From: Candidatus Levyibacteriota bacterium
GTDB taxonomy: Bacteria > Patescibacteriota > Microgenomatia > Levybacterales > UBA12049
Direction of reading: 5' to 3'
Length of the DNA stretch: 64,000 nt
Assembly: GCA_043807135.1 (NCBI GenBank)
Contig: JAZDGF010000003.1
Span: forward strand, 72,621-136,620
Shown: positions 1 through 64,000 of the stretch, one piece after another
How the letters are laid out: every line of letters begins with the position of its first letter
Numbering within the stretch: the first letter of the stretch is position 1
Notes under the pieces: model-generated
What the model was told of the DNA's origin: nothing
Database searches by the model: none
Seen by the model: only the letters and a program-made list of their open reading frames with translations
Program-made: the position numbers and the translations under genes

Positions 1-130
1 CAACAACAGTCAAAACAGAAAAACCAATTTTATTTCCACCTTTTGTTTTTTTAGAGACCCTGTTAACCTGGACTATCTCTTCTTCAAAGTCTTTTACCTG
101 ATTTCCAAAAAATTGCATATCTTTTGCCAT
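1..130 (-). CDS. rpsE: 30S ribosomal protein S5, N-terminal part; gene continues past window edge
   Basis: Reverse translation from ATG at 128-130 gives MAKDMQFFGNQVKDFEEEIVQVNRVSKKTKGGNKIGFSVLTVV, an S5 N-terminal signature. The start overlaps the rplR stop as TAATG. Confidence 0.85.
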   Translation of the reverse strand, partial: MAKDMQFFGNQVKDFEEEIVQVNRVSKKTKGGNKIGFSVLTVV

Positions 131-483
131 TAGAATTCCAAACCTCCTTCTCTTGCACCTTCTGCAAAGGCTTTAACTCTTCCGTGATAAATATAACTTC
201 CTTTGTCAAAGACTACTGTTTTTATCTTTTTTCTTAAAGCTTTTTTTGCCAAAACTGCTCCTAATTTTTTTGCTTTTTCCGTCTTATTAATCTTTTCCTT
301 TTCAGATAATTCTTTTTCCGAAATCCCAACTATAGTTTCTCCTTTTTTATCATTAATTATCTGTGCATAAATATATTGATTTGATCTATAAACGGACAGT
401 CTTAATCTTATGTCATTTCCTTTTGTTTTAGATCTTGTTCTTATTTTTCTTTTTAATTTTATATTAGTATTATTTCTTTTCAT
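130..483 (-). CDS. rplR: 50S ribosomal protein L18
   Basis: The 117-aa basic protein ends ...YHGRVKAFAEGAREGGLEF and sits in L6-L18-S5 order. Confidence 0.9.
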   Translation of the reverse strand: MKRNNTNIKLKRKIRTRSKTKGNDIRLRLSVYRSNQYIYAQIINDKKGETIVGISEKELSEKEKINKTEKAKKLGAVLAKKALRKKIKTVVFDKGSYIYHGRVKAFAEGAREGGLEF

Positions 484-484
484 A

Positions 485-1039
485 TTATTTTACCGCACCT
501 ATTGTTTTTGCAGCTTTTCCTGCTTTTCTTCTTATTTTTTCTCCCTGATATTTAATCCCTTTTCCTTTATATGGCTCTGGCGGCTTAATAGATCTTATCT
601 TTGCAGCAGTATCGCCTACTAATATTTTATCTATTCCAGAAACAGTAATAACATTTTCAACAATTGTAAAAACTATTCCCTCAGGTGCTTTAAAATGAAC
701 CGGATGGGAAAATCCAAGCGAGAGAGTAAGAGAAGGTCCTGATACTTGAGCTCTAAATCCAACTCCAATAAGCTCTAATTTTTTCTCAAAACCAACTGAA
801 ACACCAATTATAATATTAGCAATTAAAGCTCTTGTTAAACCAAATAATGCTCTTGTTTCAGGATCATTTTCATTCTTCTGAGAAACAATTATTTTATTTG
901 CTTCTGTTTTTACTTCAATCCCTTTTGGTATTCTAACAGAAAGAGTTCCTTTTGGACCATTTGCTTTTAATTCATAATTTTCAATGCTTATGGTTACTCC
1001 TTCTTTTATTTCAACTGGTTTTTTACCTATTTTTGACAT
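485..1039 (-). CDS. rplF: 50S ribosomal protein L6
   Basis: The 184-aa protein has a two-domain L6 signature and sits in the spc-operon position. Confidence 0.9.
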   Translation of the reverse strand: MSKIGKKPVEIKEGVTISIENYELKANGPKGTLSVRIPKGIEVKTEANKIIVSQKNENDPETRALFGLTRALIANIIIGVSVGFEKKLELIGVGFRAQVSGPSLTLSLGFSHPVHFKAPEGIVFTIVENVITVSGIDKILVGDTAAKIRSIKPPEPYKGKGIKYQGEKIRRKAGKAAKTIGAVK

Positions 1040-1052
1040 AATTTATTTACTT

Positions 1053-1445
1053 TTACCAAATAGCAAAAAGTATTTCTCCTCCTATTCCTTTTTTCTTTGC
1101 TTCTTTTCCTATCATCACTCCCTGACTGGTTGAAACAATAGCAATTCTTCTTCCTCTTTTTTCAAGCTCTAAAATATCTTTTACAGAACCATAAACACGA
1201 AGAGACGGTTTTGAAATAATTTCAATACTTGTTAACGTCGGAATTCTTTTATGATATTTAATAACTGCTGTTAAGGTTTTTTTATTATCTGTTATTGAAT
1301 CTTTTATTTCTTCCAAAAACCCGTTCCTTACTAAAACTCTTCCTACTTCTTTATTTATTTTAGAATATGGCAAAACAACCTTTTTTCTTTTAGACAAGGC
1401 TGAATTTTTAATCCTAATAATAAAATCTGCTATTAAATAATTCAT
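1053..1445 (-). CDS. rpsH: 30S ribosomal protein S8
   Basis: The 130-aa S8-like sequence lies between S14 and L6. Confidence 0.9.
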   Translation of the reverse strand: MNYLIADFIIRIKNSALSKRKKVVLPYSKINKEVGRVLVRNGFLEEIKDSITDNKKTLTAVIKYHKRIPTLTSIEIISKPSLRVYGSVKDILELEKRGRRIAIVSTSQGVMIGKEAKKKGIGGEILFAIW

Positions 1446-1452
1446 ATAATTT

Positions 1453-1638
1453 CTACCAACTAGTTTTTACAACTCCTGGAAGCTCTCCTTTTGCAGCAAG
1501 TTCCCTAAAGCAAATCCTGCAAAGACCAAATTTCCTCATATATGCTCTTGATCTTCCACAAATATTACAACGGTTTTTTTCTCTAACGGTAAATTTTTGT
1601 TTTTTATTAAATTTTGCAATATCTGATTTTTTTGCCAT
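1453..1638 (-). CDS. rpsN: 30S ribosomal protein S14, short zinc-binding type Z
   Basis: The 61-aa protein carries CNICGRS...CRICFRE, a CxxC...CxxC zinc-ribbon S14. Confidence 0.9.
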
Positions 1639-1640
1639 AA

Positions 1641-2195
1641 TTAATCTTTCTTAAAAGGCATTCCTAAAGCCTTTAACAAGCTAAGTCCTTCTTTATTATC
1701 TTTTGCTGTTGTAACAATTGTTAATTCAAGTCCCTGTATTTTATCTACTCTTGCAGGGTCTATCTCTGGAAAAACAGTAGACTCTGCGAATCCTAAAGTA
1801 TAGTTTCCACGTTTATCAAAACTAGTTGTTTTGACTCCATGAAAATCTCTTAATCTAGGTAATACTACTGATGTTAATTTTTCAAAAAAATCATACATCC
1901 TTTTCCCTCTTAAAGTAGCTGAAAGTCCAATTTTATCTCCTTCTCTTAATTTAAAAGTTGAAATTGATTTTTTAGCTTTCATAATCTTTGGCCTCTGTCC
2001 AGCTATTTGAGCAAGAAAAACACTTGCTTTTTCAATATTTTTTTTATCAAGAAGTGCATCTTTAACTCCCATATTTATAACAATTTTAGAAAGCACTGGA
2101 ACAGCCATGGAATTTTTTACTCCAAGTTCTTTTTTTAAATCATTTGTTATTTCTTTTGTAAATCTTTGCTGTAAGTTCATAATTCTGCTTTGCAT
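1641..2195 (-). CDS. rplE: 50S ribosomal protein L5
   Basis: The 184-aa L5-like protein sits in the spc-operon position. Confidence 0.9.
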
Positions 2196-2506
2196 TTTCT
2201 ACAAATTCTTACTTTTTGGTTTTTTTCAATTTTGAAACCTACTCTTGTTTGCTTATGACATTTTGGACAAATAAGTGCAATATTTGCAATTGGTAACGGT
2301 TTTGTAATAGTTATTATTTCTGATTTCTGACCCTGAGCTTTTGCCTTAACATGCTTCTTATAGAGATTAAGTCCAGCAATTAAAACTTTTTTCTCTTTTT
2401 GTAAAACTTTTTCAATTTTTCCGGTCTTTCCTTTTTCTTTTCCGGCAACAACTTTTACATTGTCATTCTTTTTAATTTTTTTAATTTTTAAACTTGAATC
2501 TGTCAT
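2177..2506 (-). CDS. rplX: 50S ribosomal protein L24, with an embedded CxxC...CxxC pair
   Basis: A KOW motif (VKVVAGKEKGKTGKI) is present. The C-terminal [27 protein letters not shown] aligns around the conserved RVGF segment. Confidence 0.85.
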   Translation of the reverse strand: MTDSSLKIKKIKKNDNVKVVAGKEKGKTGKIEKVLQKEKKVLIAGLNLYKKHVKAKAQGQKSEIITITKPLPIANIALICPKCHKQTRVGFKIEKNQKVRICRKCKAEL

Positions 2507-2880
2507 TATATAACCTCTGATGCCATACTGGCAATCTTTGCAAAACCTCTTTCTTTAACTTCTCTTGCAATGGGACCAAAAATTCTGGTTCCAATTGGAT
2601 TCTTATCTTTTATGCTATCAATTAAAACTCCCGCGTTTTCAGAAAATCTTATATACGACCCATCTGCTCTTTTATATTCTTTTCTGCTTCTTACTAAAAC
2701 TACTTTTACCATTTCACTTGCTTTTACTTGCCCCGTAGGACTTGCTTCTTTGATAGTGCAATTAAAAATATCTCCAATTCGACCATATTTTCTTTTTGAT
2801 CCGCCGTAAACTTGAATTACCATTAAACGCTTTGCTCCTGAGTTATCTGCAACAGATATTATTGATCTATGCTGTAACAT
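2506..2880 (-). CDS. rplN: 50S ribosomal protein L14
   Basis: The 124-aa protein begins [17 protein letters not shown], a typical L14 N-terminus. Confidence 0.92.
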
Positions 2881-2881
2881 A

Positions 2882-3121
2882 TTATTTTATTACCTCCACA
2901 ACTTTAAATTTCTTATCTTTAGAAATAGGTTTAACTTCAACAATCTTAACTTTATCTCCAACCTTAAGACTTAAATCTCCTGTATCCGCTTTAAAATTTC
3001 TACTTCTTTTAAGAAGTTTTTTATAAAGTGGGTGAGGAGCTCTTCTCTCAATCTTTACAACCGCTGTTTTTTGCATTTTCAATGAGGTTATTATTCCATT
3101 AAAGCTTTTTTGCATTTTCAA
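2882..3121 (-). CDS. rpsQ: 30S ribosomal protein S17
   Basis: The 79-aa OB-fold S17-like protein sits in the operon position. Confidence 0.88.
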
Positions 3122-3314
3122 ACTCCTTTCTTTTCATAATTGTCAGTATTCTTGCTATTTCTTTTCTCTTAAAAAAAATTGATCTGGTGTTTTTTAATTT
3201 ATTTTGAGTTTTTTCCATCTTAAGACTAAAAAGAGCATCTCTTGCTTCTTTAAGCATATTTTTTAACTCTTTTATATCTTTTGTAAATAAATCTTTTTTA
3301 TCTTTTGTTTTCAT
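3099..3314 (-). CDS. rpmC: 50S ribosomal protein L29
   Basis: The 71-aa helical protein lies between L16 and S17. Confidence 0.8.
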   Translation of the reverse strand: MKTKDKKDLFTKDIKELKNMLKEARDALFSLKMEKTQNKLKNTRSIFFKRKEIARILTIMKRKEFENAKKL

Positions 3315-3316
3315 AG

Positions 3317-3724
3317 TTAATCTTTAGCAACAATTTTTGTTTTTACTGGTAATTTATGAGAAGCAAGTCTTAGTGCTTCAAAAGCAACTTCCTTTGCAAC
3401 TCCGCTCATTTCAAAAATCATTCTTCCTGGTCTAACTGGAGCAACATATTCATGGATATCTCCCTTTCCTCCACCCATTCTTACTTCTGCCGGTTTTTTA
3501 GTAACTGGTTTGTCTGGAAAAATTCTTATCCAAACCCTTCCTCCTCTTTTGATGTAATGGGTAATTGCTCTCCTAGCCGCTTCAATCTGTCTTGACGTTA
3601 CCCAGCCAGTGGTTTCTGCAATTAGTCCATAATCACCAAAGGAAATATTCGTCCCTCTTTGAGCCACTCCTTTTAAAACACCTCTTTGCTGTTTCCTATA
3701 TTTTGATTTTTTTGGCATTAACAT
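3317..3724 (-). CDS. rplP: 50S ribosomal protein L16
   Basis: The 135-aa protein begins [15 protein letters not shown] and contains RMGGGKG, an L16 signature. Confidence 0.92.
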
Positions 3725-3725
3725 A

Positions 3726-4373
3726 TTATTTCTCCTCCGGTTTATTAATCCACACTTTTATACCTATGTATCCTTTTTTAGTCAAAGATGGAACGCTTGC
3801 AAAAGTTATATGTTCTCTAATTGTTGATAAAGGAACTTTTCCTTTCTGCAATTTTTCAACTCTTCCAATTTCTGCACCACCAATTCTCCCAGATAGCACA
3901 ATTCTTACTCCTTTTGCTCCCGAATTCATAACTCTTTCTACCGTTTGTGCCATAACTCTTCTGTGTGGAAATCTTCTAATTAATTGGTCTGAAATGTTTT
4001 TTGCAACTAGATATGCATTCAAATTAGGCTCTTTAATAGGCTCTACTCTAATATCAATTTTTCTAACATTTCTTTCCTCTTTTTTAATTTTTAAGATTTT
4101 ATATAATAACTCTTTAAGGTCTTCTAACCCTGAACCTGCTCTTCCAATAACCATACCCGGTCTTGAAACATAAGCAATAATTTTAATGCTATTAATAGAT
4201 CTTTCAATTTCAACAGAAGCAATTCCTGCATTTTTAAGCTTCTCCATTAAGGTTTTTCTTAATTTATAATCCTCAAGCAGAGTTTCCTTGTACTGCCTGT
4301 CTTCATACCATCTACTACTCCAGTTATATATCGGTCCTAATCTTAATAAAATTGGATTAACTTTTTGTCCCAT
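3726..4373 (-). CDS. rpsC: 30S ribosomal protein S3
   Basis: The 215-aa protein begins MGQKVNPI and has S3 KH and C-terminal domains. Confidence 0.92.
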
Positions 4374-4785
4374 CTTCTTTTACCTCCTTTACTTCCTCTT
4401 TTTCTTCTTTGTTTAATTTTTTCTCAATTTCTTTTTTTACTTCTTTTGCTTCTTCCTTAACTCCTAAAACTATTCTTATATGACTGCTTCTTTTTTTAAA
4501 AGGGTGAACCCTTCCTCTTGTTGAAGCATGAAATCTTTTAAAAGCCGGTCCCTCAACAACATCAATTGCTTTTATAAAAAGCGTATCTTGTGAATGTTTT
4601 GCATTATTTACTGCATTTGCAACAGCACTCTTTAAAGTTTTCAAAAGGGGATATGCCCCTCTTTTTTTAATAACTTCAAGGTTTTTAATTGCATCATTAA
4701 TTGACATTTTCTTAACTGCTTCTGCAATAAGCCTAACTTTTCTAGGACTAACTCTAACTGATTTTGTTTTTGATATAACTTCCAT
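4357..4785 (-). CDS. rplV: 50S ribosomal protein L22 with a Lys/Glu-rich C-terminal tail
   Basis: The 142-aa protein has an L22 core plus a [25 protein letters not shown] tail. Confidence 0.88.
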   Translation of the reverse strand: MEVISKTKSVRVSPRKVRLIAEAVKKMSINDAIKNLEVIKKRGAYPLLKTLKSAVANAVNNAKHSQDTLFIKAIDVVEGPAFKRFHASTRGRVHPFKKRSSHIRIVLGVKEEAKEVKKEIEKKLNKEEKEEVKEVKEDGTKS

Positions 4786-4787
4786 AA

Positions 4788-5072
4788 TTATGTTTTTGAT
4801 ATTTCTCTTGCAACAACTCTTCCATGTGTTCTAAATAATCTTGTTGGAGCAAATTCTCCTAATTTATGTCCAACCATTCCTTCCGCAATAAAAACGTTAA
4901 TAAAGTTTTTCCCGTTATGAATTGACAAGGTATGCCCAACAAACTCTGGAGTAATTGCACTTGCTCTTGCCCAAGTCTTAATTGGATCCTTATTTCCTGT
5001 TTGTTTTTGTCTTAATACTTTCTTAAATAATTTTTGGTCTATATATGGACCCTTTTTTAACGATCTACTCAT
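4788..5072 (-). CDS. rpsS: 30S ribosomal protein S19
   Basis: The 94-aa protein begins [12 protein letters not shown] and contains [11 protein letters not shown], an S19 signature. Confidence 0.92.
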
Positions 5073-5812
5073 TTCTTTCTCCTTTGAATAATATATTTAT
5101 TTGAATGTTTATTCTTTTTTCTGGTATTCCCAACAGCCGGTCTTCCAGCATAGGTTTTAGGTGTCGACATGCCTATTCCAGATCTTCCTTCTCCTCCTCC
5201 GTGAGGATGCGTCCTTGGGTTTTGAGCAACTCCTCTAACAGTTGGTCTTATTCCCATATGTCTTTTTCTACCAGCTTTTCCAATTACTTCATTTTTCCAT
5301 TCTACGTTTCCAACATTTCCAATACTTGCATACCCCTTAATTCTTACTTTTCTAACTTCTCCTGAAGGAAGTTTTAAGTGAACATACTCGCCTTCTTTTG
5401 CCTGAACAGTTGCTGCTGTTCCACTTCCTCTAGCAAGCTGTCCGCCTCTTCCAGGAGTAAGCTCAACATTATGCACAATTGTTCCGACTGGAATTGCTGA
5501 AAGCGGAAGAGCGTTCCCTGTTTTAACTTCTGCGTTTACACCAGAAACAACTTCATCATTAAGTTTTAAAGCTTCGGGACAAAGAATATATCTCTTGTCT
5601 CCGTCTGTGTATTGTATCAAAGCTATGTCACAAGTTCTATTAGGATCATATTCAATGGCGACAACTTTACCTACGACATTAAATTTGTTGCGTTTAAAAT
5701 CAATTGTTCTATAGAATCTTTTATGCTGTCCACCTTGATGCCTAACAACAACTTTTCCGCTTACGTCTCTTCCTGTTCTCTTTTTTTTAATAACCTTTAA
5801 TCTTTTAACCAT
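5069..5812 (-). CDS. rplB: 50S ribosomal protein L2
   Basis: The 247-aa L2 signature is present (..GRN..GKIT.RHRGGGHKR..). Confidence 0.92.
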
Positions 5813-6099
5813 TATTTTCCCCCTAATTCAAATAAACTAATTTTCTGACCTTGTTTTAGTAGCACAATTGCCTTTTTATAATTTGATGTTTTTCTCTCCA
5901 TTCTTTTTGAACCTGATCTCTTAGTTTTTCCTTTAACAACAACTATTAAGACACGTACAACATTTACGCTAAATCTTTTCTCAACTTCCTTTTTAATTTT
6001 CACCTTGCTTGCTCCTTGAGACACTCTAAACGTAAATTTGTCTTTTGCTGCAAAACTCATTGATTTCTCAGTAATAATTGGCGAAATAATAATATGCAT
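5812..6099 (-). CDS. rplW: 50S ribosomal protein L23
   Basis: The 95-aa L23-like protein sits in the operon position. Confidence 0.85.
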   Translation of the reverse strand: MHIIISPIITEKSMSFAAKDKFTFRVSQGASKVKIKKEVEKRFSVNVVRVLIVVVKGKTKRSGSKRMERKTSNYKKAIVLLKQGQKISLFELGGK

Positions 6100-6803
6100 T
6101 AATTTATTTTCTCCTTTAAAAAAGTTTTTTCTAAAACTTCAATTGAAGCTTTCATGAAAAGTACTGTTTTACAATTTAAAACTTCATATGTATTTAACAT
6201 TTTTGCGCTTAAAATAGTTACACCTTTTAAATTTCTTCCTGATTTAAATATATTTTCATAACCATTAATTGTATCCGGTGTAACCAATAAAATTTTTCTG
6301 TTTTTCTCTTCAAACTTAAGGTTTTTAATTACATCTGCCATTTTTTTTGTTTTTGTTTCGATTTTTTCAAGGCCTGTCAAAACCATTATTTTTCCTTCTT
6401 GTTTTTTAACTGTAAGCGAAGAAAATAAAGCTGCTTTTTTCATTTTCTTTGGCATTTTCATTGAATAATCTCTTGGTCTTGGTCCAAAAACAACTCCTCC
6501 TCCAACCCAGATTGGAGCAGATTTTGCACCATGTCTTGCTCTTCCTGTTCCCTTTTGTCTCCAAGCCTTATGAGTAGTTGCATTTATTTCTCCTCTGGTT
6601 TTTGTAGAATGGGTTCCTTTTCTTTGATTTGCAAGATATACTCTTACGGCTTGCGCCAAGAGTGTTTTGTTTACTTTTGTATCAAAAATCTCTTTAGGAA
6701 GATTTATTTTTTCTATAATTTTTCCTTTTAGATCATATACGTCCATTTTCAAACCAGTTGTTTTTTTAACTTCTTTTTTAACTATAGTTTTTACTTTAGG
6801 CAT
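6099..6803 (-). CDS. rplD: 50S ribosomal protein L4
   Basis: The 234-aa L4-like protein lies between L3 and L23. Confidence 0.88.
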
Positions 6804-7593
6804 TTTCCTCCTTCACTTCTTCTTTTTTTTCTTTAACCTCTTCTTTTATTTCTGCTACTTCTTTAACTTGTGTTTTTTCTTCAGTATCTTTTGGTTTTTC
6901 AACACTTACTTCTGTTTTTACTTCTTCTTCAGCAATTTCTCTATATAATGGGACAAAGTTTTTGTTTTTACCCACCTTTTTAATCATAAGTAATGATTTT
7001 TTTACGCCTGGAACAAGTCCTCTAAGTAAAATTGTTCCGTCTTCTTTTATTTCAATTACTTCTAAATTTTTAACGGTTACTTGCTCATGTCCCATGCGCC
7101 CTGCCATTTTTTTACCTTTATACACTCTCCCTGGTGTAGTTGTTTGACCAATAGATCCGGGAGCTCTCTCCCTATCAGATTGACCGTGGGTTCTTGGACC
7201 ACCTTTAAAGTGGTATCTCTTAACTACTCCTGCAAATCCTTTTCCTTTAGAAATTCCAACCACATCAACTATGTCTCCTGGTTCAAGCAATTCCGAAACA
7301 TTAATTTCATAACCAGGTTCAATTTCCGGAATATCCGTAAGTCTAATTTCTCTAAAAAAACGGGGTGTTTCTTTTAACCCCGCTTTATCACTGTGCCCTT
7401 TTAATGGCTTGTTTGTTTTTTTCTTTGTTCCAAATCCAAGCTGAATTGCATTGTATCCGTCTTTTTCTGCTGTTTTTACTTGAGATACTCTATTTCCTAA
7501 AGAAGTTACGACAGTAAGCGGAATCCTTTTCCCATCTTCTAAAAAACCTTGTGTCTGATAATCTTTCTTGCCAATAAATCCAGTTATATTCAT
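6796..7593 (-). CDS. rplC: 50S ribosomal protein L3 with a Lys/Glu-rich C-terminal tail
   Basis: The 265-aa protein has an L3 core (GKGFAGVVKRYHFKGGPRTHGQS) plus an [28 protein letters not shown] tail. Confidence 0.9.
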   Translation of the reverse strand: MNITGFIGKKDYQTQGFLEDGKRIPLTVVTSLGNRVSQVKTAEKDGYNAIQLGFGTKKKTNKPLKGHSDKAGLKETPRFFREIRLTDIPEIEPGYEINVSELLEPGDIVDVVGISKGKGFAGVVKRYHFKGGPRTHGQSDRERAPGSIGQTTTPGRVYKGKKMAGRMGHEQVTVKNLEVIEIKEDGTILLRGLVPGVKKSLLMIKKVGKNKNFVPLYREIAEEEVKTEVSVEKPKDTEEKTQVKEVAEIKEEVKEKKEEVKEENA

Positions 7594-7618
7594 ATCTATT
7601 CCAGGGATGGTTCAAACA

Positions 7619-7644
7619 ACAAAAAAAGCGGCTCCCTAAGCCGC
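7619..7644 (-). terminator. Intrinsic terminator/attenuator hairpin GCGGCU-UAGGG-AGCCGC followed by U7, about 25 nt upstream of the rplC ATG
   Basis: Plus strand 7628-7644 reads gcggctccctaagccgc, a 6-bp GC stem, preceded by A7 at 7621-7627. On the minus strand this is a hairpin followed by UUUUUUU. Confidence 0.6.
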
Positions 7645-7720
7645 ATCTTCTTTCGAAGCTAAAGCTATACTCAGGTAGTCAATCTCACATTTTTTATTAT
7701 AACCATGTAAAACTGGGATT

Positions 7721-7749
7721 ATTATATATGGAAACGGGGCTAAATGCAA
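7721..7749 (-). promoter_or_regulatory. Sigma70-like promoter TTGCAT-17nt-TATAAT inside the rpsJ-rplC intergenic region
   Basis: Minus strand reads TTGCATttagccccgtttccataTATAAT. The -35 element is at plus 7744-7749 and the -10 at 7721-7726, with a 17-nt spacer. Confidence 0.45.
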
Positions 7750-7833
7750 GTAATTTAAAACTAAAATTTAAAAAATATAATTTTAATTTCTTATTTTTTT
7801 TGGCAGGAATTGGTTTACTTATGCACTCCTTCA

Positions 7834-8142
7834 TTAGGTTCTTATCTCAATATTCACGCCTGCGGGAAGTTCCAGATGAGTTAAGCTATCAATGGTTTTT
7901 TCAGTAGGAGACATAATATCAATTAATCTTTTGTGTGTTTTTATCTGAAAATGATCTCTTGCGTTTTTATCTATAAAAGGGGACCTGTTTACCGCATAGA
8001 CTGTTCTTTTGCTTGGAAGAGGTATTGGACCCACGACTTTGGCACCGGTCCTAATGGCCGTATCTAATATCTGTTGACACGTAGAGTCAATTACTCTAGC
8101 ATCGTAGCTTTTTAAACGTACTCTTATTCTTCCTTTTGGCAT
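7834..8142 (-). CDS. rpsJ: 30S ribosomal protein S10
   Basis: The 102-aa protein begins MPKGRIRVRLKSYDARVID, an S10 signature. Confidence 0.93.
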   Translation of the reverse strand: MPKGRIRVRLKSYDARVIDSTCQQILDTAIRTGAKVVGPIPLPSKRTVYAVNRSPFIDKNARDHFQIKTHKRLIDIMSPTEKTIDSLTHLELPAGVNIEIRT

Positions 8143-8159
8143 TGTAGCAAATTGCGGAA

Positions 8160-9341
8160 TTAAGCAATTATTTTAGTAATTGCTCCTGCTCCAACTGTTT
8201 TTCCACCCTCTCGGATAGCAAATCTTAGTCCTTCCTCTAGGGCAATTGGGGAAATAAGCTTTGCAGTGATCTTGGTATTGTCTCCTGGCATTACCATTTC
8301 TACTCCTTTTGGTAATGTAGCTTCTCCTGTAACATCGGTTGTTCTGATGTAAAATTGTGGCCTATAGCCATTAAAAAATGGTGTATGCCTTCCGCCTTCT
8401 TCTTTTGTAAGTACATAAATCTCTGCTTCAAACTCTTTATGAGGAGTGATAGATCCCGGTTTTGCAATAACCTGACCACGCTCAACATCATCTTTTTCAA
8501 TTCCGCGAAGTAGAAGTCCAACATTATCTCCTGCTTGACCATCATCAAGTTGCTTTCTAAACATTTCAACGCCTGTTACTACAGTTGACTTAGTATCTCT
8601 AATTCCAACAATTTCTACTGTTTCGTTTACCTTAACCTTTCCTCTCTCAATTCTTCCTGTAACAACTGTTCCTCTTCCTTTAATAGAAAAAACATCTTCA
8701 ACAGGCATAAGGAATGGTTTATCAACTTCTCTTTTGGGTGTAGGAATATATTCATCAACCTTATCCATTAAGTCTAGTATTGATTTTTCTGCATCCGCAT
8801 CGCCTTCCAAGGCTTTAAGAGCTGATCCTCTAATAATTGACACTTTGTCTCCTGGATACTTATATTTTGTAAGAAGTTCTCTTACTTCCATTTCAACTAA
8901 GTCCAATAGTTCTTCATCTTGAACCATGTCACATTTATTAAGGAAAACTACGATTGCAGGAACTCCAACTTGATAAGCTAAGAGAATGTGTTCTCTTGTT
9001 TGAGGCATTGGGCCGTCTGGAGCAGAAACTACTAAAATAGCTCCGTCCATTTGAGCGGCACCGGTAATCATATTTTTTATGTAATCTGCGTGTCCTGGAG
9101 CATCAATATGGGCATAGTGTCTTTTTTCTGTTTCATATTCAATGTGAGAAATATTAATCGTTACTCCTCTTGCTTTTTCTTCAGGAGCATTATCAATATC
9201 TTCATATTTCATTGCTTTTCCTGAGCCTTTTTTGGATAAAATAGTAGCAATAGCTGCGGTTAGCGTGGTTTTACCATGATCTACGTGGCCAATGGTTCCG
9301 ATATTTACGTGTGGTTTTGTTCTCTGAAATGTATCTGCCAT
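8160..9341 (-). CDS. tuf: Elongation factor Tu
   Basis: The 393-aa protein carries [18 protein letters not shown] and NKCD G-motifs, and EF-Tu domains 2 and 3. Confidence 0.97.
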
Positions 9342-9349
9342 ATTTGATC

Positions 9350-9381
9350 AAAAAAAATAACCTCTTTATTCTCTAAAGGTT
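9350..9381 (-). promoter_or_regulatory. Leader stem-loop (7 bp) plus U8 ending 8 nt before the tuf ATG
   Basis: Minus strand reads AACCUUU-agagaauaa-AGAGGUU-a-UUUUUUUU-gaucaaau-AUG. Plus-strand arms lie at 9359-9365 and 9375-9381, with A8 at 9350-9357. Confidence 0.45.
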
Positions 9382-9387
9382 AAAGAT

Positions 9388-9416
9388 AATATACAATATT
9401 TTTCAAAATTCGTCAA
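9388..9416 (-). promoter_or_regulatory. Sigma70-like promoter TTGACG-17nt-TATATT upstream of tuf
   Basis: Minus strand reads TTGACGaattttgaaaaatattgTATATT. The -10 is about 7 nt before the leader stem-loop. Confidence 0.4.
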
Positions 9417-9424
9417 GAGGGAAG

Positions 9425-9541
9425 TTAATATCTATTAGACAAAATAAACAATAAAATAGCTATAGCAATTCCAAAACTTACAATGCTAAATCCGATTGTA
9501 AGCCATTTAAAAAAATGATAATAATTAAACTTTTTTTCCAT
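9425..9541 (-). CDS. Possible 38-aa hydrophobic small protein; not in the ORF track because it is under 60 aa
   Basis: ATG...TAA encodes MEKKFNYYHFFKWLTIGFSIVSFGIAIAILLFILSNRY, with one predicted TM helix. Confidence 0.25.
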   Translation of the reverse strand: MEKKFNYYHFFKWLTIGFSIVSFGIAIAILLFILSNRY

Positions 9542-9571
9542 AGTTTAATATTCTTGAATTATATCTAAAGA

Positions 9572-9838
9572 TTAATCAGAAATTGGATTATCTACGAAAT
9601 ATCTTGTAAGCTTAATGTTTTTTCTTAATCCAGACGCTTTTATTTTTCTAAAAACCAACGGAACAAAAACTATTAAAAAAGTAAATACTCCGAAAACAAA
9701 AGCTATTAAAAGAGCAAATGGGACTGATCCTTGAATTACCCAAACAGCAAAGTAAATCCAGGCAAAAGAGGATATTTGCAATATAAAAATTGCAAATAAA
9801 GCAAGTGCTCCCGCAACTAATAGTGCGTAATAGATCAT
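9572..9838 (-). CDS. Small integral membrane protein (2 TM), hypothetical
   Basis: The 88-aa protein has two long hydrophobic segments and a basic C-terminus. Confidence 0.5.
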   Translation of the reverse strand: MIYYALLVAGALALFAIFILQISSFAWIYFAVWVIQGSVPFALLIAFVFGVFTFLIVFVPLVFRKIKASGLRKNIKLTRYFVDNPISD

Positions 9839-9856
9839 ATTATTTCTCTAATTAAG

Positions 9857-9879
9857 AAAAAAGACCGCTTAGCGGTCTT
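9857..9879 (-). terminator. Rho-independent terminator downstream of maf
   Basis: Plus strand reads aaaaAAGACCGCttaGCGGTCTTaaa, a perfect 8-bp stem with a 3-nt loop. On the minus strand the hairpin is followed by UUUU(UU). Confidence 0.6.
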
Positions 9880-9949
9880 AAATTTACAGCTCAAAGCCAT
9901 GTTAAATCTTTCGTAATACATAAATCAATTAGACAAAGAGATACGGAAA

Positions 9950-10537
9950 CTATTTCCAATGACTACTTATATTAATACCAAATTCTTGTAGTGTTTTGCA
10001 AACAGCAAAAATTGGAAGACCTACTACATTAAAAAAATCTCCTTCTACTTTTTCAATAAATACCCCCGCTTTATCTTGAATCCCGTATGCTCCTGCCTTA
10101 TCCATTAGCTTACCTGTTTTTACATATACTTCTATTTCTTCCTTTGTAAGTTTTTTAAAATAAACTTTAGAAATAACTGATCTGGTTACGGACTTTTTTG
10201 TTTTAGTATCTAGAACAGTAAAACCGGTAATAACTGTATGCTTTCTACCAGATAGTTTTTGCAAAATCTCACTCGCATTCTTTTCAGAAGTTGGTTTCCC
10301 AATAATTTCTTTGTTTTGAACAACAATTGAATCAGCAGCAATTACAATTGCATTTTTATATTTTTTTAATATAGCATTTGCTTTTTGTCTGGATAATTTC
10401 TCAGCAAGTTTTTGAGGATTTTTTTCAACTATCAATTTTTCATCAATATTACTTACAACAACCTTAAATTTTAAGCCTATACTCTCTAGGAGCTGTTTTC
10501 TTCTTGGTGATCTTGATGCAAGTATTATTCTTTTCAT
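9950..10537 (-). CDS. maf: Maf-like nucleoside triphosphate pyrophosphatase / septum formation protein
   Basis: The 195-aa protein begins MKRIILASRSPRRKQLL and ends ...AGAYGIQDKAGVFIEKVEGDFFNVVGLP, Maf family motifs. Confidence 0.85.
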   Translation of the reverse strand: MKRIILASRSPRRKQLLESIGLKFKVVVSNIDEKLIVEKNPQKLAEKLSRQKANAILKKYKNAIVIAADSIVVQNKEIIGKPTSEKNASEILQKLSGRKHTVITGFTVLDTKTKKSVTRSVISKVYFKKLTKEEIEVYVKTGKLMDKAGAYGIQDKAGVFIEKVEGDFFNVVGLPIFAVCKTLQEFGINISSHWK

Positions 10538-10607
10538 TTAAAAGATCTTTTATTGAAGTTTTGAAAAGTCAACGATAACGATAAGTTTTATATGTTCTTT
10601 AAAAAAC

Positions 10608-12716
10608 CTATTCAACGCGTCCAGTAAAAGTAGACTTTGCAAGCATTTGTGAAACAATATTTTGTGGAACTTCTTCATAATGAGAAGGTTCCATATAATA
10701 ACTTGCTCTACCTTGTGACATAGAACGAAGTATTGTTGCATAACCTGATAATTCTGCCAGTGGTACTGTTGCTAAAATTATCGTTGCTTTTCCTCTTTCT
10801 TCAGTTCCCATAATTTGTGCTCTTTTTGAAGAAAGATCTCCAATAATATCTCCCATAAATTCACCTGGAGTTGTAACCTCAACCTTCATAATTGGTTCTA
10901 CAAGAGAAAGCTCTGCTTTTCTACAAGCTGTTTGAAGGGCCTGGCTTGCAGCAATCTTAAAAGCAACATCAGATGAATCAACATCATGAAAAGATCCATC
11001 ATAAACAGTTACACTCATATCAACTATTGGGTAACCAAGTAAAATTCCGTTCTCCATTGTTTCTTTAACGCCTTTTTCAATAGAAGTGATAAACTCAGCA
11101 GGAATTGCTCCTCCTTTAATTGCATTAACAAATTCATATCCTTCCCCTCTTGTTTTTGGCTCAACTCTAAGAAAACAGTGTCCATATTGTCCGCGTCCTC
11201 CGGATTGTCTTATATACTTTCCTTCTCCTTCTGCCGTGTTTTTAATAGTTTCTTTGTATGCAACTTGAGGAGCACCAACATTAGCCATAACATTAAACTC
11301 TCTTTTCATTCGATCAACCATAATTTCAAGCTGTAATTCTCCCATTCCTGAAATAATAGTTTGCCCTGTTTCATGGTTTGTTTTAATACTAAAAGTTGGG
11401 TCTTCTTCAGATAATCTTTTTAAAGCAAAACCGAGCTTTTCCTGATCTACTTTTGTTTTTGGCTCAATTGCCAAAGATATAACCGGCTCCGGGAAGGTAA
11501 TTTGTTCAAGAACAATAGGACTTTTTTCTTCGCAAAGTGTATCCCCTGTTCCCGTATCTTTAAGACCAACTAAGGCAACAATTTCCCCTGCATATGCTTC
11601 CTTAACTTCTTCTCTGTGATTTGCATGCATTAAAAGAATTCTTCCTATTCTTTCCCGCTTGTTTTTATTTGTGTTATAAATATATGAACCTGCTGCAGCT
11701 TTTCCAGAATAGACTCTAAAGTAGGTTAATTTTCCAACGTGAGGATCAATCTGAATCTTAAAAGCAAGCCCTGCAAAAGGTTCTTCAAAATCAGGCTTTC
11801 TTTCTTCTTCTTTTTCTGTTTTTGGATTAATCCCTTTAACTGCTCCAACATCCAAAGGCGATGGAAGATAGTCAATTACCGCATCAAGTAACGGTTGAAC
11901 TCCTTTGTTTCTTAAAGATGAACCTGCATAAATAGGAACCAGCTTATATGCAATAACCGCTCTTCTAAGTCCTGCTTTAAGTTCTTCTACAGATAATTCT
12001 TCGCCGTTTAAGTATTTTTCCATAAGAGCGTCATCATTTTCTGCTATTTTTTCAATTAACTTGTGTCTATATTCTTCAACTTGTTCTTTTAATTCTTCTG
12101 GAATTTCATCTGAAACTTCAAACTTTGCACCTAGTTGATCAGATCCCCAAATAAATGCTTTTTTAGTTAACAGATCAACTGTTCCTATAAAGCTTGATTC
12201 TACGCCGATTGGAAGCACCATAATTGCCGGATTTGCACCAAGCCTATTTTCAATAGATCTTATTGTTGCTAAAAAGTCCGCACCAAGTTTATCCATTTTG
12301 TTTACAAAGCAAATTCTTGGAACATTGTATTTATCTGCTTGTCTCCAGACTGTTTCAGACTGAGACTGAACACCTTCTTCAGCATCTAAAACTGTAATGC
12401 CTCCGTCTAATACACGCAAAGATCTTTCAACCTCTGCTGTAAAATCAACGTGTCCGGGAGTATCAATAATATTTATCCTGTGATCCTTCCAAAAAGCGGT
12501 AGTTGCAGCAGAAACAATGGTAATACCACGCTCTTTTTCCTGAACCATCCAGTCCATTTGTGTATTTCCTTCATCAATATCTCCAATCTTATACGTTCTT
12601 CCCGTATAAAAAAGAATACGCTCGGTTGTCGTGGTTTTACCCGCGTCAATATGCGCAATAATTCCAATGTTCCTAATTTTATCTAGTGTATAATCTTTTT
12701 TTGTTGGTTCTACCAT
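10608..12716 (-). CDS. fusA: Elongation factor G
   Basis: The 702-aa protein carries [20 protein letters not shown] and NKMD G-motifs, and EF-G domains IV and V. Confidence 0.97.
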
Positions 12717-12732
12717 AGTTTAAATTTAGTCA

Positions 12733-12760
12733 AAAAAAACTTCCCCCTTCTAAAGGAAGC
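12733..12760 (-). promoter_or_regulatory. Terminator-like leader hairpin plus U8 ending about 16 nt before the fusA ATG
   Basis: Minus strand reads CUUCCUUU-agaa-AGGGGGAAG-UUUUUUUU. The stem has 5 Watson-Crick and 3 G-U pairs. Confidence 0.45.
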
Positions 12761-12902
12761 TATGCGTAGTATAGCATAAATTAACGGTTAATTACTATTT
12801 TCCATCTCTTTAAAAATGGATAGCTTTACGAGCACACCTTGTTCTTGGAAAACCATCGCTAATCTTTGATCAAATTGCTGTTCAATTTCTTGATAATATT
12901 AA

Positions 12903-13376
12903 TTAAAATCTAAAGTGGCTAAATGCACGGTTTGCCTCGGCCATTCTGTGAGCCGTATCTCTTTTCTTAATAGCTGCTCCTTGGTTTTCTACGGCATCTT
13001 TAAGTTCTACTGCCAGTTTTTCAGCAAAGGTATGATATTCTTTATTTGATCTTCCCCTTGCAGCCTCAATTATCCACCGCATGGATAAAGAAATTCTTCT
13101 ATCTCCTCTTACATCCATTGGAATTTGGTAAGAAGCTCCTCCGATTCTTTTAGCTTTTACTTCTTGCCTTGGACCAACATTTTGAATTGCTTTTTCAAAA
13201 GTCTCCAGGGGATTTATTCCACCTTTTTCAAGAAGCTCAAAAGCTTTGTATAAATTTTTCTCGGCAATAGTTTTTTTACCATCTTTCATTAATTTATTAA
13301 TGAATTTGGCAACCAGAAAGTTATTATAAATTTTATCTGCCGATATTTTTCTTTTTTCTGTTTTTTTATGTCTCAT
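12903..13376 (-). CDS. rpsG: 30S ribosomal protein S7
   Basis: The 157-aa S7 signature is present (..KKREEV.R.A.AN.AF..). Confidence 0.92.
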   Translation of the reverse strand: MRHKKTEKRKISADKIYNNFLVAKFINKLMKDGKKTIAEKNLYKAFELLEKGGINPLETFEKAIQNVGPRQEVKAKRIGGASYQIPMDVRGDRRISLSMRWIIEAARGRSNKEYHTFAEKLAVELKDAVENQGAAIKKRDTAHRMAEANRAFSHFRF

Positions 13377-13382
13377 ATTTTT

Positions 13383-13856
13383 TTACTCAACTGGTGCTAC
13401 CGATGGCGGTGTAGGCACTGAAGCAGACGCTGAAACTCCTGCTTTTCCTCCTCCACTCTTGGTTCCATATTTACTTCGTGATGTTTTTCTTCCTTCAACT
13501 CCTGTCAAATCAAATTTTCCCCTAACTATATGATATTTTACACCCGGTAGATCCTTAACCCTTCCTCCTCTTACTAGAACAATTCCATGCTCTGAAAGAG
13601 AATGTCCGATTCCCTGAATATATGCTGTAACTTCCATTTTATTAGAAAGTTTTACTCTTGCAACTTTTCTTAGAGCAGAATTTGGCTTTTTAGGAGTCAT
13701 TGTTTTAACCAATGTTACAACTCCTCTTTTTTGTGGAGCAATAAGGTTTTTGTATTCTCTATCTTTTGCATTAAAAAGACGACGTAAAGCATTTGAACGC
13801 GTCTTTTTAACTTTTTTAACTCTTCCCCTTTTTGATAATTGTGAAATTGTTGGCAT
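13383..13856 (-). CDS. rpsL: 30S ribosomal protein S12 with an Ala/Ser/Pro-rich C-terminal extension
   Basis: The 157-aa protein begins MPTISQL, contains [10 protein letters not shown], and ends with a roughly 30-aa tail [24 protein letters not shown]. Confidence 0.9.
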
Positions 13857-13878
13857 AATTTATTTAATAAGTACTGTA

Positions 13879-16800
13879 TTATACCTCATCTGCTGTTTTT
13901 CCTTCAACCGGAATGAGGCGACCGATGATAACATTTTCTTTAAGTCCTACTAATTTATCTACTGCACCTTCAAGTGCTGCTTCTGTTAAAACTTTTGTTG
14001 TCTCTTGAAAAGAAGATGCCGAAAGCCAAGAATCAGAAAATAGAGATGATTTAGTAATGCCAAGCAATGTTTGTCTTGCCGTTGCAGGCTCTCCTCCTTG
14101 AGAAAGAATTTCCGAGTTAATTTCTTCAAATCTTGCTCTAGTAATAAAATCACCGGGAACCAAAGCCGTATCTCCAACTGTTTCAACAATAACCTTGTCT
14201 GACATTTTTCTTAAAATTACCTCAAAATGCTTATCATTAATAACAATTCCTTGAGATTCATATACTCTTTGAGCTTCGTCAATAACGTATCTTTGTGCTT
14301 CTTTTAGACCGTTAATTTTTACAACTTCTTTTGGATCAAGATAACCTTGTGCAAGTTGTGTTCCAACAATTATATCTTGTCCATCTTTAACTGTTAAAGT
14401 TGCTGAGGCGGGAACAAAATATTCTTTTTCTTCAACCGGTTTAACTTTAGTGTTTTTAATTTTTAACACATGGCCGTCATCATTTGACTCAATCTTTAGT
14501 TTTCCTGAAACTTCTGAGATTGGGGAAAGATTTTTTGGTGTTCTCATTTCAAAAAGTTCTTCTACTCTTGGTAAACCTTGAGTAACGTCGCTCATTACTA
14601 CTCCTCCAAAATGTCTAACACGCATAGTAAGCTGAGTTCCCGGCTCTCCAATAGATTGAGCAGCAACTACTCCAACAGGAACTCCAACTTCAACAATTCT
14701 TTTGTTACTAAAATCAATTCCATAACATTTAGCACAAATCCCGTATTCCATTTCACAGGTCAAAGGAGATCTTATAACAACTTCTTCTACTTCTTCCTTA
14801 AGAATTTCTTTTGCTTTTTCTGAAGTTATTTCATCGCCTGCTTTGACGATTCTTTTCTTTGTTTTCTTAGAAACAATCTTTGACGCAGCAAACCTACCTA
14901 AGATTCTGTCTATAAAGTTTGCAGTTCTTTCTTCTTCATGTGCAGCAATAGTGACTCCTTCTTTTGTCCCACAATCTTCTCCTTTTACAATTACGTCATG
15001 GGATACATCAACTAAACGTCTTGTTAAATATCCTGCATTTGCAGTTTTTAAAGCAGAATCAGTTAATCCTTTTCTTGATCCTCTTGCTGATGCAACATAC
15101 TCAAAGATTGAAAGCCCTTCTCTAAAATTAGATTTAATTGGTAGTTCAACAATTTTTCCAAGCGGATCAAGAATAAGACCTCTCATTGCAGATAACTGTT
15201 TTAATTGCTCTTTTCCTGCTCTTGCACCTTCTGAGTCAATAATTGTTTTTATTACGTTTTCATCTTTTAAGTTATTCCAGGTAAGATCTGCAATTTTATC
15301 GGTTGTTTTTAGCCAAACTTCGTTTGAAAGTCTTTTCTTTTCCTCGTTTGTAATAAGTCCTGATTGATAATCTTCATCAATCTTTGTTATCTTTTTCTCT
15401 GCTTCTCCAATTAATTCTTCTTTTTCTAAAACTTCTTCGTTATCAAAAACCGATACTGAAATTCCAGATACGGTTGCACCGAAAAATCCAAGTGATTTAA
15501 TTCCATCAATAAGCTCTGTAACTTCATCATCTTCAATAACAGAGATAGCACTAGTAACAAGTTTTTTAATTCCGGATGCTTTAATTGGTTCATTTATAAA
15601 ACCAAATTCATCTGGAAGTTTTTCATTAAACATAATTCTTCCAAGTGACGTTTCAATAATTTCATTATTAACTTTTACCTTAATTAGTTCTCTTAGCAAA
15701 ATTTTATCAAATGAATATGCAAGATAAGCTTCATTAAAATCTGAAAAAGTCCTTGGGTCTTCTTTTCTTAAAGTTTCATCAAAAGTTGTAAGATAAAAAA
15801 TTCCAACTGCCATTTCCTTATTTGGAAGAGTAATCGGACTTCCATCTGCAGGCTTTAATAGATTATGACTTGGCATCATGAGTTTTATTGCTTCTTCCTG
15901 AGCTTTTTTTGAAAGTGGAATATGAACAGCCATCTGATCTCCATCAAAATCAGCGTTATATCCTGCACAGACACAAGGATGAAGAGAAATTGCAGCGCCT
16001 TCAATTAAAATTGGGTAAAATGCTTGAATTCCCAATTTATGTAGCGTTGGTGCACGATTGAGTAAAACCGGATGATTTTTAGTTATCTCTTCCAAAATGT
16101 CAAATACTTCAGGTGGTCTTTTTTCAATAAATCTTTTTGCACTCTTAATGTTTGGAGCATATCCTCTGACAATAACTTCACGAAGAACAAATGGTTTAAA
16201 CATTTCAAGAGCCATTTCTTTTGGAAGCCCACATTGAGAAAGTTTTAACTCAGGTCCAACAACAATAACCGATCTTCCTGAGTAATCTACTCTTTTTCCA
16301 AGAAGATTTTGTCTGAATCTTCCTTGTTTTCCACGAAGCATATCAGAAAGTGATCTTAATGGTGAAGAGATCGACTGTGATCCTCTTTGAGATGCATCTA
16401 TTAACGAATCTACTGCCTCCTGAAGCATTCTTTTTTCATTTCTTAAGATTATTTCAGGTGCACCAAGGGAAATTAAATGCTTGAGCCTGTTATTTCTATT
16501 AATTACTCTTCTGTAAAGATCGTTTAAATCAGATGTTGCAAATCTTCCCCCTGAAAGCTGAACCATAGGACGAAGGTCCGGTGGGATAACCGGAAGAACG
16601 CTCATGATAATATTTGCAGGAGAAACTCCGGCTTTTTTCATTACCTCAATAAGCCTTAGTCTTTTAATAACTTTTAGATATTTTTGTCCTTTTGATTTTT
16701 CTGCTTCTTTTCTTAAAGTTAATATTAATTCACTAAGATCAAGTTTATTTATAAGTTCTAAAAGTCCGTCTGTTCCGGTTTTAATGGTAAAAAATACCGG

Positions 16801-17595
16801 AATATCATATTCAAGAATCTTAAAGTACTCATCTTCTGATAAAACACTCCCCATTTTAAGGCTTTTAATAAGCTTTGAAAGAGCATCTGCAATCTCGTCA
16901 ACTTTTTTGCTCTCAGAACTAAATCTATCATTAAGCCTTGCAACTCTTTGTCTTTTTTGAAGATCAAGCTCTTGAAGAATTAATTCTTTTTGCTCAGGTT
17001 TTACTTTTATTTTCTTAGATTCTTTTTTCTTTTCTTCAATCTCTTTATCAATTTTCTTTTCCTCTTCAAGTATTTCTTCCTTTAATTGTTCTTTTCTCTT
17101 TTCAATATTTTTAGAAAGATCGCCCAAGCTTTGTTTTTTCTTTTCTTCATCAATTTCTGTAATAAGATAGGATGCGTAATAAACAACTGCTTCAAGGCTT
17201 TTTTGCGGCATATTCAAAATTAAAGGCAATGCTGAAGAAAGACCTTTGAAAAACCAGACATGAGCAACCGGTGCAGCTAATGCAATATGTCCCATTCTTT
17301 CACGTCTTACTCTTGAAAGGGTAACCTCAACTCCACATTTGTCGCAAATTATTCCTCTATTTCTAATTCTTTTGTATTTTCCGCAATAACATTCCCAATC
17401 CTTAGTTGGACCAAAAATTCTTTCATCAAAAAGACCTGCTTTTTCCGGTCTTAAAGTTCTGTAGTTAATTGTTTCAGGCTTTGTTACTTCTCCGTAAGAC
17501 CACCTTAAAACATCTTCTTTTGAAGCAAGTAAGATTTTTAATGATTTGAAATCTAAGATTGTTAAATCTTTTGCTTTTTTATTATCGTTATTCAT
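13879..17595 (-). CDS. rpoC: DNA-directed RNA polymerase subunit beta-prime
   Basis: The 1238-aa protein has a zinc finger CYCGKYKRIRNRGIICDKCGVEV and the catalytic NADFDGDQM motif. Confidence 0.97.
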   Translation of the reverse strand: MNNDNKKAKDLTILDFKSLKILLASKEDVLRWSYGEVTKPETINYRTLRPEKAGLFDERIFGPTKDWECYCGKYKRIRNRGIICDKCGVEVTLSRVRRERMGHIALAAPVAHVWFFKGLSSALPLILNMPQKSLEAVVYYASYLITEIDEEKKKQSLGDLSKNIEKRKEQLKEEILEEEKKIDKEIEEKKKESKKIKVKPEQKELILQELDLQKRQRVARLNDRFSSESKKVDEIADALSKLIKSLKMGSVLSEDEYFKILEYDIPVFFTIKTGTDGLLELINKLDLSELILTLRKEAEKSKGQKYLKVIKRLRLIEVMKKAGVSPANIIMSVLPVIPPDLRPMVQLSGGRFATSDLNDLYRRVINRNNRLKHLISLGAPEIILRNEKRMLQEAVDSLIDASQRGSQSISSPLRSLSDMLRGKQGRFRQNLLGKRVDYSGRSVIVVGPELKLSQCGLPKEMALEMFKPFVLREVIVRGYAPNIKSAKRFIEKRPPEVFDILEEITKNHPVLLNRAPTLHKLGIQAFYPILIEGAAISLHPCVCAGYNADFDGDQMAVHIPLSKKAQEEAIKLMMPSHNLLKPADGSPITLPNKEMAVGIFYLTTFDETLRKEDPRTFSDFNEAYLAYSFDKILLRELIKVKVNNEIIETSLGRIMFNEKLPDEFGFINEPIKASGIKKLVTSAISVIEDDEVTELIDGIKSLGFFGATVSGISVSVFDNEEVLEKEELIGEAEKKITKIDEDYQSGLITNEEKKRLSNEVWLKTTDKIADLTWNNLKDENVIKTIIDSEGARAGKEQLKQLSAMRGLILDPLGKIVELPIKSNFREGLSIFEYVASARGSRKGLTDSALKTANAGYLTRRLVDVSHDVIVKGEDCGTKEGVTIAAHEEERTANFIDRILGRFAASKIVSKKTKKRIVKAGDEITSEKAKEILKEEVEEVVIRSPLTCEMEYGICAKCYGIDFSNKRIVEVGVPVGVVAAQSIGEPGTQLTMRVRHFGGVVMSDVTQGLPRVEELFEMRTPKNLSPISEVSGKLKIESNDDGHVLKIKNTKVKPVEEKEYFVPASATLTVKDGQDIIVGTQLAQGYLDPKEVVKINGLKEAQRYVIDEAQRVYESQGIVINDKHFEVILRKMSDKVIVETVGDTALVPGDFITRARFEEINSEILSQGGEPATARQTLLGITKSSLFSDSWLSASSFQETTKVLTEAALEGAVDKLVGLKENVIIGRLIPVEGKTADEV

Positions 17596-17598
17596 TTA

Positions 17599-20500
17599 TT
17601 AGTTATTCTCCTTTTCCGTTTGTTTAAGATCTTTGGCAACGCTTTCTTCTCCTACTTCCCCAACATGTACTCCTTGATCTTCTTCTAAGACTTCTTTTTC
17701 ACCAAGTTCTCCTGCAAGCTCTTTTACCTGCTCTTCTACTTTTTCCGCTACTATTTCTTTTTCTTCTGTTTTTACTTCTTCTTCTTTATCAGCAATTTTT
17801 GCATCAATTGGTATAACATTTAAACCAAGTGCCTGAAGCTCTTTAATAAGAACCTTAAAGGATTCAGGAACTTTTGGTGTTGGAATATCAGTTCCTTTAA
17901 CAATTGCTTCAAAAGCTTTTGCACGTCCAACAACATCATCTGATTTAATGGTCAACATTTCCTGCAAAGTGTATCTTGCCCTATGCGCCTCAAGTGCCCA
18001 AACTTCCATTTCTCCAAGTCTTTGTCCGCCCATTTGGGCTTTTCCTCCTAATGGTTGCTGAGTAACTAAAGAGTATGGACCGGTTGATCTTGCGTGAGTT
18101 TTATCTTCTACCATGTGAATTAATTTCATCATGTATTCAATTCCTACAACTACCGGTTTATCATATGCTTTTCCGGTTCTTCCGTCGTAAAGCACTGCTT
18201 TTCCACTAACTGGAAAGTTTGCTTTTTTTAAATCATTAATAATTTTTTCTTCTTTTACTTTTTCAAAAACCGGAATTGCGTACTTAGTGTTTAATCTATA
18301 TCCGGCAATTCCAAGATGAGCTTCCAAGAGCTGACCCAAATTCATACGAGCAAGTACGGAAATAGGAGATATTATTATGTCAACTGGTGTTCCATCTGCA
18401 AGGTGAGGCATATCAACTTCCGGAAGAATCTTTGAGATAACCCCTTTGTTTCCATGCCTTCCAGCAAGCTTATCTCCAACAACCACATGTCTTAATTGCG
18501 CTACCTCGACAATAATTTTTCTTAAAGCTCCAGGTTCAAGTTCATCACCTTTTTTTCGATCTAGAATTTGAACATTAACAACTGTTCCACGCTCTCCATG
18601 AGGTATTCTTAAGGAAGTATCTCTTACTTCTCTAGCCTGTTCTCCAAAGATTGCTCTTAATAGTCTTTCTTCTGCGGTAAGTTCGGTTTCTCCTTTTGGT
18701 GCAATTTTTCCAACAATAATATCTCCTGATGAAACTTCCGATCCTACAACAACTATTCCTTCTTCATCAAGGTTTGCCAAATCTTCTTCTGAGACATTTG
18801 GAATATCTCTGGTTGTTTCTTCAGGGCCTAATTTTGTTTCAACTACTACTGCTTCATATTTTTCAAGATGAATAGAGGATAAAACATCTTCTTTAACTAA
18901 TCTGTCAGAAATTACAATTGCATCTTCATATCCAAGACCATCAAAAGAAGTGTAGGCAATAATTAAGTTTTGACCTAGAGCAAGTTCTCCTTTTTGAGAA
19001 GCAGGACCATCAATTAAAAGATCTCCTTTTTTTACTTTTTCTCCTGTAATTACCATGGCTTTTTGAGTATACGCGGTTGCCTGAGAAGTTCTTTTGAATG
19101 AACTAATAATATAGGTTTCTTCTTCTTTTTTACCCTTTCCTTTAATCGTTATTCTGTTTGCATCTGCATAAGTAACAGTTGCGTCAAAAGGAGCCCTAAC
19201 TACTCTATTCATAACTTGAGAAATTTCTTTTTCCATGCCGGTTCCGACAATTGGGCTTTCTGGTTTAAGAAGCGGTACTGCCTGGCACTGCATATGAGTT
19301 CCCATAAGTGCTCTGTTTGCTTCGTCATGAGAAACAAATGGAATAAGAGATGCTGCTGATCCAACAACCTGCCTAGGAACAATATCTACGTATTCAATGT
19401 TCTCTTTATCAGTTTCAATAAATTCTCCCTTGTGTCTTGCAGGAACACGAGCAGAAGCAATAGTTCCATCATCTTCTAAAACAGTTGTATGGGTAATATA
19501 ATGATTTCTCTCGTCTTCAGTATCAATATAGACAAGTTCATCAGTTGCTTTTATAATGGCTTTCTTACCTTTTTTTTGATGAACTACTTTTCTGTATGGA
19601 GTTTCTAAAAAACCAAACTCATTTACTTTAGCATACAAAGCAAGGTAGGTAACAAGTCCTATGTTTGGTCCTTCAGGACTTCTGATCGGACAAATTCTTC
19701 CATACTGAGAAGCATTAATATCACGAATTGAGAAAGCTGCTCTTTCTCTTGAAATTCCGCCGGTTCCCATAACAGTAAGTCTGTTTAAATTGTCTATTTC
19801 TGAAAGTGGATTTGTCTGATCAAGAATGGTTGAGAGCTGAGAGGTTCTGAAGAATTCATTAATAGATGCCATAATCGGTCTTGCGTTAATTAATCCGGCA
19901 ATTGAGGTTGGCTGATCAAGCTGAATAAGACTCATTCTCTCTTTTACCGATCTTTCAAGCCTTAAAGCACCAATTCTAAAAGCAGTATTTGCTACCAGTT
20001 CCCCAACACACCTAACTCTTCTATTAGAAAGGCTGTCAATATCATCTACCCCATCCTTTCCTCTTGAAAGTCCGATTAAATAACTTATTGTTGCGACAAT
20101 ATCATCTAAAACTAGCGTCCTAACAGTCTCTTCTGCAGGAGTAAATCCGGGAACTTTTTTAAGTTTTTTATTCATTTTGTATCTTCCGACTTTTCCCAGA
20201 TCATATCTTCGTGAATTAAAAAACATTCCATTAAAGTTTTCTCTTACTTTATCTAAAACTATTGGTTCCCCCGGATGCATTTTTCTAAAAATCTCAACAA
20301 GTGCGGTTGCAGAATCTCCGGTTTCATCTTTTTTTAAAGTATTTGCAATATATGCTGTTTCTCCATCTACTTCAAGATCTTTAAATCTCTCTTTTATTTC
20401 ATCATTTGAAGAAATTCCAATTGCTCTTAAAAAAGTAGTTGCCGGAAACTTTCTTCTTCTGTCAATTTTAACCATAATTGTTTCGTGTCTGGTGGTAGAA

Positions 20501-21018
20501 AATTCAAGCCAAGATCCGTGAACCGGTCTAATTTCTGCAGTGTGCAAAGTTTTTCCGGTTACGTTATCTTTATTTGCGGTAAAGAATGCTCCAGGAGATC
20601 TAACCAATTGGCTAACAACCGCTCTTTCAATTCCATTAACAATAAATGTTCCTCTATCTGTCATTTGTGGAATATCCCCAAGAAAAACTTCCTGTTCTAA
20701 TTTTGAATCGGTTTTTTTGTTTATTAAAGTAGCGTTTACATAAAGAGGAGCGTCGTAAGTAAGTCCTTTGACAAGACAGACATCTGAATTAACAGGTATT
20801 TTTCCAAGTCTATAATCTTTAAGAACCATAGTCCAATTCTTTTCCGTAAAATCATCAATAGGAGATATTTCTTGAAGTACCTCTACAATTCCTTTTTCAA
20901 GAAACCATTTATAGGATTTTTTTTGAGTGGCAAGTAAATCTAATTTAGGCAGTAGTTTATAGTCCTTACCCCAATTATCTCTTAACTTGTTGTTTGTTTT
21001 AATATCAGCCTTTGGCAT
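17599..21018 (-). CDS. rpoB: DNA-directed RNA polymerase subunit beta with an acidic/Lys-rich C-terminal tail
   Basis: The 1139-aa protein has conserved beta-subunit blocks ([22 protein letters not shown]) and ends with an E/K-rich tail. Confidence 0.97.
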   Translation of the reverse strand: [1139 protein letters not shown]

Positions 21019-21110
21019 CTGAGAGTTGTCTTTAGAAGAATTAAGTTTTTTACAACAAAAACGCCTTGAGGATCTCTCCTCTTTCTTAATCCTTTATATA
21101 AAGTTATAAA

Positions 21111-21140
21111 CTTATATCATACAAAATTGCATAATGTCAA
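21111..21140 (-). promoter_or_regulatory. Candidate promoter TTGACA-18nt-TATAAG upstream of rpoB
   Basis: Minus strand reads TTGACAttatgcaattttgtatgaTATAAG, and the -35 abuts the stop of the upstream nuclease gene. Confidence 0.35.
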
Positions 21141-21149
21141 GAGGAGAAA

Positions 21150-21905
21150 TTAAGCTCCTCTTTCTCTTACGGCAATTCTATATTTACAATAGTCACAATC
21201 TTCTCCGGACTTGGGTATTTTATCGTCTCTTAAACAGTTAATTGCATCATTAATAGTTTTTTCAACCCAAGAATCATTTCCTTTATATGGCAAAATCTTA
21301 ATATCAAATTCAAGCTTTGCATCAAAAGCTTTTTTATCGGTAATACCATTACAATATACAAAATATCCTGTGTCTGACACTTTGTAGCCGTTTTTTCTAA
21401 ACAACCATTGATAAATTTCCATCTGTCTTTTATACCCATCTTGCCATTCCTTATCTAAAGTTACCTCTTCTTCTTTAGAAGTTGCTTTGTAATCAACAAT
21501 AATATATTCCCCATTTGGATTTATCCAAACATCATCTATTCCTCCTGTGACAATAACGTTTGAGTGATCAATTCTAGCAGTTATTCCCCTCCTCATAGCA
21601 TCTCTCCACTCATCTATTTTTTCATGATCTAAAGGAATTGCATCAACTCCATATGTTGTCATTAAAGGATGAGCTGTTTTTTTAGCTCTATGAATATCAA
21701 ATTCTTTTTTTAATAACTTATCTACTGCGGAATTTAGAGAAAACGGATAACCTGGAGGCTGACCTACACCAAGACGACGATCTAAGTAAAAGCAACGTGG
21801 ACAACTAATAAATAAATCTATTTTACTTCTGCTTAAGCGAAATAAATCAGTTGTGCTGGGGTTATATAAATATTTTTTCCGGTTAGGATTATAATATTGA
21901 GACAT
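21150..21905 (-). CDS. PD-(D/E)XK-superfamily nuclease with a four-Cys (putative Fe-S) signature, Cas4/RecB-nuclease-domain-like
   Basis: The 251-aa protein has N-terminal CPRC, C-terminal CDYCKY, and a GIDDVW...IIVDYK motif matching D..(D/E)xK. Confidence 0.5.
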   Translation of the reverse strand: MSQYYNPNRKKYLYNPSTTDLFRLSRSKIDLFISCPRCFYLDRRLGVGQPPGYPFSLNSAVDKLLKKEFDIHRAKKTAHPLMTTYGVDAIPLDHEKIDEWRDAMRRGITARIDHSNVIVTGGIDDVWINPNGEYIIVDYKATSKEEEVTLDKEWQDGYKRQMEIYQWLFRKNGYKVSDTGYFVYCNGITDKKAFDAKLEFDIKILPYKGNDSWVEKTINDAINCLRDDKIPKSGEDCDYCKYRIAVRERGA

Positions 21906-21978
21906 AGGTGCATTATATTACAAAAGAGAAAAGAGATAAACTCTAGCTTTGTTTTAAGCTCATGATATAATCAATTAG

Positions 21979-23790
21979 ATGACAGCTTTTGAAATAATTA
22001 AAAAATACATTTCATTTTTTGAAGAAAAAGAACATAAACAAATTGCAAATGCTCCTTTAGTTCCTGAAAATGACCCAACCACCCTTTTTACTTCATCAGG
22101 CATGCAACCTTTAGTTCCATATCTTTTAGGAGAGGCACATCCACAAGGAAAAAGACTTGTAAATTCTCAGGATAGTTTTAGAAGCCAAGATATTGAAGAA
22201 GTTGGCGACAATAGGCACACTACTTTTTTTAGAATGCTTGGTAATTGGTCACTGGGTAGTTACTTTAAAAAAGAACAGATCCTCTGGTTTTGGGAATTTT
22301 TGACAAAGGAATTAAAAATTCCTGCTGAAAAACTCTATGTCAGTGTATTTGAAGGAGATGAAAATATTTCAAAAGATACAGAATCTGAAGAGATTTGGAA
22401 AGAAATATTCGCAAAAGAAAGAATTGACGCTAGCGACAGAATATTTTTCTATGGAGTAAATCAAAACTGGTGGTCACGATCAGGTCCTCCAAGCAAAATG
22501 CCTGTTGGTGAACCAGGAGGGCCGGATAGTGAGGTTTTTTATGACTTTGGTGACTCCAAGGTACATGAAAAAAGCACATTTAAAGATAAAAAGTGTCACC
22601 TTAACTGTGACTGTGGAAGATACATGGAAATTGGAAATTCAGTCTTTATGGAGTTTATTAAAACAAAAGATGGATTTGACGAACTTCCGCAAAAAAATGT
22701 TGATTTTGGCGGAGGACTTGAAAGATTTTTAGCAGCAATAGAAAACCAACAAGATATTTTTAAAACCTCATTGTATTTCCCTGCTATCAAAAAAATAGAG
22801 GAATTAAGTAATAAGAAATATGATGAAGATAAACCGGCAATGCGAATTATCGCAGATCATTTAAAAGCATCTGTTTTTATCATTCTTGCAAGTGTAAAAC
22901 CATCAAATAAAGAACAGGGTTATCTTCTAAGAAGATTACTGCGGCGATCCGTTGTTAAATACCATGAATTAACAAAAAACTTTACACCTACTCAAGAGTT
23001 TAAAAAAATTGCGGAAGAAATTCTAAATATAGAAAAAGAAGTTGAACCTGAAAGAATAAATAAAGAAAGAGATCTAAAGCTTGTTGGTGAAGTTTTAGCA
23101 GATGAGCTTACACGCTTTGGCAAAAGCTTAAATAACGGACTTAAAATCATTAAAAACACAGATAAATTAACCGGCAAAGAGGCTTTTGATCTTTACCAAT
23201 CTTACGGTTTTCCACTTGAAATAACAATTGAGTTAATGGCAAAAAAGGACCAAAAAGTAAATACTGAGGAATTTAAAAAAGAATTTGAAAAACATAAGGA
23301 ACTTTCCAGAACCGCATCTTCTGGCATGTTTAAAGGAGGCTTGGCAGACTCGGGAGAACAGACTGTCATGGGACACACTGCAACCCATTTATTACACCAG
23401 GCCTTAAGAGAAGTATTAGGAGAAAAAGTAAACCAGGCAGGCTCAAATATTACAAATAAAAGGATAAGGTTTGATTTTAGCTCTGGTCAAAAACTTACCG
23501 ATGAAGAAATTAAAAAAGTTGAAAGAACAGTAAATGAAAAAATCAAAGAGAATTTGCCGATTAAATTTGAGATTATGTCACTTGAGAAAGCAAAGGAAAT
23601 TGGTGCTGCAGGAATATTTAATGAAAAATATGAAACACAGGTAAAAGTGTATTTTATAGGAAATTATTCAAAAGAAATCTGCGGTGGCCCGCATGTTGAT
23701 TTTACAGGCAAGCTAAAAAGGTTTAGAATAATAAAGCAGGAGAATATAGGACACGGATTAAAAAGAATATACGCAAAAGTAAATTTTTAA
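21979..23790 (+). CDS. alaS: Alanine--tRNA ligase, compact form (catalytic, tRNA-recognition and editing domains; no C-Ala domain)
   Basis: The 603-aa protein contains FTSSGMQP, RHTTFFRMLGNWSLGSYFK, the editing-domain HTATHLLHQALR motif, and a C-terminal CGGPH. Confidence 0.9.
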   Translation: MTAFEIIKKYISFFEEKEHKQIANAPLVPENDPTTLFTSSGMQPLVPYLLGEAHPQGKRLVNSQDSFRSQDIEEVGDNRHTTFFRMLGNWSLGSYFKKEQILWFWEFLTKELKIPAEKLYVSVFEGDENISKDTESEEIWKEIFAKERIDASDRIFFYGVNQNWWSRSGPPSKMPVGEPGGPDSEVFYDFGDSKVHEKSTFKDKKCHLNCDCGRYMEIGNSVFMEFIKTKDGFDELPQKNVDFGGGLERFLAAIENQQDIFKTSLYFPAIKKIEELSNKKYDEDKPAMRIIADHLKASVFIILASVKPSNKEQGYLLRRLLRRSVVKYHELTKNFTPTQEFKKIAEEILNIEKEVEPERINKERDLKLVGEVLADELTRFGKSLNNGLKIIKNTDKLTGKEAFDLYQSYGFPLEITIELMAKKDQKVNTEEFKKEFEKHKELSRTASSGMFKGGLADSGEQTVMGHTATHLLHQALREVLGEKVNQAGSNITNKRIRFDFSSGQKLTDEEIKKVERTVNEKIKENLPIKFEIMSLEKAKEIGAAGIFNEKYETQVKVYFIGNYSKEICGGPHVDFTGKLKRFRIIKQENIGHGLKRIYAKVNF

Positions 23791-23791
23791 T

Positions 23792-26224
23792 ATGAAAATG
23801 CCTTCTCTTTCTTTTTTTGAAAAAAAAGAAAAACCACAATATTTTCTTGCTTTAATTCTAAGAGATGAAAAAGCAACAGGCGTAGTTTTTGAAACACTCT
23901 CAGGTGTTGTAAAAATTGTAGGTTCAGGAGAAGAATATTTCTCCGAATCAATAGAAGAAATCTCTATTGAGGAATTACTTGATATTTGCGATAAATCTAT
24001 TTCAAGAGCGGAAAGTTCTCTTCCTGAGAATATTGAAACCCAAAAAGCTATTTTTGCCTTAAAAGAAAATTGGGTTGAAGATAACAAGATTAAAAAAGAT
24101 TATTTAGATAAACTTAAGAAAGTAAGTGATGAATTAAGCATTGTTCCAATCGGTTTTTTAGTAACAACCGAGGCAATTGTTTCTCTTCTTCAAAAAGAAG
24201 AGGGAGCCCCAATTTCAACCATTTTTGCCCAAATCAGTAAAGAAAATGCTATTGTTTCCCTAGTAAAGGCAAGCAAAGTTTTAGAAGCAAAAGCATCTAA
24301 AATTCATGAATCTGCCAGTTTTACCGTTGATACTTTACTTAAACACTTTGAAGTTCCAGAAATTCTACCTTCAAGAGTTATAATTTTTACAGATCAGGAA
24401 AAAGAACTTTCCCAGGAATTTATTAAACATCAGTGGAGCAAGAGCTTGTCTTTTCTTCATCTCCCTCAAGTTCTAACTCTTCCGTCAAATTATGATATTA
24501 AAGCAGTTATAAATGGGTCTGCAAAACAAATGGGACTTGCTGTTTCACCAGTCCTTATGGATTATAAAAGTTCAGACGATATTCCCGAACTTACAAAAGA
24601 AACTACCCATAAAGAAACCGAAGAGGAAAAGCCAAAAGAGGAAAACTCTGAGGAGAATGAAGAGGCAAAAGAAGCAAATGAAGAAGAAGTAAAAATTCCT
24701 GATGGGGAAAAAACAATTGAAGATAAGATTCATGAAGAACAGTCCTTTCCTTCCGAACACTTTGGATTTGGAGCAGCAGATATTGCAAAAATAGAACCAA
24801 AAGAAGTAGATCATAAAATTGAAAAGACAGAAAAGAAAGAAAGTGGAAAAGAAGATGACGAGTTAAAGATTGAAACAATTTCAAAAGAGGAAACAAAAGT
24901 AGAACCAAAACTTGCCATAATTGAAGACGATACAAAAAAATCATTCCCCGAATTTCCCGAAGAAAGGAAAAAAGATAGTTCTTCTCCATTAAGATTCTTA
25001 GGAAGCTTTGCATTTATTGGAGGATCTGCTTTTGCAAGTATAAAAAGCGTTGCAAGATCTATTATTAATTTTCTTCCCATTATTAGAGGAAACAAGATAC
25101 TTTTAATCCCCGGCATTGTAATTATACTCTTAATTGTATTTTTCATTTATTATTTATTTGCTCTTAGGGCAAATATTATTTTAAGTGTTGACCCAAAAAT
25201 TGAAGAAACTAAACAATCGGCAACATTTTCTACCTCCTCTTCAACGGACGTTGAAAAAAATCTTATTTCAGGTGAATTTGTAACTATTTCTGAAGAAGGG
25301 TCAACAACAATAACTACCAGCGGTAAAAAAGAAATTGGAGAAGCTGCTAAGGGGAAAATAACTTTATACAGCCGTTTTACAAAAGAGACAACTATTAAAT
25401 CAGGAATAGTAATTTCTGCTCCAAACGATTTGGAGTTTACTGTAGATGATTCCATTAAGATTGCATCCGCGTCTGCAGACGCAAGTGCTGAGCCAACTAC
25501 TGCAACCATTCTGGTTACTGCCAAAAAAATAGGAAAAGAGTATAACTTACCTGCCGGAACAAAGTTTTCGGTCGAAGATTTAAGCACAGGAGATATTATC
25601 GGAAAAAATGATGACCCTCTGTCAGGAGGAAATAAAAAAGAGGTAACTGTTGTCTCAGAAGAAGATATTACCCGCGCAGAACAAGATCTTATTAAAGAAC
25701 TTGAAAATAAAGCAAAGGATGAGCTTAACAATAGAATTGCGACCGATAAAATCCTCCTTCCCGTTTTTGCAGACGCAAGTGTTTCCAAAGCAGATTTTAG
25801 CAAAGATGTTGACGACGAATCAGATAAATTAACTATTACAGGAACCGTTGACTATCAAGCACTCTCCTATAAAAAAGACGACCTTGTCTCGTTTGCAAAA
25901 TTACTTTTAAAAAGCAAAATTCCAGAAGGTCTTACCATTACTGAGGATAATATTAACGTAGAAGTAAAAGACAGCAAAAAAAAAGGAGACGATGAAATTT
26001 CTGCAAACTTAAATATTAAAGCCGCACTTTTACCTAAGATTGATCAAGAAAAAATGGTTAAAGAAGTTGCCGGTAAATCAGTTTCAGATGCTGAAAAAAT
26101 GTTTAAAGATCTTCCTCAAGTAACAAACATTACTACAAGTCTTTTTCCAAGACTTCCTTTTATTCCAAAATACCTGCCTAGAGATCCTAATAAGATAAAA
26201 GTTACACTAGATATTAATGGCTAA
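23792..26224 (+). CDS. Large bitopic membrane protein (cytoplasmic domain, E/K-rich linker, one TM, extracytoplasmic domain), hypothetical
   Basis: The 810-aa protein has an acidic low-complexity region around residues 270-400 and a TM segment ILLIPGIVIILLIVFFIYYLFAL. Its start is 1 nt after the alaS stop. Confidence 0.6.
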   Translation: MKMPSLSFFEKKEKPQYFLALILRDEKATGVVFETLSGVVKIVGSGEEYFSESIEEISIEELLDICDKSISRAESSLPENIETQKAIFALKENWVEDNKIKKDYLDKLKKVSDELSIVPIGFLVTTEAIVSLLQKEEGAPISTIFAQISKENAIVSLVKASKVLEAKASKIHESASFTVDTLLKHFEVPEILPSRVIIFTDQEKELSQEFIKHQWSKSLSFLHLPQVLTLPSNYDIKAVINGSAKQMGLAVSPVLMDYKSSDDIPELTKETTHKETEEEKPKEENSEENEEAKEANEEEVKIPDGEKTIEDKIHEEQSFPSEHFGFGAADIAKIEPKEVDHKIEKTEKKESGKEDDELKIETISKEETKVEPKLAIIEDDTKKSFPEFPEERKKDSSSPLRFLGSFAFIGGSAFASIKSVARSIINFLPIIRGNKILLIPGIVIILLIVFFIYYLFALRANIILSVDPKIEETKQSATFSTSSSTDVEKNLISGEFVTISEEGSTTITTSGKKEIGEAAKGKITLYSRFTKETTIKSGIVISAPNDLEFTVDDSIKIASASADASAEPTTATILVTAKKIGKEYNLPAGTKFSVEDLSTGDIIGKNDDPLSGGNKKEVTVVSEEDITRAEQDLIKELENKAKDELNNRIATDKILLPVFADASVSKADFSKDVDDESDKLTITGTVDYQALSYKKDDLVSFAKLLLKSKIPEGLTITEDNINVEVKDSKKKGDDEISANLNIKAALLPKIDQEKMVKEVAGKSVSDAEKMFKDLPQVTNITTSLFPRLPFIPKYLPRDPNKIKVTLDING

Positions 26225-26939
26225 ATATTATAAAAAGTCTTCTCTAAATTTTAAAAAAATATCTAAGCTCATAAGTCTTCTTATGATAGTTGTTGGTGGT
26301 TTTATTATAATTTATATATTTTTCCCGTTAATTTCCTGGCAAATATATTTTGCTAATGCTTTTACCAATCCCGAACTTACAACTCCCATTCCGAAAGCAA
26401 CAGTTATAAATAGTTCAACTATTGCAAGCTTAATTACTCAAGCATCAAATGTTTTTACTCAAGCTGATTACACAAATGCTGAGACTTGGTTTCCAAACAT
26501 TAAGTTTCAAAAACAACACCAAGATATTCAAACCTATGCTTTAAGTATTCAAAAATTAAAAATTGAAAATGCTGTTGTTTCAACAATTGATACTGATTTG
26601 TCAGCTCACCTTGTAAATTACGGAGGGACCGCAATCCCACCGCAAAAAGGAGCAGCAGTGGTTTTTGGACACTCAACTCTTCCCCAATGGTTTAATCCAA
26701 AAGACTACAAAACAATTTTTGCGACTCTTCATGAATTACGAGTCGGAGATGAAATAAAAGTAAATGTTTCAAATCTTACTTTTATTTATAAGGTTTATAA
26801 TATTTCCGTTGTGGAGTCATCGGATGTTTCTATGTTTGAACAAAGATATGACGACTCATATCTTACTCTTGTTACCTGTACTCCTCCTGGAACAATCTGG
26901 AAAAGACTTATAATAAGAGCAAGGCTTGATAAGGTTTAA
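26217..26939 (+). CDS. Sortase-family transpeptidase
   Basis: The 240-aa protein has an N-terminal TM anchor, a catalytic His in VVFGHS, an LTLVTC active-site Cys motif and a downstream Arg. It overlaps the upstream gene by 8 nt. Confidence 0.8.
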   Translation: MAKYYKKSSLNFKKISKLISLLMIVVGGFIIIYIFFPLISWQIYFANAFTNPELTTPIPKATVINSSTIASLITQASNVFTQADYTNAETWFPNIKFQKQHQDIQTYALSIQKLKIENAVVSTIDTDLSAHLVNYGGTAIPPQKGAAVVFGHSTLPQWFNPKDYKTIFATLHELRVGDEIKVNVSNLTFIYKVYNISVVESSDVSMFEQRYDDSYLTLVTCTPPGTIWKRLIIRARLDKV

Positions 26940-26941
26940 TT

Positions 26942-27085
26942 ATGGAAGAAAGTTCTTTTAAAAGATTTTTAATTAAGATTTGGCCAACAATTTACAGAGT
27001 AATAAATACTCTTGTCTATGCCCTTTTAAACTTTTTAAAATCCGCTGTTTCCCAAAGCATAGAACAATTAAAAGGTAAATAAATT
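26942..27085 (+). CDS. Possible 47-aa small protein (amphipathic helix)
   Basis: It encodes MEESSFKRFLIKIWPTIYRVINTLVYALLNFLKSAVSQSIEQLKGK and exactly fills the gap between the sortase stop and the next gene start. Confidence 0.3.
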
Positions 27086-28360
27086 ATGGAAGAAAAAAAA
27101 TTAGCACTTAAGGCAATTCAAAAAAAATTAGTTGGTAAAAGACTTAGTTATAAAGAAATATTTGCCATTATGAATCAGATTTCAAATGAAGAATTAGGCG
27201 ATATTTTAACCACCTATTTTGCTGCATCCGGCTATTCTAAAGGCTTTACTAATAAAGAACTTTTTTATCTTACAAAAGCCATGGTTGAAACAGGGGATAA
27301 ATTGAAATTTGAAGGAATTGTTGCTGATAAACATTCCATAGGAGGTGTTCCTGGAACCAGAACAACCCCAATTATTGTCGCTATTATCGCAACAGCTGGA
27401 TTTAAAATTCCTAAAAGCTCTTCTAGGGCAATTACTTCTCCTGACGGAACTGCAGATGACATGGAAGTACTTGCCCCAGTAATTCTTAAAAAAGAAAAAA
27501 TTTATGAAGTAGTTAGAAAAACTAATGGATGCATTGTTTGGGGAGGAAGCTTTAATCTTGCTCCTGCAGACGACATTATTATTCAAGTAGAAAAGCCGCT
27601 TCTATTTGAAAGTTATGATAAAATTTTAGTTTCAATTATGGCCAAAAAGATTGCGTTCGGAGCAACTCACGTTGTTATTGATCTTCCATATGGAGAAACC
27701 GTTAAAGTGCACACTTTACGTGATGCGGAAATTATTAAAGATAAATTTATATTTCTTGCAAAACAATTTAAGATAAAAATAAAAGTAATGATTCACAAAA
27801 CAGAAGAGCCGGCAGGACGGGGGGTTGGGCCAATTTTAGAAATTCAAGAAGTCTTAAAAATTTTACAGCAAAAGAAAAACAGACCACTAGATTTAGAGGT
27901 AAGAAGTTTAAATATTGCAGGAACACTTTTAGAATTATGCTTAAAGGATTCTCCTAAAAAATTAAGAGAAGGTGTTAAAAGACACTACGGAAATGCATTT
28001 GGCTGGGCAACTTCAATTCTTAAAAGTGGTAACGCTTTTAAGAAATTCCAAGAAATTATTAAAGCACAGGGAGGAGATCCCAATATAGACAGTGAAAAAC
28101 TTAAACCTGGGAAATATACATATAAAGTAAAGGCAAAAAAAAGCGGGGCAGTTAAAAAGTTTAATATTAAAAACCTTACAAGTGTTGCAAAAATTCTTGG
28201 TGCACCAACCGAAAAAGCAGCAGGAATTTATTTAGATAAAAAGCTTAATGAAAAGGTTGAAAAAGGAGAGACAATCTGTACTTTATACAGTCAAAGCGTG
28301 TATAATCTAAAAGAAGGAAAAGATTCAATAAGAAACTTTCCAATTACTAATTTAGAATGA
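27086..28360 (+). CDS. Thymidine/pyrimidine-nucleoside phosphorylase family protein (possibly an AMP-phosphorylase-type nucleoside salvage enzyme)
   Basis: The 424-aa protein contains ADKHSIGGVPGTRTTPIIVAIIATAGFKIP, matching the DKHSTGGVGD block of thymidine phosphorylases. Confidence 0.75.
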   Translation: MEEKKLALKAIQKKLVGKRLSYKEIFAIMNQISNEELGDILTTYFAASGYSKGFTNKELFYLTKAMVETGDKLKFEGIVADKHSIGGVPGTRTTPIIVAIIATAGFKIPKSSSRAITSPDGTADDMEVLAPVILKKEKIYEVVRKTNGCIVWGGSFNLAPADDIIIQVEKPLLFESYDKILVSIMAKKIAFGATHVVIDLPYGETVKVHTLRDAEIIKDKFIFLAKQFKIKIKVMIHKTEEPAGRGVGPILEIQEVLKILQQKKNRPLDLEVRSLNIAGTLLELCLKDSPKKLREGVKRHYGNAFGWATSILKSGNAFKKFQEIIKAQGGDPNIDSEKLKPGKYTYKVKAKKSGAVKKFNIKNLTSVAKILGAPTEKAAGIYLDKKLNEKVEKGETICTLYSQSVYNLKEGKDSIRNFPITNLE

Positions 28361-29316
28361 AAAGAATAATTGTTGCTTTTGTTTTAGTACTTGCTATATC
28401 GGTGCTAACAACTCTTTGGTGGAAAAATAACAGCCTGCCGGTTAATTCTCAAGATAAAACTCAAAAAATATTTGTTGTTCAAAAAGGACAAGGGGTTAGA
28501 GAAATTTCTTCAAAGCTTAAAAAAGAAAATTTAATTAAAGATTCTATTGTATTTTTTATTATTACTAAAAGATACGGTTATGACAAAAAGATTGAAGCAG
28601 GAGATTTTAGATTAAGCCCTTCAATGGCTACAAGAGAAATTGCCGAAAAACTTACTCATGGAACATTAGATGTATGGGTAATAATTCCTGAAGGAAAAAG
28701 AGCAGAAGAAGTCGCAGAGATTCTTGAAGAGAAAGTTCCTTCTTATGAGGATACCTGGATTAATGATTTAAAAGAACATGAAGGATATCTTTTTCCAGAT
28801 ACTTATCTTTTCCCAAAAGATGCAGACATTGATTTAATAATCTCAATCATGAAGAATAATTTTGAAAGTAAATTTAATAGTGTAAAGAATTCAAAAACAA
28901 CCAACCTAACAGAAAATGAAACTATTACTCTTGCATCCCTTGTTGAACGCGAAGCAAAAGCAGATGTTGATAGACCGCTGATTGCAAGCGTCATTTATAA
29001 CAGGTTGAATATCGGAATGAAGCTTGATATTGATGCCACTCTTCAATACATGCTTGGATATCAAGAAGCTGAAAAAAGATGGTGGAAAAAAGCCTTAACT
29101 AATGATGATAAAAAAATAAATTCTCCCTTTAATACTTATACAAATCCGGGGCTTCCTCCAAGACCTATTTCAAACCCAGGCATTGCAAGTATTAAGGCAG
29201 CACTAAATCCTGCAAGCACCAATTATCTTTTTTATATTTCTGACGCAAGTGGAAAAAACCGTTATGGAGAAACAATTGAAGAACACCATGCAAATATTAG
29301 AAACTACGGGTTATAA
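28357..29316 (+). CDS. mltG: Endolytic murein transglycosylase MltG/YceG
   Basis: The 319-aa protein has an N-terminal TM and the motifs LASLVEREA...YNTYTNPGLPPRPISNPG. Confidence 0.85.
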   Translation: MKRIIVAFVLVLAISVLTTLWWKNNSLPVNSQDKTQKIFVVQKGQGVREISSKLKKENLIKDSIVFFIITKRYGYDKKIEAGDFRLSPSMATREIAEKLTHGTLDVWVIIPEGKRAEEVAEILEEKVPSYEDTWINDLKEHEGYLFPDTYLFPKDADIDLIISIMKNNFESKFNSVKNSKTTNLTENETITLASLVEREAKADVDRPLIASVIYNRLNIGMKLDIDATLQYMLGYQEAEKRWWKKALTNDDKKINSPFNTYTNPGLPPRPISNPGIASIKAALNPASTNYLFYISDASGKNRYGETIEEHHANIRNYGL

Positions 29317-29321
29317 GCGAA

Positions 29322-29723
29322 TTATTTACTTCGTTTAAAGAATCTGCGGATTTTTTTAACTTTGGGTTTTTCTTCTATTTCCTCTTCCTCTTTTTCCAAC
29401 TCTTCGGTTTCTTCTAGCTCCTCTTCTTTGTCTTCTTTATCTAAATCTTCTGCTATTTTTACCTTATCTTTCTTAACTTTTTTTTCTTTTTCCTCTTGTT
29501 TTTCTTCGTAATTTTCGAGAATATTTGTAATGTTATCCAAACCCTCTTCTGAAATTAATTTCAAAATTCTTTTACCTTTTTTTGTTGCCAGAAGAAAGAC
29601 TATTACTCCTCCTACTATTAAACCTAATAGGAAACCGTTAAAAAACTTATTATCATGACGGGAATTATTATTTTGCATAAGGCAGTTATTTTGAATTTTC
29701 TTTTTTCTTAAAGTATTTGGCAA
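29322..29723 (-). CDS. Small membrane protein with an E/K-rich tail (YtxH-like); true start may be the internal Met near 29678
   Basis: The 133-aa protein contains GFLLGLIVGGVIVFLLATKKGKR and a highly charged tail. Its 5' end overlaps the upstream ORF by 38 nt. Confidence 0.45.
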   Translation of the reverse strand: MPNTLRKKKIQNNCLMQNNNSRHDNKFFNGFLLGLIVGGVIVFLLATKKGKRILKLISEEGLDNITNILENYEEKQEEKEKKVKKDKVKIAEDLDKEDKEEELEETEELEKEEEEIEEKPKVKKIRRFFKRSK

Positions 29724-29946
29724 TCGTTGCTCCTGTTTTAAGTCCTGTTACAAGAGTCGAAAGAGATGAAATTGGCCCTGAAACACTTTCAGTTATATTT
29801 CCGGTGTTATCTAATACTTTATTCGCTTTTTTTAAAGTCTGTCTAAGCTCACGAAGGATAAAATATACTTGAACTCCTAAAATGATTACGAGAATTGTTA
29901 AAATAAGGATTACTAAAAATAGTGCAATCTGAGCAGGATCTATCAT
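29686..29946 (-). CDS. Small membrane protein, hypothetical
   Basis: The 86-aa protein has one N-terminal TM helix. Confidence 0.45.
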   Translation of the reverse strand: MIDPAQIALFLVILILTILVIILGVQVYFILRELRQTLKKANKVLDNTGNITESVSGPISSLSTLVTGLKTGATIAKYFKKKENSK

Positions 29947-29986
29947 ATAACTAAGTTAGCTTAAATAAGATTTTATGTCAAGGGTT

Positions 29987-30619
29987 TTATTTTATTTCTA
30001 TAGTTCTTTCAACAACGGTTTGCCTTCCAAATTTATTAGTTACTTTTATTTCAATTATTGTTTTCCCCGGAAATACATTTATTACTTTTCTAAATTCTCC
30101 ATCAGGATCAACCGAAGCCGAAAACTCTTCAATCATAACAGTTGCATTTGGATCAGTTTTTCCTAAAACAGTAACTTTTGTTGATTTAACAATTGTATTA
30201 TCTTCAGGACTTATGATATAAACTGAGGGTCCAAAAACCGCAGATCTATATTGATATCCAATAAAACCTAAAACTACTGCAAAAATTAAAAATATATAAA
30301 GAAAAGATTGCTTAATTCGCAGCCTAGAAGGAGAGTATTCTTTATTTTTTGTAAATCCTTGAGGCAAAACCCCATAATGTTTTTTTTCATCAAATTCTCT
30401 TCTAAATAATGCAAGTGTTTCCTTTTCAGGAAGCCCTAAAAATCTTGCATAATTTCTAACAAACCCATGTGCATATGTAACTGAGGGAAGTTTTGAATAA
30501 TCCCCTTTTTCTATTGCAGATAAAAAATTTGCCCTTATTTTTGTTCCTTGTGCAACTTCTTCAAGGGTTAGTCCTTTACTAAGTCTTTTTTCCTGAAGCC
30601 TTTGTCCTGCTTTAATCAT
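29987..30619 (-). CDS. rodZ: RodZ-like cytoskeleton protein (XRE-type HTH, TM, C-terminal domain)
   Basis: The 210-aa protein has an N-terminal HTH (RLSKGLTLEEVAQGTKIRANFLSAIE) and a TM segment YIFLIFAVVLGFIGY. Confidence 0.6.
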   Translation of the reverse strand: MIKAGQRLQEKRLSKGLTLEEVAQGTKIRANFLSAIEKGDYSKLPSVTYAHGFVRNYARFLGLPEKETLALFRREFDEKKHYGVLPQGFTKNKEYSPSRLRIKQSFLYIFLIFAVVLGFIGYQYRSAVFGPSVYIISPEDNTIVKSTKVTVLGKTDPNATVMIEEFSASVDPDGEFRKVINVFPGKTIIEIKVTNKFGRQTVVERTIEIK

Positions 30620-30620
30620 T

Positions 30621-32738
30621 TTAACTTTCAGTGGAATTAGCTAGAAACTCATCTGCATTTTTAATCATTACGTCTCTTGGCTTAGAACCTTCCGCTCTTC
30701 CAACAACTCCTTCTGCTTCCAATTGATCTAAAATCCTAGCAGCTCTTGAATAACCTATTGAAAGTCTTCGCTGAAGAAGTGAGGCTGAAGCTTTATCATG
30801 TTCACATATAATTCTGAGCGCATCTTCAAAAAGAGTATCTCTTCCATCAGCGCCTACTGAATGAATTCCTTTTTTAAGCATAACCGGATGAGAAGTAACC
30901 TCTTCTGTATATTCAATAGGAAAGTTCTTTGCTTTTAGATTATCCACTAGCCTCCTTACTTCTTTCTCTGATATAAAAGCTCCTTGAATACGGGTTGGCT
31001 TTGCTTGATCAGGTGGAATATATAGCATGTCTCCTCTTCCTAATAATTTTTCAGCTCCTGGGGTATCCAAGATTACTCTTGAATCAATCATTGATGAAAC
31101 ATTAAAGGCAACTCTGCAAGGAATGTTTGCTTTAATAAGACCGGTAATAACATCAACTGAAGGTCTTTGAGTTGCAACTACTAAATGAATTCCAGTTGCA
31201 CGAGCCATTTGAGCAAGCCTTGTAATAGCATCTTCAACCGCAACTGGCGCAAAAGACATAAGATCTGCAAGCTCATCTACAAGAATTACTATAAAGGGAA
31301 GAGCCTGAAAACCGGAAAGCTCATTATATGATTCAATATTTCTAACCCCACTATTAGCAAACGTTTTATACCTTCTATCCATTTCTGAAATTGCCCAATT
31401 AAGTGCTGCTAAAATCTTTTCAACCTCTACAATTACTGGTGTCATTAAATGCGGAATACCGTTATATCCTGTAAGCTCTACTCTTTTAGGGTCAATTAAA
31501 ATAAGTTTTAATTCATCAGGTGATGCTCTGAATAAAAGGGAAGAAATAAAAGCATTCATCATTACCGATTTTCCAGATCCTGTAGTTCCTGCAATTAAAA
31601 CATGGGGCATTTTAGCAATATCTGCAATTAAAGGATTTCCAGATACGTCAAGACCCAAAGAAACTGCAAGTTTTGATTTGTTTTTTCGCATAATATCTGA
31701 CGCAAGCATTGTTTTAAGAGGAACAATTTCAAGTCCCCTATTTGGAATTTCAATTCCAACCAAACTTCTTCCTGGAATTGGTGCTTCAATTCTAATTTGA
31801 CCAGTTGGTGCTTCTGTTGCCAGAGCAAGATCATTAGCAAGAGAGGTAATTTTTGACACTTTTGTTCCTAAAGCAATTTCCATTGCATATTGAGTAACTG
31901 CAGGACCAAGGTTAACTTCAACTACTTTTGCACCTATTCCAAAACTCTGAAGAGTTTTTTCAATAACACTTGCTGTTTTTTTAATATCACCACGCTCTGC
32001 TTTTTGAGCAGAAGAATCAGACAGAAGACTAAGCGGAGGATATTCCCATAAAACATTTTTTCCTAATGTGTTGGCAACAAGCTTATCTGCAATAAGAGGA
32101 GAGTCTTTTTTAACCGGAGCTGAAGAAGCTTCTCTAATATTTTGAATAGCAGGAAAATTTTTGTCCATTCCTTTAATAGTCATTTGTTTATTTTTAAGGG
32201 AAGACATTTTTTCTTTTTTAAAATAGTCCATAAGCTTACCTGGGAATAGTCTTCTTAAAGAAGAAAATACATAACTTATTGCATTTATTAATTGATCAAT
32301 TGACGTATCAAAAAGTACGATTAAACCAACAAAAATTCCAAATAAATAAACTAAGTACGCACCCGTTCCGGTTAAAATATCTGCAATTACCTGAAAAAGA
32401 TAAAAACCGAAAATTCCACCTTTAGAGATTGCGCTAAGAGATATAAAGAAAAGAATAAAACCTAAAGCAACATTTGGTTTTGAAATAAACATCTTTAACC
32501 TTAGAAAGAAAAAGCCAAGAAGAATTAAGGAAAGAGGAAAAAGATAAGCAGAGAATCCAAAATATGCAATTAAAGAATCATTTAAAATAACAAAAGAATT
32601 CCCGTTTCTTGTAAAAGATAAATAGCAGATTAGTCCTAGGAGAATTAGACCAAAAGAAAAGAGTGAGTAAACAGTATTCTTTTTTAACTTTAATTTCATC
32701 CTTGGCTTACGCTTACGGTATGCTCTTTTTTTAGCCAT
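30621..32738 (-). CDS. ftsK: DNA translocase FtsK/SpoIIIE
   Basis: The 705-aa protein has N-terminal TM helices, a Walker A AGTTGSGKS, and a C-terminal gamma winged-helix domain. Confidence 0.92.
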   Translation of the reverse strand: MAKKRAYRKRKPRMKLKLKKNTVYSLFSFGLILLGLICYLSFTRNGNSFVILNDSLIAYFGFSAYLFPLSLILLGFFFLRLKMFISKPNVALGFILFFISLSAISKGGIFGFYLFQVIADILTGTGAYLVYLFGIFVGLIVLFDTSIDQLINAISYVFSSLRRLFPGKLMDYFKKEKMSSLKNKQMTIKGMDKNFPAIQNIREASSAPVKKDSPLIADKLVANTLGKNVLWEYPPLSLLSDSSAQKAERGDIKKTASVIEKTLQSFGIGAKVVEVNLGPAVTQYAMEIALGTKVSKITSLANDLALATEAPTGQIRIEAPIPGRSLVGIEIPNRGLEIVPLKTMLASDIMRKNKSKLAVSLGLDVSGNPLIADIAKMPHVLIAGTTGSGKSVMMNAFISSLLFRASPDELKLILIDPKRVELTGYNGIPHLMTPVIVEVEKILAALNWAISEMDRRYKTFANSGVRNIESYNELSGFQALPFIVILVDELADLMSFAPVAVEDAITRLAQMARATGIHLVVATQRPSVDVITGLIKANIPCRVAFNVSSMIDSRVILDTPGAEKLLGRGDMLYIPPDQAKPTRIQGAFISEKEVRRLVDNLKAKNFPIEYTEEVTSHPVMLKKGIHSVGADGRDTLFEDALRIICEHDKASASLLQRRLSIGYSRAARILDQLEAEGVVGRAEGSKPRDVMIKNADEFLANSTES

Positions 32739-32831
32739 AAAAATATTATATACGCTTGGTATACCTACTACAAGTTTATCTTATTGTCAAAGTATTCTCA
32801 AGAATTTTAGAAAAGAAGTATCTATTAGTAG

Positions 32832-33113
32832 TTAAGAGTGTTTCCCTTGCTCTTCCCAGTATGCCTCGCCTTCTTCTTCCATTTTATCCAAGCGAGTATA
32901 ATAATCACGAATTTCATTTAAATGAGTAAGAACAATTTTATCGGTCATCAGAGGATCATTATTTGTAACGTTTGTGTTTGGATCTACTGACCCATGCTCA
33001 AGCTCTACATCCATTCCGCATCTAAATTGCTCAACATCAAACAAACTCCAGTCAATTCCTAGCTTTTTACCAATCTCTCTTGCTTGTTCTGCTGTAAAAA
33101 CTTTTTGTGACAT
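32832..33113 (-). CDS. Small conserved hypothetical protein
   Basis: The 93-aa acidic protein has a GMDVELEHG motif and no recognisable catalytic signature. Confidence 0.5.
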   Translation of the reverse strand: MSQKVFTAEQAREIGKKLGIDWSLFDVEQFRCGMDVELEHGSVDPNTNVTNNDPLMTDKIVLTHLNEIRDYYTRLDKMEEEGEAYWEEQGKHS

Positions 33114-33197
33114 ATATTTATTATTATACGGTTTTTGTCAAGAACTAGCATCTTCTATTGACTCTTTATAAAAATCAGTTTATACTCTGCTCACAAT

Positions 33198-33833
33198 ATG
33201 TTTAAGAGTAAGGGCTTAATCATTGCGGCAATCGCTATTCTTGCAATTATTGGCAGTGCTTTATACTTAAATCTTGGAAAAAAAACCTCAAATATTCCCG
33301 CTGAAGAAAAAACCCAAACCACAGGAGAAATGGTTAAAGGAACCATAAAAAGTCTTTTTGGTACTAATAAAAATACTATCTGTACAATAAACGACACTGA
33401 AAATCAAGGAAGTGGTAAGCTTTATATTTCCAACAATAAGGTAAGAGGTGATTTTACTCTTAAAACAGAAGGTGAAATGATGGAAAGTCACTTTATTCAA
33501 GACGGAGAATTTACTTACATTTGGTCATCTGAAATGGAAAAAGGCATAAAAATGAAAGCAGACTTGATAACAGAGGATTCTCCTGAAGGAGATAACAGCT
33601 TTCAAGAGCAAGCAGTAGATTTAAATAAAGAGGTAGATTATAAATGTTCAAATTGGGCTGTTGATAATTCAAAATTTGCCCCTCCTTCAAATATTGAATT
33701 TTCAGATATGACATATTTAATGATGCCCAAGACAACTCCTCCTACAGATTTAAACACAATAGAGGGATCTCCTTGCGATCAAATGCCAGACGCAGAAACC
33801 AAAGCAGCTTGCGAGAAAGCTTTAGAAGGATAA
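33198..33833 (+). CDS. Secreted/membrane-anchored hypothetical protein
   Basis: The 211-aa protein has an N-terminal signal anchor and several Cys in the mature part. Confidence 0.5.
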   Translation: MFKSKGLIIAAIAILAIIGSALYLNLGKKTSNIPAEEKTQTTGEMVKGTIKSLFGTNKNTICTINDTENQGSGKLYISNNKVRGDFTLKTEGEMMESHFIQDGEFTYIWSSEMEKGIKMKADLITEDSPEGDNSFQEQAVDLNKEVDYKCSNWAVDNSKFAPPSNIEFSDMTYLMMPKTTPPTDLNTIEGSPCDQMPDAETKAACEKALEG

Positions 33834-33852
33834 ATTTTATTCTTTAAAAAGA

Positions 33853-34200
33853 TCATTTTATAGAATAAAATATTACGCCAAGAAGAAAAACAAATATTCC
33901 TATAACTATTGCTCCAAAAAGTGTTTTCTTTTGTCCTGGATCAAGCGGTTTTTCTTTTCCCCACTGCTTTTTATTTTTTAACCCGACTAACACATATATT
34001 ATTCCCAGTATTAAGAAAACATATGAAGTATCTTTTGAAAGAAGGGTTTGTGGAAAAAAATAAATTATCAAAAAAAACAGACCAAGTATAAAGAAAGCAC
34101 GGTAATTAGGTTTTGATGTTTTCTTTCTCATTAAGAAAACTACAAGTATGACTAGGATTAAAACCGTAATTATTACCGCTAGGTATATACTGCTTATCAT
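33853..34200 (-). CDS. Small polytopic membrane protein, hypothetical
   Basis: The 115-aa protein has three hydrophobic helices. Confidence 0.45.
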   Translation of the reverse strand: MISSIYLAVIITVLILVILVVFLMRKKTSKPNYRAFFILGLFFLIIYFFPQTLLSKDTSYVFLILGIIYVLVGLKNKKQWGKEKPLDPGQKKTLFGAIVIGIFVFLLGVIFYSIK

Positions 34201-34241
34201 CGTCTTCTTTCTATCTTATGCATAAGTAAGTAAAAGATCAA

Positions 34242-35894
34242 TCACCAGCTTCCTCCACCGCCTCCACCCCCACCGCCACCGGAAAAACCACCTGATGCAC
34301 CGCTTGAAGAAGAAGTTGTCATGCTGGTTGTCATAGATGAATAAAAACCTGCATAGCCCCCATAAAATCCACCCGAATAACCACTATACCAAGTTGGGTT
34401 ATAATCAGGTTTTATAAGCTTTAGTTGTTCCATAAATTTATCTATATATCCTAAAGCCATCGCATAAGGAATCATTCTCTCAACAATATAAAATCTTTCT
34501 GCTTGCCACTTATAATTCCTATCCATTGATTTTAAGAATAATTTTAATCCGTCTACTCTAAAATCCATTTCATCTCCAAGAAAAGTTCTACCTTTAAGTT
34601 TTTTTGATAAGAAAAATAAAGTTCCGGAGAGAAATAAATTTAAAGTAAAAAAGCTAAAAAGCGCTGCCATAATAAGTAATGCTTTTTGTGTTTTGGGATT
34701 TTTTATATAATATTTTTTTTCAACTAAAGTTTTAAAAGCCTCTTTCTCTAATTTTGAGAAAGTTTTATAAAAATCCGTTTTTAATTCACTAACTTTTATA
34801 CTATCCCCATCTTTAAATAAACGATTAAGTAGTATTTTTTCAAATTCAGATAAATTACTATCATCTTTTTTAAGCTTTTTAATTATTTGCTCTTTATGAC
34901 TTGTGTCTATAATCCCAAATACTTTTGATGATTCTTTTACTTCCTCTAGTTTTATGTATTTTCTTATTGCCAAGTCAAAAATTGTTCCAACGATATCATC
35001 TCTTTCTAGTTTTGTAGTATCTATTATTCCAGAAAGGGCAGGAATAATTCTTCGACCCTTATCATCTTTGGGAGTGTCAAAATTAACGCCTGGTTTGCCA
35101 AATCTCTTTTTATTTTTGTTTTTTTGATACCATAAAAATAAATATGGAGCAAAAATCAGATTTAGAAAAATAAGAACTAAATAGTAATTTTTTAAAATAA
35201 AATTAAAAATTTTATCTCCTAAATCTTGTGGTGGATTTTTTGACAAAACACTTTTGGGAAAAGTATTTACCGGATACACAGCAACTACGGTTAATCCCTC
35301 TCCCGGATTAAGAGCATTTAAAGAAGATGTTATGTTTTCTTGAGTTTCACAATTTTTTTCTTTTGACGAAAAACTACCAGTAAAACAAGTTACATTTTCT
35401 TTTTTTGCATCAAAGTCAGTAGTTATTTTTACGCTTGCTTTTTCAATAACTACTTCCCATTTATTTCCTGTTGTATTCCAATAAATTTCATCATGTTCTG
35501 GAAAATTACTCCCTATACCGTTAGTAACGGTATAGTAAATTTTATAGATATGTGATCCTGTAATTGTTTTATTTGCATCTCCGATTTTAAATTCCGCCTG
35601 ACTACTGGTTTGAGTTTTTTTAAAGTTCTCACTTTGTCCATCTCTTTCTACTTTGACATTTTTAATGTCAATTATTCTGTACCAATCGCCAACCTTTGTA
35701 TATAGAGAAATAAATCTGTAAATTCCATGTCTGTCTAAATTCTCAAAGTCATAATTTATTATTTCAACAATCTCCATTTGTCCATTTTTTTCTGCCTTTA
35801 TATCAACATCAAAAGAGTGGATTATTTCAGCAAAAATTATTGAGGGTTTAATAAAGAAAAAAAGAAATGTAATAAGCAAAATTATTTTTTTCAT
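34242..35894 (-). CDS. DUF2207-like membrane protein with a C-terminal poly-Gly tail
   Basis: The 550-aa protein has a signal peptide, an extracytoplasmic domain, a TM, a cytoplasmic domain, further TMs and a GGFSGGGGGGGGGGSW tail. Confidence 0.6.
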   Translation of the reverse strand: MKKIILLITFLFFFIKPSIIFAEIIHSFDVDIKAEKNGQMEIVEIINYDFENLDRHGIYRFISLYTKVGDWYRIIDIKNVKVERDGQSENFKKTQTSSQAEFKIGDANKTITGSHIYKIYYTVTNGIGSNFPEHDEIYWNTTGNKWEVVIEKASVKITTDFDAKKENVTCFTGSFSSKEKNCETQENITSSLNALNPGEGLTVVAVYPVNTFPKSVLSKNPPQDLGDKIFNFILKNYYLVLIFLNLIFAPYLFLWYQKNKNKKRFGKPGVNFDTPKDDKGRRIIPALSGIIDTTKLERDDIVGTIFDLAIRKYIKLEEVKESSKVFGIIDTSHKEQIIKKLKKDDSNLSEFEKILLNRLFKDGDSIKVSELKTDFYKTFSKLEKEAFKTLVEKKYYIKNPKTQKALLIMAALFSFFTLNLFLSGTLFFLSKKLKGRTFLGDEMDFRVDGLKLFLKSMDRNYKWQAERFYIVERMIPYAMALGYIDKFMEQLKLIKPDYNPTWYSGYSGGFYGGYAGFYSSMTTSMTTSSSSGASGGFSGGGGGGGGGGSW

Positions 35895-35933
35895 TATTTT
35901 AATTATACTCTAAAAGAGAATTAGAGGAAAAAG

Positions 35934-36923
35934 TTAATTATTTTTTGCTCTGTAAAAGCTTCCTTTTGTTTTTCCTGACTTTTCAACTAAATTTTGATTC
36001 GTAAGTTTTTTTAAATCATAACGAAGCGTTCGTTCAGGTACTTTTAAAAAACGTCTTTTTATACTATCAAATGAAATCGCTGGGTGTTCTTTTATAATAT
36101 TAAGAATTTCTTCTTGTCTTGGAGGCAAGAATATATCTTGCTTTTTAGTTATCTCACTTTCAATTAGTTTTTTAGTTTTTTCAGTTTGCTCATAAAAAGC
36201 TTTAAGCATAAAATAAAGGTATTCTTCAGGTTCTTTTAAACCAATATCTAAATAGTAATAATAATCACTTTTGTGTTCATCTAGGTATTCCTCAAAAGGA
36301 ATATTAACTTCAAAGTTCCAATTTTTTTCTTTAAGAATGGCAAATACTAATAATCTTCCAACTCTTCCATTTCCATCAATAAAAGGATGAATTTTTTCAA
36401 ATATAAAATGCCCCATAAAAGCGCTTATTATTGGAAACTTTTCTTTATTAAAATTTATGTATTTTAAAAGTTTGTTTAATAATAACGGTACTTCTTGTGG
36501 AGGTGGACTTAAATAAATGGCAATTCCCGCGCTATTAAAAATAGCTCCCATTTCTTTTCTAAACTTACCTTGCACCGTGAATAAATCATTCATCACAAGT
36601 GAATGCAGATCTAAAATATCCTTCTCGGAAATTTCTTGCCCTTCTTTAATATTCTTATTTATAAAATCTACTGCTTTTAAGATATTAAAAACCTCAATTT
36701 TTTTTTGCTCTTCGGTTTGCTCCATTCCTATCTCTTCTAAGGTAAGAGGATTTCCCTCAATACGAGCTGAAAAAAGAGAACTCTTTAAAATGCTTACTCT
36801 TTGAATCTTTTCTTTTACGAGGATTGGAATTTTTATTAAAGAAAAATATTGCCTATTTGCTTCAATTTTTGATATAAGTTCTAATATTTCTGGCGTAATC
36901 TTGTATTTTGGATGTATTTGCAC
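35934..36923 (-). CDS. Fic-family protein (class II: N-terminal inhibitory SxxxEGN motif) with a C-terminal winged-helix domain; GTG start
   Basis: The Fic motif HPFIDGNGRVGRLL is present, the inhibitory SARIEGN lies upstream, and the C-terminus has a wHTH. The first in-frame start is GTG at 36923. Confidence 0.85.
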   Translation of the reverse strand: MQIHPKYKITPEILELISKIEANRQYFSLIKIPILVKEKIQRVSILKSSLFSARIEGNPLTLEEIGMEQTEEQKKIEVFNILKAVDFINKNIKEGQEISEKDILDLHSLVMNDLFTVQGKFRKEMGAIFNSAGIAIYLSPPPQEVPLLLNKLLKYINFNKEKFPIISAFMGHFIFEKIHPFIDGNGRVGRLLVFAILKEKNWNFEVNIPFEEYLDEHKSDYYYYLDIGLKEPEEYLYFMLKAFYEQTEKTKKLIESEITKKQDIFLPPRQEEILNIIKEHPAISFDSIKRRFLKVPERTLRYDLKKLTNQNLVEKSGKTKGSFYRAKNN

Positions 36924-36930
36924 GTATTAA

Positions 36931-36990
36931 TATTACCAAATATTGCCGAATATTACCAGATATTACCTAATCTTGCCAAATATTGCCGAA
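36931..36990. repeat. Six tandem 10-bp repeats (consensus TATTRCCNAA), one helical turn each, between the rnj stop and the fic start
   Basis: The units are tattaccaaa / tattgccgaa / tattaccaga / tattacctaa / tcttgccaaa / tattgccgaa, with a degenerate flank tcaaacctca. Confidence 0.85.
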
Positions 36991-38643
36991 TCAAACCTCA
37001 ACCACAACCGGAAGAACCAGAGGATGTTTCTTAAAGTTTTTATAAATATATGCTTCGGAAATCTTTCCTGTTAATCTTCTAAACCTTATCCAATCTTTAA
37101 CTGCTCCCCTTCTTTCCTGAAAAGCTCTTCTTAACTCTTGATTTAAATTTCTGCTAAGAGTTTTTGATTCATCGGATGAAAATCCACGAGCAATAATATT
37201 TGGATTTTCTACAGGCTGACCTGTTGCAGAATCAATTTCTACCATTACAATAACTATTCCTTCTTGAGCAATCTTTTGTCTGTCGCGAAGAACAAATTGT
37301 TCAACTTCTTCCCCTGAAATCTGATCCACATATACGCTCTTGAGCTGAATTTTTCTTCCTAATCTTCCTTTTCCATTTGAAAATATTATTTCTTGTCCAT
37401 CCTCGGGAAGTAAAACATTCTCATCCGCAAGTCCATGAAGCTTAGCAAGATTTTTATATGCAACCATTTGCCTAAAAGTTCCACCAATAGGAACGGCCAT
37501 TTTGGGATTAGTTAAAGCCATCATTAAAAATATTTCCTGCGAGGAACCGTGGCCTGATACATGAAAACTATCACTTACTTCAGAATAAATCGGTCTTGCA
37601 CCGGTTCTTGAAATTGCATCAATTACCGCGTTTACAGAAATTTCATTGCCTGGGATCGGATCTGCTGAAAAAACTACCACGTCCTTTGAACCTAATTTAA
37701 CAAATCTATGTTCGTTATTGGCAACTCTTGTCATGGAAGCATTCTCCTGTCCTTGACTCCCTGCAATCACTAAGCAAAGATCATGATCTTTATAATTTTT
37801 AATCTGCTCAGGAGTTATAACAAAGTTTCTTGGAAAGTTCATGTATCCCAATCTTTCCGCAATATCTTTTGCCCTAATTAAAGACCTTCCTACGAAACAA
37901 ATTTTCCTACCTGTTCTTTGCGCAGCTATTGCTGCTTGGTTTAACCTTGAAATATTTGAACTGTAAGTTGTTAGTATAAATTTTCCTTCACACTTTCGCA
38001 TTTCCATTTCAATATTTTCTTCAAGTTTTCTTTCCGAAGGAGTATGACCTTCTTTCTCAGCACCTAATGCATCTGACATTAAACATAAAATTCCCTCGGA
38101 CGCACACTTTGCTATTTTGGCAAAATTAGTTGTTTTTTTGTCGAAAGGAGTTAAGTCAAATTTATAATCGCTACCGTGGTAAAAATTACCAGCTTGAGTT
38201 TTTATAAAAAGATTTGAGGCATCAGGTATAGAATGAGTTACTCTTATAAAAGAAATTTTAAATCCTCCTAAAGAGATATCTCCACCGTCAAAATCAACCG
38301 GTTTTACTCTATTTAGAGATTTAAATTCTTCAAGCTTCCCATTAGCAAAAGCAGCAGTTAAAGGACTTCCAAAAATAGGGAACAGGGGAAGCTGCGGGAG
38401 AATAAACGGTAAGGCTCCAATATGATCTTCGTGACCATGAGATAAAACCATTCCGACAATCTTTTTCTTAGTTTGCAATAAGTAAGAAATGTCAGGAAGT
38501 AATAAATCTACGCCAAGCACAGTCTCATCTGCAAAACCAATTCCACAGTCAACTATTAATATTTCTGTTGCGGATTCGTAGATATACATGTTCTTTGTTA
38601 CATCTCCTGATCCACCTAATGGTATAAATTTTATTTCATTCAT
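36991..38643 (-). CDS. rnj: Ribonuclease J
   Basis: The 550-aa protein has a metallo-beta-lactamase HGHEDH motif, a beta-CASP domain and a C-terminal domain. Confidence 0.9.
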   Translation of the reverse strand: MNEIKFIPLGGSGDVTKNMYIYESATEILIVDCGIGFADETVLGVDLLLPDISYLLQTKKKIVGMVLSHGHEDHIGALPFILPQLPLFPIFGSPLTAAFANGKLEEFKSLNRVKPVDFDGGDISLGGFKISFIRVTHSIPDASNLFIKTQAGNFYHGSDYKFDLTPFDKKTTNFAKIAKCASEGILCLMSDALGAEKEGHTPSERKLEENIEMEMRKCEGKFILTTYSSNISRLNQAAIAAQRTGRKICFVGRSLIRAKDIAERLGYMNFPRNFVITPEQIKNYKDHDLCLVIAGSQGQENASMTRVANNEHRFVKLGSKDVVVFSADPIPGNEISVNAVIDAISRTGARPIYSEVSDSFHVSGHGSSQEIFLMMALTNPKMAVPIGGTFRQMVAYKNLAKLHGLADENVLLPEDGQEIIFSNGKGRLGRKIQLKSVYVDQISGEEVEQFVLRDRQKIAQEGIVIVMVEIDSATGQPVENPNIIARGFSSDESKTLSRNLNQELRRAFQERRGAVKDWIRFRRLTGKISEAYIYKNFKKHPLVLPVVVEV

Positions 38644-38650
38644 AATTTTC

Positions 38651-39736
38651 TTAGGTTGATAAAAATTGCTTTAAGTTTTCTTTGGTAACATGAACTTGAG
38701 TATTTTGTTGCACTTTTCCCTCAATAATAAGCCTTGCAGTTTTCCTGCAAATTCCCTCAATTGTTCTCTCTAAGCTTCTAATCCCAGAGTCAAAACCCAA
38801 TGGCCTTATAATGTTTGGCCATAAAGGATCATCGACTATTAGCTGATTATCAGAAAGTCCTGAGGCTTTTCTAATTTTTGGAAAAAGATAAATTTTAGCA
38901 ATAACAGTTTTTTCTTCGTCCGTATAAGACGGCATTTGAATTATCTCAAGCCTATCTAGCACTGCAGTTGAAATATTGGTTGTATTATTTGCAGTTGTAA
39001 CAAATAAAGAGTGAGATAAATCAAACGGATAATCAATATAATGATCTGTAAATGCCTTATTTTGCTCAGGATCTAAAAGTTCAACTAAAACTCCCATAAT
39101 ATCAGCTCTTGCCGCTTCGGTAACTCTATCAAGCTCATCAAGTAAAATTACCGAATTTTTACTTTGCGCGTGTACTATTTTTTTAACAATTGCGCCCGGT
39201 TCTGCTTCTGCAAGTGCACGAGACTGCCCACGCAGAATTTTTGCATCTCCCATTCCTCCGAAAGGAATTCTCTCAAATTTTCTTCCCAATGCTTCTGCAA
39301 TTGAATAAGCAAGTGTTGTTTTACCGGTTCCGACAAGACCAATCAAACAAAGAATTGGAGCACGAATTGTCATGTCTTGCTCTTGATTTGTTCTTAAATT
39401 AAGCATAATTGAGGAAAGATATTCAAGAATTCTGTTTTTAACACTTTCCAAACCGTAATGATTTTTGTCTAAAATTTGTTTTGCCGCATTAATATCTAAA
39501 AAATCCTTTGTTTCTTTTGCAAAGGGAAGATCACATATCCAATCAATATATTTTGCCGTACTTTCAAAATTAATAAAAGTTGCTCCTCCTGCTTTAAGCC
39601 CAGCTCTTAACATGGAAAGCATTCCATTAACTTTTTCTAAAAGTTCCGGAGGTAAATTTGCAGCTTTTACTTTTTCTTCAAGTTTTTTCACTTGAATATC
39701 AAGAGAGCCAGTTTGGTCCATATATTTATAATACAA
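38651..39736 (-). CDS. Lon-like AAA+ ATPase module only (no LON N-domain, no S16 peptidase domain)
   Basis: The 361-aa protein aligns to the Lon ATPase region: YIDWICDLPF, HYGLESVKNRILEYL, Walker A GLVGTGKTT, Walker B ILLDELD and TTANN. It ends exactly at the ATPase/protease boundary and is flanked by intact genes. Confidence 0.6.
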   Translation of the reverse strand: MYYKYMDQTGSLDIQVKKLEEKVKAANLPPELLEKVNGMLSMLRAGLKAGGATFINFESTAKYIDWICDLPFAKETKDFLDINAAKQILDKNHYGLESVKNRILEYLSSIMLNLRTNQEQDMTIRAPILCLIGLVGTGKTTLAYSIAEALGRKFERIPFGGMGDAKILRGQSRALAEAEPGAIVKKIVHAQSKNSVILLDELDRVTEAARADIMGVLVELLDPEQNKAFTDHYIDYPFDLSHSLFVTTANNTTNISTAVLDRLEIIQMPSYTDEEKTVIAKIYLFPKIRKASGLSDNQLIVDDPLWPNIIRPLGFDSGIRSLERTIEGICRKTARLIIEGKVQQNTQVHVTKENLKQFLST

Positions 39737-39775
39737 CAGTAGTTAGTAAATAGGAAATAGTTAACTTTTTATAAA

Positions 39776-42085
39776 TTACCGCGGTTTTCTATTATAGCGA
39801 GGCATTCCACTTTGTGGCCTATTTTGTCTTCCACCCATGTTCTTTGCATGCCATTCTTTTTCACGCTCACGTCTAAATTGCATTGCCAATGGATGATCGG
39901 TTTTAGCTCCTTGAAAAGAATCTCCACTTCTTTGAGGATCATTCTCTCTTCCCTCACTTTTTTTATCTCCTCCTTCTGCATTTTCTCCAAATAGCATAGA
40001 AAGATTAATTCTTCCTTGTTCATCAATCTCAATAACTTTTACTTTTACTTTTTGTCCAATAGAGACTACATCGTTTGGATCTTTAACAAATTCTGTAGAC
40101 ATTTTGGAAACATGTACCATTCCTTCTTTACCTGGTAAAATTTCAATAAATGCTCCGAAAGGAAGAATTCTTTTTACTTCCCCTTCAAAAACCTCTCCTG
40201 AAGTTACTTCGCGAACTAAACCTTTTATCCAATCAACCGCTTTTTGTACTGCTTCTTCCGAAGTTCCCGAAATTGCCACTGAACCATCGTCTTCAACATC
40301 TACTGTTGCACCTGTTGTAGCAATAATATTTTTAATTATTTTTCCTCCCGGACCAATAACTTCACCTATTTTTTCAACTGGAATTTTAACCATTTCAATC
40401 TTTGGTGCATATTCTGAAACTTCTTCTCTTACATGAGGCATAACAGAAAGCATTTTTTCTAAAATAAATATTCTTGCAGTTTTTGCTTTTTCTAAAGCTT
40501 CAGCAATTTGTTCAAAGGTAATACCTGCAATTTTAACATCTAGTTGAATTGCAGTAATGCCATCTTTTGATCCTGCAATTTTAAAGTCCATGTCTCCGGA
40601 AAAATCTTCTAAACCCAAGATATCTGTTAGGATTTGATATTTTTCAGAGGAGCTCATAAGCCCCATGGCAATTCCTGCAATCGGATTTTTAATTGGAACT
40701 CCAGCATCCATTAAAGCGAGTGTTGATCCGCATGTTGCTGCCATAGAAGTTGAACCGTTAGAAGAAAGAATTTCTGAAACTACTCTTATTGTGTAAGGAA
40801 ACTTGGCTTGATCCGGAATAACTGGCTCAAGAGCTCTTTCCGCCAAAGCTCCATGTCCGATTTCTCTTCTTGAAGGAATTCCAATTCTTCCTGTTTCTCC
40901 AACAGAATATGGAGGCATTGAATAATGGTGCATATATTTTTTAGACTCTTCTCCTTCTGCCGATTCAATTAACTGCTCTAGCCTTGGAGATCCTAAGGTT
41001 ACAACCGTAAGTCCTTGTGTCTGTCCTCTTTGAAAAATTGCCGATCCGTGAGTTCTTGGTAAAAGTGAAACTCGTGAAGAAATTTCTCTTATCTCATCCA
41101 TTTTTCTTCCATCCGGTCTAATTCCTTTTTTAAGAATGTTTTCTCTAATACTTGCAAAAAGTACATATTCTATTGCTTTGGCAATGCTTTTTTTGTCTAT
41201 TGAAAATTCAGGATTTGCCGATTGTTCTCTTTCAAAAACTGCATCCACTAAATCTCCTGCTCCGTCTCCGCTTGATTCTTTACTAAGTCTATTTTTAAGA
41301 AGCGCAACTGCCTCCTCCTTGTATGATTTTTGGATTAAGGCTTTTGCTTCTTCAAGTTTTTGATCAGGGCTAACCGTCTCCTTTTTTTCTCCTGCTTCTT
41401 TAACAAATTTTTCAATAAATTCAATTATTTTTTTGTTTTCTTCGTGTGCTTTTTTAATTGCTCCTAAAACTATCTCTTCCGAAACTTGGGTTGCTCCTGC
41501 TTCAAGCATTAAGGTTTTTTCTTTATTTTGAGTTGCAATCAAATCAAGTTCTGAAAAATCAGATTCGGCATGACCGGGATTAACAAAATATTCAAAATTT
41601 CCATTATTTGGTTCTTTTACAAAACCTATTCTTACTGCTGCTATAGGACCATTCCAGGGAATTCTTGATGCAGCAAGTGCTGCTGAGACAGCATTAATTG
41701 ATAAGATATCAGGCTCGTTTTCTCCATCAACAGAAAGAACAGTTATTATAATTTGCACTTCTTTTTTAAATTCTTTTGGAAAAAGAGGCCTAATTGACCT
41801 ATCAATAAGTCTTGCGATTAGAATAGAATCATCTGAAGGTCTCCCTTCTCTTTTTACCCAACGGCTTCCTTTAATTCTTCCACCTGCGTAAAGTCTTTCA
41901 ACATACTCAACCATCAGGGGAAAATAATCAATATCTTCTCTTTGTTTTCCTTCTGTAACAGTTACCAAAACCATAGTATCTCCCATTCTTGCCAGAACAG
42001 AAGATGTAGCTTGGTTTGCCAGCTCATCTGTCTCAAAGGTTATTTTTTTACCTTCTAATTCTAGTTCTACTGAGGTTTTCTTCAT
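39776..42085 (-). CDS. pnp: Polynucleotide phosphorylase with a Gly/Arg-rich C-terminal extension
   Basis: The 769-aa protein has two RNase PH domains, KH and S1 domains, and a basic tail. Confidence 0.95.
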   Translation of the reverse strand: MKKTSVELELEGKKITFETDELANQATSSVLARMGDTMVLVTVTEGKQREDIDYFPLMVEYVERLYAGGRIKGSRWVKREGRPSDDSILIARLIDRSIRPLFPKEFKKEVQIIITVLSVDGENEPDILSINAVSAALAASRIPWNGPIAAVRIGFVKEPNNGNFEYFVNPGHAESDFSELDLIATQNKEKTLMLEAGATQVSEEIVLGAIKKAHEENKKIIEFIEKFVKEAGEKKETVSPDQKLEEAKALIQKSYKEEAVALLKNRLSKESSGDGAGDLVDAVFEREQSANPEFSIDKKSIAKAIEYVLFASIRENILKKGIRPDGRKMDEIREISSRVSLLPRTHGSAIFQRGQTQGLTVVTLGSPRLEQLIESAEGEESKKYMHHYSMPPYSVGETGRIGIPSRREIGHGALAERALEPVIPDQAKFPYTIRVVSEILSSNGSTSMAATCGSTLALMDAGVPIKNPIAGIAMGLMSSSEKYQILTDILGLEDFSGDMDFKIAGSKDGITAIQLDVKIAGITFEQIAEALEKAKTARIFILEKMLSVMPHVREEVSEYAPKIEMVKIPVEKIGEVIGPGGKIIKNIIATTGATVDVEDDGSVAISGTSEEAVQKAVDWIKGLVREVTSGEVFEGEVKRILPFGAFIEILPGKEGMVHVSKMSTEFVKDPNDVVSIGQKVKVKVIEIDEQGRINLSMLFGENAEGGDKKSEGRENDPQRSGDSFQGAKTDHPLAMQFRREREKEWHAKNMGGRQNRPQSGMPRYNRKPR

Positions 42086-42089
42086 TTAT

Positions 42090-42359
42090 TTAATTCTTTA
42101 ATCCTATCTTTTTCTCGATTTCAGAGGAGCGTTTTGCGTCCACTTTTTTTAAGAAATTAATAAGTCTTCTCCTTTTTGCAATCATTGATAAAAGTCCACG
42201 TCTTGAATGATTATCATGATCATGTGCTTTTAAGTGTTCTGTTAATTTAGCAATTCTTGTTGATAAAAGAGCAACCTGAACTTCAGGACTCCCTGTATCA
42301 CCCTGTACTGTTTGAAATTTTTTAATAATGTCTTGCTTTTGTGAAGTACTAAGCGGCAT
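42090..42359 (-). CDS. rpsO: 30S ribosomal protein S15
   Basis: The 89-aa protein contains GDTGSPEVQVALLSTRI...HDHDNHSRRGLL. Confidence 0.93.
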   Translation of the reverse strand: MPLSTSQKQDIIKKFQTVQGDTGSPEVQVALLSTRIAKLTEHLKAHDHDNHSRRGLLSMIAKRRRLINFLKKVDAKRSSEIEKKIGLKN

Positions 42360-42447
42360 ATCTAATATATTCTTTAAACTGAGAATCTAATAATTTATTC
42401 TTGTTTATTTGGGTATTATAGCAGTTATTCTTAGGATTTACAATCAT

Positions 42448-43467
42448 TTAAAAATTGGTCGATCCTTTGTAGATTTTTGGCGCAAGCCAATCCTCTGGAG
42501 GGTTTTCAATTTGCTTTTCTTTTTCAACTTGTTCAATTGGAGTAACTTCATCAGTTTTTTTAGCTGCCGGTGCAATTTCCGGTTGGTTGCTTAATTTTTC
42601 TTCCTGTCTTTTTTGCGATTCAATAATTTGTTTTCTAAGTCTTTCCATCACTTCTTCTGAGCTTTGAGTTGTTTGCTGTTGAGGTCTTTGCACAGTTTGT
42701 GATGGCTCAAAATTTGTTGCTCTTTGCCTTACCAGGGAAGTTCTTCTTGCTCCATTTCTTATTAAAGCACCTGCCATTTCAAATGCTAAGGAGCTAGTTT
42801 CCGGATTTTGGAAATCATTAGTTGTAAATGAAATTCCTGACAAAAGATTTTGAGAAATATCTTGATCCATTGGAAGACCAAGAAATAGAATTAAACTCGC
42901 AATAATTTCTGAAACAGAAGAAGCTTTTGGATCTACTAAAACAACATCTCCAAAACCTTGATTCTCAGATTTATTGTCAATATTAATTACTTTTGTATCT
43001 TTAAGATCTGCAACGTCAAAAATCGTACTAAAATCAGTAAGCCTTGGAGAACCAATAGTAAATAAAATGTTTGGAGTATTTGAAGCACCACTTGTAAACT
43101 TAATATCTTTTTGGGAAAAATTAAGTCCTTGAGGTCCTGCTTTTACAATAATATTTAGTAATTCATTTTCTAAAGTATAAGAAACTTTTTCTATTTCTCC
43201 ATCTTTATACGGAAATGATACTACCAAATCTCCACCTGATATTCCTAAACTTGTTTTTACTTTATTTATACCTACTAAATTAGATATTTCAACAATCGGC
43301 TGATCAGGAGCTGCAATAGAAACTGTTTTTCCAGAAGAAACTAATGCAAGATACAAAGAAAGGGCAGCGCCCATATCATCAAGGCTTGGGTTTTTTCCAG
43401 CCACAATACCAAAAGTATTTGCCGTATTTAATAGATCTTTAATTTGTTTAAAAGTAAATGTATCCAT
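42448..43467 (-). CDS. DHH/DHHA1-family (NrnA-like) protein with degenerate catalytic motifs (DHH replaced by DNK)
   Basis: The 339-aa protein aligns to NrnA (VINIDNKSENQGFGDVVLVDPKASSVSEII against IDHHPNEDPYGDLLWVDTSASSVSEMI). Motif I is altered and it carries a roughly 100-aa low-complexity C-terminal tail. Confidence 0.55.
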   Translation of the reverse strand: MDTFTFKQIKDLLNTANTFGIVAGKNPSLDDMGAALSLYLALVSSGKTVSIAAPDQPIVEISNLVGINKVKTSLGISGGDLVVSFPYKDGEIEKVSYTLENELLNIIVKAGPQGLNFSQKDIKFTSGASNTPNILFTIGSPRLTDFSTIFDVADLKDTKVINIDNKSENQGFGDVVLVDPKASSVSEIIASLILFLGLPMDQDISQNLLSGISFTTNDFQNPETSSLAFEMAGALIRNGARRTSLVRQRATNFEPSQTVQRPQQQTTQSSEEVMERLRKQIIESQKRQEEKLSNQPEIAPAAKKTDEVTPIEQVEKEKQIENPPEDWLAPKIYKGSTNF

Positions 43468-43478
43468 ATGTCTATTTT

Positions 43479-44930
43479 TTAGTTATGGCATATTAACATA
43501 TCGCCTATAGTAAAGTCAAGGAGAGGGGATATTACAATTCCTGCCTCTTGCCCTTTTTCTACTTTTGAGGTTGAATTTTTGCCAATTCTTACTGAGTTTA
43601 CATTACTTTCTCCAACAACTTCTTTATCTCTCATTAGCCTCACTCGGTCACCTTTGGCAACTCTTCCTTCCAAAACTGAAATGCCAAGTGCTTTTCCTTT
43701 CTCAAAAGGAAATGAGGCAAGTATTTTTGCTCTACCGTAAATCTGTTCCTGCATAGCAAGTTTTTTACCCTCTAGTAAATCTTTAACTTCTTCTATTATT
43801 TCGTAAATTAAGTTGTAATTTCTAAGTAAAACTTTTTCTGCTTCGGCAAGCTTTAAAACATCTTGTTTTATTTTTATATTAAATCCTAAAATTACCGCGC
43901 CAGTTGATTTGGCAAAAAGAATATCTGACGTTTCAATATCACCTGTTTTTGAAGAAAGAATTTTAAGCTCACTAGGAAGTGAACTTATCAAAGCTTCAAG
44001 CGATCCATAAGTATCGGCACAAATAATAAAAGAGGGCATTCCCTCTTGAGATTTTTGAACCTCTTCTTCTTGCAATTCAGAGCTTCCCAGTTCTTTTTTT
44101 TCTTTAATTTTTGAATTAACAATTTCACCTATCTTAGGAGCATTTTCAAAACCTAAAATTTCTACTGCTTCTCCTACGGTTGCTTCTTTTAGTTGTTTTC
44201 CTTTGTCATTTGTTAAACTTCTTACTCTTGCTTTTATACCTCCTGCAAAAATATCACTTCTTACCTTTATTACTCCGTTTTTAATAACAACCGTTGCTTT
44301 TGGACCTGCTTTTGGATCAAGCTTTGACTCTATAACTATCGCTTCAAGCTCTTTTTTTGAAGAATAAGTAAATTTATCCTGATTTACGTCATAAATAAGA
44401 AGAATTAAATCCAAAAGTTCTTTTACGTTATGATTTGACTTTGCAGAAACTTCTATTGAAGGCACGTTTCCACCATAGCTTTCAAGTATTATCTCCTCTT
44501 TTAAAAACTGTTTTTTCACCTTTTCTACACTTATATCCGGAAGGTCAGCTTTTGTTAAAACAACAATAAAAGGAGTTTTTGAAGCTTTTAATAATTCTAT
44601 GCTTTCTTTTGTCTGAGGCTTAATTCCGTCATTTAAAGCAACAATTAAAAGTGCAATATCTGCTGCCCTAAGTCCTCTTCCCCGCATTTGAGAAAAAGCT
44701 TCATGGCCGGGTGTATCTATAAAAGTAATTTTTCGCAGTTTTTCCTCGTGCTTTATTTCTATTTCCGATGCTCCAATTTTCTGAGTAATTCCTCCATGTT
44801 CACGCTCAGCAATGTTTGTTTTTCTAATTGCATCTAAAAGTGTGGTTTTACCGTGATCAACATGCCCTAATACAGCAATTACTGGAGGGTATAAATTTTC
44901 TTTACTATGTTTTTTATTTTTAACATCCAT
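43479..44930 (-). CDS. infB: Translation initiation factor IF-2, compact form beginning at the G domain
   Basis: The 483-aa protein contains [25 protein letters not shown] and TKAD, plus IF-2 C-terminal domains. Confidence 0.9.
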   Translation of the reverse strand: MDVKNKKHSKENLYPPVIAVLGHVDHGKTTLLDAIRKTNIAEREHGGITQKIGASEIEIKHEEKLRKITFIDTPGHEAFSQMRGRGLRAADIALLIVALNDGIKPQTKESIELLKASKTPFIVVLTKADLPDISVEKVKKQFLKEEIILESYGGNVPSIEVSAKSNHNVKELLDLILLIYDVNQDKFTYSSKKELEAIVIESKLDPKAGPKATVVIKNGVIKVRSDIFAGGIKARVRSLTNDKGKQLKEATVGEAVEILGFENAPKIGEIVNSKIKEKKELGSSELQEEEVQKSQEGMPSFIICADTYGSLEALISSLPSELKILSSKTGDIETSDILFAKSTGAVILGFNIKIKQDVLKLAEAEKVLLRNYNLIYEIIEEVKDLLEGKKLAMQEQIYGRAKILASFPFEKGKALGISVLEGRVAKGDRVRLMRDKEVVGESNVNSVRIGKNSTSKVEKGQEAGIVISPLLDFTIGDMLICHN

Positions 44931-44985
44931 AATGTTTTTTTATTAATAAGCTTAAATTTAGAATTTAAAATTACAAATTCCATAA

Positions 44986-46173
44986 TCAGGCTTTATCTTT
45001 TATTTCTTCTGTTTTATTTTTTTTAACTTTTTTAACAGTCTTCTTTTTTGCAACTGTTTTTTTTTCTACCTTTTCTTTCTTAACTTTCTTAACTTTTTCA
45101 TCTTTTTTCACTGTTTTAGCTTTCTTTTTTTCCTTTTTTTCAGGCTTATCGTCTTTTTCTACATCTTTTTCTTCAACCTTTTCTTCTGTCTCCATTCCTT
45201 CAATTTCTATTCTATATCCTGATAATTTTGAGGCAAGTCTTACATTTTGACCTTCTCTGCCGATTGCCAAAGAAAGCTCATCTTCTGCAACTGACACATG
45301 AGCAATTTTTTCTTTTTCATCAATTTCTACTTTAAGATTTTTTGCAGGAGACAAAGCTTGAGCAATATAGCTTTTTGGGTTTTCCTGCCATTGAATAATA
45401 TCTATTTTTTCAAGACCACCAAATTCCTGAATAACTGCCTGAACTCTCACTCCTTTTTGACCAACACAGCTTCCAACAGGATCAATTCCTGACTGAGTGG
45501 AAAATACTGCAATCTTACTTCTTGCACCTGCTTCTCTTGCAATTTCCTTAATTTCAACATTTCCCTGAGCTACTTCAGGAACTTCTCTTTTAAAAAGCCC
45601 TTCCAAGAGTCCGGGGGCAGATCTTGAAACAATAATCTCTTCTCCTTTTAACCCTTCTCTTATCTCTGCTAAATAAACAGCTAGTCTTTGATTTAAATAG
45701 TATTTTTCATTTTGAATTTGATCTTGAGAAGGCATTATTGCTTCAGTTTTTCCAATATCAATAATTATATTTGGTCCAGCAAATCTTAATACCATTCCGT
45801 TTATAATCGATCCTATTTTTAGTCTGTAATCGGTAATTATCGCTTCTTTTTCTTTTTCTCTAATTTTTTGAAGGATTACCTGTTTTGCGGTTTGAGCTGC
45901 AATTCTACCAAAGCCCGGAGGGGTTACGTCTTTTTTGTTATGAAAAATCTTCGCTTCTCCTGTTTGAGAATCAAGACTCGCAGTAAATTCTGTAACTTCT
46001 ATTCCTGGGTGGTCTTTTCTATATGCTGCAACAATAGCATTTCTAACAGTTTCCATAACAACCTCGGGGTCAATTCCCCTTTCGGTTGAAACCTGATTTA
46101 GTGCTAATGCAAATTCGCTTCTTTGTATTGCCGGCATATTTTTTAAAAAAATGGCGGGCTTAATCCCCACCAT
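44986..46173 (-). CDS. nusA: Transcription termination/antitermination factor NusA with a Lys-rich tail
   Basis: The 395-aa protein has an N-terminal domain, an S1 domain, KH1 and KH2 domains, and a K/E-rich C-terminus. Confidence 0.9.
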   Translation of the reverse strand: MVGIKPAIFLKNMPAIQRSEFALALNQVSTERGIDPEVVMETVRNAIVAAYRKDHPGIEVTEFTASLDSQTGEAKIFHNKKDVTPPGFGRIAAQTAKQVILQKIREKEKEAIITDYRLKIGSIINGMVLRFAGPNIIIDIGKTEAIMPSQDQIQNEKYYLNQRLAVYLAEIREGLKGEEIIVSRSAPGLLEGLFKREVPEVAQGNVEIKEIAREAGARSKIAVFSTQSGIDPVGSCVGQKGVRVQAVIQEFGGLEKIDIIQWQENPKSYIAQALSPAKNLKVEIDEKEKIAHVSVAEDELSLAIGREGQNVRLASKLSGYRIEIEGMETEEKVEEKDVEKDDKPEKKEKKKAKTVKKDEKVKKVKKEKVEKKTVAKKKTVKKVKKNKTEEIKDKA

Positions 46174-46197
46174 CTCAAATGCTCCTTAATTGAATTC

Positions 46198-46226
46198 ATT
46201 TTAGCAGATTTAACCTCTTCAGTCAA
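46198..46226 (-). promoter_or_regulatory. Candidate nusA promoter TTGACT-17nt-TAAAAT, with AAGGAG Shine-Dalgarno 8 nt before the ATG
   Basis: Minus strand reads TTGACTgaagaggttaaatctgcTAAAATgaattcaattAAGGAGcatttgagATG. Confidence 0.4.
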
Positions 46227-46347
46227 CCAAAAACAACCCAGTGGATTACCTCTTTTTAAAAACACCTCTTTATATAAGAGATGTTATTTGCTAATATTGA
46301 CCTACTACTTAGACTAGCTCATTTGGAATTTTAGGGGGTGAGTAAAT

Positions 46348-46596
46348 TTGAAAAAAGACTTAATCGGAAAAGTAATTCATTATTACGACAAAATCGGAGT
46401 TGCCGTAATAAAATTGGATAAAGGGCTTAAAACCGGGGATAAAATAAAATTTGTAAAGGGCGACCACGAGTTTGAACAAATAGCCGATTCAATACAACTT
46501 GAGCACGAACAAATCTCAGAGGGTAAAAAAGGAGATGAAATTGCTTTGAAAGTTGATAAAGAGGCTGGCTCGGGAACTTTAGTTTATATAGCCTAA
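46348..46596 (+). CDS. Small beta-barrel protein resembling a translation-factor domain-2-like fold; TTG start with a strong Shine-Dalgarno
   Basis: The 82-aa protein contains GKVIHYYDKIGVAVIKLDKGLKTGDKIKF. AGGGGGTGA lies 10 nt upstream of the TTG. Confidence 0.45.
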   Translation: MKKDLIGKVIHYYDKIGVAVIKLDKGLKTGDKIKFVKGDHEFEQIADSIQLEHEQISEGKKGDEIALKVDKEAGSGTLVYIA

Positions 46597-46746
46597 TACA
46601 TATTTATATATTTATGCCACACAATGTGCAATGAACGACGCAAACTTGTCGTACAACCTCTAATTTGCTACGCGTCGAGGCTAAGTATATTACTCTAAGC
46701 TATATCTTCTTAGTGATTTTTGCCTTTGGATTAAAAATTTCCAGCC

Positions 46747-47256
46747 TTAAAAAGTATTCTGCACTACTCTTATTTCAACTAATTGACTTGAAGCTTGTTT
46801 TGTAATTTCTATACCTATTTCTTGATGTTCATCTGCTCCTGAAAGCTTATTTAAAACATTTCCGTTTGTACTTGTTGAAACAAAAGAAACAGCATTCATT
46901 CCTATTTCTCTAATTCTTTCTTTATACCAATTTGTTATTTGTCCTACATCATCATAACTTTGCAAATTAATTGCGTTTCCTGAGTTACTTAGTTGCTGTG
47001 AATTAGGATAAACCCAAGTATTGCTTATTCCCTGTACCTGTTTTACTTCACTTGTAAAAGTAGGAGTATTTTCAATTATTGTATTTGTTTGAATCGGTAT
47101 CTTTGTTGGAATAGGTGTAGGTGTTTTTTCTTCTAAAACAGGTGTTGGCGTTAATATTTTTGGCGCAAATGTTTTTTCGTCTTGTCTTAAAACAGAACTT
47201 TTAGAAAAAAGAATAAACAAGACTAATAAGATAAGAAGAATTTTTAAACTATTCAC
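46747..47256 (-). CDS. Secreted hypothetical protein with a signal peptide and Pro/Thr linker
   Basis: The 169-aa protein begins MNSLKILLILLVLFILFS and has a PT-rich linker. It is the last gene of the co-directional cluster. Confidence 0.5.
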   Translation of the reverse strand: MNSLKILLILLVLFILFSKSSVLRQDEKTFAPKILTPTPVLEEKTPTPIPTKIPIQTNTIIENTPTFTSEVKQVQGISNTWVYPNSQQLSNSGNAINLQSYDDVGQITNWYKERIREIGMNAVSFVSTSTNGNVLNKLSGADEHQEIGIEITKQASSQLVEIRVVQNTF

Positions 47257-47284
47257 AATCTATATTATAGAGGATTAATGCAAG

Positions 47285-49666
47285 TTAATTAATATTTACA
47301 ATAAGTTCGTTTTCCTTACCTACTGAAAGAGAAACTTTATTTCCTCTGTTTATTTCTCCTGATAAAATCTTTTTTGCAATATTATCTTCTATGCCATTTT
47401 GAATAAAACGTTTTAATGGTCTTGCTCCAAATTGCTCGTCAAATCCTTCGCTTGAAACTTTTTTAACAATATTTTCATCAAAACTAAGATTAACGTCTTT
47501 TTCGGCAATTCTTCTTACCAAATCTTCTAAAAGCATTTTTGAAATTAACATAACCTGTTCTAATCCTAATGGTTTAAATACAATTGTGTCATCAAATCTG
47601 TTTATAAGTTCTGGTTTAAATATTCCGTTTATCTGCAAAAACTCAAATAATCTTTCTTTAAATGCCTTATCTAAAACAATTGATTTTTTAACTTCTTCAC
47701 GAATGAACTCAGAGGCTGCATTTGAAGTTGCAATAATAATTGTATTTGCAAAAGAGACAGTTTTTCCTTTATTGTCAGTTAATCTTCCATCATCTAAAAC
47801 CTGAAGAAATAAATCGAGAATTCTTGGATGTGCTTTTTCAAATTCATCAAGCAAAACCAGAGAATATGGATTATCATAAACTTTATCCGTTAATTCTCCT
47901 TTTTCAGATCCTTCTCCAGGAAGAGCACCAAGAAGTCTTTTACCACTATCTTCCTGTGAGTACTCACTCATATCAAGTCTTATCATCCGTTCACTTGATC
48001 CATAATAACTTTCTGCTAAGGCTTTTGCAGTTTCTGTTTTCCCAACTCCGGTAGGACCCATGAATAAAAAGGAAATTGGCCTTCTTTGATCTGTCAGACC
48101 TGATCTAAGCCTTCTCATTGCTTCTGAAATTGCCACAACTGCCTCATCTTGATCAATAACTCTTTTATGAATTTGTTCCTCCAGATGTAGAAGCAATTGC
48201 TTTTCTTTTTCTTTTGGAATGCCTATCGCACTTTTTATCTTTCTTTCTAAGAAAGAGATAATATCTTCTTCTTCGAGTATATTTTTACCGTTTGCTAATG
48301 CAAAAGTTGAAGCATCTTCTAAGAGAACAATTGCAGAGCCAGGAAGAACCAAATTTCTATTGTATTTATCTGCATAATTTAAAGAGGCAAGAAGTCCTCT
48401 GTAGCTTATTTGAATATTCTTGCTTTTTTCCACATACCAAGCATTTCTAAAAAGCATCATAAGAGCAGTATTTTTATCAGGCACATCAAGCCTTATTGTT
48501 TGTAAGGCACCCATTAGCTCATGCCTTTGTTCAATTTGCTTTTTAAAAGCAACTGGAGTTGTAGTTGTAATTAATCTGATTACTCCTTTTTCAATATATG
48601 GGATGAGGGCAGAAGATAAATCTAACTTGTATGAAGAATTACCTAATATATTTTCAAAATCCTTAACTAAAATAATGATATCCCCTGCATGAGCAAGTTC
48701 CACAACCATTAATCCAAGTCTTTCTTCAAGCTCTCCTTGACTTTCTGCTCCTGCTAAAAAAGAATCTACCATTAATTGAAAAATTCTTTGGTGATAAAGA
48801 TTTCCTTTTAGTTTTCCAGAATAACTATCAAGAGCTAACTTTTGAATTAAAGAATCCTTGCCACTTCCCGGCTCACCAATAATAAGCACGCTTTTTTTCT
48901 CCATAAGTCCTTCTAGGAGCATTTTATATTCTTCATCTCTTCCAATTATTTCAGGGCTTCTTCTTAAGATTTCTGAAGTTAAATCAACCATATATTTTTT
49001 AATTTCAATTGTCCATCCGTAAACCCATGGTTCACCAACTCCCTCTCCCCAAAACTCCACTCTATTGTGTTTTGTTTTTTCAAGCTTATCAAAGCTCATT
49101 CTTGCCCAAATTAAAATTCTTAATAAATCATCTTCCTTAAGTTTATTTTTAAAAAGTAGTTTTGTTTTATCCTCTGTGTTTAAAAAGTAAGCTGCAAAAA
49201 CATCAACTTCTGTTACAAAATTTCCGTTTATTTTTTTTACCAAGTACATTGCTGTTTGCATAAGCTTTTCTTTGAAAACACTTTCTTTTACTAAATCCTC
49301 TTTTTTAATATCCATTTTAGTTAACATAAATTTCCCAATTTTTTGTTTTTTTAGTTTTTCTAAGATTTCACTTTCATGATCAAAACAAAGAACAATTGCT
49401 TCAAGAGTAAAGGAATTAAAAATATCTTCCTTATTTTCCAAAACTTTTACACTTGGAAACTTTCGATAGATTTTTCTCTTAAAGAAAATTTCAATAATTA
49501 AGAATAGGCAAAGGAAAAATAACGGAAATTTAATGTTGACTAGTTTTTGAGGAATAATTAAGAACTGATTAACTACTGCAATAATTAGAAGAGCAAATAT
49601 TAAAAACCTTATTAATTCTATAATTCTTGAGGAGTAAAAATAATAAAGCTTTGCGTAATTTTTCAT
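47285..49666 (-). CDS. Membrane-anchored Hsp100/Clp-family ATPase with two AAA+ modules; D1 degenerate, D2 canonical
   Basis: The 793-aa protein has two N-terminal TM helices, Clp_N-like repeats, D1 (GEPGSGKDS; ILVKDFENIL) and D2 (GPTGVGKTE; LVLLDEFEKAH; ATSN). Confidence 0.75.
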   Translation of the reverse strand: MKNYAKLYYFYSSRIIELIRFLIFALLIIAVVNQFLIIPQKLVNIKFPLFFLCLFLIIEIFFKRKIYRKFPSVKVLENKEDIFNSFTLEAIVLCFDHESEILEKLKKQKIGKFMLTKMDIKKEDLVKESVFKEKLMQTAMYLVKKINGNFVTEVDVFAAYFLNTEDKTKLLFKNKLKEDDLLRILIWARMSFDKLEKTKHNRVEFWGEGVGEPWVYGWTIEIKKYMVDLTSEILRRSPEIIGRDEEYKMLLEGLMEKKSVLIIGEPGSGKDSLIQKLALDSYSGKLKGNLYHQRIFQLMVDSFLAGAESQGELEERLGLMVVELAHAGDIIILVKDFENILGNSSYKLDLSSALIPYIEKGVIRLITTTTPVAFKKQIEQRHELMGALQTIRLDVPDKNTALMMLFRNAWYVEKSKNIQISYRGLLASLNYADKYNRNLVLPGSAIVLLEDASTFALANGKNILEEEDIISFLERKIKSAIGIPKEKEKQLLLHLEEQIHKRVIDQDEAVVAISEAMRRLRSGLTDQRRPISFLFMGPTGVGKTETAKALAESYYGSSERMIRLDMSEYSQEDSGKRLLGALPGEGSEKGELTDKVYDNPYSLVLLDEFEKAHPRILDLFLQVLDDGRLTDNKGKTVSFANTIIIATSNAASEFIREEVKKSIVLDKAFKERLFEFLQINGIFKPELINRFDDTIVFKPLGLEQVMLISKMLLEDLVRRIAEKDVNLSFDENIVKKVSSEGFDEQFGARPLKRFIQNGIEDNIAKKILSGEINRGNKVSLSVGKENELIVNIN

Positions 49667-49667
49667 A

Positions 49668-49997
49668 TTAAATAAAAATTAAATAAAATGTCAGTATTGG
49701 AAAAGCAATAAATAAAAGAATAAAGGAAAATTCAATAAGTAAAACTATTGCCATTAAAAATAAATCCGCGAGAATTACAAAGGTTTTAATAAAAATTCCC
49801 ATACCTATTGAAAAACCAACAAGTCCCTCTCTGTACTCATTTTTCCAAGGCTTAAAGTACGTTTTTACTAAAAGTGGAAGAGAAATAATACCCATTATTG
49901 TCTTATTTAGAGATATAAAAAAGGAAATAAGTAAAACAGGAGCTTCTATAAACCAAAAGCGTAATAGAATTAATGGCAGACTTAAATAAAAGAGCAT
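49668..49997 (-). CDS. Small polytopic membrane protein, coupled to the downstream Clp-like gene by a 1-nt gap
   Basis: The 109-aa protein has three to four hydrophobic helices. Confidence 0.45.
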   Translation of the reverse strand: MLFYLSLPLILLRFWFIEAPVLLISFFISLNKTIMGIISLPLLVKTYFKPWKNEYREGLVGFSIGMGIFIKTFVILADLFLMAIVLLIEFSFILLFIAFPILTFYLIFI

Positions 49998-50037
49998 AGT
50001 TTAAGTTTAGAAAGTTTTACGACTAAATGCAATTAAT

Positions 50038-51981
50038 TTAATTTATAGGTGTACATTTGAGGCTACAAATTTGAATACCATCTTCTCTTGAAGTACATGC
50101 AGGGTCAAAAACACAATTAGCCGTTTTATAAATGGTTGTAGTTGTGGTAGAAGTTCCTAAACCTCCTTCTCCAGGCAAACTACAATCAGAAGGACAATTT
50201 ACATTTGTTTCTCCTAATTCACAGGTTCCATTTCCACAAGTATTATTTCCTCCAGGCAAACTACAATCAGAAGGACAATTTACATTTGTTTCTCCTAATT
50301 CACAGGTTCCATTTCCACAAGTATTATCTCCTCCTCCGGGGTTTGCTCCTGGCGGAATTATAAAGCTAAAAATAAGACCAAAATTACTAGTATTAATATT
50401 AATAGGGTTCGAAGGGAAAACAATTGTCCCTGCTTTTGCGGAAATATTATAGCTACCAATAGGAAGAGAAGTAAATGCGTATTCACCGTTACTATTAGTT
50501 GTGATAGTGCCACTGTATGGACCCGACAAAGTAATTGTTGCTCCTTGAATACCTTGTTCTCCTGGATCAAAAGTATTATTACTGTTTTGATCTATAAAAA
50601 CTGCACCCGAAATAAAGGGCCTATTTTGAAGAGAAGGATCGCCTCCTCCTGGATTAGTCCCTCCCGTTGTAGTTGTTGTTGTCTGTGTTGTTGTTCCTCC
50701 ACAATATTTTGGCAAAACATTAGTTCTAATCCAATATTTTTCTACAGAGTCAAATATTGGTTGTGTTGCACAACCTACTGCACTCATCATAGTGTTTGCA
50801 TTACCACTTGCTACTAGGTTTGGGTTAGCAGGTTTTGGACAAGTTAATGGAGAAGAAGCATAATTATTTATATTACTACAGCCCTTGTATGATCCTTGCC
50901 CGCCTGCTGTTTGCCAAAAACTTTCTCCGCTTGGATTATTCGTACAATTACTTTTTATTCCCCCTTGTATTTGTCCATAGCCTAAGTTTGAAGAGACATA
51001 GCGATCATACAAGAGGCCTATTGCATGACCTAAAAATTCATGCGCTGCAACTACTCTGGTGGTATTAGTAATATTTCCTCCATTATTTGGGAAAACTGCA
51101 ACGTTTCCCCCAATTCCGCTTGTTACTCCAAGCGCACCCCCTGAAATTACCATATCAACTAAAACTATTACTTTTGAAGCATCCGGATAAGTAGATTTTG
51201 CTATTTGCATAATTCTAGTGCTACCCACACAATTAAGGCTTGCTTTACACCCTAAAGATTCTGAATTGTCAACTACTCTAAAATCAAAAATGCTTTGTGT
51301 GTTGTACGGATCAACTGAAAGATAAATTTGCTTAAAAGCATCTACATCTTGATGAAACTTATTAAAATCCGTATACCCATCACTTACAAATGCAACAACT
51401 AAAGGACTACATCCTTGTGTCTGGGCATGGGCTTTGGGTAAATTAAAAAAATTTAGAGAATTTTTTTTTACAGGGAGCTCAATTTTCAAGATATTCTCAC
51501 TATTCTCTTTAATAAGAATCTTTGTTCCTTTGTCTAAGTATGGAACATAAATAACCGTATCTAATTTATCAGGAATTTCAGGCTGAGAACTTCCCGAAGC
51601 AGGAGCATTTATAGACATATCATATAAAGGATCTGTTGTAATGTTTATTTTTGTTCTATAAAGCACTTCATCACCTGAAGAATACATCACTAACTCGTAT
51701 GGCGAAAAATCTGCACTTCTATTATCTTGTGATATTTTTTTATCAATAAGGGTTACTTCTTTTAAAACAAGCTCTCTTTTGTCCGTATTAAAAGTAAGTA
51801 TTACCTCCCATGTCTTATAATTTGGTTTTTGCTCTGTAGTTACTGTCTTTTTAGACATAAATAAAGCGATTGGAATTGAGAATAAAACAATTAGAATAAT
51901 TACAACAAAAATGATTTTTTTTGGAATTGATATCTTTTGAAAAAATGAATTAATTTTACTTAAAAATCCCTCGTTATTCAT
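50038..51981 (-). CDS. Secreted multidomain protein with an N-terminal anchor, an HEFLGH (HExxxH) zincin-like segment, a Cna-B/SdrD-B-type fold and two Cys-rich 27-aa repeats
   Basis: The 647-aa protein contains AAHEFLGHAIGLLYDRY, then SGAVFIDQNSNNTFDPGEQGIQGATITLSGPYSGTITTNSNGEYAF, then two copies of NTCGNGTCELGETNVNCPSDCSLPG. Confidence 0.55.
   Translation of the reverse strand: MNNEGFLSKINSFFQKISIPKKIIFVVIILIVLFSIPIALFMSKKTVTTEQKPNYKTWEVILTFNTDKRELVLKEVTLIDKKISQDNRSADFSPYELVMYSSGDEVLYRTKINITTDPLYDMSINAPASGSSQPEIPDKLDTVIYVPYLDKGTKILIKENSENILKIELPVKKNSLNFFNLPKAHAQTQGCSPLVVAFVSDGYTDFNKFHQDVDAFKQIYLSVDPYNTQSIFDFRVVDNSESLGCKASLNCVGSTRIMQIAKSTYPDASKVIVLVDMVISGGALGVTSGIGGNVAVFPNNGGNITNTTRVVAAHEFLGHAIGLLYDRYVSSNLGYGQIQGGIKSNCTNNPSGESFWQTAGGQGSYKGCSNINNYASSPLTCPKPANPNLVASGNANTMMSAVGCATQPIFDSVEKYWIRTNVLPKYCGGTTTQTTTTTTGGTNPGGGDPSLQNRPFISGAVFIDQNSNNTFDPGEQGIQGATITLSGPYSGTITTNSNGEYAFTSLPIGSYNISAKAGTIVFPSNPININTSNFGLIFSFIIPPGANPGGGDNTCGNGTCELGETNVNCPSDCSLPGGNNTCGNGTCELGETNVNCPSDCSLPGEGGLGTSTTTTTIYKTANCVFDPACTSREDGIQICSLKCTPIN
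50171..50332. repeat. Near-perfect 81-bp tandem direct repeat, two copies, inside the secreted-protein gene
   Basis: ccaggcaaactacaatcagaaggacaatttacatttgtttctcctaattcacaggttccatttccacaagtattat occurs twice with period 81. It is also visible as a repeated peptide in the opposite-strand ORF 50132-50452. Confidence 0.85.
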
Positions 51982-54626
51982 ACGGAATTATTATTTAACG
52001 GATTGGCATTAACAGCCATTGTTTGCCCCTCTCCTATAGTAGGAGTTGGTGGAATTGAGTCAGGTGGAACCGGAGGCACCTGATTTTGATCCTGAATAGC
52101 ACCGTTTATCGGATTCTGAACTGACTGTCCTGGCTGTTGAGCTTGTTGTTTTTGCACCTGCTCTCCTGGTTTTTGAATCGCCTTTGTAAAAACAAATTCT
52201 TCTTTTTGAGAATTGTAATCAATAAGAATTTTATCTCCTTGAACAAAAGTTTTTTTGATAAGGAAAAGAGCTATTGGATTCTCGATTGCCGTTTGAATTA
52301 ATCTTCTTAAAGGCCTTGCACCATATACAGGATCGTAGCCTTCTTCAGCAAGCCTTGCCAAAGCTGCTTCGCTTGCTTCAAGATCAACTCCTTGCATAAG
52401 TAATAATTTCTTAGTTGCATTTATTCCAAGCCTTGCCACTTGAGTCATATTTTTCTGACTTAAGGGTTCGAAAACAATTACTCCGTCAAACCTATTTAAA
52501 AGCTCAGGCCTAAAGAATTTTCTAAGCTCCCCCATTAAAATTTTTGTTAATTCTGCAAATTTCTCTTTTGCTTCTTCCAGTATTTTTTCAGGCTGTAGGA
52601 TTTGTGCATTTTTATCTTCTTTCGTAACCTTATCTTGCAATTGCTGTTGAATTAAAGCGCTACCAATATTTGAAGTTGCAATTATAATGGTGTTTTTAAA
52701 GGAAATCGTATTTCCTTTATTGTCGGTTAATCTTCCATCTTCTAATAACTGAAGCAAAATATTAAATACATCGGGATGAGCTTTTTCTACTTCATCTAAA
52801 AGAACTATTGAGTATGGTTTCGCTCTTACGGCTTCTGTTAATTGACCACCTTCTTCATAGCCAACATATCCAGGAGGAGCTCCAATAAGTTTTGCTACTT
52901 CGTGTTTTTCCATATATTCACTCATATCAAGCCTGATCATTGACTGTTCTTTTCCAAAAAGAACTTGGGCAAGAGTTTTAGCAAGTTCTGTTTTTCCAAC
53001 ACCAGTAGGACCAAGGAAAATAAAGGAAGCAATTGGTCTATTAACACTTGAGAGTCCGATTCTTCCTCTTCTTACAGCTTCCGCAACTAAACTTACTGCG
53101 TTTTCTTGATTAATCAGTCTTTTATGAATTGTTTCTTCTAGACGAAGCAGTTTTTCACTTTCGTTTTCGGTTAATTTAGTAATTGGTATTCCTGTCCAGT
53201 TGCTTACTACTTTTTCAATATCTTCTCTTTTTATTTCATTTCCTTGCCTTTTCCCGGCATTAAGCTCAAGTCTTACTTGTGCTGATGCTTCATCTAAAAG
53301 ATCTACTGCCTTATCAGGAAGATAACGCTCTCCAATATATCTTTTAGAAAGTTTTACAGATGCCTCTATTGCCTCAGGGGTAGCTTTTACTTTATGGAAT
53401 TCTTCATATCTTGGGACCAAAATCTTAATCATTTCAATTGCTGCTTTTTCGTCCGGTTCTTCAACTAAAACTGGCTGAAATCTTCTTTCAAAAGCTTTAT
53501 CTTTTTCAAAATACCTTCTGTATTCAACTGTAGTTGTGGTTCCAATTATTTGCAGTTGCCCACGTGCAAGGAATGGTTTTATGATATTTGATGCATCTAA
53601 AGCTCCTTCTGTATCTCCTGCTCCAATTATGCTGTGAATTTCATCAATAAATAAAATTACATTTCCTGCTGCTTGAGTTTCTTTAATTACTCCCCTTAAT
53701 CTTTCTTCAAATTCTCCTCTATGCGATGCACCTGCAACCAAAGATGAAAGATCAAGTTGAATAATTTTTTTTGCTTCAAGATCCTTGGGCGCTTTTCCAC
53801 CAACAATATCTTGAGCAAGACCTTCAACAATTGCTGTTTTACCAACTCCTGCCTCTCCGATAATAATAGGGTTATTTTTTGTTCTCCTTAAAAGAATGTG
53901 AGTAAGTCTTTCTACTTCTCTATCTCTTCCGGTTATAGGATCAAGATCTCCATTTTTAGCTTGCTCTGTAAGATTAATTCCGAATTGTTCAAGCGTTGAT
54001 TTTTTACCATATACAAAAGTAGAAGACTTAGATAATTGTTTTTCTATTTTTTCTTTATCAAGCCCTTGTGATTTCAAATAATCAGATACTGCCATGTTTT
54101 GAGAAAATAAAGAGACAAGTAAATCTTCCGGGCTTATAAATTCAACGCCTCTTGATTTAATAGTTGAATATGCCTGCTCAAAAACATGCTTGGAATTTTC
54201 AGAAAGCATAGGCTGTCCTTCAAAAGTTCCTGCTTGTTCTTTTGCCTGCAACTCCTTTGAAAGCTTGGCAACATCTACTGAAAATTTTGAAAGTAGGGCA
54301 AAAACTTCAGAGTCAAATAAAAGACCTAATAAAATTTGCTCAGGCTCTATTAATCCTTGTTTAATTCTTTTTGTTTCCTGCTGTGCTTGATTTAAAATTT
54401 GAGTGGTTCTAGAATCTAGATGAGAAAGAATTGATAAATCCTGTCTTTGTCCCGGCTGCATAGAAGAACTAACTATACCGTCCTGCTGAGGATTTGAAGG
54501 AGAAGAAGGAATGGGCGGTTGTTGCATGGGTGACTGCCCTAACGGTGGCATAACCGGCTGCTGAGATTGATCTTGCTTAATTTCGTTTTCTTCTTTTTTC
54601 TTTTGACTAAATAAATTTCCTAACAT
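51978..54626 (-). CDS. clpC: ClpC/ClpB-type Hsp100 ATPase with Gln/Pro-rich N- and C-terminal extensions
   Basis: The 882-aa protein has Clp_N repeats, D1 (GEAGVGKTA; ILFIDEIH), D2 (GPTGVGKTE; IVLLDEVEKAH) and no obvious ClpP-binding IGF loop. Confidence 0.85.
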   Translation of the reverse strand: MLGNLFSQKKKEENEIKQDQSQQPVMPPLGQSPMQQPPIPSSPSNPQQDGIVSSSMQPGQRQDLSILSHLDSRTTQILNQAQQETKRIKQGLIEPEQILLGLLFDSEVFALLSKFSVDVAKLSKELQAKEQAGTFEGQPMLSENSKHVFEQAYSTIKSRGVEFISPEDLLVSLFSQNMAVSDYLKSQGLDKEKIEKQLSKSSTFVYGKKSTLEQFGINLTEQAKNGDLDPITGRDREVERLTHILLRRTKNNPIIIGEAGVGKTAIVEGLAQDIVGGKAPKDLEAKKIIQLDLSSLVAGASHRGEFEERLRGVIKETQAAGNVILFIDEIHSIIGAGDTEGALDASNIIKPFLARGQLQIIGTTTTVEYRRYFEKDKAFERRFQPVLVEEPDEKAAIEMIKILVPRYEEFHKVKATPEAIEASVKLSKRYIGERYLPDKAVDLLDEASAQVRLELNAGKRQGNEIKREDIEKVVSNWTGIPITKLTENESEKLLRLEETIHKRLINQENAVSLVAEAVRRGRIGLSSVNRPIASFIFLGPTGVGKTELAKTLAQVLFGKEQSMIRLDMSEYMEKHEVAKLIGAPPGYVGYEEGGQLTEAVRAKPYSIVLLDEVEKAHPDVFNILLQLLEDGRLTDNKGNTISFKNTIIIATSNIGSALIQQQLQDKVTKEDKNAQILQPEKILEEAKEKFAELTKILMGELRKFFRPELLNRFDGVIVFEPLSQKNMTQVARLGINATKKLLLMQGVDLEASEAALARLAEEGYDPVYGARPLRRLIQTAIENPIALFLIKKTFVQGDKILIDYNSQKEEFVFTKAIQKPGEQVQKQQAQQPGQSVQNPINGAIQDQNQVPPVPPDSIPPTPTIGEGQTMAVNANPLNNNSV

Positions 54627-54631
54627 ATTTT

Positions 54632-55990
54632 TTATTGTGAACAGGTAAATGGATTATCTTTATTTGTTTTTACCATTCCGCCCCATTCAACTGCCGTAAA
54701 TCCTTTTCTTTGAGGCGTTACAATTACCGGTTCTTTTATATTAACTTTTTTATCTAATGCTTCAAAATATAATCTTACTCTAATAAACACATCAGGATTT
54801 GGATTAAAGAATATCGGCTCAATTTGATCAATATCATTTTTTGTCATAACTCCTACAAAATAGTATGGAGAAATAGGTAAAACTTTTTCCCAATATTCTT
54901 TAAATTCTTTACTTTCTTTTTCATTTAATCCCAATTTTGGCAAAAGTTTATCAAATAAAGACCCTAATTCATCTCTTTTGACTACATATCCTTTTTGAGG
55001 TTTTTTTACCAAATTATCAGGAATCTTTGATTCATAGTATAAATACGGATAAGTATTGTTTTCTAATGTAATTAGTCCTTTTTTATCTGCAAGGACTGTC
55101 CAACCTTCTTCTGGATAAGAAGGAATGGTTAAAGTTAATATTCCTTTTGTCTTTACTTTCACATTTACTTCCTCTTCTTTTTCAGGATACAGATAAATTG
55201 CTGGTTTACAGGCAGGAGTCCACCAAGAATACGATCTTGTTGTTACAAAAGTTACTTTCTTAAGCTGAAGAGATTTTTCTCCCTGAGCAGGAGGGGGAAT
55301 TGGCGTATCTACCCAAAGATACTCATAGATATTATCTCCATTTTTTAAATAAATAGTTCCCAGATGATAAAATAATGAATAATTAGTTTGTCCTACCTTT
55401 AATTTTCCAATTTCTTTTACTTCGCTAAGATTATTAAGAGAGCTAAAAACTGTAACATTCCCATTATGAACATAGCCAGGGGCAACCGATGGCTCTGTTA
55501 AGCCAATTATGTCTGTTTTATTAAATGAACTTGGAGGAAATGTATTCTCATCTCCTTCAACAATAGTAAGTTTTCCTCCTGTTGATTTGCAGTTTTTAAT
55601 ATAATCGGGGATTGCTGCTCCATCTTTTATATAAAGATCAAAAACATATGGAGATTCTAGAGTTGTATTTTTCAATTGGAAAACAATTATCGGATCTACT
55701 TTTTGACCAAAATAATTACTTGTCAGTGCGTAAAGATTATTTCCAAGCGAATTTAATTCTTTAAATTTATACTCTTCAATAATTTCTGCATCTTTTTTTA
55801 TTAAGTTATACTGAACTCCGTTATATGACACTGTTTGGGAAGTACTTGGTGGATCAAAATCAACACAAGAAGCTGTTGGAGAAACAGGTGTATAATTTTG
55901 ATTTTTATTTGGACTTATTGAAAACAAACCCGCCAAGGCTACCGCAGCAATTACTACAACCCCTAAAGTAAATATCACAAGCTTGTTCAT
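54632..55990 (-). CDS. Secreted/anchored hypothetical protein
   Basis: The 452-aa protein has an N-terminal signal anchor and no recognisable motif. Confidence 0.5.
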   Translation of the reverse strand: MNKLVIFTLGVVVIAAVALAGLFSISPNKNQNYTPVSPTASCVDFDPPSTSQTVSYNGVQYNLIKKDAEIIEEYKFKELNSLGNNLYALTSNYFGQKVDPIIVFQLKNTTLESPYVFDLYIKDGAAIPDYIKNCKSTGGKLTIVEGDENTFPPSSFNKTDIIGLTEPSVAPGYVHNGNVTVFSSLNNLSEVKEIGKLKVGQTNYSLFYHLGTIYLKNGDNIYEYLWVDTPIPPPAQGEKSLQLKKVTFVTTRSYSWWTPACKPAIYLYPEKEEEVNVKVKTKGILTLTIPSYPEEGWTVLADKKGLITLENNTYPYLYYESKIPDNLVKKPQKGYVVKRDELGSLFDKLLPKLGLNEKESKEFKEYWEKVLPISPYYFVGVMTKNDIDQIEPIFFNPNPDVFIRVRLYFEALDKKVNIKEPVIVTPQRKGFTAVEWGGMVKTNKDNPFTCSQ

Positions 55991-56032
55991 AAATTTATTG
56001 TAACACTATTTTTAAAATCAAGAAAAATCTTT

Positions 56033-58309
56033 TTATTTAATCTTTTCATCTATCTTTGCTTCCTCTGCCATTTCTTTTGGTTTTTCTTCTTTCTTAGTCC
56101 TTGCAGAAAGCATTGTGTCCTCTTCTTCTTGTTTACTTTTAAGTTTTCCTACTACAGACTTTGCTGCTTCAAGTTTTGCCTTAAGATAAGCAACTACTTC
56201 AGTCTGAGAAAATCCTCCAATCAGAAGGAAAGGAAGAATATTTCCAACTGCTTCCATTCCCTTATCAACATTTTGTGTATCTTGTGAAGAAAGAAGATTA
56301 ACTGTATCTGTAATCTTTCCAATATCTGCGTTTATCCATTCTGCTCTCTCCTGTTGTTTTGGAGGCTCAAGTGTTTCATAATTTTCCTCCCACATCTTTC
56401 TAACTGCTTCATAATCATCAAGGCTTACTTGCTGCACTCTGTTTGTAACAGGGAATGGCCCTGAAGAAACTTTAGATATATCCGTAACTCCTGCCTCCTC
56501 AAGCACCATTGCAGCAATTGAATTCCCTTTTTCTTTTGCTTCTTTAAGTCTTTCCTTAAGTGCTTCATCTGCTCCTTCTTTATCCATTGCAGAAAGAATA
56601 GAGACTGCAAGAGGATTACCATTTTTTTGCGCTTTTATTAATTGATCTTTTATTGTTGTTAATTTTTGTTTTTCTGCAATGTTTGCAGTATTTGGACTTG
56701 CAATCTTTTGAAGTGCCGTATTAAGACGTGCTGTTTCTTTTTGAGACTGAACAACCATTTCCGGCTTATTAATAGTGCTTGCAGCAGTAAGAATAGAACT
56801 TGCAACTCTATTTCCTTTTTGACCTTCCTGAACAAGTTTATCTTTTATCGATGTATATTTCTCTCTTTCTATTGTTGAGCTTAATTTCTTTGGATTAGCA
56901 ATTCTTTCTAATGATTCGTGATATTTTGCAAGTTCTGTGTGCTTACTCATGCTTGAACTTAAAGAAGCAGTTTCAAATTTTGCAATATCTCTCATTGTTG
57001 GAATAGATAAATTAGTAAGTTTCGTAATCTCTAACTGCATTGATCTTATGTTTGAGATGTCCATTGGAATACTTTGCGTCTTTATGTTTGGTATTGAAAT
57101 CTTAGCAGCAAAAGGAATAGTTTTTGCCATACCTGTTGGCTGATGAGATGAAAGAGGCGAAGGAGGCGGAGCCTGGGGAGAACTTTTTGATTTTGACATA
57201 AACGAAGAACCTGATTCTACCAATTGTTTTACAAAAGAATTCTCACTAAAGGATAACGTTTGGATATAATCAAGAAAAATCTGCAAAAGTAAAAAAGGAA
57301 GAATTATAATAACCCAAAGCATAAGAAGTGCAACAACGTAAAGTGCAAAAGACTCCTTATTATTTACACTGTTACTTAAAGACAAAACCTGTCCTGGGCC
57401 TCCTAAGAGAATATTAATTGCTGTTGGATAAACAACTGTATTTGAAAAGGCGAATTGTAAAGGAATACCAGTTCGCCAAACATAAACAAGTCCTGATAAA
57501 AAGATAGCAAAAATAGGAGCATACAAAAGCCAGCGGAAAAATTCTCCAATCCAAATTTTTCCAGTATTTCTAATTGGGGAATATAGCAAAAGAAGCGGAA
57601 ATACGGGAGAAATGATTATGAAAAACCACAGGATAATTTTTCTTATTAAAAGAATTCCTGCCATTACATAATAAGTTGCTGCAGTAAGTTTTATTAAAAG
57701 AAGGGAAATAAAAGCAGATTCATCAAAAGGAGCACCAAATCTTCTATAACCTGTAAAATCCTGATAATTAAATCCTATGTTTAAAAGGTTTTTTTGGGAA
57801 ATAAAACCGGTTCCTTCAGGATTTTTTAAGAAAAAGCCCTGAATTACATCTATAATCTGATACAAAAACTGGATAAGCGCAAAAGAAAATGTAACTAAAA
57901 GAATGATGATAATAAATCTTGGAATAAAACGCATAACCGTAATGCTTCTTCCGCGGGTTACGATCATAATAAATGCTGTTATTAAAACTGCTAAAGCAAA
58001 GAAAGCGTAAACAATATTTCTAATTTGTGACCAGAAATTAGCAAGCGGATTCTGAGTACCTGCAGTAACAAATGACCAGCTATAATTTTGAAGTGTCCAA
58101 TCTAAAAATTGTCCTGATCTTGCTCCCATTTTTCCAACAAAAGTAACATCTGAATCATTAACCCAGGTTCCATCGCCAGGTTGACCTGTTGCAGATGTAG
58201 GAGAAGTTGTTGAAGGACTACTCGGATCAATTTGAGCAATAGCTGGAGCAACAAATAACAAACTAACTATTGTTATTAAAAGAAATAAAAAGGGCAGGAA
58301 TTTTTTCAT
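56033..58309 (-). CDS. VirB6/TrbL-like polytopic membrane protein with a long repeat-containing hydrophilic C-terminal domain
   Basis: The 758-aa protein has a signal peptide, an exposed segment of about 100 aa, 6 or more TM helices, and a roughly 400-aa C-terminus with three repeats (KGNRVASSILTAAS / NGNPLAVSILSAMD / KGNSIAAMVLEEAG). Confidence 0.4.
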   Translation of the reverse strand: MKKFLPFLFLLITIVSLLFVAPAIAQIDPSSPSTTSPTSATGQPGDGTWVNDSDVTFVGKMGARSGQFLDWTLQNYSWSFVTAGTQNPLANFWSQIRNIVYAFFALAVLITAFIMIVTRGRSITVMRFIPRFIIIILLVTFSFALIQFLYQIIDVIQGFFLKNPEGTGFISQKNLLNIGFNYQDFTGYRRFGAPFDESAFISLLLIKLTAATYYVMAGILLIRKIILWFFIIISPVFPLLLLYSPIRNTGKIWIGEFFRWLLYAPIFAIFLSGLVYVWRTGIPLQFAFSNTVVYPTAINILLGGPGQVLSLSNSVNNKESFALYVVALLMLWVIIILPFLLLQIFLDYIQTLSFSENSFVKQLVESGSSFMSKSKSSPQAPPPSPLSSHQPTGMAKTIPFAAKISIPNIKTQSIPMDISNIRSMQLEITKLTNLSIPTMRDIAKFETASLSSSMSKHTELAKYHESLERIANPKKLSSTIEREKYTSIKDKLVQEGQKGNRVASSILTAASTINKPEMVVQSQKETARLNTALQKIASPNTANIAEKQKLTTIKDQLIKAQKNGNPLAVSILSAMDKEGADEALKERLKEAKEKGNSIAAMVLEEAGVTDISKVSSGPFPVTNRVQQVSLDDYEAVRKMWEENYETLEPPKQQERAEWINADIGKITDTVNLLSSQDTQNVDKGMEAVGNILPFLLIGGFSQTEVVAYLKAKLEAAKSVVGKLKSKQEEEDTMLSARTKKEEKPKEMAEEAKIDEKIK

Positions 58310-58321
58310 AATTTCTTGTCT

Positions 58322-58606
58322 TTATTTAAAACCAGGTATATGCAATATGTCAATAGCAATTATTTGAACAAAAACATAGCCAAAAATTGCTAAAAGCAAA
58401 CCTATAATAGCATAGAAAATATAGCTTTTACCCGTATTTAGTTTATCAGGATTTCCTTGAGAAATAAGAATCATGTATCCTCCGTAGATAATAAATAAAA
58501 CGGAAACTCCGCCAATTAAACCTAAACCAATAGCATAAAATTTTGTAACAAAACCTATCGGATCATTAGGAATACATCCCAATTCCGTAGGTGTACAATC
58601 AGGCAT
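58322..58606 (-). CDS. T4SS-pilin-like (TrbC/VirB2-like) small membrane protein
   Basis: The 94-aa protein has an N-terminal Cys pair (CTPTELGC), two hydrophobic helices separated by a GNPDKLNTGKS loop, and sits directly upstream of the VirB6-like gene. Confidence 0.4.
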   Translation of the reverse strand: MPDCTPTELGCIPNDPIGFVTKFYAIGLGLIGGVSVLFIIYGGYMILISQGNPDKLNTGKSYIFYAIIGLLLAIFGYVFVQIIAIDILHIPGFK

Positions 58607-58678
58607 AAATTAATCGTAACACATTAAAGGTCTTAAAACCAGCCTTTTTTAATTTAACCTGATATAATTATTCAGCTA

Positions 58679-59617
58679 ATGAAAGCTTACGAAATTAAAG
58701 TAAAAGGGAAAGTATTAGATTACCGAATTGGTAAGGATTTAGATTTAAAAGAAGTAAGAAGATTTTTTGCTAAAAACTACAAAGTTAAAAGAATATGGCA
58801 GGAAAAAAGACATGTTGTCGGAATTTTAGAAAAAAATAGCATTGAATTGTTTTTAAAACTATCCCCAACAGAAGGAATCAGCGCTGTTACACAAATTGAA
58901 TATAATTGGAATGATCAGTTCAATAAATTAGTTTCTAGAAAGTCAAACTTCTGGGTTCCTAAAAATATTTATGAGGGATTTTACAAAAAAAATCTTTTTT
59001 ATTTAATTACAGATTATTTTAAAGGAGAATCTATTTCAGAAGTGCCGCATAAAGATAACAAAGGAAGAGATTTTAAGCAATATCTTTTGCCTATTATTGA
59101 ATTTTCCGAACTTATTCAAAATTTAGAAATAGGAGAACTTTCAGAGAAAGATAAAGAAAATCATAGCAAGTGGTTTTTAGAAAAAACAAAAGCTTGGTAT
59201 GAAGCTGTTCCCAAAAGCATTCTTGAAAAATATAAAGTAAATAATTTACTTGAAATCGTTGAGAATGGATATCTGAATTTAGAAAAAAAAACAAAACACG
59301 GTGATTTTACTCCATGGCACATGATTAAATTAAACGAGAAACGAATTGGCTTAATTGATGGCGAACATGCGATGAATAGTGGAACTGAGTATTATGATAC
59401 TGGATATTTAATCCAAAGAATATTTACCGTTCTAAAAGAACCCGATTTTGCAAAAGAGTTTTTTCAACTTTTACTAAAAAGAAACTATAATTTAGAAAAG
59501 CTTCAGGTTACCTTGGCTGCAAGAGCAATTGGTGGCTTTACTGATGAAGCAATAATTAGAGAAAAAGCAAATTACCTAAGAGCAAATAAATTCAAGAATT
59601 GGGTATTAAGTTTATAA
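58679..59617 (+). CDS. Protein-kinase-like-fold phosphotransferase (aminoglycoside/choline-kinase family)
   Basis: The 312-aa protein has an HGDFTPWHM catalytic loop and an IDGEHA motif (DFG-equivalent). Confidence 0.65.
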   Translation: MKAYEIKVKGKVLDYRIGKDLDLKEVRRFFAKNYKVKRIWQEKRHVVGILEKNSIELFLKLSPTEGISAVTQIEYNWNDQFNKLVSRKSNFWVPKNIYEGFYKKNLFYLITDYFKGESISEVPHKDNKGRDFKQYLLPIIEFSELIQNLEIGELSEKDKENHSKWFLEKTKAWYEAVPKSILEKYKVNNLLEIVENGYLNLEKKTKHGDFTPWHMIKLNEKRIGLIDGEHAMNSGTEYYDTGYLIQRIFTVLKEPDFAKEFFQLLLKRNYNLEKLQVTLAARAIGGFTDEAIIREKANYLRANKFKNWVLSL

Positions 59618-59618
59618 T

Positions 59619-60515
59619 TTAAAACCAGCTTTTCTTCTTGCTTCCTTCTCCTTCAAACTCTCTAAGAAGTTCCTTTTGTTGAGAGGTTAAATTTTTGGGA
59701 ATAACTACTTTTATTTTTACGTAATGATTTCCTTTTCCCGAACCACGCAAATGAGCAATTCCTTTTTGGGCTAGTCTAAAAACTGTTTCTGGTTGAGTAC
59801 CGGAAGGAATTCTTAATTTTACTTTTCCATCTACAGTTTCTACATCGATATTTCCTCCAAGCGTAGCTATTGCAAAAGATATTTCTTCTTCAGAAACAAT
59901 ATCTTGTCCTTGCCTATGAAAATGTGAATCAGGTTTTACCTTTACTAAAACATCGTAATCATTAAAACGAATTCTGGATCCATCATCTACGCCTGCGGGG
60001 ATTTTAATTTTTTGACTTTTATTTTCGATCCTAACCTGTTTTTCAACACCTTTAACTGCTTCCATAAAATTAATTGTTATGGAATAAATAGCTCTTCTTT
60101 GTCTTTGCGCGCCAAACGGGGAACCACCACCAAAAAACTCCCTAAAAATTTCAAAAGGGTCGGAAAAGCCACCAAAATCAAAATCATTGGCATTACTGTT
60201 TGAATAAGTATAGGTAAATGGCCCATATTGTCCACCTTGCTGCCCTGAAAAACCACCAAATCCTCCAAACGGTCCTTGACCGGTTGGTCCTCCTTGCTCA
60301 AAAGCAGCACTGCCAAACTGATCATAAGTTTGTCTTTTTTGCGGATCTGATAATGCCTCATATGCTTTACTTACCTCTTTAAATTTTAGCTCTGCTTCTT
60401 TTGTTCTATTTTTATCAGGATGATACTGAACTGCAAGTTTTCGATATGCTTTTTTAATTTCTTCTTGAGAAGCTGATTTATTTACTCCAAGAATTTTATA
60501 AAAATCTTTCTCCAT
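59619..60515 (-). CDS. dnaJ: DnaJ-class co-chaperone (J domain plus G/F region, no zinc-finger; type II/CbpA-like)
   Basis: The 298-aa protein has a J domain with HPDKN, a G/F-rich linker and C-terminal substrate-binding domains. Confidence 0.9.
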
Positions 60516-60533
60516 AGGTTTAATTATATTACA

Positions 60534-60554
60534 AAAGCGCGTTTGCCGCGCTTT
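60534..60554. promoter_or_regulatory. GC-rich perfect hairpin AAAGCGCG-tttgc-CGCGCTTT between dnaK and dnaJ
   Basis: An 8-bp perfect stem with a 5-nt loop in a gap that is otherwise about 25% GC. On the minus strand it is followed by UUUUG. Confidence 0.45.
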
Positions 60555-60580
60555 AAAAAATTAGATATATTTGATATCTA

Positions 60581-62482
60581 TTAATTAACTACTTCGCCTT
60601 CTACTGGCTCATCTGAACCCTTATCGTCTTTTTTTGCTTCCTCTTTAGACTCACTAGGCTCATCTTTTTTTGCTTCTTGTTCTGGCTGTTGCTTTTGATA
60701 CATTGCTTGTCCAACTTTTTGCAAAGAATCTGAAAGTTCTTTTGTTTTTGCTTCTAAGTCTTCTTTTGAACCTGTATCTAAAATTCCTTTAAGAGCTGAG
60801 ATTTTTTCTTCAATTTCTTTTTTGTCATCTTCTGAAACTTTATCTTTTGCATCACTTAAAGTTTTTTCTGCAGTAAAGATTAATGAATCTGCTGCATTTC
60901 TTGCTTCGACTTTTTCCTTTTTCTCAGCATCTTCCTTGGCATGAATTTCTGCTTCTTTAGTCATTTTTTCAACTTCATCAGGAGTAAGTCCTGTTGAGCC
61001 GGTAATTTTTATGCTTTGTTCTTTTCCGCTTGCTTTATCTTGAGCTTTTACATGCAAAATTCCGTTTGCATCAATATCAAAAGTCACTTCCACTTGTGGA
61101 ACACCACGCGGTGCAGGTGGAATTCCGTCAAGAATAAATCTGCCAAGCGACTTATTATCAGGAGCCATTGAACGCTCTCCTTGTAATACATTAATTTCAA
61201 CTTGAGTTTGATTATCAGCTGCTGTTGAAAATACTTGAGATTTAGAACTTGGAATAGTTGTATTTTTTGAAATAAGCGGTGTTGAAACATTTCCTAATGT
61301 TTCAATTCCAAGTGTTAAAGGAGTTACATCTAAGAGAAGCACGTCTTTTACTTCTCCTCCTAAAACTCCTCCTTGAATTGCAGCACCAACTGCAACAACT
61401 TCGTCAGGATTAACCGATTTATTAGGCTCTTTACCAAAGAATTTTGTAACTTTTTCAATAACTTTTGGCATTCTGGTCATTCCACCAACTAAAATAATCT
61501 CATCAACATCTGATGCTTTAATTTTTGCATCTTTCAAAGCAAGTTCAACCGGCTTTAAAGTTTTTTCAATTAAAGGTTCTACTATTTGCTCTAGTTTTGA
61601 GCGAGACAAACTCATTGTTAAATGAAGAGGACCGTTTTTTCCTTGAGTTATAAAAGGCTGATTAATTTGTGCCTCTTGAGAACTTGAAAGCTCAATCTTT
61701 GCTTTTTCAGCTGCTTCTCTTAATCTTTGCAGTGCTTGAGAATCTTTTTTTAAATCAACTCCGTTTTCTTTTTTGAATTCATCAGCCAGATAATCAATAA
61801 TTATCTTATCAAAATCGTCTCCTCCTAAGTGAGTATCACCATTTGTTGATTTTACTTCATAAACTCCATCACCAAGCTCTAAAATAGAAATATCAAACGT
61901 CCCGCCTCCTAAATCATAAACTGCAATTGTATGGGCATTTTTTTTATCAAGTCCATATGCAAGAGCTGCTGCTGTAGGTTCGTTAATAATTCTAAGGACT
62001 TCAAGTCCGGCAATTTCTCCAGCCTGTTTTGTTGCTTGTCTTTGAGAATCATCAAAATATGCAGGAACTGTAATTACTGCTTGAGTAATTTTTCCACCTA
62101 AATAGCTTTCTGCATCTGATTTTATTTTTTGAAGAATTTTTGCAGATATTTCCTGTGGAGTATATGTTCTTCCGTCTACTTCAACAACGACCATTCCATC
62201 ACGGCCTTCTTTTATGTTGTAGGGAAGCCATTCTTTATCATGCTTAACAGACTCATCTTTATATTTTTTACCCATCAACCTCTTAATTGAGAAGATCGTT
62301 GTTTTGGGTTTTAAAACAAGTTGTCTTTTTGCAACGTCACCGACAACATGTGAAACAGGATCGACAACCGAAGGAATTGTATTTTTCCCCTCTGCCGAAT
62401 GAATTACTTTAGGGCTTCCGCCTTCCATAACAGCAACACATGAATTTGTTGTACCTAAATCTATTCCAATTATTTTTCCCAT
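60581..62482 (-). CDS. dnaK: Chaperone DnaK (Hsp70)
   Basis: The 633-aa protein contains [14 protein letters not shown] and DLGGGTFD, and has an acidic C-terminus. Confidence 0.97.
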
Positions 62483-62549
62483 ATTTTTCCTTTTTTTATA
62501 AAATTTAAAATGAAAAATCTAAATTTATTTAAACTTTTCGCTTTAAACT

Positions 62550-62996
62550 TTAGTTTAATTTTCCAACTATTACTTGTGCTGGTCGTAAAACTTTGTCATA
62601 TAAGATGTATCCTGATTTTACTTCCTCTATCACCTTTTCCTCTTCTCCTTCTATAGCTTGCACACATTCCATAAGTAACGGATCAAAATCTTTTCCTTTA
62701 GTTTCTATTTTCTCAACTCCCTCTTCTCTTAAAACATCCATGAAGGTCTTAATACTTAAAACTACTCCTTCATCCTTAGTATGCTTTTCCGCCAAAAGTA
62801 AGGCGTCAAGAGCGGGAAAAAGACGAAGCAATAATTCCTTATTAGCTAATTTTACCCATTTTGCCCTGTCTTCTGCAACCCTTTTTTCTAAATTTTTATA
62901 ATCTGCCAAAGAGCGTTTAAACTGGTTTTCAAGTTCTGCACAATTTTCTTCACATTTATTTTTTTTCTCTTCTTTCTCTTTTTTCTTTTTTGACAT
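62550..62996 (-). CDS. grpE: Nucleotide exchange factor GrpE
   Basis: The 148-aa protein has a coiled-coil N-terminus and a C-terminal beta domain (YDKVLRPAQV). Confidence 0.88.
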   Translation of the reverse strand: MSKKKKEKEEKKNKCEENCAELENQFKRSLADYKNLEKRVAEDRAKWVKLANKELLLRLFPALDALLLAEKHTKDEGVVLSIKTFMDVLREEGVEKIETKGKDFDPLLMECVQAIEGEEEKVIEEVKSGYILYDKVLRPAQVIVGKLN

Positions 62997-63004
62997 AATT
63001 TATA

Positions 63005-63736
63005 TTACCAGCCTTTTGCAATTTCCTCAATCAAATCTCCAAAATATCTAACTGTTGGAACAACATATGTATAATCAAGTCTTGTTGGTCCAATTACTCC
63101 TATTTCTCCGTTTAATCTCATTGGTGTTTGGTATTTTGTAAAAACAAAACCGTATGGTCCTTGAAGTTTTGGGCCTAATTCTTCACCAATCAGAACATGA
63201 ATCTCTTCGTCGTCTAAAACTTTTGAAAAAATATCTCTTAAATAGTCATTTTCGTCAATTACCGAAAAAAGGCATTTTGTAACATCAATATCAAAGAATT
63301 CTGGCATGTCTAAAATATTTGCATACCCTGAACAGAAAAATTCTCCTTCACTAGTAGTTATAACTGCTAATGCTTTCGTTCTTTCTGCAAGATTTTTGGT
63401 AAGCTCTTTTAAGAACTGCTTTTCCTTATCTCTTATGTCCCATACTTTTTCTTTAAGACCAATTTCATCTGCAACTGAAAGTTCTTTTTCTTTCATAAGC
63501 TGCTTCACGTAAAACTTCATTGCTTGTGGAGTTGGAACGCGTCCTGCTGAAATGTGTAATTTTTTAAGATAACCAAGTTCGGTTAACTTAACCATTTCAT
63601 TTCTAATCGTTGCAGGAGATGCAGACAAATTATGCTTTTTTTCCAAAGTCTCTGAACCAACAGCTTCTGCCGTATTAATATACTCCTCAATAAGATTTCT
63701 TAAAATCTCTACCTGTCTTTGTGTTAAGTCATGCAT
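63005..63736 (-). CDS. hrcA: Heat-inducible transcription repressor HrcA (short form)
   Basis: The 243-aa protein has an N-terminal wHTH (LTQRQVEILRNLIEEY...SATIRNEM..LTELGYL..H.SAGRVPT). It is the first gene of the hrcA-grpE-dnaK-dnaJ cluster. Confidence 0.8.
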   Translation of the reverse strand: MHDLTQRQVEILRNLIEEYINTAEAVGSETLEKKHNLSASPATIRNEMVKLTELGYLKKLHISAGRVPTPQAMKFYVKQLMKEKELSVADEIGLKEKVWDIRDKEKQFLKELTKNLAERTKALAVITTSEGEFFCSGYANILDMPEFFDIDVTKCLFSVIDENDYLRDIFSKVLDDEEIHVLIGEELGPKLQGPYGFVFTKYQTPMRLNGEIGVIGPTRLDYTYVVPTVRYFGDLIEEIAKGW

Positions 63737-63766
63737 AATTCTTTACTCCAAGTACTAATTTAGCAG

Positions 63767-63796
63767 TATGATAACATGACTGCCAATTTATGTCAA
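63767..63796 (-). promoter_or_regulatory. hrcA promoter TTGACA-17nt-TATCAT flanked by CIRCE-like half-sites (coordinates +/- 2 nt)
   Basis: Minus strand reads TTAGCACaaaaaaacctcTTGACAtaaattggcagtcatgtTATCATaCTGCTAA. The half-sites match CIRCE arms but are spaced about 37 nt apart instead of 9. Confidence 0.45.
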
Positions 63797-64000
63797 GAGG
63801 TTTTTTTGTGCTAAACTTAATTCATGCGAAGAAAAAGAAAGATAAAGTTGTTATTTATTAGTTTTATTTTCCTTTTTATATCTACCTATCTTGTCTATAG
63901 TTTTTCTCCTAATCAAAAACTTTCAGTACTTGGTTTCCAATTACCAAACGTCCCCTTGTTTCTCTTTTCACTTTTTTTATTCATGACTTCCCTTTTTGCT

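What the first reader, a model, noticed from the sequence alone, without database searches (positions are those of the whole stretch)
7594..7833. A 240-bp insertion between rpsJ and rplC carrying its own promoter and a leader terminator that ends 25 nt before the rplC start
The minus strand reads TTGCAT-17-TATAAT, then a leader of about 130 nt. The leader has a GNRA-tetraloop hairpin (CUUC-GAAA-GAAG) directly followed by GCGGCU-UAGGG-AGCCGC plus U7, then GUUGUUUGAACCAUCCCUGGAAUAGAU-AUG. This is the layout of a ribosomal-protein-controlled attenuator, as in the L4-regulated S10 leader of E. coli, but placed between S10 and L3 instead of upstream of S10. It would uncouple rpsJ from the rest of the S10 operon.
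Basis: seen in the sequence. Interest (0 to 1): 0.55.

Follow-up and report, generated by a model that had tools for sequence, protein, structure and literature searches.

The report
Conserved attenuator leader upstream of rplC
In a group of ultra-small (CPR/Microgenomates) bacteria, the ribosomal protein L3 operon has its own conserved promoter, an 11-codon reading frame and a stop-or-go RNA hairpin switch, which probably throttles ribosomal-protein production and may do so by sensing the cell's own ribosomes.

Summary
Between rpsJ (8142-7834) and rplC (7593-6796), minus strand, lie TTGCAT-17-TATAAT, a leader, a CUUC-GAAA-GAAG hairpin, a GC-rich hairpin with U7, and 27 nt (not 25) to the rplC ATG. 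It is not a genome-specific insertion. All Microgenomates relatives examined that retain rpsJ on the same contig have a gap of 108-2900 nt, often filled with unrelated genes. In every Levy-type relative and most of the others, a promoter-leader-terminator module abuts rplC. Twenty-nine Levy-type leaders share the exact promoter, an ATG 10-16 nt after the -10 box, an 11-codon frame (12 in L089) ending in UAG, UAA or UGA, and a terminator whose loop and 3' arm are complementary to the end of that frame. This antiterminator shows covariation: 77% of cells pair against 26-50% in slid controls, and 0 of 500 shuffles reach it. Masking the mini-frame in silico restores the terminator in 23 of 24 leaders. 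An ATG close to the -10 box is also found in 54 of 63 other, structurally different rplC leaders (controls 3-8 of 61). Rfam has no match. Verdict: a transcription attenuator for the rplC operon (about 0.85). Its sensor is unproven: ribosome occupancy of the mini-ORF is about 0.5 and r-protein binding about 0.3. It is a new variant of a known kind.

The parts
7744..7749 (-). -35 hexamer TTGCAT
   Evidence: Sequence. TTGCA(T/A) is present in all 24 Levy-type leaders at exactly 17 nt from TATAAT. Conservation between the window and its closest relatives begins sharply here.
7721..7726 (-). -10 hexamer TATAAT
   Evidence: Sequence. Invariant in 29 leaders.
7712..7716 (-). Predicted transcription start, about 7 nt after the -10 box (inferred, not mapped)
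   Evidence: Inferred from standard sigma-70 promoter geometry. There are no transcript data.
7671..7706 (-). Leader mini-ORF of 11 codons plus stop (ATG GTT ATA ATA AAA AAT GTG AGA TTG ACT ACC TGA; MVIIKNVRLTT*). It has no Shine-Dalgarno sequence and starts 14 nt after the -10 box.
   Evidence: The frame, the ATG and a stop at the same position are kept in all 29 Levy-type leaders, and all three stop codons are used. An ATG 5-18 nt after the -10 box is also seen in 54 of 63 other rplC leaders, against 3-8 of 61 in control windows. Translation itself is not shown.
7669..7682 (-). Antiterminator 5' strand UUGACUACCUGAGU (last three codons, the stop, and 2 nt beyond)
   Evidence: RNAduplex gives -10.8 kcal/mol with the terminator, against -6.2 +/- 2.2 for shuffles. 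Covariation. Present in the MFE of the nascent leader.
7647..7658 (-). Central hairpin P2, CUUC-GAAA-GAAG
   Evidence: Sequence. A local hairpin at this position folds in most leaders but with different sequence and loop. Energy support is weak (mean z -0.94). It is 100% conserved within the window's subclade.
7628..7644 (-). Intrinsic terminator hairpin GCGGCU-UAGGG-AGCCGC (-10.0 kcal/mol)
   Evidence: Terminator scan. RNAalifold consensus with 4 compensated pairs. Energy.
7629..7641 (-). Antiterminator 3' strand GCUUAGGGAGCCG (end of the terminator 5' arm, the loop, and nearly all of the 3' arm)
7621..7627 (-). U7 tract of the terminator
   Evidence: A U-run follows the hairpin in all 29 leaders.
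7594..7620 (-). 27-nt segment between the U-tract and the rplC ATG. AACCAU (7612-7607) can pair with AUGGUU at the mini-ORF start (7706-7701).
   Evidence: MFE of the full leader. Duplex -10.6 kcal/mol with 0 of 300 shuffles as good. The helix is kept in the subclade through a double change (L081, AUGGCU:GGCCAU) and a wobble (L165). It is not universal among the other Levy-type leaders.
7750..7833 (-). Non-conserved A/T-rich spacer after rpsJ; not part of the module
   Evidence: 47-54% identity to subclade relatives, which is effectively unalignable. In other relatives this position holds 0.1-2.9 kb of unrelated genes.
6796..7593 (-). rplC (L3), first gene of the regulated operon (rplC-rplD-rplW-rplB-rpsS...)
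   Evidence: ORF list. Pfam Ribosomal_L3 in homologues.
7834..8142 (-). rpsJ (S10), last gene of the upstream tuf-rpsJ unit
   Evidence: ORF list. Pfam Ribosomal_S10 in relatives.

Best explanation
This is a transcription attenuator that controls the rplC (L3) ribosomal-protein operon from its own promoter. RNA polymerase starts a few nucleotides upstream of an 11-codon, SD-less mini-ORF. The last codons and stop codon of that ORF are complementary to the loop and 3' arm of an intrinsic terminator that ends 27 nt before rplC. If the ORF end is free when the terminator region emerges, it pairs with the loop and 3' arm (antiterminator) and polymerase reads through into rplC. If a ribosome is translating the mini-ORF or terminating on it, that strand is masked, the terminator hairpin forms, and transcription stops. 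The proposed signal is therefore how readily ribosomes initiate on the nascent leader, which would be a negative feedback from free ribosomes onto ribosomal-protein synthesis. Shown here: the conserved promoter, the terminator, the antiterminator complementarity with covariation, the conserved frame, and the position on rplC only. Inferred: the start site, translation of the mini-ORF, and the direction of the effect. Confidence is about 0.85 that it is an rplC attenuator with a terminator/antiterminator switch and about 0.5 for the full statement including the ribosome as sensor.
For: Promoter: TTGCA(T/A)-17-TATAAT in 24 of 24 leaders, with a sharp onset of conservation at the -35. Selection: the leader is 87-92% identical in the subclade, against 81-83% for rplC, 60-68% at rplC third positions and 47-54% just upstream of the -35. 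Terminator: scan hit and RNAalifold consensus with compensatory pairs. Antiterminator: own-sequence duplexes of -10 to -16 kcal/mol against about -5 to -8 for shuffles in most lineages. 76.6-77.2% of cells pair, against 25-53% in slid controls; the covariation score is 0.233-0.246 against 0.086 or less in slid controls; 0 of 500 shuffles reach it. The third base of the stop codon covaries with its partner (AU 12, GC 11). Switch behaviour: the MFE of the nascent leader contains the antiterminator and no terminator in 17 of 24. Masking the ORF gives the terminator in 23 of 24. In the window the two states are -18.8 and -18.5 kcal/mol. Mini-ORF: ATG invariant, 11 codons (12 in L089, which has a 3-nt insertion), stop always present as UAG, UAA or UGA, frame 0 open in 24 of 24. 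It is kept in six subclade sequences whose substitutions cluster in codons 2-8, and in L003, which was found by the model and was not in the training set. Generality: 54 of 63 structurally different Microgenomates rplC leaders have an ATG 5-18 nt after the -10 box (5 more have GTG), opening 4-12 codon frames, against 3-8 of 61 in control windows. Plausibility of translation: 8 of 44 genes in the window have a -10 box ending 6-7 nt before the ATG, a leaderless signature. Specificity: the covariance model hits only the site upstream of rplC in the window and in about 820 kb of related loci.
Against: There are no transcript or translation data. The start site, termination and mini-ORF translation are all inferred. 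The ATG is 10-16 nt from the -10 box, not the 6-7 nt of the genome's clearly leaderless genes, so the mini-ORF would have a 3-9 nt SD-less 5' UTR of unknown efficiency. Because RNA pairing constrains the same nucleotides, the open frame is only moderately informative: frame +2 is also open in 18 of 24. The L005/L085 leaders keep the ORF but lack the complementarity, and it is marginal in L001, L004 and L013. The L015 group uses a register shifted by 3 nt. In 7 of 24 leaders the terminator is already in the MFE. Characterised r-protein attenuators in Gram-positive bacteria sense an r-protein, not the ribosome (PMC4538822).
Confidence: 0.5

Rival explanations
1. Same attenuator, but the sensor is a ribosomal protein encoded in the operon (L4 by analogy with E. 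coli, or L3 as the first gene). When in excess over rRNA, the protein binds the leader, at the 5' region/antiterminator strand or the conserved hairpins, and favours the terminator. The 5' AUG would serve another purpose.
For: Every experimentally characterised r-protein operon attenuator works this way: E. coli S10/L4 (own knowledge), and B. subtilis L20 and L10(L12)4 (PMC4538822). An L4 leader upstream of rplC has been proposed in Archaeoglobi (PMC7247131). Within the subclade even loops and linkers are invariant: 50 nt with no change between the window and L081. That is more than simple hairpins need and is typical of protein-binding RNA. The Davies-type leaders at the same position look like a structured aptamer with a P1 helix overlapping the terminator.
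Against: It does not explain why a start codon near the 5' end and a short frame are kept across at least four unrelated leader architectures, or why the stop codon stays a stop while covarying with its partner. No rRNA mimicry could be tested, and there is no match to any known r-leader. Between Levy-type lineages the central hairpin is not conserved in sequence.
Confidence: 0.3
2. The hairpin is an unregulated, partially efficient terminator. It ends tuf-rpsJ transcripts and sets a fixed read-through level. The 5' AUG or mini-ORF and the long-range pairings only stabilise the 5' end of the rplC mRNA, or tune rplC translation. There would be no sensing.
For: In the window this is the only terminator-like element between rpsJ and rplC. 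The read-through RNA folds into a long stem that pairs the 5' end with the segment after the terminator, as 5' stabilisers do. A weak hairpin with a U8 run also sits directly before tuf, so U-rich elements close to the ATG may be a general feature of this genome.
Against: The promoter lies upstream of the terminator in every genome, and the module stays attached to rplC when unrelated genes, on either strand, separate it from rpsJ. A passive terminator does not need a conserved complementary strand with covariation or a near-isoenergetic two-state design.
Confidence: 0.12
3. The promoter-to-terminator unit is a gene for a small RNA of about 95 nt (or an 11-residue peptide) with a function of its own in trans, and rplC expression by read-through is incidental.
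For: A strong promoter, a discrete terminator and very high sequence conservation. Attenuator-derived small RNAs and leader peptides with trans functions exist: rnTrpL and peTrpL, from titles and abstracts listed.
Against: It is found only immediately upstream of rplC, 7-30 nt from the ATG in most genomes, and never elsewhere. rplC has no other possible promoter. The peptide sequence is poorly conserved.
Confidence: 0.05

Closest known systems
E. coli S10 operon leader (L4-mediated transcription attenuation and translational control)
   Same: A leader with an intrinsic terminator a few tens of nucleotides before the first cistron of the operon that encodes L3, L4, L23, L2 and others. Premature termination is expected to set operon output.
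   Different: That leader lies upstream of rpsJ, whereas this one lies between rpsJ and rplC and has its own promoter. There is no detectable sequence or structure similarity. The E. coli element has no leader ORF and no antiterminator; L4 with NusA stabilises a paused complex (own knowledge). Here an explicit antiterminator with covariation overlaps a mini-ORF.
B. subtilis rplJL leader (L10(L12)4-dependent attenuation; Yakhnin et al. 2015, PMC4538822)
   Same: An attenuator of a ribosomal-protein operon with mutually exclusive antiterminator and terminator structures. A leader peptide is present and influences expression.
   Different: There the sensor is the L10(L12)4 complex binding an anti-antiterminator. 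The leader peptide has an SD, lies downstream of the terminator, and raises expression, presumably by blocking Rho. Here the ORF is at the 5' end, has no SD, overlaps the antiterminator strand, and is predicted to lower expression. It also controls a different operon and uses a different RNA.
Ribosome-mediated leader-peptide attenuators (trpL, pheL, hisL, pyrL type)
   Same: A short leader ORF whose occupancy by a ribosome decides between antiterminator and terminator hairpins upstream of an operon.
   Different: There are no runs of regulatory codons and the peptide sequence is not conserved, so the signal would be whether translation occurs, not where the ribosome stalls. There is no SD and the AUG is nearly leaderless. 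Absence of translation is predicted to give read-through, whereas in trp it gives super-attenuation (own knowledge). The regulated genes encode the ribosome itself.
B. subtilis infC-rpmI-rplT leader (L20) and the other Rfam r-protein leaders, including the Archaeoglobi L4 leader upstream of rplC (PMC7247131)
   Same: Lineage-restricted cis-regulatory leaders of ribosomal-protein operons, several with terminators. One candidate also precedes rplC.
   Different: No match to any of them. The best is L20_leader at 13.7 bits against a gathering score of 58.7, which is chance level. The phylum is different (CPR/Microgenomates) and no rRNA mimicry has been identified.

Membership tests
E. coli-type S10 leader (L4 attenuator) | Located in the 5' leader of rpsJ, the first gene of the S10 operon | tested here: not met
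   The element lies downstream of rpsJ and upstream of rplC. In relatives it stays with rplC when rpsJ is up to 2.9 kb away.
E. coli-type S10 leader (L4 attenuator) | Intrinsic terminator hairpin with a U-tract about 30 nt before the first cistron | tested here: met
   GCGGCU-UAGGG-AGCCGC plus U7, then 27 nt to the ATG.
E. coli-type S10 leader (L4 attenuator) | Homologous sequence and secondary structure (hairpins HA-HE) | tested here: inconclusive
   No Rfam family matches at E<=10 apart from chance-level hits. I could not confirm that an S10-leader model is among the 4227 families.
E. coli-type S10 leader (L4 attenuator) | L4 binding and NusA-dependent enhancement of termination | not testable with these tools
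   Requires biochemistry.
Rfam ribosomal-protein leader families (L10, L13, L19, L20, L21, L4-Archaeoglobi, S4, S15 and others) | Covariance-model score at or above the family gathering threshold | tested here: not met
   No gathering-level hits in the window or in 18 related loci. The best sub-threshold hit is L20_leader at 13.7 bits against 58.7.
Ribosome-mediated (leader-peptide) transcription attenuators | Short ORF within the leader, upstream of the terminator | tested here: met
   A frame of 11 codons (12 in L089) is conserved in 29 leaders.
Ribosome-mediated (leader-peptide) transcription attenuators | Mutually exclusive terminator and antiterminator, with one strand inside or next to the ORF | tested here: met
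   The ORF end pairs with the terminator loop and 3' arm, with covariation.
Ribosome-mediated (leader-peptide) transcription attenuators | Regulatory codons (runs of the cognate amino acid) or a conserved arrest peptide | tested here: not met
   The peptides vary (MVIIKNVRLTT, MVIQTEVIEAT, MSKLLKFFLVT and others) and show no codon runs.
Ribosome-mediated (leader-peptide) transcription attenuators | Ribosome-binding site for the leader ORF, and its actual translation | tested here: inconclusive
   There is no SD upstream, and the AUG would be 3-9 nt from the inferred start site. The genome shows leaderless-type gene starts. Translation itself cannot be tested here.
Gram-positive r-protein attenuators (B. 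subtilis L20 and L10 type) | An r-protein-bound anti-antiterminator that mimics the protein's rRNA site | not testable with these tools
   There is no rRNA in the window and no binding data. No conserved anti-antiterminator was found; the 5' hairpins differ in register between lineages.
Sigma-70-type promoter | -35 and -10 hexamers with 17 +/- 1 nt spacing, conserved upstream of the transcript | tested here: met
   TTGCA(T/A)-17-TATAAT in 24 of 24 leaders. The window alone is not significant. The start site is not mapped.

The most novel reading that the evidence does not exclude
Across Microgenomates, the rplC (S10/spc-type) ribosomal-protein operon is controlled not by one of its own proteins but by the ribosome itself. 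A nearly leaderless mini-ORF at the 5' end of the leader reports how quickly free ribosomes initiate on the nascent RNA. Its occupancy masks an antiterminator, so that abundant ribosomes terminate transcription of ribosomal-protein genes. The GGAGGUGAU motif inside most Levy-type mini-ORFs is a perfect Shine-Dalgarno complement with no start codon after it. It could reinforce this effect by holding the 30S subunit or the terminating ribosome on the antiterminator strand.
Probability: 0.4. Interest if true: 0.8.

Novelty: new variant of a known kind. Interest (0 to 1): 0.6.

Why it matters
Autoregulation of ribosomal-protein operons is a textbook case of feedback, yet the known RNA leaders are narrowly distributed, and none has been described for the Candidate Phyla Radiation, a large part of bacterial diversity with unusual ribosomes. 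This locus defines a well-populated new leader family: 29 Levy-type members here and at least three further architectures at the same position. It has a clear two-state switch supported by covariation. It also shows that in this clade rpsJ is uncoupled from the rest of the 'S10 operon', with the junction acting as an insertion site for unrelated genes. If the conserved 5' mini-ORF is the sensor, this would be a direct ribosome-to-ribosomal-protein feedback that bypasses individual r-proteins, and it could be tested with simple start-codon, stop-codon and compensatory mutations. If an r-protein is the sensor, it would still be a new RNA partner for L3 or L4.

Tried and rejected
1. Known RNA families: Rfam E-value scan of the gap and gathering scans of the whole window and of 18 related loci found nothing. 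No tRNA or tmRNA. 2. Promoter significance from the window alone: the consensus scan does not list TTGCAT-17-TATAAT, and the motif is not enriched. Only comparative data support it. 3. RNAalifold on the MAFFT alignment recovers only the terminator. The antiterminator had to be specified and tested explicitly. 4. Central GNRA hairpin as a conserved motif: rejected. The sequence and loop differ between lineages, and energy z-scores are weak (mean -0.94). 5. A universal closing helix between the 5' end and the post-terminator segment: significant in the window's subclade and a few other lineages but not in general, so it is treated as lineage-specific. 6. GGAGGUGAU as the SD of a downstream cistron: no start codon follows at a usable distance (inspection). 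The motif is also absent from the window's subclade, so it cannot be essential. 7. A conserved 5' anti-antiterminator hairpin: the predicted 5' hairpins differ in register between lineages. 8. A second copy of the element elsewhere: the covariance model finds none in the window or in the flanks of 160 loci. 9. Similar attenuators before fusA and tuf: those regions have hairpin/U-run elements but not the promoter/mini-ORF/antiterminator layout. 10. A systematic test of whether the stop codon abuts the antiterminator in the non-Levy classes was considered but not run. The architectures are too heterogeneous for one automated rule. Manual inspection of the Woese-type A leaders suggests that UCUUUG, just after the stop, pairs with the terminator 3' arm CA(A/G)AGG, but this was not quantified.
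Full report
1. What is in the sequence. The window's minus strand carries fusA, maf, a small membrane ORF, tuf and rpsJ (8142-7834). A 240-nt gap (7833-7594) follows, then rplC (7593-6796), rplD, rplW, rplB and rpsS. These are TTGCAT (7749-7744), a 17-nt spacer, TATAAT (7726-7721), CUUC-GAAA-GAAG (7658-7647), GCGGCU-UAGGG-AGCCGC (7644-7628) and U7 (7627-7621). The distance from the U-tract to the rplC ATG is 27 nt, not 25. The terminator scan reports the hairpin. The promoter is not reported, because TTGCAT matches TTGACA at only 3 of 6 positions, and the motif is no commoner in the window than in shuffles. Rfam gives only chance-level hits in the gap (best leader hit L20_leader, 13.7 bits against a gathering score of 58.7). 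It gives nothing at gathering level in the whole 64 kb. There are no tRNAs. The window alone therefore shows a good terminator and a plausible promoter, and nothing more.

2. Comparative context. Scans with the L3 protein returned 160 loci from genomes and metagenomes. The closest are Levybacteria and other Microgenomates (CPR), so the window is from that clade. In every Microgenomates locus that contains both genes, the rpsJ-rplC gap is 108-2900 nt. In the non-CPR outgroups it ranges from a 4-nt overlap to about 90 nt (9-40 nt in Dehalococcoidia). The large gaps hold unrelated genes on either strand, including peptide deformylase, HTH/toxin-antitoxin-like, NUDIX-like, racemase-like and methyltransferase-like ORFs. 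Whatever the gap size, most loci have a -10 box, a leader and a GC-rich hairpin with a U-run in the roughly 130 nt before rplC, usually 7-30 nt from the ATG. The '240-bp insertion' is therefore the compact form of a clade-wide arrangement in which rplC has its own promoter-leader module. Uncoupling of rpsJ from rplC is supported.

3. The Levy-type leader family. Twenty-four distinct leaders, including the window, align over their whole length (A1). All have TTGCA(T/A), exactly 17 nt, then TATAAT, so TTGCAT is this clade's -35 form and the promoter is real by conservation. A covariance model built with only the terminator as structure finds a single copy in the window (74 bits; the next hit is 13 bits). 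In about 820 kb of related loci it hits only directly upstream of rplC. It also recovered L003, which was not in the training set and has the full architecture. A protein search and contig look-ups added four closer relatives (L3 72-82% identical) with 214-251-nt gaps. Within this subclade the module from the -35 to the rplC ATG is 87-92% identical. That compares with 81-83% for rplC DNA, 60-68% for rplC third codon positions, and 47-54% for the 84 nt upstream of the -35. Between the window and L081, 50 consecutive nucleotides (central hairpin to U-tract) are unchanged. The module is under purifying selection at least as strong as that on the ribosomal-protein genes.

4. A conserved mini-ORF. 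In all Levy-type leaders an ATG lies 10-16 nt after the -10 box and opens an 11-codon frame. L089 has 12 codons through a 3-nt insertion, and L004 has 11 or 12 depending on which ATG is used. The frame ends in UAG, UAA or UGA at the same alignment column, and the first U of the stop is invariant. In the window this is ATG GTT ATA ATA AAA AAT GTG AGA TTG ACT ACC TGA (7706-7671). The peptides are poorly conserved (MVIIKNVRLTT, MAIKKSVKLTT, MVIQTEVIEAT, MSKLLKFFLVT and others). In the six subclade sequences the substitutions cluster in codons 2-8. None closes or shifts the frame, and the stop changes from TGA to TAA in L081. Frame 0 is open in 24 of 24 leaders, frame +1 in 0 of 24 and frame +2 in 18 of 24. 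A shuffled interior stays open with probability of about 0.44. Because the sequences are related and are also constrained by RNA pairing, this is only moderate evidence. Stronger evidence comes from outside the family. Among 63 distinct non-Levy rplC leaders with a recognisable promoter and U-run, covering at least three other architectures, 54 have an ATG 5-18 nt after the -10 box and 5 more have a GTG. Nearly all open frames of 4-12 codons; the exceptions are one 21-codon frame and two that run to rplC. Equal-sized control windows elsewhere in the same leaders score 3-8 of about 61. A start codon near the 5' end is thus a selected feature of rplC leaders throughout the clade. No SD precedes it. 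However, 8 of 44 genes in the window have a -10 box ending 6-7 nt before their ATG (9 in the 4-10 nt bin, against 0-5 in other bins). Leaderless initiation therefore appears common in this organism.

5. A terminator/antiterminator switch. RNAalifold recovers the terminator, with four compensated pairs. The last codons and stop of the mini-ORF are complementary to the terminator loop and 3' arm. In the window, UUGACUACCUGAGU (7682-7669) pairs with GCUUAGGGAGCCG (7641-7629) at -10.8 kcal/mol. The terminator hairpin is -10.0, and shuffles give -6.2 +/- 2.2. In most other lineages the duplex is -10 to -16 kcal/mol, against about -5 to -8 for shuffles. On A1, the 11-pair helix (columns 51-61 with 108-118) has 76.6% of cells paired, against 25-53% when the partner is slid by 1-3 columns. 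Five pairs have double changes, and 0 of 500 shuffles reach the observed score. On the 29-sequence alignment made by the terminator-only model (A4), the figures are 77.2% against 26-50%. The covariation score is 0.246 against 0.073 or less, and again 0 of 500 shuffles reach it. The third base of the stop codon covaries with its partner (AU 12, GC 11) while the codon remains a stop. Folding the nascent leader up to the terminator 3' arm puts the antiterminator, not the terminator, in the MFE in 17 of 24 leaders. Forbidding pairing of the ORF (AUG to stop+10), as a ribosome would, yields the terminator in 23 of 24. For the window the two states are nearly isoenergetic, at -18.8 and -18.5 kcal/mol. 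There are exceptions. L005 and L085 lack the complementarity. L001, L004 and L013 are marginal. The L015 group pairs in a register shifted by 3 nt (and inspection of A1). The unusually large, sequence-conserved terminator loops (e.g. ACUAUGUG) make sense as the landing site for the antiterminator strand, since the loop is transcribed before the 3' arm (inference).

6. Other structural features. The central hairpin is a local stem-loop in most leaders, but its sequence and loop vary (GAAA only in the window's subclade and L089) and its energy z-scores are weak. In the window's subclade, the 5' end including the mini-ORF start (AUGGUU) pairs with AACCAU just after the U-tract. The duplex is -10.6 kcal/mol and 0 of 300 shuffles match it. 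The helix survives a double change in L081 (AUGGCU:GGCCAU) and a wobble in L165. The read-through RNA would thus fold into one long irregular stem. This helix is not general in other lineages. Most Levy-type leaders outside the window's subclade carry GGAGGUGAU(C) in codons 6-8. This is a perfect SD complement with no start codon downstream. Its role is unknown. It could hold a 30S subunit or a terminating ribosome over the antiterminator strand.

7. Mechanism. Shown: a conserved promoter; an on-path intrinsic terminator, since no room exists for another promoter before rplC; a covarying antiterminator; a conserved short frame near the 5' end whose end is the antiterminator 5' strand; and exclusive association with rplC. 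Inferred: the start site about 7 nt after the -10 box; translation of the mini-ORF; and that occupancy masks the antiterminator and favours termination. The most economical reading is ribosome-mediated attenuation. In this reading the signal is simply whether a ribosome has loaded on the nascent leader by the time polymerase reaches the terminator. That would be a negative feedback from free ribosomes onto the operon. I put about 0.85 on 'rplC attenuator with a terminator/antiterminator switch' and about 0.5 on the ribosome as sensor. The main rival (about 0.3) is the classical one, in which L4 or L3 binds the leader, as in E. coli S10/L4 (own knowledge) and B. subtilis L20 and L10(L12)4 (PMC4538822). 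The near-total invariance of loops and linkers within the subclade fits a protein partner. The clade-wide 5' start codon does not follow from that model, although the two mechanisms are not exclusive. A passive terminator/stabiliser (about 0.12) and a trans-acting small RNA or peptide (about 0.05) are less consistent with the covariation and the fixed position.

8. Comparison with known systems and novelty. No Rfam family matches the window or 18 representative related loci. Searches of the paper library found no r-protein leader described for CPR. The Eckert and Weinberg catalogue lists an archaeal L4 leader upstream of rplC and a Firmicutes S10 leader, and nothing from this clade. The B. subtilis rplJL leader is the nearest precedent for a leader peptide in an r-protein attenuator. 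That peptide, however, has an SD, lies downstream of the terminator and acts positively against Rho. The element works like a leader-peptide attenuator and sits where an r-protein leader would. It fails defining features of the E. coli S10 leader (position) and of trp-type attenuators (regulatory codons, SD). I classify it as a new variant of a known kind.

9. Limits. Everything rests on sequence comparison and thermodynamic folding. The sequences are phylogenetically related, so shuffle statistics overstate independence, and the slid-partner controls are the more reliable comparison. The mini-ORF alignment and the antiterminator occupy the same nucleotides, so coding and pairing constraints cannot be fully separated.

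Noticed in passing
L001-L160 (e.g. L001:1015-3001, L009:934-3001, L012:1770-3001, L035:96-2998): The rpsJ|rplC junction is an insertion hot spot in Microgenomates. Gaps of 0.1-2.9 kb carry unrelated cargo on either strand (peptide deformylase-like, HTH/toxin-antitoxin-like, NUDIX-like, racemase-like, MGMT-like, Fic-like ORFs), always upstream of the rplC promoter-leader module.
   Followed up: partly
L036-L078, L111-L135 (Davies-type); L027-L035, L113 (Woese-type A); L038, L105-L117 (Woese-type B); L054, L065, L122, L128 (CCCCAAUCUGGGGC terminators): At least three further, structurally different leader classes sit upstream of rplC in other Microgenomates. Each has a promoter, a very short 5' ORF and a terminator. 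The Davies-type has a conserved aptamer-like core (UUUCAGUAGAUCGCGCGUC...GAUACGGCGAUUGAA...ACUGAGUGAG...CUCACUCUUUUU) whose outer helix overlaps the terminator 5' arm. None matches Rfam.
   Followed up: partly
window genes starting at 21905(-), 21979(+), 32738(-), 35894(-), 39721(-), 55990(-), 60515(-), 59617 region: Eight of 44 likely genes have a TATAAT-like box ending 6-7 nt upstream of the ATG and no Shine-Dalgarno sequence. This suggests that leaderless mRNAs are common in this CPR genome.
   Followed up: partly
Levy-type leaders outside the window's subclade, e.g. L009:2873-2983, L012:2875-2987: A perfect Shine-Dalgarno complement GGAGGUGAU(C) lies inside the mini-ORF (codons 6-8) with no start codon after it. 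It also occurs directly after the start codon in Woese-type B leaders (AUGGAGGUGGUU). It is degenerate in the window (AAUGUGAGAU). Its function is unknown.
   Followed up: partly
window 9572-10537 (minus strand): A Maf-like gene and an 88-residue membrane ORF, with a strong terminator at 9879-9861, are inserted between fusA and tuf. The classical str operon is therefore interrupted as well.
   Followed up: no
window 9352-9383 and 12730-12761 (minus strand): Hairpin plus U-run elements sit directly before two other translation genes. One is a weak AACCU...AGGUU hairpin with U8, 9 nt before the tuf ATG and downstream of TTGACG-17-TATATT. The other is a terminator-like hairpin with U8, 14 nt before the fusA ATG, in a 186-nt rpsG-fusA gap. 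Neither has the mini-ORF/antiterminator layout.
   Followed up: partly
window 6796-6960 (C-terminus of rplC): L3 carries a Lys/Glu-rich C-terminal extension of about 50 residues (…[44 protein letters not shown]). Homologues range from 224 to 372 residues, so this tail is variable within the clade. rplD overlaps rplC by 8 nt.
   Followed up: no
window 1-64000: No tRNA, rRNA or any Rfam family at gathering level in 64 kb, even though the region is dense in translation and transcription genes (rpoB, rpoC, rpsL, rpsG, fusA, tuf, S10/L3 cluster).
   Followed up: no

Follow-up and report, generated by a model that had tools for sequence, protein, structure and literature searches.

The gene for elongation factor Tu (tuf) in the Levybacteria DNA analyzed here is preceded by a conserved promoter of its own and by a leader of ~40 nt, in which a small hairpin at the predicted transcription start is followed by a run of U residues and a short linker without Shine-Dalgarno (SD) sequence. 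Comparison across relatives identifies the hairpin as a real leader element, an RNA structure of the sense strand that appears to be under selection. We propose, with a probability of about 40%, that the tuf leader consists of a 5'-terminal protective hairpin and an unstructured, U-rich ribosome landing site. It would then represent a conserved cis-acting RNA module of a tuf-rpsJ mRNA that is transcribed from the tuf promoter.

To our knowledge, almost nothing is known about how genes are regulated in CPR/Patescibacteria, which have few regulators, and Levybacteria are uncultured. For this group, the analysis defines a strong housekeeping promoter, a calibrated rule for transcription starts (7-8 nt after the -10 hexamer, with leaderless genes being frequent), and a leader RNA that is conserved, covaries, is common to the two elongation-factor genes and is absent from Rfam.

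The window, by which we mean the whole 64,000-nt stretch of DNA, encodes an EF-Tu with nearest relatives in Levybacteria/Microgenomates (CPR). On the minus strand, the gene order is rpoB, rpoC, rpsL, rpsG, fusA, maf, an 88-aa ORF, a 38-aa ORF, tuf, rpsJ, a 240-nt gap, rplC, and rplD onward. The two ORFs between maf and tuf are both membrane-like, and the one of 38 aa has its stop at 9425. The genome is compact, with only 2.8 kb of intergenic DNA in the 64-kb window. The initial annotation had described the promoter TTGACG-17-TATATT before tuf, the AACCUUU/AGAGGUU stem, the U8 tract, the linker gaucaaau and the ATG; all are present on the minus strand, the latter elements between 9381 and 9341. 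RNase J is encoded in the window, as also stated there, and was identified by two Pfam domains. Coordinates are collected in Table 1.

Table 1. Genes and leader features in the window (component coordinates are given 5' to 3' on the minus strand).
Feature	Position	Strand	Sequence or components	Basis
tuf -35 region	9411..9419	-	CTCTTGACG, hexamer TTGACG 9416-9411	conserved in relatives
tuf -10 region	9388..9397	-	ATTGTATATT, hexamer TATATT 9393-9388	TATATT or TATAGT in relatives
predicted tuf transcription start	9380..9381	-	A at position 7-8 after the -10	inferred
tuf hairpin (predicted 5'-terminal)	9359..9381	-	AACCUUU 9381-9375, 9-nt loop, AGAGGUU 9365-9359	folding and covariation
U8 tract	9350..9357	-	directly after tuf stem (0-1 nt)	U-rich in all hairpin-bearing leaders
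tuf linker	9342..9349	-	gaucaaau, without SD, before ATG	direct reading
tuf CDS	8160..9341	-	EF-Tu, 393 aa	ORF and translation; 100% identity to Candidatus Levyibacteriota EF-Tu
fusA leader	12717..12776	-	TGcTATACT 12776-12768, 6 nt, hairpin 12760-12740, U8 12739-12732, 15 nt, ATG 12716	folding, relatives
rplC promoter and leader	7594..7749	-	TTGCAT 7749-7744, TATAAT 7726-7721, CUACCUGAG 7678-7670, hairpin 7644-7628, U7 7627-7621, ATG 7593	conservation, covariation
RNase J gene	36991..38643	-		Pfam RNase_J_b_CASP 5.6e-40, RNase_J_C 4.4e-20

The window sequence alone does not distinguish the tuf element from chance. Its stem comprises 7 bp, including one G-U and 2 G-C pairs, with U9382-A9358 as an optional eighth pair, and has a folding energy of -4.0 kcal/mol, which reaches -5.3 kcal/mol with the additional pair, compared to -10.0 and -10.8 kcal/mol for the GC-rich terminators at 7644 and 9879. 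The fold of the 56-nt tuf leader is not significant by itself when compared to shuffles (z = -0.70, range -0.7 to -1.0). When 100 nt of sequence are folded, the hairpin of the window forms with an equilibrium probability of just 0.14, as the U8 tract together with GGUU can pair with tuf codons 5-9. This pairing was considered as a conserved structure and rejected, since other stem types are without GGUU. Promoter-like hexamers are frequent in DNA of 33% GC content, and promoter-like pairs at positions 7000-14000 are rarer than expected by chance (13 versus 21.2 in shuffles). As single-sequence fold, energy and promoter counts do not exceed chance, the tuf element is significant only through its relatives, and single-sequence statistics cannot decide the tuf-leader question in a 33% GC genome.

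There were no Rfam matches at the gathering score in the whole window, and nothing relevant at E<=5 in the region 7400-13000. Our literature searches found no description of a tuf hairpin-U element. Four sense-strand intergenic matches to a hairpin followed by U residues were found in the window, all of them in the fusA-rplC stretch. The intergenic density of such matches is ~8 times that of coding sense DNA, a comparison that concerns start regions, as all 2.8 kb of intergenic DNA in the window lie near start codons and provide no start-distant intergenic comparison set.

For the comparison across relatives, we collected tuf loci from contigs encoding an EF-Tu 88-97% identical to the window protein. 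In addition, metagenomes were scanned with the tuf promoter pattern, which yielded 50 loci, ~30 of them directly upstream of tuf. In total, 30 distinct tuf leaders were available, 27 from the pattern scan and the first protein-identity set and 3 from later identity look-ups, with EF-Tu identities to the window protein of 82-97%. A contig scan with EF-Tu returned 80 loci from unrelated phyla (<=78% identity) with unrelated leaders. It was uninformative because the protein is too conserved, and was set aside. Many EF-Tu hits are on contigs of ~1.85 kb, near the size that a tuf-rpsJ transcript should have. These contigs were considered as transcripts, which was rejected: the three that were fetched are ordinary DNA with 99-478 nt upstream. 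Promoter hexamers, 17-nt spacing, hairpin and U-rich tract occur together in 27 of the 30 leaders, and the module is present in all 10 lineages that were found by protein identity.

The tuf promoter is conserved as a promoter should be. In the window, its hexamers match the consensus in 10 of 12 positions. In the loci found by protein identity, it reads (ga)CTCTTGACG, 13 variable nt and ATTGTATA(T/G)T, i.e. CTCTTGACG-N13-ATTGTATAKT, with a single relative that deviates (ATTGACG...TATTAT). The spacer of 17 nt is fixed in length and variable in sequence. Similarity between the window and its relatives starts exactly at the tuf -35 hexamer, and the upstream neighbors of tuf vary among the relatives (MFS transporter, various small ORFs, MazG, others). 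Invariant hexamers and a spacer that is constant in length only mark a working promoter, and with upstream genes that differ, we regard the sigma-70-type promoter of tuf as real.

Several observations place the predicted transcription start at the first base of the stem. In nearly all tuf leaders, position 6 after the -10 hexamer is a pyrimidine and position 7 (or 8) a purine. Three lineages are without the hairpin-U module. Two of them (L130/L099 and L134) have the same promoter and a leaderless tuf, with the ATG after 7 or 6 nt, and the third (L120/L107) has a short leader of 23 nt. In the window, the -10 hexamer ends 6-7 nt before the start codon in 8 of 63 genes, which argues that leaderless mRNAs are common and that transcription starts 7-8 nt after the -10. 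The leaderless tuf variants, the pyrimidine/purine pattern and the 6-7-nt gap of the leaderless genes in the window thus point to the same location, and the gap between the tuf -10 and the stem is 6 nt (atcttt). Transcription would start at A9381 or A9380, and the RNA would therefore begin with the 5' arm of the hairpin as its first nucleotides, with 0-2 nt unpaired. The initial annotation had suggested a stem-loop plus U8 at the very beginning of the tuf transcript; the invariant promoter, the purine at +1, the leaderless sister lineages and the covarying stem bear this out for the predicted start.

The hairpin keeps its position with different stem sequences. We found 11 stem types among the tuf leaders: AACCUUU/AGAGGUU, AACCU/GGGUU, CCAUCA/UGAUGG, ACACCUU/AGGGUGU, GUCCUU/AAGGAC, UACCCU/AGGGUA, AUCCU../AGGAU, GCCUUAA/UUAAGGU, UUAACCU/AGGUUAA, GCCUUA/UGAGGC and AAACCUU/AGGGUUU. 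All share a CC...GG core, with the C residues always in the 5' arm. The first paired base is located at positions 5-9 after the -10 (median 7, 23 leaders tabulated). The local folds of the leaders have negative z values in 24 of 24 cases, with a mean of -1.9.

Covariation was assessed in an alignment with trimmed loops and arms anchored by hand on the CC/GG core. A raw MAFFT alignment had been discarded, as it misaligned the 3' arms. In the anchored alignment, 79% of cells pair, compared to 65% in shuffles, counts that lean toward the structure because the arms were anchored by hand. Covariation was 0.439 versus 0.160 in shuffled data, with 0 of 500 shuffles reaching the observed value, and was at most 0.142 when partners were slid by 1-3 columns, values that belong to an alignment fitted to the structure, in which cells are not independent events. 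Three pairs of columns covary (AU 8, GC 3, UA 2, UG 2, CG 1 in one; AU 12, UA 5, GC 1, GU 1 in another; UA 11, UG 4, AU 3, CG 2 in the third). Pairing drops from 95% and 80% to 55% and 30%, about the chance level, in the two columns outside the predicted transcript. Loop length varies between 3 and 14 nt; the window has 9 nt, its closest relatives have 10 nt, and other clades have 3-7 nt. G-U pairs are frequent. We considered a DNA palindrome or operator and rejected it because of the frequent G-U pairs and the variable loop length.

Hairpin and U run move together. In L118 and L123, an insertion of ~40 nt of GC-rich sequence places the hairpin-U unit ~50 nt (49-52 nt) from the AUG, and the unit is still coupled. 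In L095/L096, it is shifted in the downstream direction, and the 5' end is formed by a second hairpin of its own. As a side observation, L095/L096 carry duplicated arms that could alternate.

The U tract is directly attached to the stem in the window and its closest relatives. A single A (9358) separates the 7-bp stem from the U8 tract, and in the closest clade an uninterrupted U7-U9 abuts the stem. Other clades have U5-U7, which in about a third of these other leaders is interrupted or offset by 1-3 nt (AUUUAUUUU, GAAUUUUAUUUU, GUA-U7). In the window, sense-strand intergenic runs of at least 7 U are found only three times, after the tuf, fusA and rplC hairpins, and runs of this length within 30 nt of a start codon only at tuf and fusA. 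Overall, the linkers of the tuf leaders consist of 63% U, 26% A and 11% G+C, and start regions in general are A-rich in this genome (44% A, 33% U). The AUG follows the stem base at 12-18 nt in 14 of 24 leaders (range 10-52 nt). Roughly 12-18 nt of mRNA upstream of the start are covered by the 30S subunit.

The tuf leader does not contain an SD sequence in a suitable position. The initial annotation had pointed out an AGAGG motif sequestered in the 3' arm of the hairpin. The motif does sit there, and similar purine runs (AGAGG, AAGG, AGGG, GGGGGAAG) are always found in the 3' arm, whereas the 5' arm always carries the C/U runs. The interpretation as a sequestered SD was not upheld: in the window, 19 nt separate the purine run from the ATG, versus ~4-10 nt for an SD, and an SD-like 4-mer at -18 to -4 occurs in just 14 of 63 genes. 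AGAGG is thus not a usable SD, because it is too far from the start (10-52 nt across the leaders) and because most genes here are without SD.

The same leader module is present upstream of fusA, which encodes the other elongation factor. In the window, the fusA element TGcTATACT represents an extended -10, and the hairpin has an energy of -9.4 kcal/mol. The module is kept in L109, L095 and L103, with a -10 hexamer, a differing stem and U5-U7. Taken together, fusA hairpins have energies of -7.7 to -13.8 kcal/mol, tetraloops and U5-U8. In L103, the fusA hairpin is not 5'-terminal, and the U run is still coupled to it. When ~400 kb of Levybacteria loci were scanned for the succession of a -10 hexamer, 4-8 nt, a hairpin, a U-rich tail and an ORF, matches were found almost only at tuf and fusA. 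A recurrence of hairpin plus U before fusA and rplC had been noted from the sequence. Both are indeed present. The architecture of tuf recurs at fusA only; at rplC, the hairpin is a GC-rich terminator within a leader of ~120 nt.

The tuf element does not show several of the features by which canonical intrinsic terminators and SD-sequestering elements are defined. Like a terminator, it has a U tract of at least 6 residues within 0-2 nt of the stem in the window. However, its stem is not GC-rich, the 9-nt loop of the window is outside the range of 3-8 nt, and a terminator scan that demanded at least 3 G-C pairs did not list it. According to a d'Aubenton-Carafa-type score, the window element is borderline (-0.8) and 20 of 24 relatives are negative, whereas the fusA elements score 0 to +10 and GC-rich control terminators +10 and +40.

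If the tuf leader is a 5'-terminal protective hairpin, the structure would shield the 5' end of a very abundant mRNA from pyrophosphate removal and subsequent degradation by the 5'-exonuclease RNase J. The following U-rich, G/C-poor stretch of ~15 nt would keep the AUG region single-stranded for SD-independent ribosome binding, and of all linkers, one made of U runs would interfere least with the pairing of the pyrimidine-rich 5' arm. This function may coexist with some co-transcriptional termination at the U run. In organisms with RNase J, 5' hairpins and nearby ribosome binding are known to stabilize mRNAs, and RppH of Bacillus subtilis requires at least 2-3 unpaired 5' nt (PMC3997798), more than the 0-2 nt predicted here. 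The stem is anchored at the predicted +1 in every stem type, and the 5' end is still paired in L095/L096 despite the shift of the module. The stems are weak for terminators (2-3 G-C pairs, A-U pairs at the stem base, loops up to 10 nt), and an enzyme for 5'-end-dependent decay is encoded in the window. On the other side, the persistent coupling of hairpin and U run in L118, L123 and the L103 fusA leader is a signature of intrinsic terminators. Start regions of this genome do not generally contain U runs, and ribosome binding does not require the uninterrupted U7-U9 of the closest clade. The low hairpin probability in the 100-nt context and the three lineages that manage without the module also argue against a stabilizer.

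Nearly as likely as protection is attenuation close to the promoter, a possible explanation in which the hairpin and U run act as a weak intrinsic terminator and stop some polymerases ~30-35 nt after the start. The efficiency of such a terminator may be set by the elongation rate (UTP/NTP) or by NusA, NusG or cold-shock proteins, which would tune EF-Tu and EF-G. Attenuation would explain why hairpin and U run form one unit in every hairpin-bearing leader, including L118, L123, L095 and the L103 fusA leader, why the window clade retains an uninterrupted U tract straight after the stem, and why the long intergenic U runs of the window only follow hairpins. The hairpins of fusA are strong enough for terminators, use of leader terminators by the lineage is evident from rplC, and weak stems with an A-U base resemble the NusA/NusG-dependent terminators of B. 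subtilis. However, a transcript with the predicted start has no RNA before the tuf hairpin, and we found no conserved alternative (antiterminator) pairing, so that any regulation by attenuation must act in trans. With few G-C pairs and loops of up to 10 nt, the tuf stems score below the classical terminator threshold in 20 of 24 cases, and several clades have a U run with interruptions or one that is 2-3 nt off the stem. Moreover, a constitutive terminator before the most expressed gene would be wasteful, and attenuation does not require that the stem starts strictly at the predicted +1. One specific combination of the two functions is regarded as rather unlikely: the tuf and fusA leaders would be matched attenuators without antiterminator, with readthrough set by UTP/NTP or by NusA, NusG and Csp proteins, and the same hairpin would cap the readthrough mRNA against RNase J. 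If true, such matched attenuators would couple the synthesis of both elongation factors to nucleotide supply in a nucleotide-scavenging CPR bacterium.

Other explanations are less compatible with the comparative data. The element might terminate the upstream unit (the small genes before tuf, rpsL-rpsG before fusA) and lie past the next promoter owing to the compactness of the genome. In the window and in every relative, a co-directional gene without its own terminator indeed precedes the tuf promoter, rpsG is also without terminator before the fusA promoter, and intergenic DNA is scarce. This role is nevertheless improbable, as the element is kept although upstream genes are completely different among relatives, read-through into tuf would be harmless, and a terminator past the promoter would stop tuf transcripts equally. 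Read-through RNA would also allow pairing to continue upstream of the predicted start, which is not seen. A translational switch, in which the hairpin either sequesters the SD-like AGAGG or alternates with the pairing of U8/GGUU and codons 5-9, would fit the distribution of purine runs and C/U runs, which is never reversed between the arms, and the alternative fold enclosing the AUG that is predicted in the window. We consider it very improbable, since the stem base is outside the SD spacing, SD-like motifs are present in a minority of genes, and the pairing with the coding region relies on GGUU, which is missing from other stem types. Least credible of all is a chance weak hairpin beside a T run in AT-rich intergenic DNA. 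The unremarkable z of the window and the abundance of promoter-like hexamers at 33% GC would permit it, but the comparative data refute it: the element is carried by 10 of 10 protein-identity lineages and 27 of 30 leaders, its 11 stem types differ by compensatory changes, and none of the 500 shuffles reached the observed covariation.

Known 5' elements resemble the tuf leader in part. The leaders of Escherichia coli ompA (hp1) and B. subtilis aprE and ermC are 5'-terminal stem-loops that stabilize mRNAs. They share with the tuf leader a hairpin that begins within 2 unpaired nt of the 5' end (predicted here), and a ribosome-binding region close behind it, and RNase J is encoded here. In contrast to these examples, the tuf stem is much weaker and leads straight into a homopolymeric U run, the leader has no SD, and there is no sequence similarity. 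The leader of phage T7 gene 10 (phi10) also starts with a stem-loop at +1 that stabilizes the mRNA, followed by an A/U-rich single-stranded enhancer; it differs by its strong SD, a GC-rich stem and the lack of a homopolymeric U run abutting the stem.

Leader attenuators such as those of the E. coli S10 operon (with L4) and pyrBI, and the weak NusA/NusG-dependent terminators of B. subtilis, are similar in having a hairpin plus U7-U9 between promoter and start codon. A translation-apparatus gene lies downstream, and the weak A-U stem base of tuf is found in factor-dependent terminators. Unlike these attenuators, the tuf hairpin starts at the predicted +1 and is not accompanied by upstream RNA, antiterminator or leader peptide. 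It has only 2-3 G-C pairs and a loop of up to 10 nt, and most members are below the classical threshold. S1-dependent A/U-rich enhancers (for example, the U8 upstream of E. coli rnd; for AU-rich enhancers, PMC2176067) resemble the tuf leader in their U-rich single-stranded tract near the initiation region. These enhancers work with an SD and a six-domain S1, whereas the tuf leader is without SD and bS1 of CPR bacteria is mostly of a short form with 3-4 domains (PMC9297842). The idea of an S1 enhancer is weakened by this domain structure and by the fact that U runs are not general at starts. The tuf element is best seen as an undescribed version of familiar elements, a terminator-shaped hairpin-U module that starts at the predicted +1 and is common to both elongation-factor genes of a CPR lineage.

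The predictions translate into concrete targets for metatranscriptomics, with 5' ends expected at 9381 and 3' ends at ~9350, and the element is compact enough for surrogate hosts. As an attenuator, it would represent a minimal regulator without alternative structure; as a stabilizer, it would indicate that 5' decay of the RNase J type shapes the leaders of CPR bacteria.

The rplC hairpin is a different element from the one upstream of tuf, a terminator within a structured leader. The rplC promoter has a 17-nt spacer and is predicted to drive a leader of ~120 nt, with the GC-rich hairpin (-10 kcal/mol) about 70 nt into it. More than 14 relatives have kept both the promoter and the leader, and the terminator stem covaries. 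Upstream of the hairpin, CUACCUGAG (CUAC..) is complementary to the loop and the upper 3' arm of the terminator hairpin. This long-range pairing covaries as well: in an unfitted MAFFT alignment, 84.5% of cells are paired, with a covariation of 0.295 compared to at most 0.084 when partners are slid. The rplC leader thus looks like a ribosomal-protein leader attenuator or an undescribed autoregulatory RNA.

The classical str/S10 cluster is split into separate units both in the window (7594-13856) and in the related loci L083-L092, with the order rpsL-rpsG, fusA-maf, small membrane ORFs, tuf-rpsJ and then rplC onward. The genes before tuf vary among relatives (MFS transporter, MazG, small ORFs), as do the insertions between rpsJ and rplC (GT2 glycosyltransferase, a 331-aa ORF, LysM protein).

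A conserved promoter of its own, TTGCAT-17-TATAAT, serves the rplC operon, whose structured leader spans about 110-130 nt. Both are present in the window and in loci from relatives (L081, L085, L087, L089, L092, L096, L100, L103, L106, L108, L115, L116, L129, L132, L141). A GGAGGU in the leader is conserved and common to distant relatives. A CUACnUnAG segment pairs with part of a GC-rich terminator hairpin, namely its loop and the upper portion of its 3' arm, and covaries with this hairpin, which lies 3-35 nt upstream of the ATG. The leader, for which Rfam holds no counterpart, is a candidate autoregulatory attenuator for a ribosomal protein (L4 or L3).

The tuf leader was found in several variants. 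In one clade (L118, at about 1010-1060, L123 and L101), the U7 tract is separated from the tuf ATG by some 40 inserted nt (..CCGCCUUCGCCC..GGGGCUUCGGCGAG..) that are GC-rich and form a hairpin; this insertion is possibly a repeat or a small mobile element. In two other relatives, L095 and L096, the 91 nt upstream of tuf contain two hairpins, and a 3'-arm copy, AAGGUUAA, upstream of the second hairpin is predicted to be able to pair with the 5' arm of the latter, UUAGCCUU. If the two do pair, the arrangement would be similar to that of a classical 1:2/2:3/3:4 attenuator, but it may also be no more than a by-product of duplication. In the window itself, codons 5-9 of tuf (UCAGAGAA..AACC) are predicted to be able to pair with the leader GGUU and U8-GA, enclosing the AUG. 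In a fold of 100 nt, this pairing is a competitor of the 5' hairpin and leaves the latter a probability of 0.14. The codon 5-9 pairing is not conserved in the other tuf-leader stem types of the relatives.

Hairpins followed by U tracts also occur elsewhere in the window. The start codon called first for a 395-aa ORF (46173-44986) overlaps with the strong AUGGUGGGGAUUAAGCCCGCCAU hairpin and its U7. As the ORF has a second ATG at about 46136, translation may begin at either one, and the hairpin may act as a terminator or leader element; a permissive Rfam search of 46050-46800 gave no convincing match. The canonical GC-rich terminator AAGACCGCUAAGCGGUCUU, with UUUUCUU, comes after maf and only 22 nt upstream of the 88-aa membrane ORF. 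It is the fourth hairpin-plus-U near a start codon, a closeness explained simply by genome compaction.

A -10 hexamer (TATAAT, TACAAT or TACGAT) ends 6-7 nt upstream of the start codon in 8 of the 63 window genes, which implies that leaderless mRNAs would be frequent. SD-like motifs precede only 14/63 genes, mostly internal genes of ribosomal-protein operons. The short IF-2, the extended S12 and the tailed L3 are typical CPR peculiarities.

Coordinates of the features in the window
Feature	Position	Strand	Remark
Alternative tuf-leader pairing	9339-9360 with 9312-9326	minus	
rplC promoter and structured leader	7594-7749	minus	
AUGGUGGGGAUUAAGCCCGCCAU hairpin with U7	46145-46173	minus	-12.7 kcal/mol
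AAGACCGCUAAGCGGUCUU terminator	9861-9879	minus	-10.8 kcal/mol
Start codons with -10 hexamer 6-7 nt upstream	21905, 21979, 32738, 35894, 47256, 55990, 58606, 60515		
Short IF-2	43479-44930		483 aa
S12	13383-13856		C-terminal extension of ~30 aa
L3	6796-7593		265 aa; long acidic/lysine-rich C-terminal tail

What the first reader, a model, noticed from the sequence alone, without database searches (positions are those of the whole stretch)
36925..36990. Array of six 10-bp tandem repeats (TATTRCCNAA) filling the rnj-fic intergenic region, immediately before a GTG-start Fic gene
The period is exactly 10 bp, so every copy lies on the same face of the helix. The array fills the whole 67-bp gap up to the Fic initiation codon. 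Read on the Fic-coding strand, each unit junction forms a -10-like TAATAT. This looks like an iteron or cooperative operator array, possibly bound by the Fic protein's own C-terminal wHTH, or a phased set of promoter elements. It is too short and has no spacers, so it is not CRISPR.
Basis: seen in the sequence. Interest (0 to 1): 0.6.

Follow-up and report, generated by a model that had tools for sequence, protein, structure and literature searches.

The report
Conserved repeat operator before Fic gene
Six head-to-tail 10-bp repeats just upstream of a Fic (AMP-transferase) gene in a candidate-phyla-radiation bacterium are conserved in front of that gene's relatives, and most likely form the gene's promoter plus the docking sites through which the Fic protein's own DNA-binding tail controls its expression.

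Summary
Window 36930-36989 holds six exactly phased 10-bp units, NNGGYAAKAT on the fic coding (minus) strand. A degenerate seventh unit overlaps the rnj stop codon. The array ends 6 nt before the GTG of a class II Fic protein with a C-terminal winged helix (wHTH).

It is not simple AT-rich sequence. The two-unit motif occurs nowhere else in the 64 kb. The same array (3-8 units) precedes 36 non-redundant Fic orthologues (44-77% identical) in other candidate-phyla-radiation lineages, whatever the upstream gene. It is as conserved as codon positions 1+2, while third positions are saturated.

A sister Fic clade with K/H instead of R298/R301 in the recognition helix carries TCTAATAT arrays instead (7 of 7). 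A stand-alone wHTH-only gene keeps the array.

The last unit is almost always TGGTAAKAT, an extended -10, usually 6 nt from the start codon, and many genes in this window are leaderless.

Best reading (0.7): a self-operator fused to a leaderless promoter, bound head-to-tail by Fic's own wHTH for negative autoregulation, as shown experimentally for CccR and suggested for SoFic. Those relatives use inverted or unmapped sites, so this is a new variant of a known kind. No binding or transcript data exist.

The parts
36930..36989 (-). Array of six phased 10-bp direct repeats, NNGGYAAKAT on the fic coding strand. These are the proposed operator sites.
   Evidence: The array is conserved upstream of orthologues.
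36990..36999 (-). Degenerate seventh unit, GAGGTTTGAT, in phase with the array. It contains the rnj stop codon TGA (36991-36993).
   Evidence: 2 mismatches to the core.
36930..36939 (-). Last unit, TTGGTAATAT. It reads as TGn plus TAATAT, an inferred extended -10 element of the fic promoter.
   Evidence: In 36 orthologue arrays the last unit has T at position 2 in 33 of 36 and T at position 5 in 34 of 36, whereas upstream units mostly have C at position 5. flags TG before a TAATAT.
36950..36959 (-). Unit -2, CTGGTAATAT. Its first six bases are -35-like and lie 18 bp from the last TAATAT. This is a weak inference.
   Evidence: Across orthologues unit -2 has T2 in 31 of 36 and C5 in 28 of 36 (cTGGCA, 4 of 6 matches to TTGACA). 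In this window the match is only 3 of 6.
36924..36929 (-). Six-nucleotide stretch TAATAC between the -10-like hexamer and the start codon. There is no Shine-Dalgarno sequence.
   Evidence: The distance is 6 nt in 21 of 36 orthologue loci. Many other genes in the window have TATAAT 6-7 nt before ATG and no SD.
36921..36923 (-). GTG start codon of fic, and the inferred transcription start of a leaderless mRNA.
   Evidence: The N-terminus aligns with homologues from residue 1. The transcription start itself is not mapped.
35934..36923 (-). The fic gene, encoding a 329-aa class II Fic enzyme with a C-terminal wHTH.
   Evidence: Pfam Fic 5.4e-20, HTH_12 and HTH_DeoR. AF2 model with pLDDT 84. The best Foldseek matches are 4rgl, 7xux (CccR), SoFic and CbFic2.
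36750..36770 (-). Inhibitory-helix motif S52-A-R-I-E-G-N58, the class II signature (S/T)xxxE(G/N).
   Evidence: Invariant in 23 sequences. The motif definition is taken from PMC9755527.
36354..36389 (-). Catalytic Fic motif H179-PFIDGNGRVG-R190.
35937..36128 (-). wHTH domain, residues 266-329. This is the proposed reader of the array.
   Evidence: AF2 secondary structure: H268-278, H285-289, H297-309, strands 313-316 and 323-326. Pfam assignments.
35997..36035 (-). Recognition helix, residues 297-309 (ERTLRYDLKKLTN). R298 and R301 co-vary with the GG of the repeat.

Best explanation
The array is a combined operator and promoter dedicated to the fic gene.

Promoter. The last unit (TGGTAATAT) acts as an extended -10 element. 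Because it ends 6 nt before the start codon, transcription probably begins at the start codon itself and gives a leaderless mRNA.

Operator. All units share the core GGYAAKAT at an exact 10-bp step, so they lie on roughly one face of the helix. They are most likely binding sites for the C-terminal winged-helix domain of the Fic protein encoded immediately downstream. Several copies, or several dimers each covering two units (there is a 20-bp super-period), would sit head-to-tail along the DNA. That assembly would cover the -35, spacer and -10 regions and shut off the protein's own transcription. The result is cooperative negative autoregulation that holds a potentially toxic AMP-transferase at a low, fixed level.

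What is shown: the array, its phasing, its conservation, its exclusive linkage to fic or to the wHTH, and its co-variation with recognition-helix residues.

What is inferred: binding by Fic, the direction of regulation (repression), the stoichiometry, and the transcription start.
For: 1. The array is real and unique in the window.

2. It is linked to fic in relatives. All 7 close orthologues chosen by protein alone (L001-L003, L081-L084) carry the array, although their upstream genes differ: rnj here, Bro-N and restriction-modification genes, a divergent GSDH, a glycosyltransferase. A blind DNA-pattern scan of metagenomes returned 35 loci in which a Fic orthologue starts right after the array, in the same orientation. 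Several further hits were Fic genes cut off or deleted. The remaining hits were mostly perfect satellites.

3. It is under selection. The 46 nt upstream of the start are 78-89% identical to the Levybacteria relatives. Codon positions 1+2 are 82-88% identical and third positions only 44-49%.

4. It co-varies with the wHTH. Every locus whose helix 3 reads xRTLR(Y/W)D has GGYAAKAT units, about 30 loci in all. This includes a group that already has VN/IN before the helix. All 7 loci with xKTLHYD have N(T)TCTAATAT units at the same period and with the same 6-nt distance to ATG. In a second Fic-wHTH subfamily on plasmids of cultured bacteria, different helix-3 sequences again go with different tandem units, and the two RNTLK proteins share TGGGTG.

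5. A 71-aa wHTH-only gene (L172/L184) keeps 4 units plus 6 nt plus ATG even though the Fic domain is gone.

6. Promoter geometry. The last unit has T2 in 33 of 36 and T5 in 34 of 36, and the distance to the start is 6 nt in 21 of 36. Only 14 of 40 proxy genes (long ORFs used as stand-ins for genes) in the window have an SD-like 4-mer, and several have TATAAT 6-7 nt before ATG.

7. Protein architecture. The protein has the class II Fic plus wHTH architecture of CccR, SoFic and CbFic2.

8. Experimental precedent. CccR represses its own promoter through 10-bp boxes near its -35 and -10 (PMC9755527). SoFic binds the first 100 bp upstream of its own start codon.

9. The array read as RNA is less structured than shuffled sequence (z = +1.67). 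This argues for a DNA-level role.
Against: There is no direct evidence of binding, of the transcription start, or of the sign of regulation. The organism is uncultured.

The R/R to K/H co-variation within the candidate phyla radiation separates two clades, so it counts as about one evolutionary event.

L134/L140 have GGTAWWAT units but a helix 3 without arginines (VETVK). A simple 'Arg reads GG' code therefore does not hold across subfamilies.

Characterised relatives are two-fold symmetric dimers, and CccR uses inverted boxes 26 bp apart. Head-to-tail binding to contiguous direct repeats would need a different DNA-binding mode.

Six 38-kDa proteins spaced every 34 Angstrom on one face may clash sterically.

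Each unit also resembles promoter elements (TGn, TAAKAT, TTGGCA). Part of the conservation could therefore reflect RNA polymerase contacts rather than a repressor.

Most of the clade-A loci were found with the motif itself, which is an ascertainment bias. The unbiased sets are only 7 plus 7 loci.

In clade B a TTGAYA at the array edge sits 15 or 25 bp from the -10-like hexamers. This fits neither promoter register well.
Confidence: 0.7

Rival explanations
1. Promoter only. The repeats are stacked sigma-70-type promoter elements: extended -10-like TGGYAAKAT, and -35-like TTGGCA 18 bp upstream of each. They arose by tandem duplication, give RNA polymerase several registers or an UP-like platform, and need no dedicated regulator.
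For: Every unit contains a -10-like hexamer with A at position 2 and T at position 6, and many are preceded by TG. One search finds TTGGCA-18-TAATAT with TG at 36979-36950. Leaderless TGnTATAAT promoters are common in the window.
Against: Other promoters in the window have no such arrays. GG is invariant even in unit -1, which lies in the promoter spacer, and in units -3 to -7, where sigma makes no base contacts. The 5' half of the unit switches from GG to TC together with two wHTH residues, while the -10-like half stays the same. The array is kept by a wHTH-only gene. This model gives no reason why one gene family alone should need the arrangement.
Confidence: 0.1
2. The array is an operator for a different, unlinked DNA-binding protein, such as a global regulator or nucleoid protein of these bacteria, and not for Fic itself.
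For: Binding by Fic is not shown. L002 has a second, partial array in front of a 2-hydroxyacid-dehydrogenase-like gene. This would fit a small regulon controlled in trans.
Against: The only gene always next to the array is fic or its wHTH fragment. In 254 kb of Fic-positive loci only three extra clusters were found, and none in the 64-kb window. The co-variation is with Fic's own helix 3. A second target is equally compatible with Fic being the regulator.
Confidence: 0.1
3. It is a neutral or slippage-prone simple repeat. It could act as a contingency locus whose unit number varies and tunes expression, without sequence-specific recognition.
For: Unit number differs between lineages, from 3 to 8. 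A blind scan also finds many perfect 10-bp satellites with similar cores in unrelated DNA.
Against: The units are imperfect in the spacer and at the Y/K positions but invariant in the core. Unit-by-unit orthology is visible between relatives (TAGGTAATAT CTGGYAATAT TCGGCAAKAT TTGGTAAKAT). Identity equals that of non-synonymous sites, while synonymous sites are saturated. Adding or removing a 10-bp unit would not change promoter spacing.
Confidence: 0.03
4. It is an RNA-level element. The array would be transcribed as a 3' UTR of rnj or a 5' UTR of fic and act through structure or protein binding on the mRNA.
For: The array fills the whole rnj-fic gap, and no terminator was detected between the two genes.
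Against: There is no Rfam match. The RNA folds worse than 195 of 200 shuffles. The upstream gene is not rnj in other genomes. The 6-nt distance to the start codon and the genome-wide leaderless pattern place the transcription start at the start codon.
Confidence: 0.03

Closest known systems
CccR of Yersinia pseudotuberculosis: a class II Fic toxin with a C-terminal HTH that represses its own promoter (PMC9755527; PDB 7xux)
   Same: Same protein architecture: an N-terminal inhibitory helix SARIEG, the Fic motif, and a C-terminal DNA-binding domain. 7xux is the second-best Foldseek match. CccR has 10-bp recognition boxes near the -35 and -10 of its own gene and shows negative autoregulation. Its box, AGATAATCAT, shares a G-TAAT core with GGTAATAT.
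   Different: CccR uses two inverted boxes separated by 26 bp, bound by one symmetric dimer. Here there are 6-7 contiguous direct repeats at an exact 10-bp step that end 6 nt from the start codon. Sequence identity is only about 21%. CccR is a secreted type VI secretion system (T6SS) effector, and no such context is present here.
SoFic (Shewanella oneidensis) and CbFic2 (Coxiella burnetii), both class II Fic-wHTH enzymes
   Same: Same fold. SoFic binds specifically within the 100 bp upstream of its own start codon. In CbFic2, DNA binding through the HTH induces dimerisation and switches the enzyme from AMPylation to deAMPylation.
   Different: No binding motif or repeat has been mapped for SoFic, and CbFic2 was tested only on random DNA. 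The protein here scores 61 bits against the SoFic equivalog model, whose cutoff is 550, so it is not an orthologue.
OmpR/PhoB-type response-regulator sites: tandem 10-11-bp direct repeats read head-to-tail by winged-helix domains (from general knowledge)
   Same: A winged-helix reader, contiguous direct repeats with about one helical turn per unit, pairs of units forming about 20-bp dimer sites, and several adjacent sites filled cooperatively and overlapping or abutting the promoter.
   Different: There is no receiver domain and no phosphorylation. The regulation is self-directed and probably repressive.
Centromere-like or iteron arrays read by small DNA-binding proteins, such as ParR-parC, TubR-tubC and plasmid Rep iterons (from general knowledge)
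   Same: Multiple phased direct repeats that nucleate a cooperative protein filament and often also autoregulate the adjacent gene.
   Different: There is no partition or replication gene. The locus is chromosomal and lies between housekeeping genes. The unit is shorter (10 bp against about 11-22 bp). The array contains the promoter itself.

Membership tests
Class II Fic enzyme with C-terminal wHTH (CccR/SoFic/CbFic2 architecture) | Catalytic motif HxFx(D/E)GNGRxxR | tested here: met
   H179-PFIDGNGRVG-R190. H179, G184-R187 and R190 are invariant in 23 sequences. Pfam Fic 5.4e-20.
Class II Fic enzyme with C-terminal wHTH (CccR/SoFic/CbFic2 architecture) | Inhibitory helix (S/T)xxxE(G/N) located N-terminal to the Fic core in the same chain | tested here: met
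   S52-ARIE56-GN58 is invariant. The motif definition is quoted.
Class II Fic enzyme with C-terminal wHTH (CccR/SoFic/CbFic2 architecture) | [quoted passage not shown] | tested here: met
   Pfam HTH_12 and HTH_DeoR over residues 269-319. The AF2 model shows three helices plus a two-strand wing. Full-length Foldseek matches to 4rgl, 7xux, 3zcn and 8cil.
Class II Fic enzyme with C-terminal wHTH (CccR/SoFic/CbFic2 architecture) | Binds its own promoter and autoregulates | not testable with these tools
   Only comparative support is available: linkage, selection and co-variation.
CccR-type operator | Two inverted 10-bp boxes separated by about 26 bp | tested here: not met
   The units are direct and contiguous. 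The only inverted matches come from the internal AATATT palindrome of the repeats.
Extended -10, leaderless sigma-70-type promoter | TGn plus a -10 hexamer with A2 and T6, ending 6-7 nt before the start codon, with no Shine-Dalgarno sequence | tested here: met
   TTGGTAATAT, then TAATAC, then GTG. Conserved in orthologues. Other genes in the window show the same geometry.
Extended -10, leaderless sigma-70-type promoter | Transcription start at the first base of the start codon | not testable with these tools
   No transcript data are available.
Plasmid or replication iterons | Repeats next to a rep gene or origin (AT-rich unwinding element, DnaA boxes), with units of about 17-22 bp | tested here: not met
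   The neighbours are RNase J, a Lon-like AAA ATPase, PNPase and DUF2207. The units are 10 bp. The array follows fic to different genomic contexts.
CRISPR array | Repeats of about 24-48 bp separated by unique spacers | tested here: not met
   The units are 10 bp and contiguous, with no spacers.
Known structured RNA (Rfam) | Match to a covariance model, or stable folding | tested here: not met
   No meaningful Rfam hit; the best E-value is 2.8, far below the gathering score. Folding z-score is +1.67.

The most novel reading that the evidence does not exclude
Tandem direct-repeat arrays of about 10 bp that abut the start codon are an unreported, widespread hallmark of at least two Fic-wHTH lineages: the candidate-phyla-radiation Fic, and a plasmid-borne group in cyanobacteria and proteobacteria. 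Each array carries a unit sequence matched to its wHTH recognition helix. On these arrays the enzyme would assemble head-to-tail into a DNA-templated oligomer. That oligomer would not only shut off transcription but also set the enzyme's activity state (AMPylation against deAMPylation), as DNA-induced dimerisation does for CbFic2. The operator would then act as an allosteric platform that couples Fic copy number to Fic activity.
Probability: 0.2. Interest if true: 0.8.

Novelty: new variant of a known kind. Interest (0 to 1): 0.55.

Why it matters
Very few cis-regulatory elements are known in candidate-phyla-radiation (CPR) bacteria, which cannot be cultured. Here a gene-specific operator-promoter is conserved across several CPR lineages: Levy-, Curtiss-, Gottesman- and Shapirobacteria, and Parcubacteria-labelled genomes.

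For Fic biology, autoregulation by the wHTH has been shown in one case (CccR) and suggested in another (SoFic). This finding gives a defined DNA site, a predicted recognition rule (R298/R301 with GG; K/H with TC) and natural specificity variants that can be swapped in vitro.

It also implies a DNA-binding mode, head-to-tail on contiguous direct repeats, that differs from the symmetric dimer on distant inverted boxes described for CccR.

Similar arrays sit in front of related genes on plasmids of cultured bacteria: Chroococcidiopsis thermalis PCC 7203, Burkholderia thailandensis, Agrobacterium fabrum and Thioflavicoccus mobilis. The idea is therefore directly testable.

Tried and rejected
- Rfam scan of the region and of the Gottesmanbacteria leader: nothing.
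- RNA structure of the array: less stable than shuffles.
- CRISPR and replication iterons: defining features not met.
- Sigma-54 promoter (GG-N10-GC): the GG-to-GC distance in the array is 10, not 12. Rejected by inspection.
- DnaA boxes: no resemblance.
- An eighth site inside fic (GGCAATAT at 36846-36853): not conserved in 7 orthologues, so treated as chance.
- Element belonging to rnj: rejected, because the upstream gene differs in other genomes.
- The genome-contig scan with the Fic alignment was swamped by distant Fic families and gave only 4 CPR loci.
- An exact look-up of the window protein with the stop codon included failed.
- A crude k-mer periodicity test on 76 distant Fic loci was too insensitive; it missed positive controls L002, L215 and L220. 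It therefore says little about how general arrays are outside the two subfamilies. TRF on the same loci found 10-bp arrays only in L001-L004 and L048.
- Calling the plasmid-borne subfamily 'SoFic-like' was dropped: it scores 64-74 bits against a cutoff of 550.
- Literature searches found no description of direct-repeat arrays upstream of Fic genes or of CPR Fic proteins. The library is incomplete, so this is weak evidence of novelty.

Full report
**Observation.** The region reads, on the minus (fic-coding) strand: GAGGTTTGAT TCGGCAATAT TTGGCAAGAT TAGGTAATAT CTGGTAATAT TCGGCAATAT TTGGTAATAT TAATAC GTG. Six units occupy 36989-36930 at an exact 10-bp step. A degenerate seventh unit (36999-36990) contains the TGA stop of the upstream gene. 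TRF scores the array 70 at period 10 and 91 at period 20, the best short-period array in the 64-kb window. The two-unit core GGYAAKATNNGGYAAKAT gives six hits, all in the array, against 0.46 expected, and 0 of 100 shuffles reach six. The flanking ORFs are RNase J (36991-38643, minus) and a 329-aa Fic protein with a C-terminal winged helix (35934-36923, minus). The minor corrections are that the consensus is better written NNGGYAAKAT and that only three units contain TAATAT.

**Source and protein.** The Fic protein is identical to one annotated from a Candidatus Levyibacteriota metagenome-assembled genome. It has thousands of relatives in candidate-phyla-radiation (CPR) bacteria. It carries the catalytic motif HPFIDGNGRVGR and the N-terminal inhibitory motif SARIEGN, which makes it class II. 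An AlphaFold model (pLDDT 84) shows a three-helix, two-strand winged helix at residues 266-329, with helix 3 at 297-309. Its best structural matches over the full length are 4rgl, CccR (7xux), a Mycobacterium marinum Fic (7cb8), SoFic and Coxiella CbFic2. All of these are class II Fic enzymes with a C-terminal wHTH.

**The array follows the gene.** All seven close orthologues chosen by protein sequence alone carry 4-8 units of the same core directly upstream. They come from Curtissbacteria, two unnamed Patescibacteria, two Levybacteria, a Parcubacteria-labelled contig and Gottesmanbacteria. Their upstream neighbours differ: Bro-N and restriction-modification genes, a divergent GSDH gene, a glycosyltransferase. 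In 35 of them a Fic orthologue (44-77% identical) starts just after the array in the same orientation. Several further hits are Fic genes cut by a contig end, or deleted so that only the array and the first codons remain (L087, L116, L166, L167, L203). Most of the rest are perfect-unit satellites from unrelated, often eukaryote-like, DNA. In 254 kb of Fic-positive loci only three additional clusters were found.

**Selection.** Between the window and its Levybacteria relatives, the 46 nt before the start codon are 78-89% identical. Codon positions 1+2 of the first 60 codons are 82-88% identical and third positions only 44-49%, which is saturated. The array is therefore constrained about as strongly as the non-synonymous sites of a well-conserved protein.

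**Anatomy across 36 non-redundant arrays**. GG at unit positions 3-4, AA at 6-7 and AT at 9-10 are nearly invariant in every unit. The last unit is special, with T at position 2 in 33 of 36 and T at position 5 in 34 of 36, giving TGGTAAKAT. That is the form of an extended -10 element (TGn plus hexamer). Upstream units mostly have C at position 5. Unit -2 prefers cTGGCA, which is -35-like at an 18-bp spacing. Position 2 alternates between T and C/A from unit to unit, producing the 20-bp super-period that TRF also detected. The distance from the last unit to the start codon is 6 nt in 21 of 36 loci and 7-9 nt in 8. It is longer only where extra sequence has been inserted. The two long inserts, in Gottesmanbacteria, then carry a GGAG Shine-Dalgarno sequence.

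**Leaderless context.** Within the window only 14 of 40 proxy genes (long ORFs used as stand-ins for genes) have an SD-like 4-mer. Several have TATAAT, often with TGn, 6-7 nt before ATG. Examples are the genes starting at 21905, 21979, 32738, 35894, 47256 and 60515. Leaderless transcripts therefore look common in this genome. The fic gene has the same geometry. What is unusual is the five or six extra in-phase copies of the element upstream.

**Who reads the repeats?** Three comparative results point to the Fic protein's own wHTH.

- First, co-variation. Helix 3 is xRTLR(Y/W)D in every locus with GGYAAKAT units, including a subgroup that already has VN/IN before the helix. A sister clade (Shapirobacteria and others) has xKTLHYD. 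All seven of its loci, six of them chosen by protein alone, carry arrays of N(T)TCTAATAT at the same period, again with TAATAT plus 6 nt plus ATG. So the 5' half of the unit changes from GG to TC together with R298K and R301H at the start of the recognition helix, while the promoter-like 3' half stays.
- Second, a 71-aa gene that encodes only the wHTH (with the R/R-type helix) still has four units plus 6 nt plus ATG in front of it, and a second array follows it (L172/L184).
- Third, a distantly related Fic-wHTH subfamily also has tandem units of about 10 bp abutting the start codon, with lineage-specific sequences: AAATGGATAT, ATAATTGGCT, TTGGGTGTAA, AATGGATGRA, ATTGGGTG. This subfamily occurs on plasmids of Chroococcidiopsis, Geminocystis, Burkholderia, Agrobacterium, Thioflavicoccus, Tabrizicola and Wolbachia, and in metagenome loci L134/L140. 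The two proteins that share helix RNTLK share the core TGGGTG.

More distant Fic-wHTH genes show no obvious array, and one Lactiplantibacillus plasmid has inverted repeats instead.

**Experimental precedent.** CccR of Yersinia pseudotuberculosis has the same architecture. It represses its own promoter by binding two inverted 10-bp boxes (AGATAATCAT) 26 bp apart, near its -35 and -10. SoFic binds specifically within the 100 bp upstream of its own start codon, and dimerisation is required. In CbFic2, DNA binding through the HTH induces dimerisation and switches the enzyme towards deAMPylation. None of these papers, nor three full-text searches, describes direct-repeat arrays.

**Mechanism proposed.** The array is an operator fused to a leaderless promoter. 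RNA polymerase would use the last unit as an extended -10, perhaps with unit -2 as a weak -35, and start at the GTG. Fic wHTH domains would occupy the units head-to-tail, one per helical turn or as dimers on 20-bp pairs. They would cover positions -7 to about -66 and exclude polymerase, giving cooperative negative autoregulation of a potentially toxic enzyme. Because the upstream units carry the majority form GGC and the -10 unit carries GGT, occupancy may nucleate upstream and spread to the -10 only at higher Fic levels. This last point is inference only. In working principle the arrangement resembles OmpR/PhoB-type tandem winged-helix sites more than the CccR operator.

**Rivals.**

- A pure promoter array does not explain the invariant GG in spacer and far-upstream units, the co-variation, or the wHTH-only case.
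- An unlinked regulator cannot be excluded but is less parsimonious. The second array in L002, in front of a 2-hydroxyacid-dehydrogenase-like gene, fits either Fic or another factor acting in trans.
- A neutral or slippage repeat is contradicted by the selection test.
- An RNA element is contradicted by Rfam, by folding (z = +1.67) and by the varying upstream gene.

**Caveats.** Nothing here shows binding, the transcription start or the sign of regulation. The CPR co-variation is essentially one event between two clades. L134/L140 combine GGTAWWAT units with a helix that lacks arginines, so there is no simple universal code. Most clade-A loci were found with the motif itself. Packing six full-length proteins at 34-Angstrom spacing may be sterically difficult. 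In this window unit -2 is a poor -35 (3 of 6), and an alternative register (TTGGCA-18-TAATAT) would give a 20-nt leader.

**Verdict.** This is a real, strongly conserved, gene-specific cis-element. It is best explained as the self-operator and promoter of a class II Fic-wHTH gene (confidence 0.7). It is a new variant of a known kind of regulation, namely Fic-wHTH autoregulation. What is new is the architecture of contiguous direct repeats that include the -10 of a leaderless promoter, the breadth across CPR lineages, and the apparent match between recognition helix and repeat. Interest is moderate at 0.55. It would be higher if the DNA-templated assembly also controls enzyme activity.

Noticed in passing
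window, e.g. starts at 21905(-), 21979(+), 32738(-), 35894(-), 47256(-), 60515(-): Many genes lack a Shine-Dalgarno sequence and have TATAAT, often TGnTATAAT, 6-7 nt before the start codon. Only 14 of 40 proxy genes have an SD-like 4-mer. Leaderless mRNAs appear common in this Levybacteria genome.
   Followed up: partly
L172 (oriented 306-569 and 579-620) and L184 (276-539 and 549-590): A stand-alone 71-aa gene encodes only the Fic-type wHTH (helix NERTLRYDL). It is preceded by 4 GGYAAKAT units plus 6 nt plus ATG, and a second 4-5-unit array follows right after its stop. No Fic domain is present.
   Followed up: partly
L002 5101-5190: There is a second, partial array in the same genome as a normal fic array: GGCAGGAT TA GGCAATAT TC GGCAAGAT TA GGCAATTC, a near copy of the first four fic units. 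It is followed by 17 nt, TTGGTATCAT, ctag and the ATGATG of a D-2-hydroxyacid-dehydrogenase-like gene. It could be a second target or a duplication remnant.
   Followed up: partly
L087 (oriented 3681-3718), L116 7-34, L203 (oriented 9344-9371): The arrays remain but the Fic gene has been lost. L116 and L203 keep only the first few Fic codons. L087 keeps four GGCAATAT units in a neighbourhood syntenic with L082. Loss of fic seems recurrent.
   Followed up: partly
L084 about 320-409; L191 oriented after 1841: In Gottesmanbacteria a 67-79-nt GC-rich insert lies between the array and the GTG and brings a GGAG Shine-Dalgarno sequence. As RNA it folds stably (-25.2 kcal/mol, z = -2.74) and has no Rfam match. 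It could be a small mobile insert or a structured leader.
   Followed up: partly
L102, L141, L117 (arrays at oriented 3571-3608, 2063-2090, 6367-6394): GGCAAKATTT x3-4, read on the opposite strand, lies immediately upstream of small ParD-like ribbon-helix-helix antitoxin genes (MSTMNISLP...) in GC-rich bacteria. This is an unrelated operator type that happens to share the core.
   Followed up: no
L219-L225 (plasmids NC_019699.1, NZ_AP014825.1, NZ_CP068711.1, NZ_CP033036.1, NC_019941.1, NZ_CP101659.1, NZ_CP034329.1): A second Fic-wHTH subfamily, annotated 'Fic family' or 'DUF977', on plasmids of cultured bacteria has its own tandem direct repeats of about 10 bp abutting the start codon. The unit sequence tracks helix 3. 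These are experimentally tractable counterparts.
   Followed up: partly
L213-L217, L004 (just upstream of the TCTAATAT arrays): Clade-B arrays begin with a conserved TTGAYA (-35-like) in 6 of 7 loci. Its spacing to the successive TAATAT hexamers is 5, 15 or 25 bp, and none of these is a canonical 16-18 bp.
   Followed up: no
window 50169-50334: An 81-bp tandem duplication (2.0 copies, 98% identical, TRF score 325) lies inside the long minus-strand ORF 50038-51981.
   Followed up: no
window 38651-39736 (-): A 361-aa protein has an AAA+ domain and a Lon lid domain but no Lon protease domain. It sits between PNPase and RNase J.
   Followed up: no
L081 1-4840: In one Levybacteria relative the fic gene with its 8-unit array lies among defence-island-like genes: a type I restriction-modification S subunit, Hypoth_Ymh, Bro-N, PDDEXK and GIY-YIG. 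In the window and in other genomes it lies among housekeeping genes.
   Followed up: no
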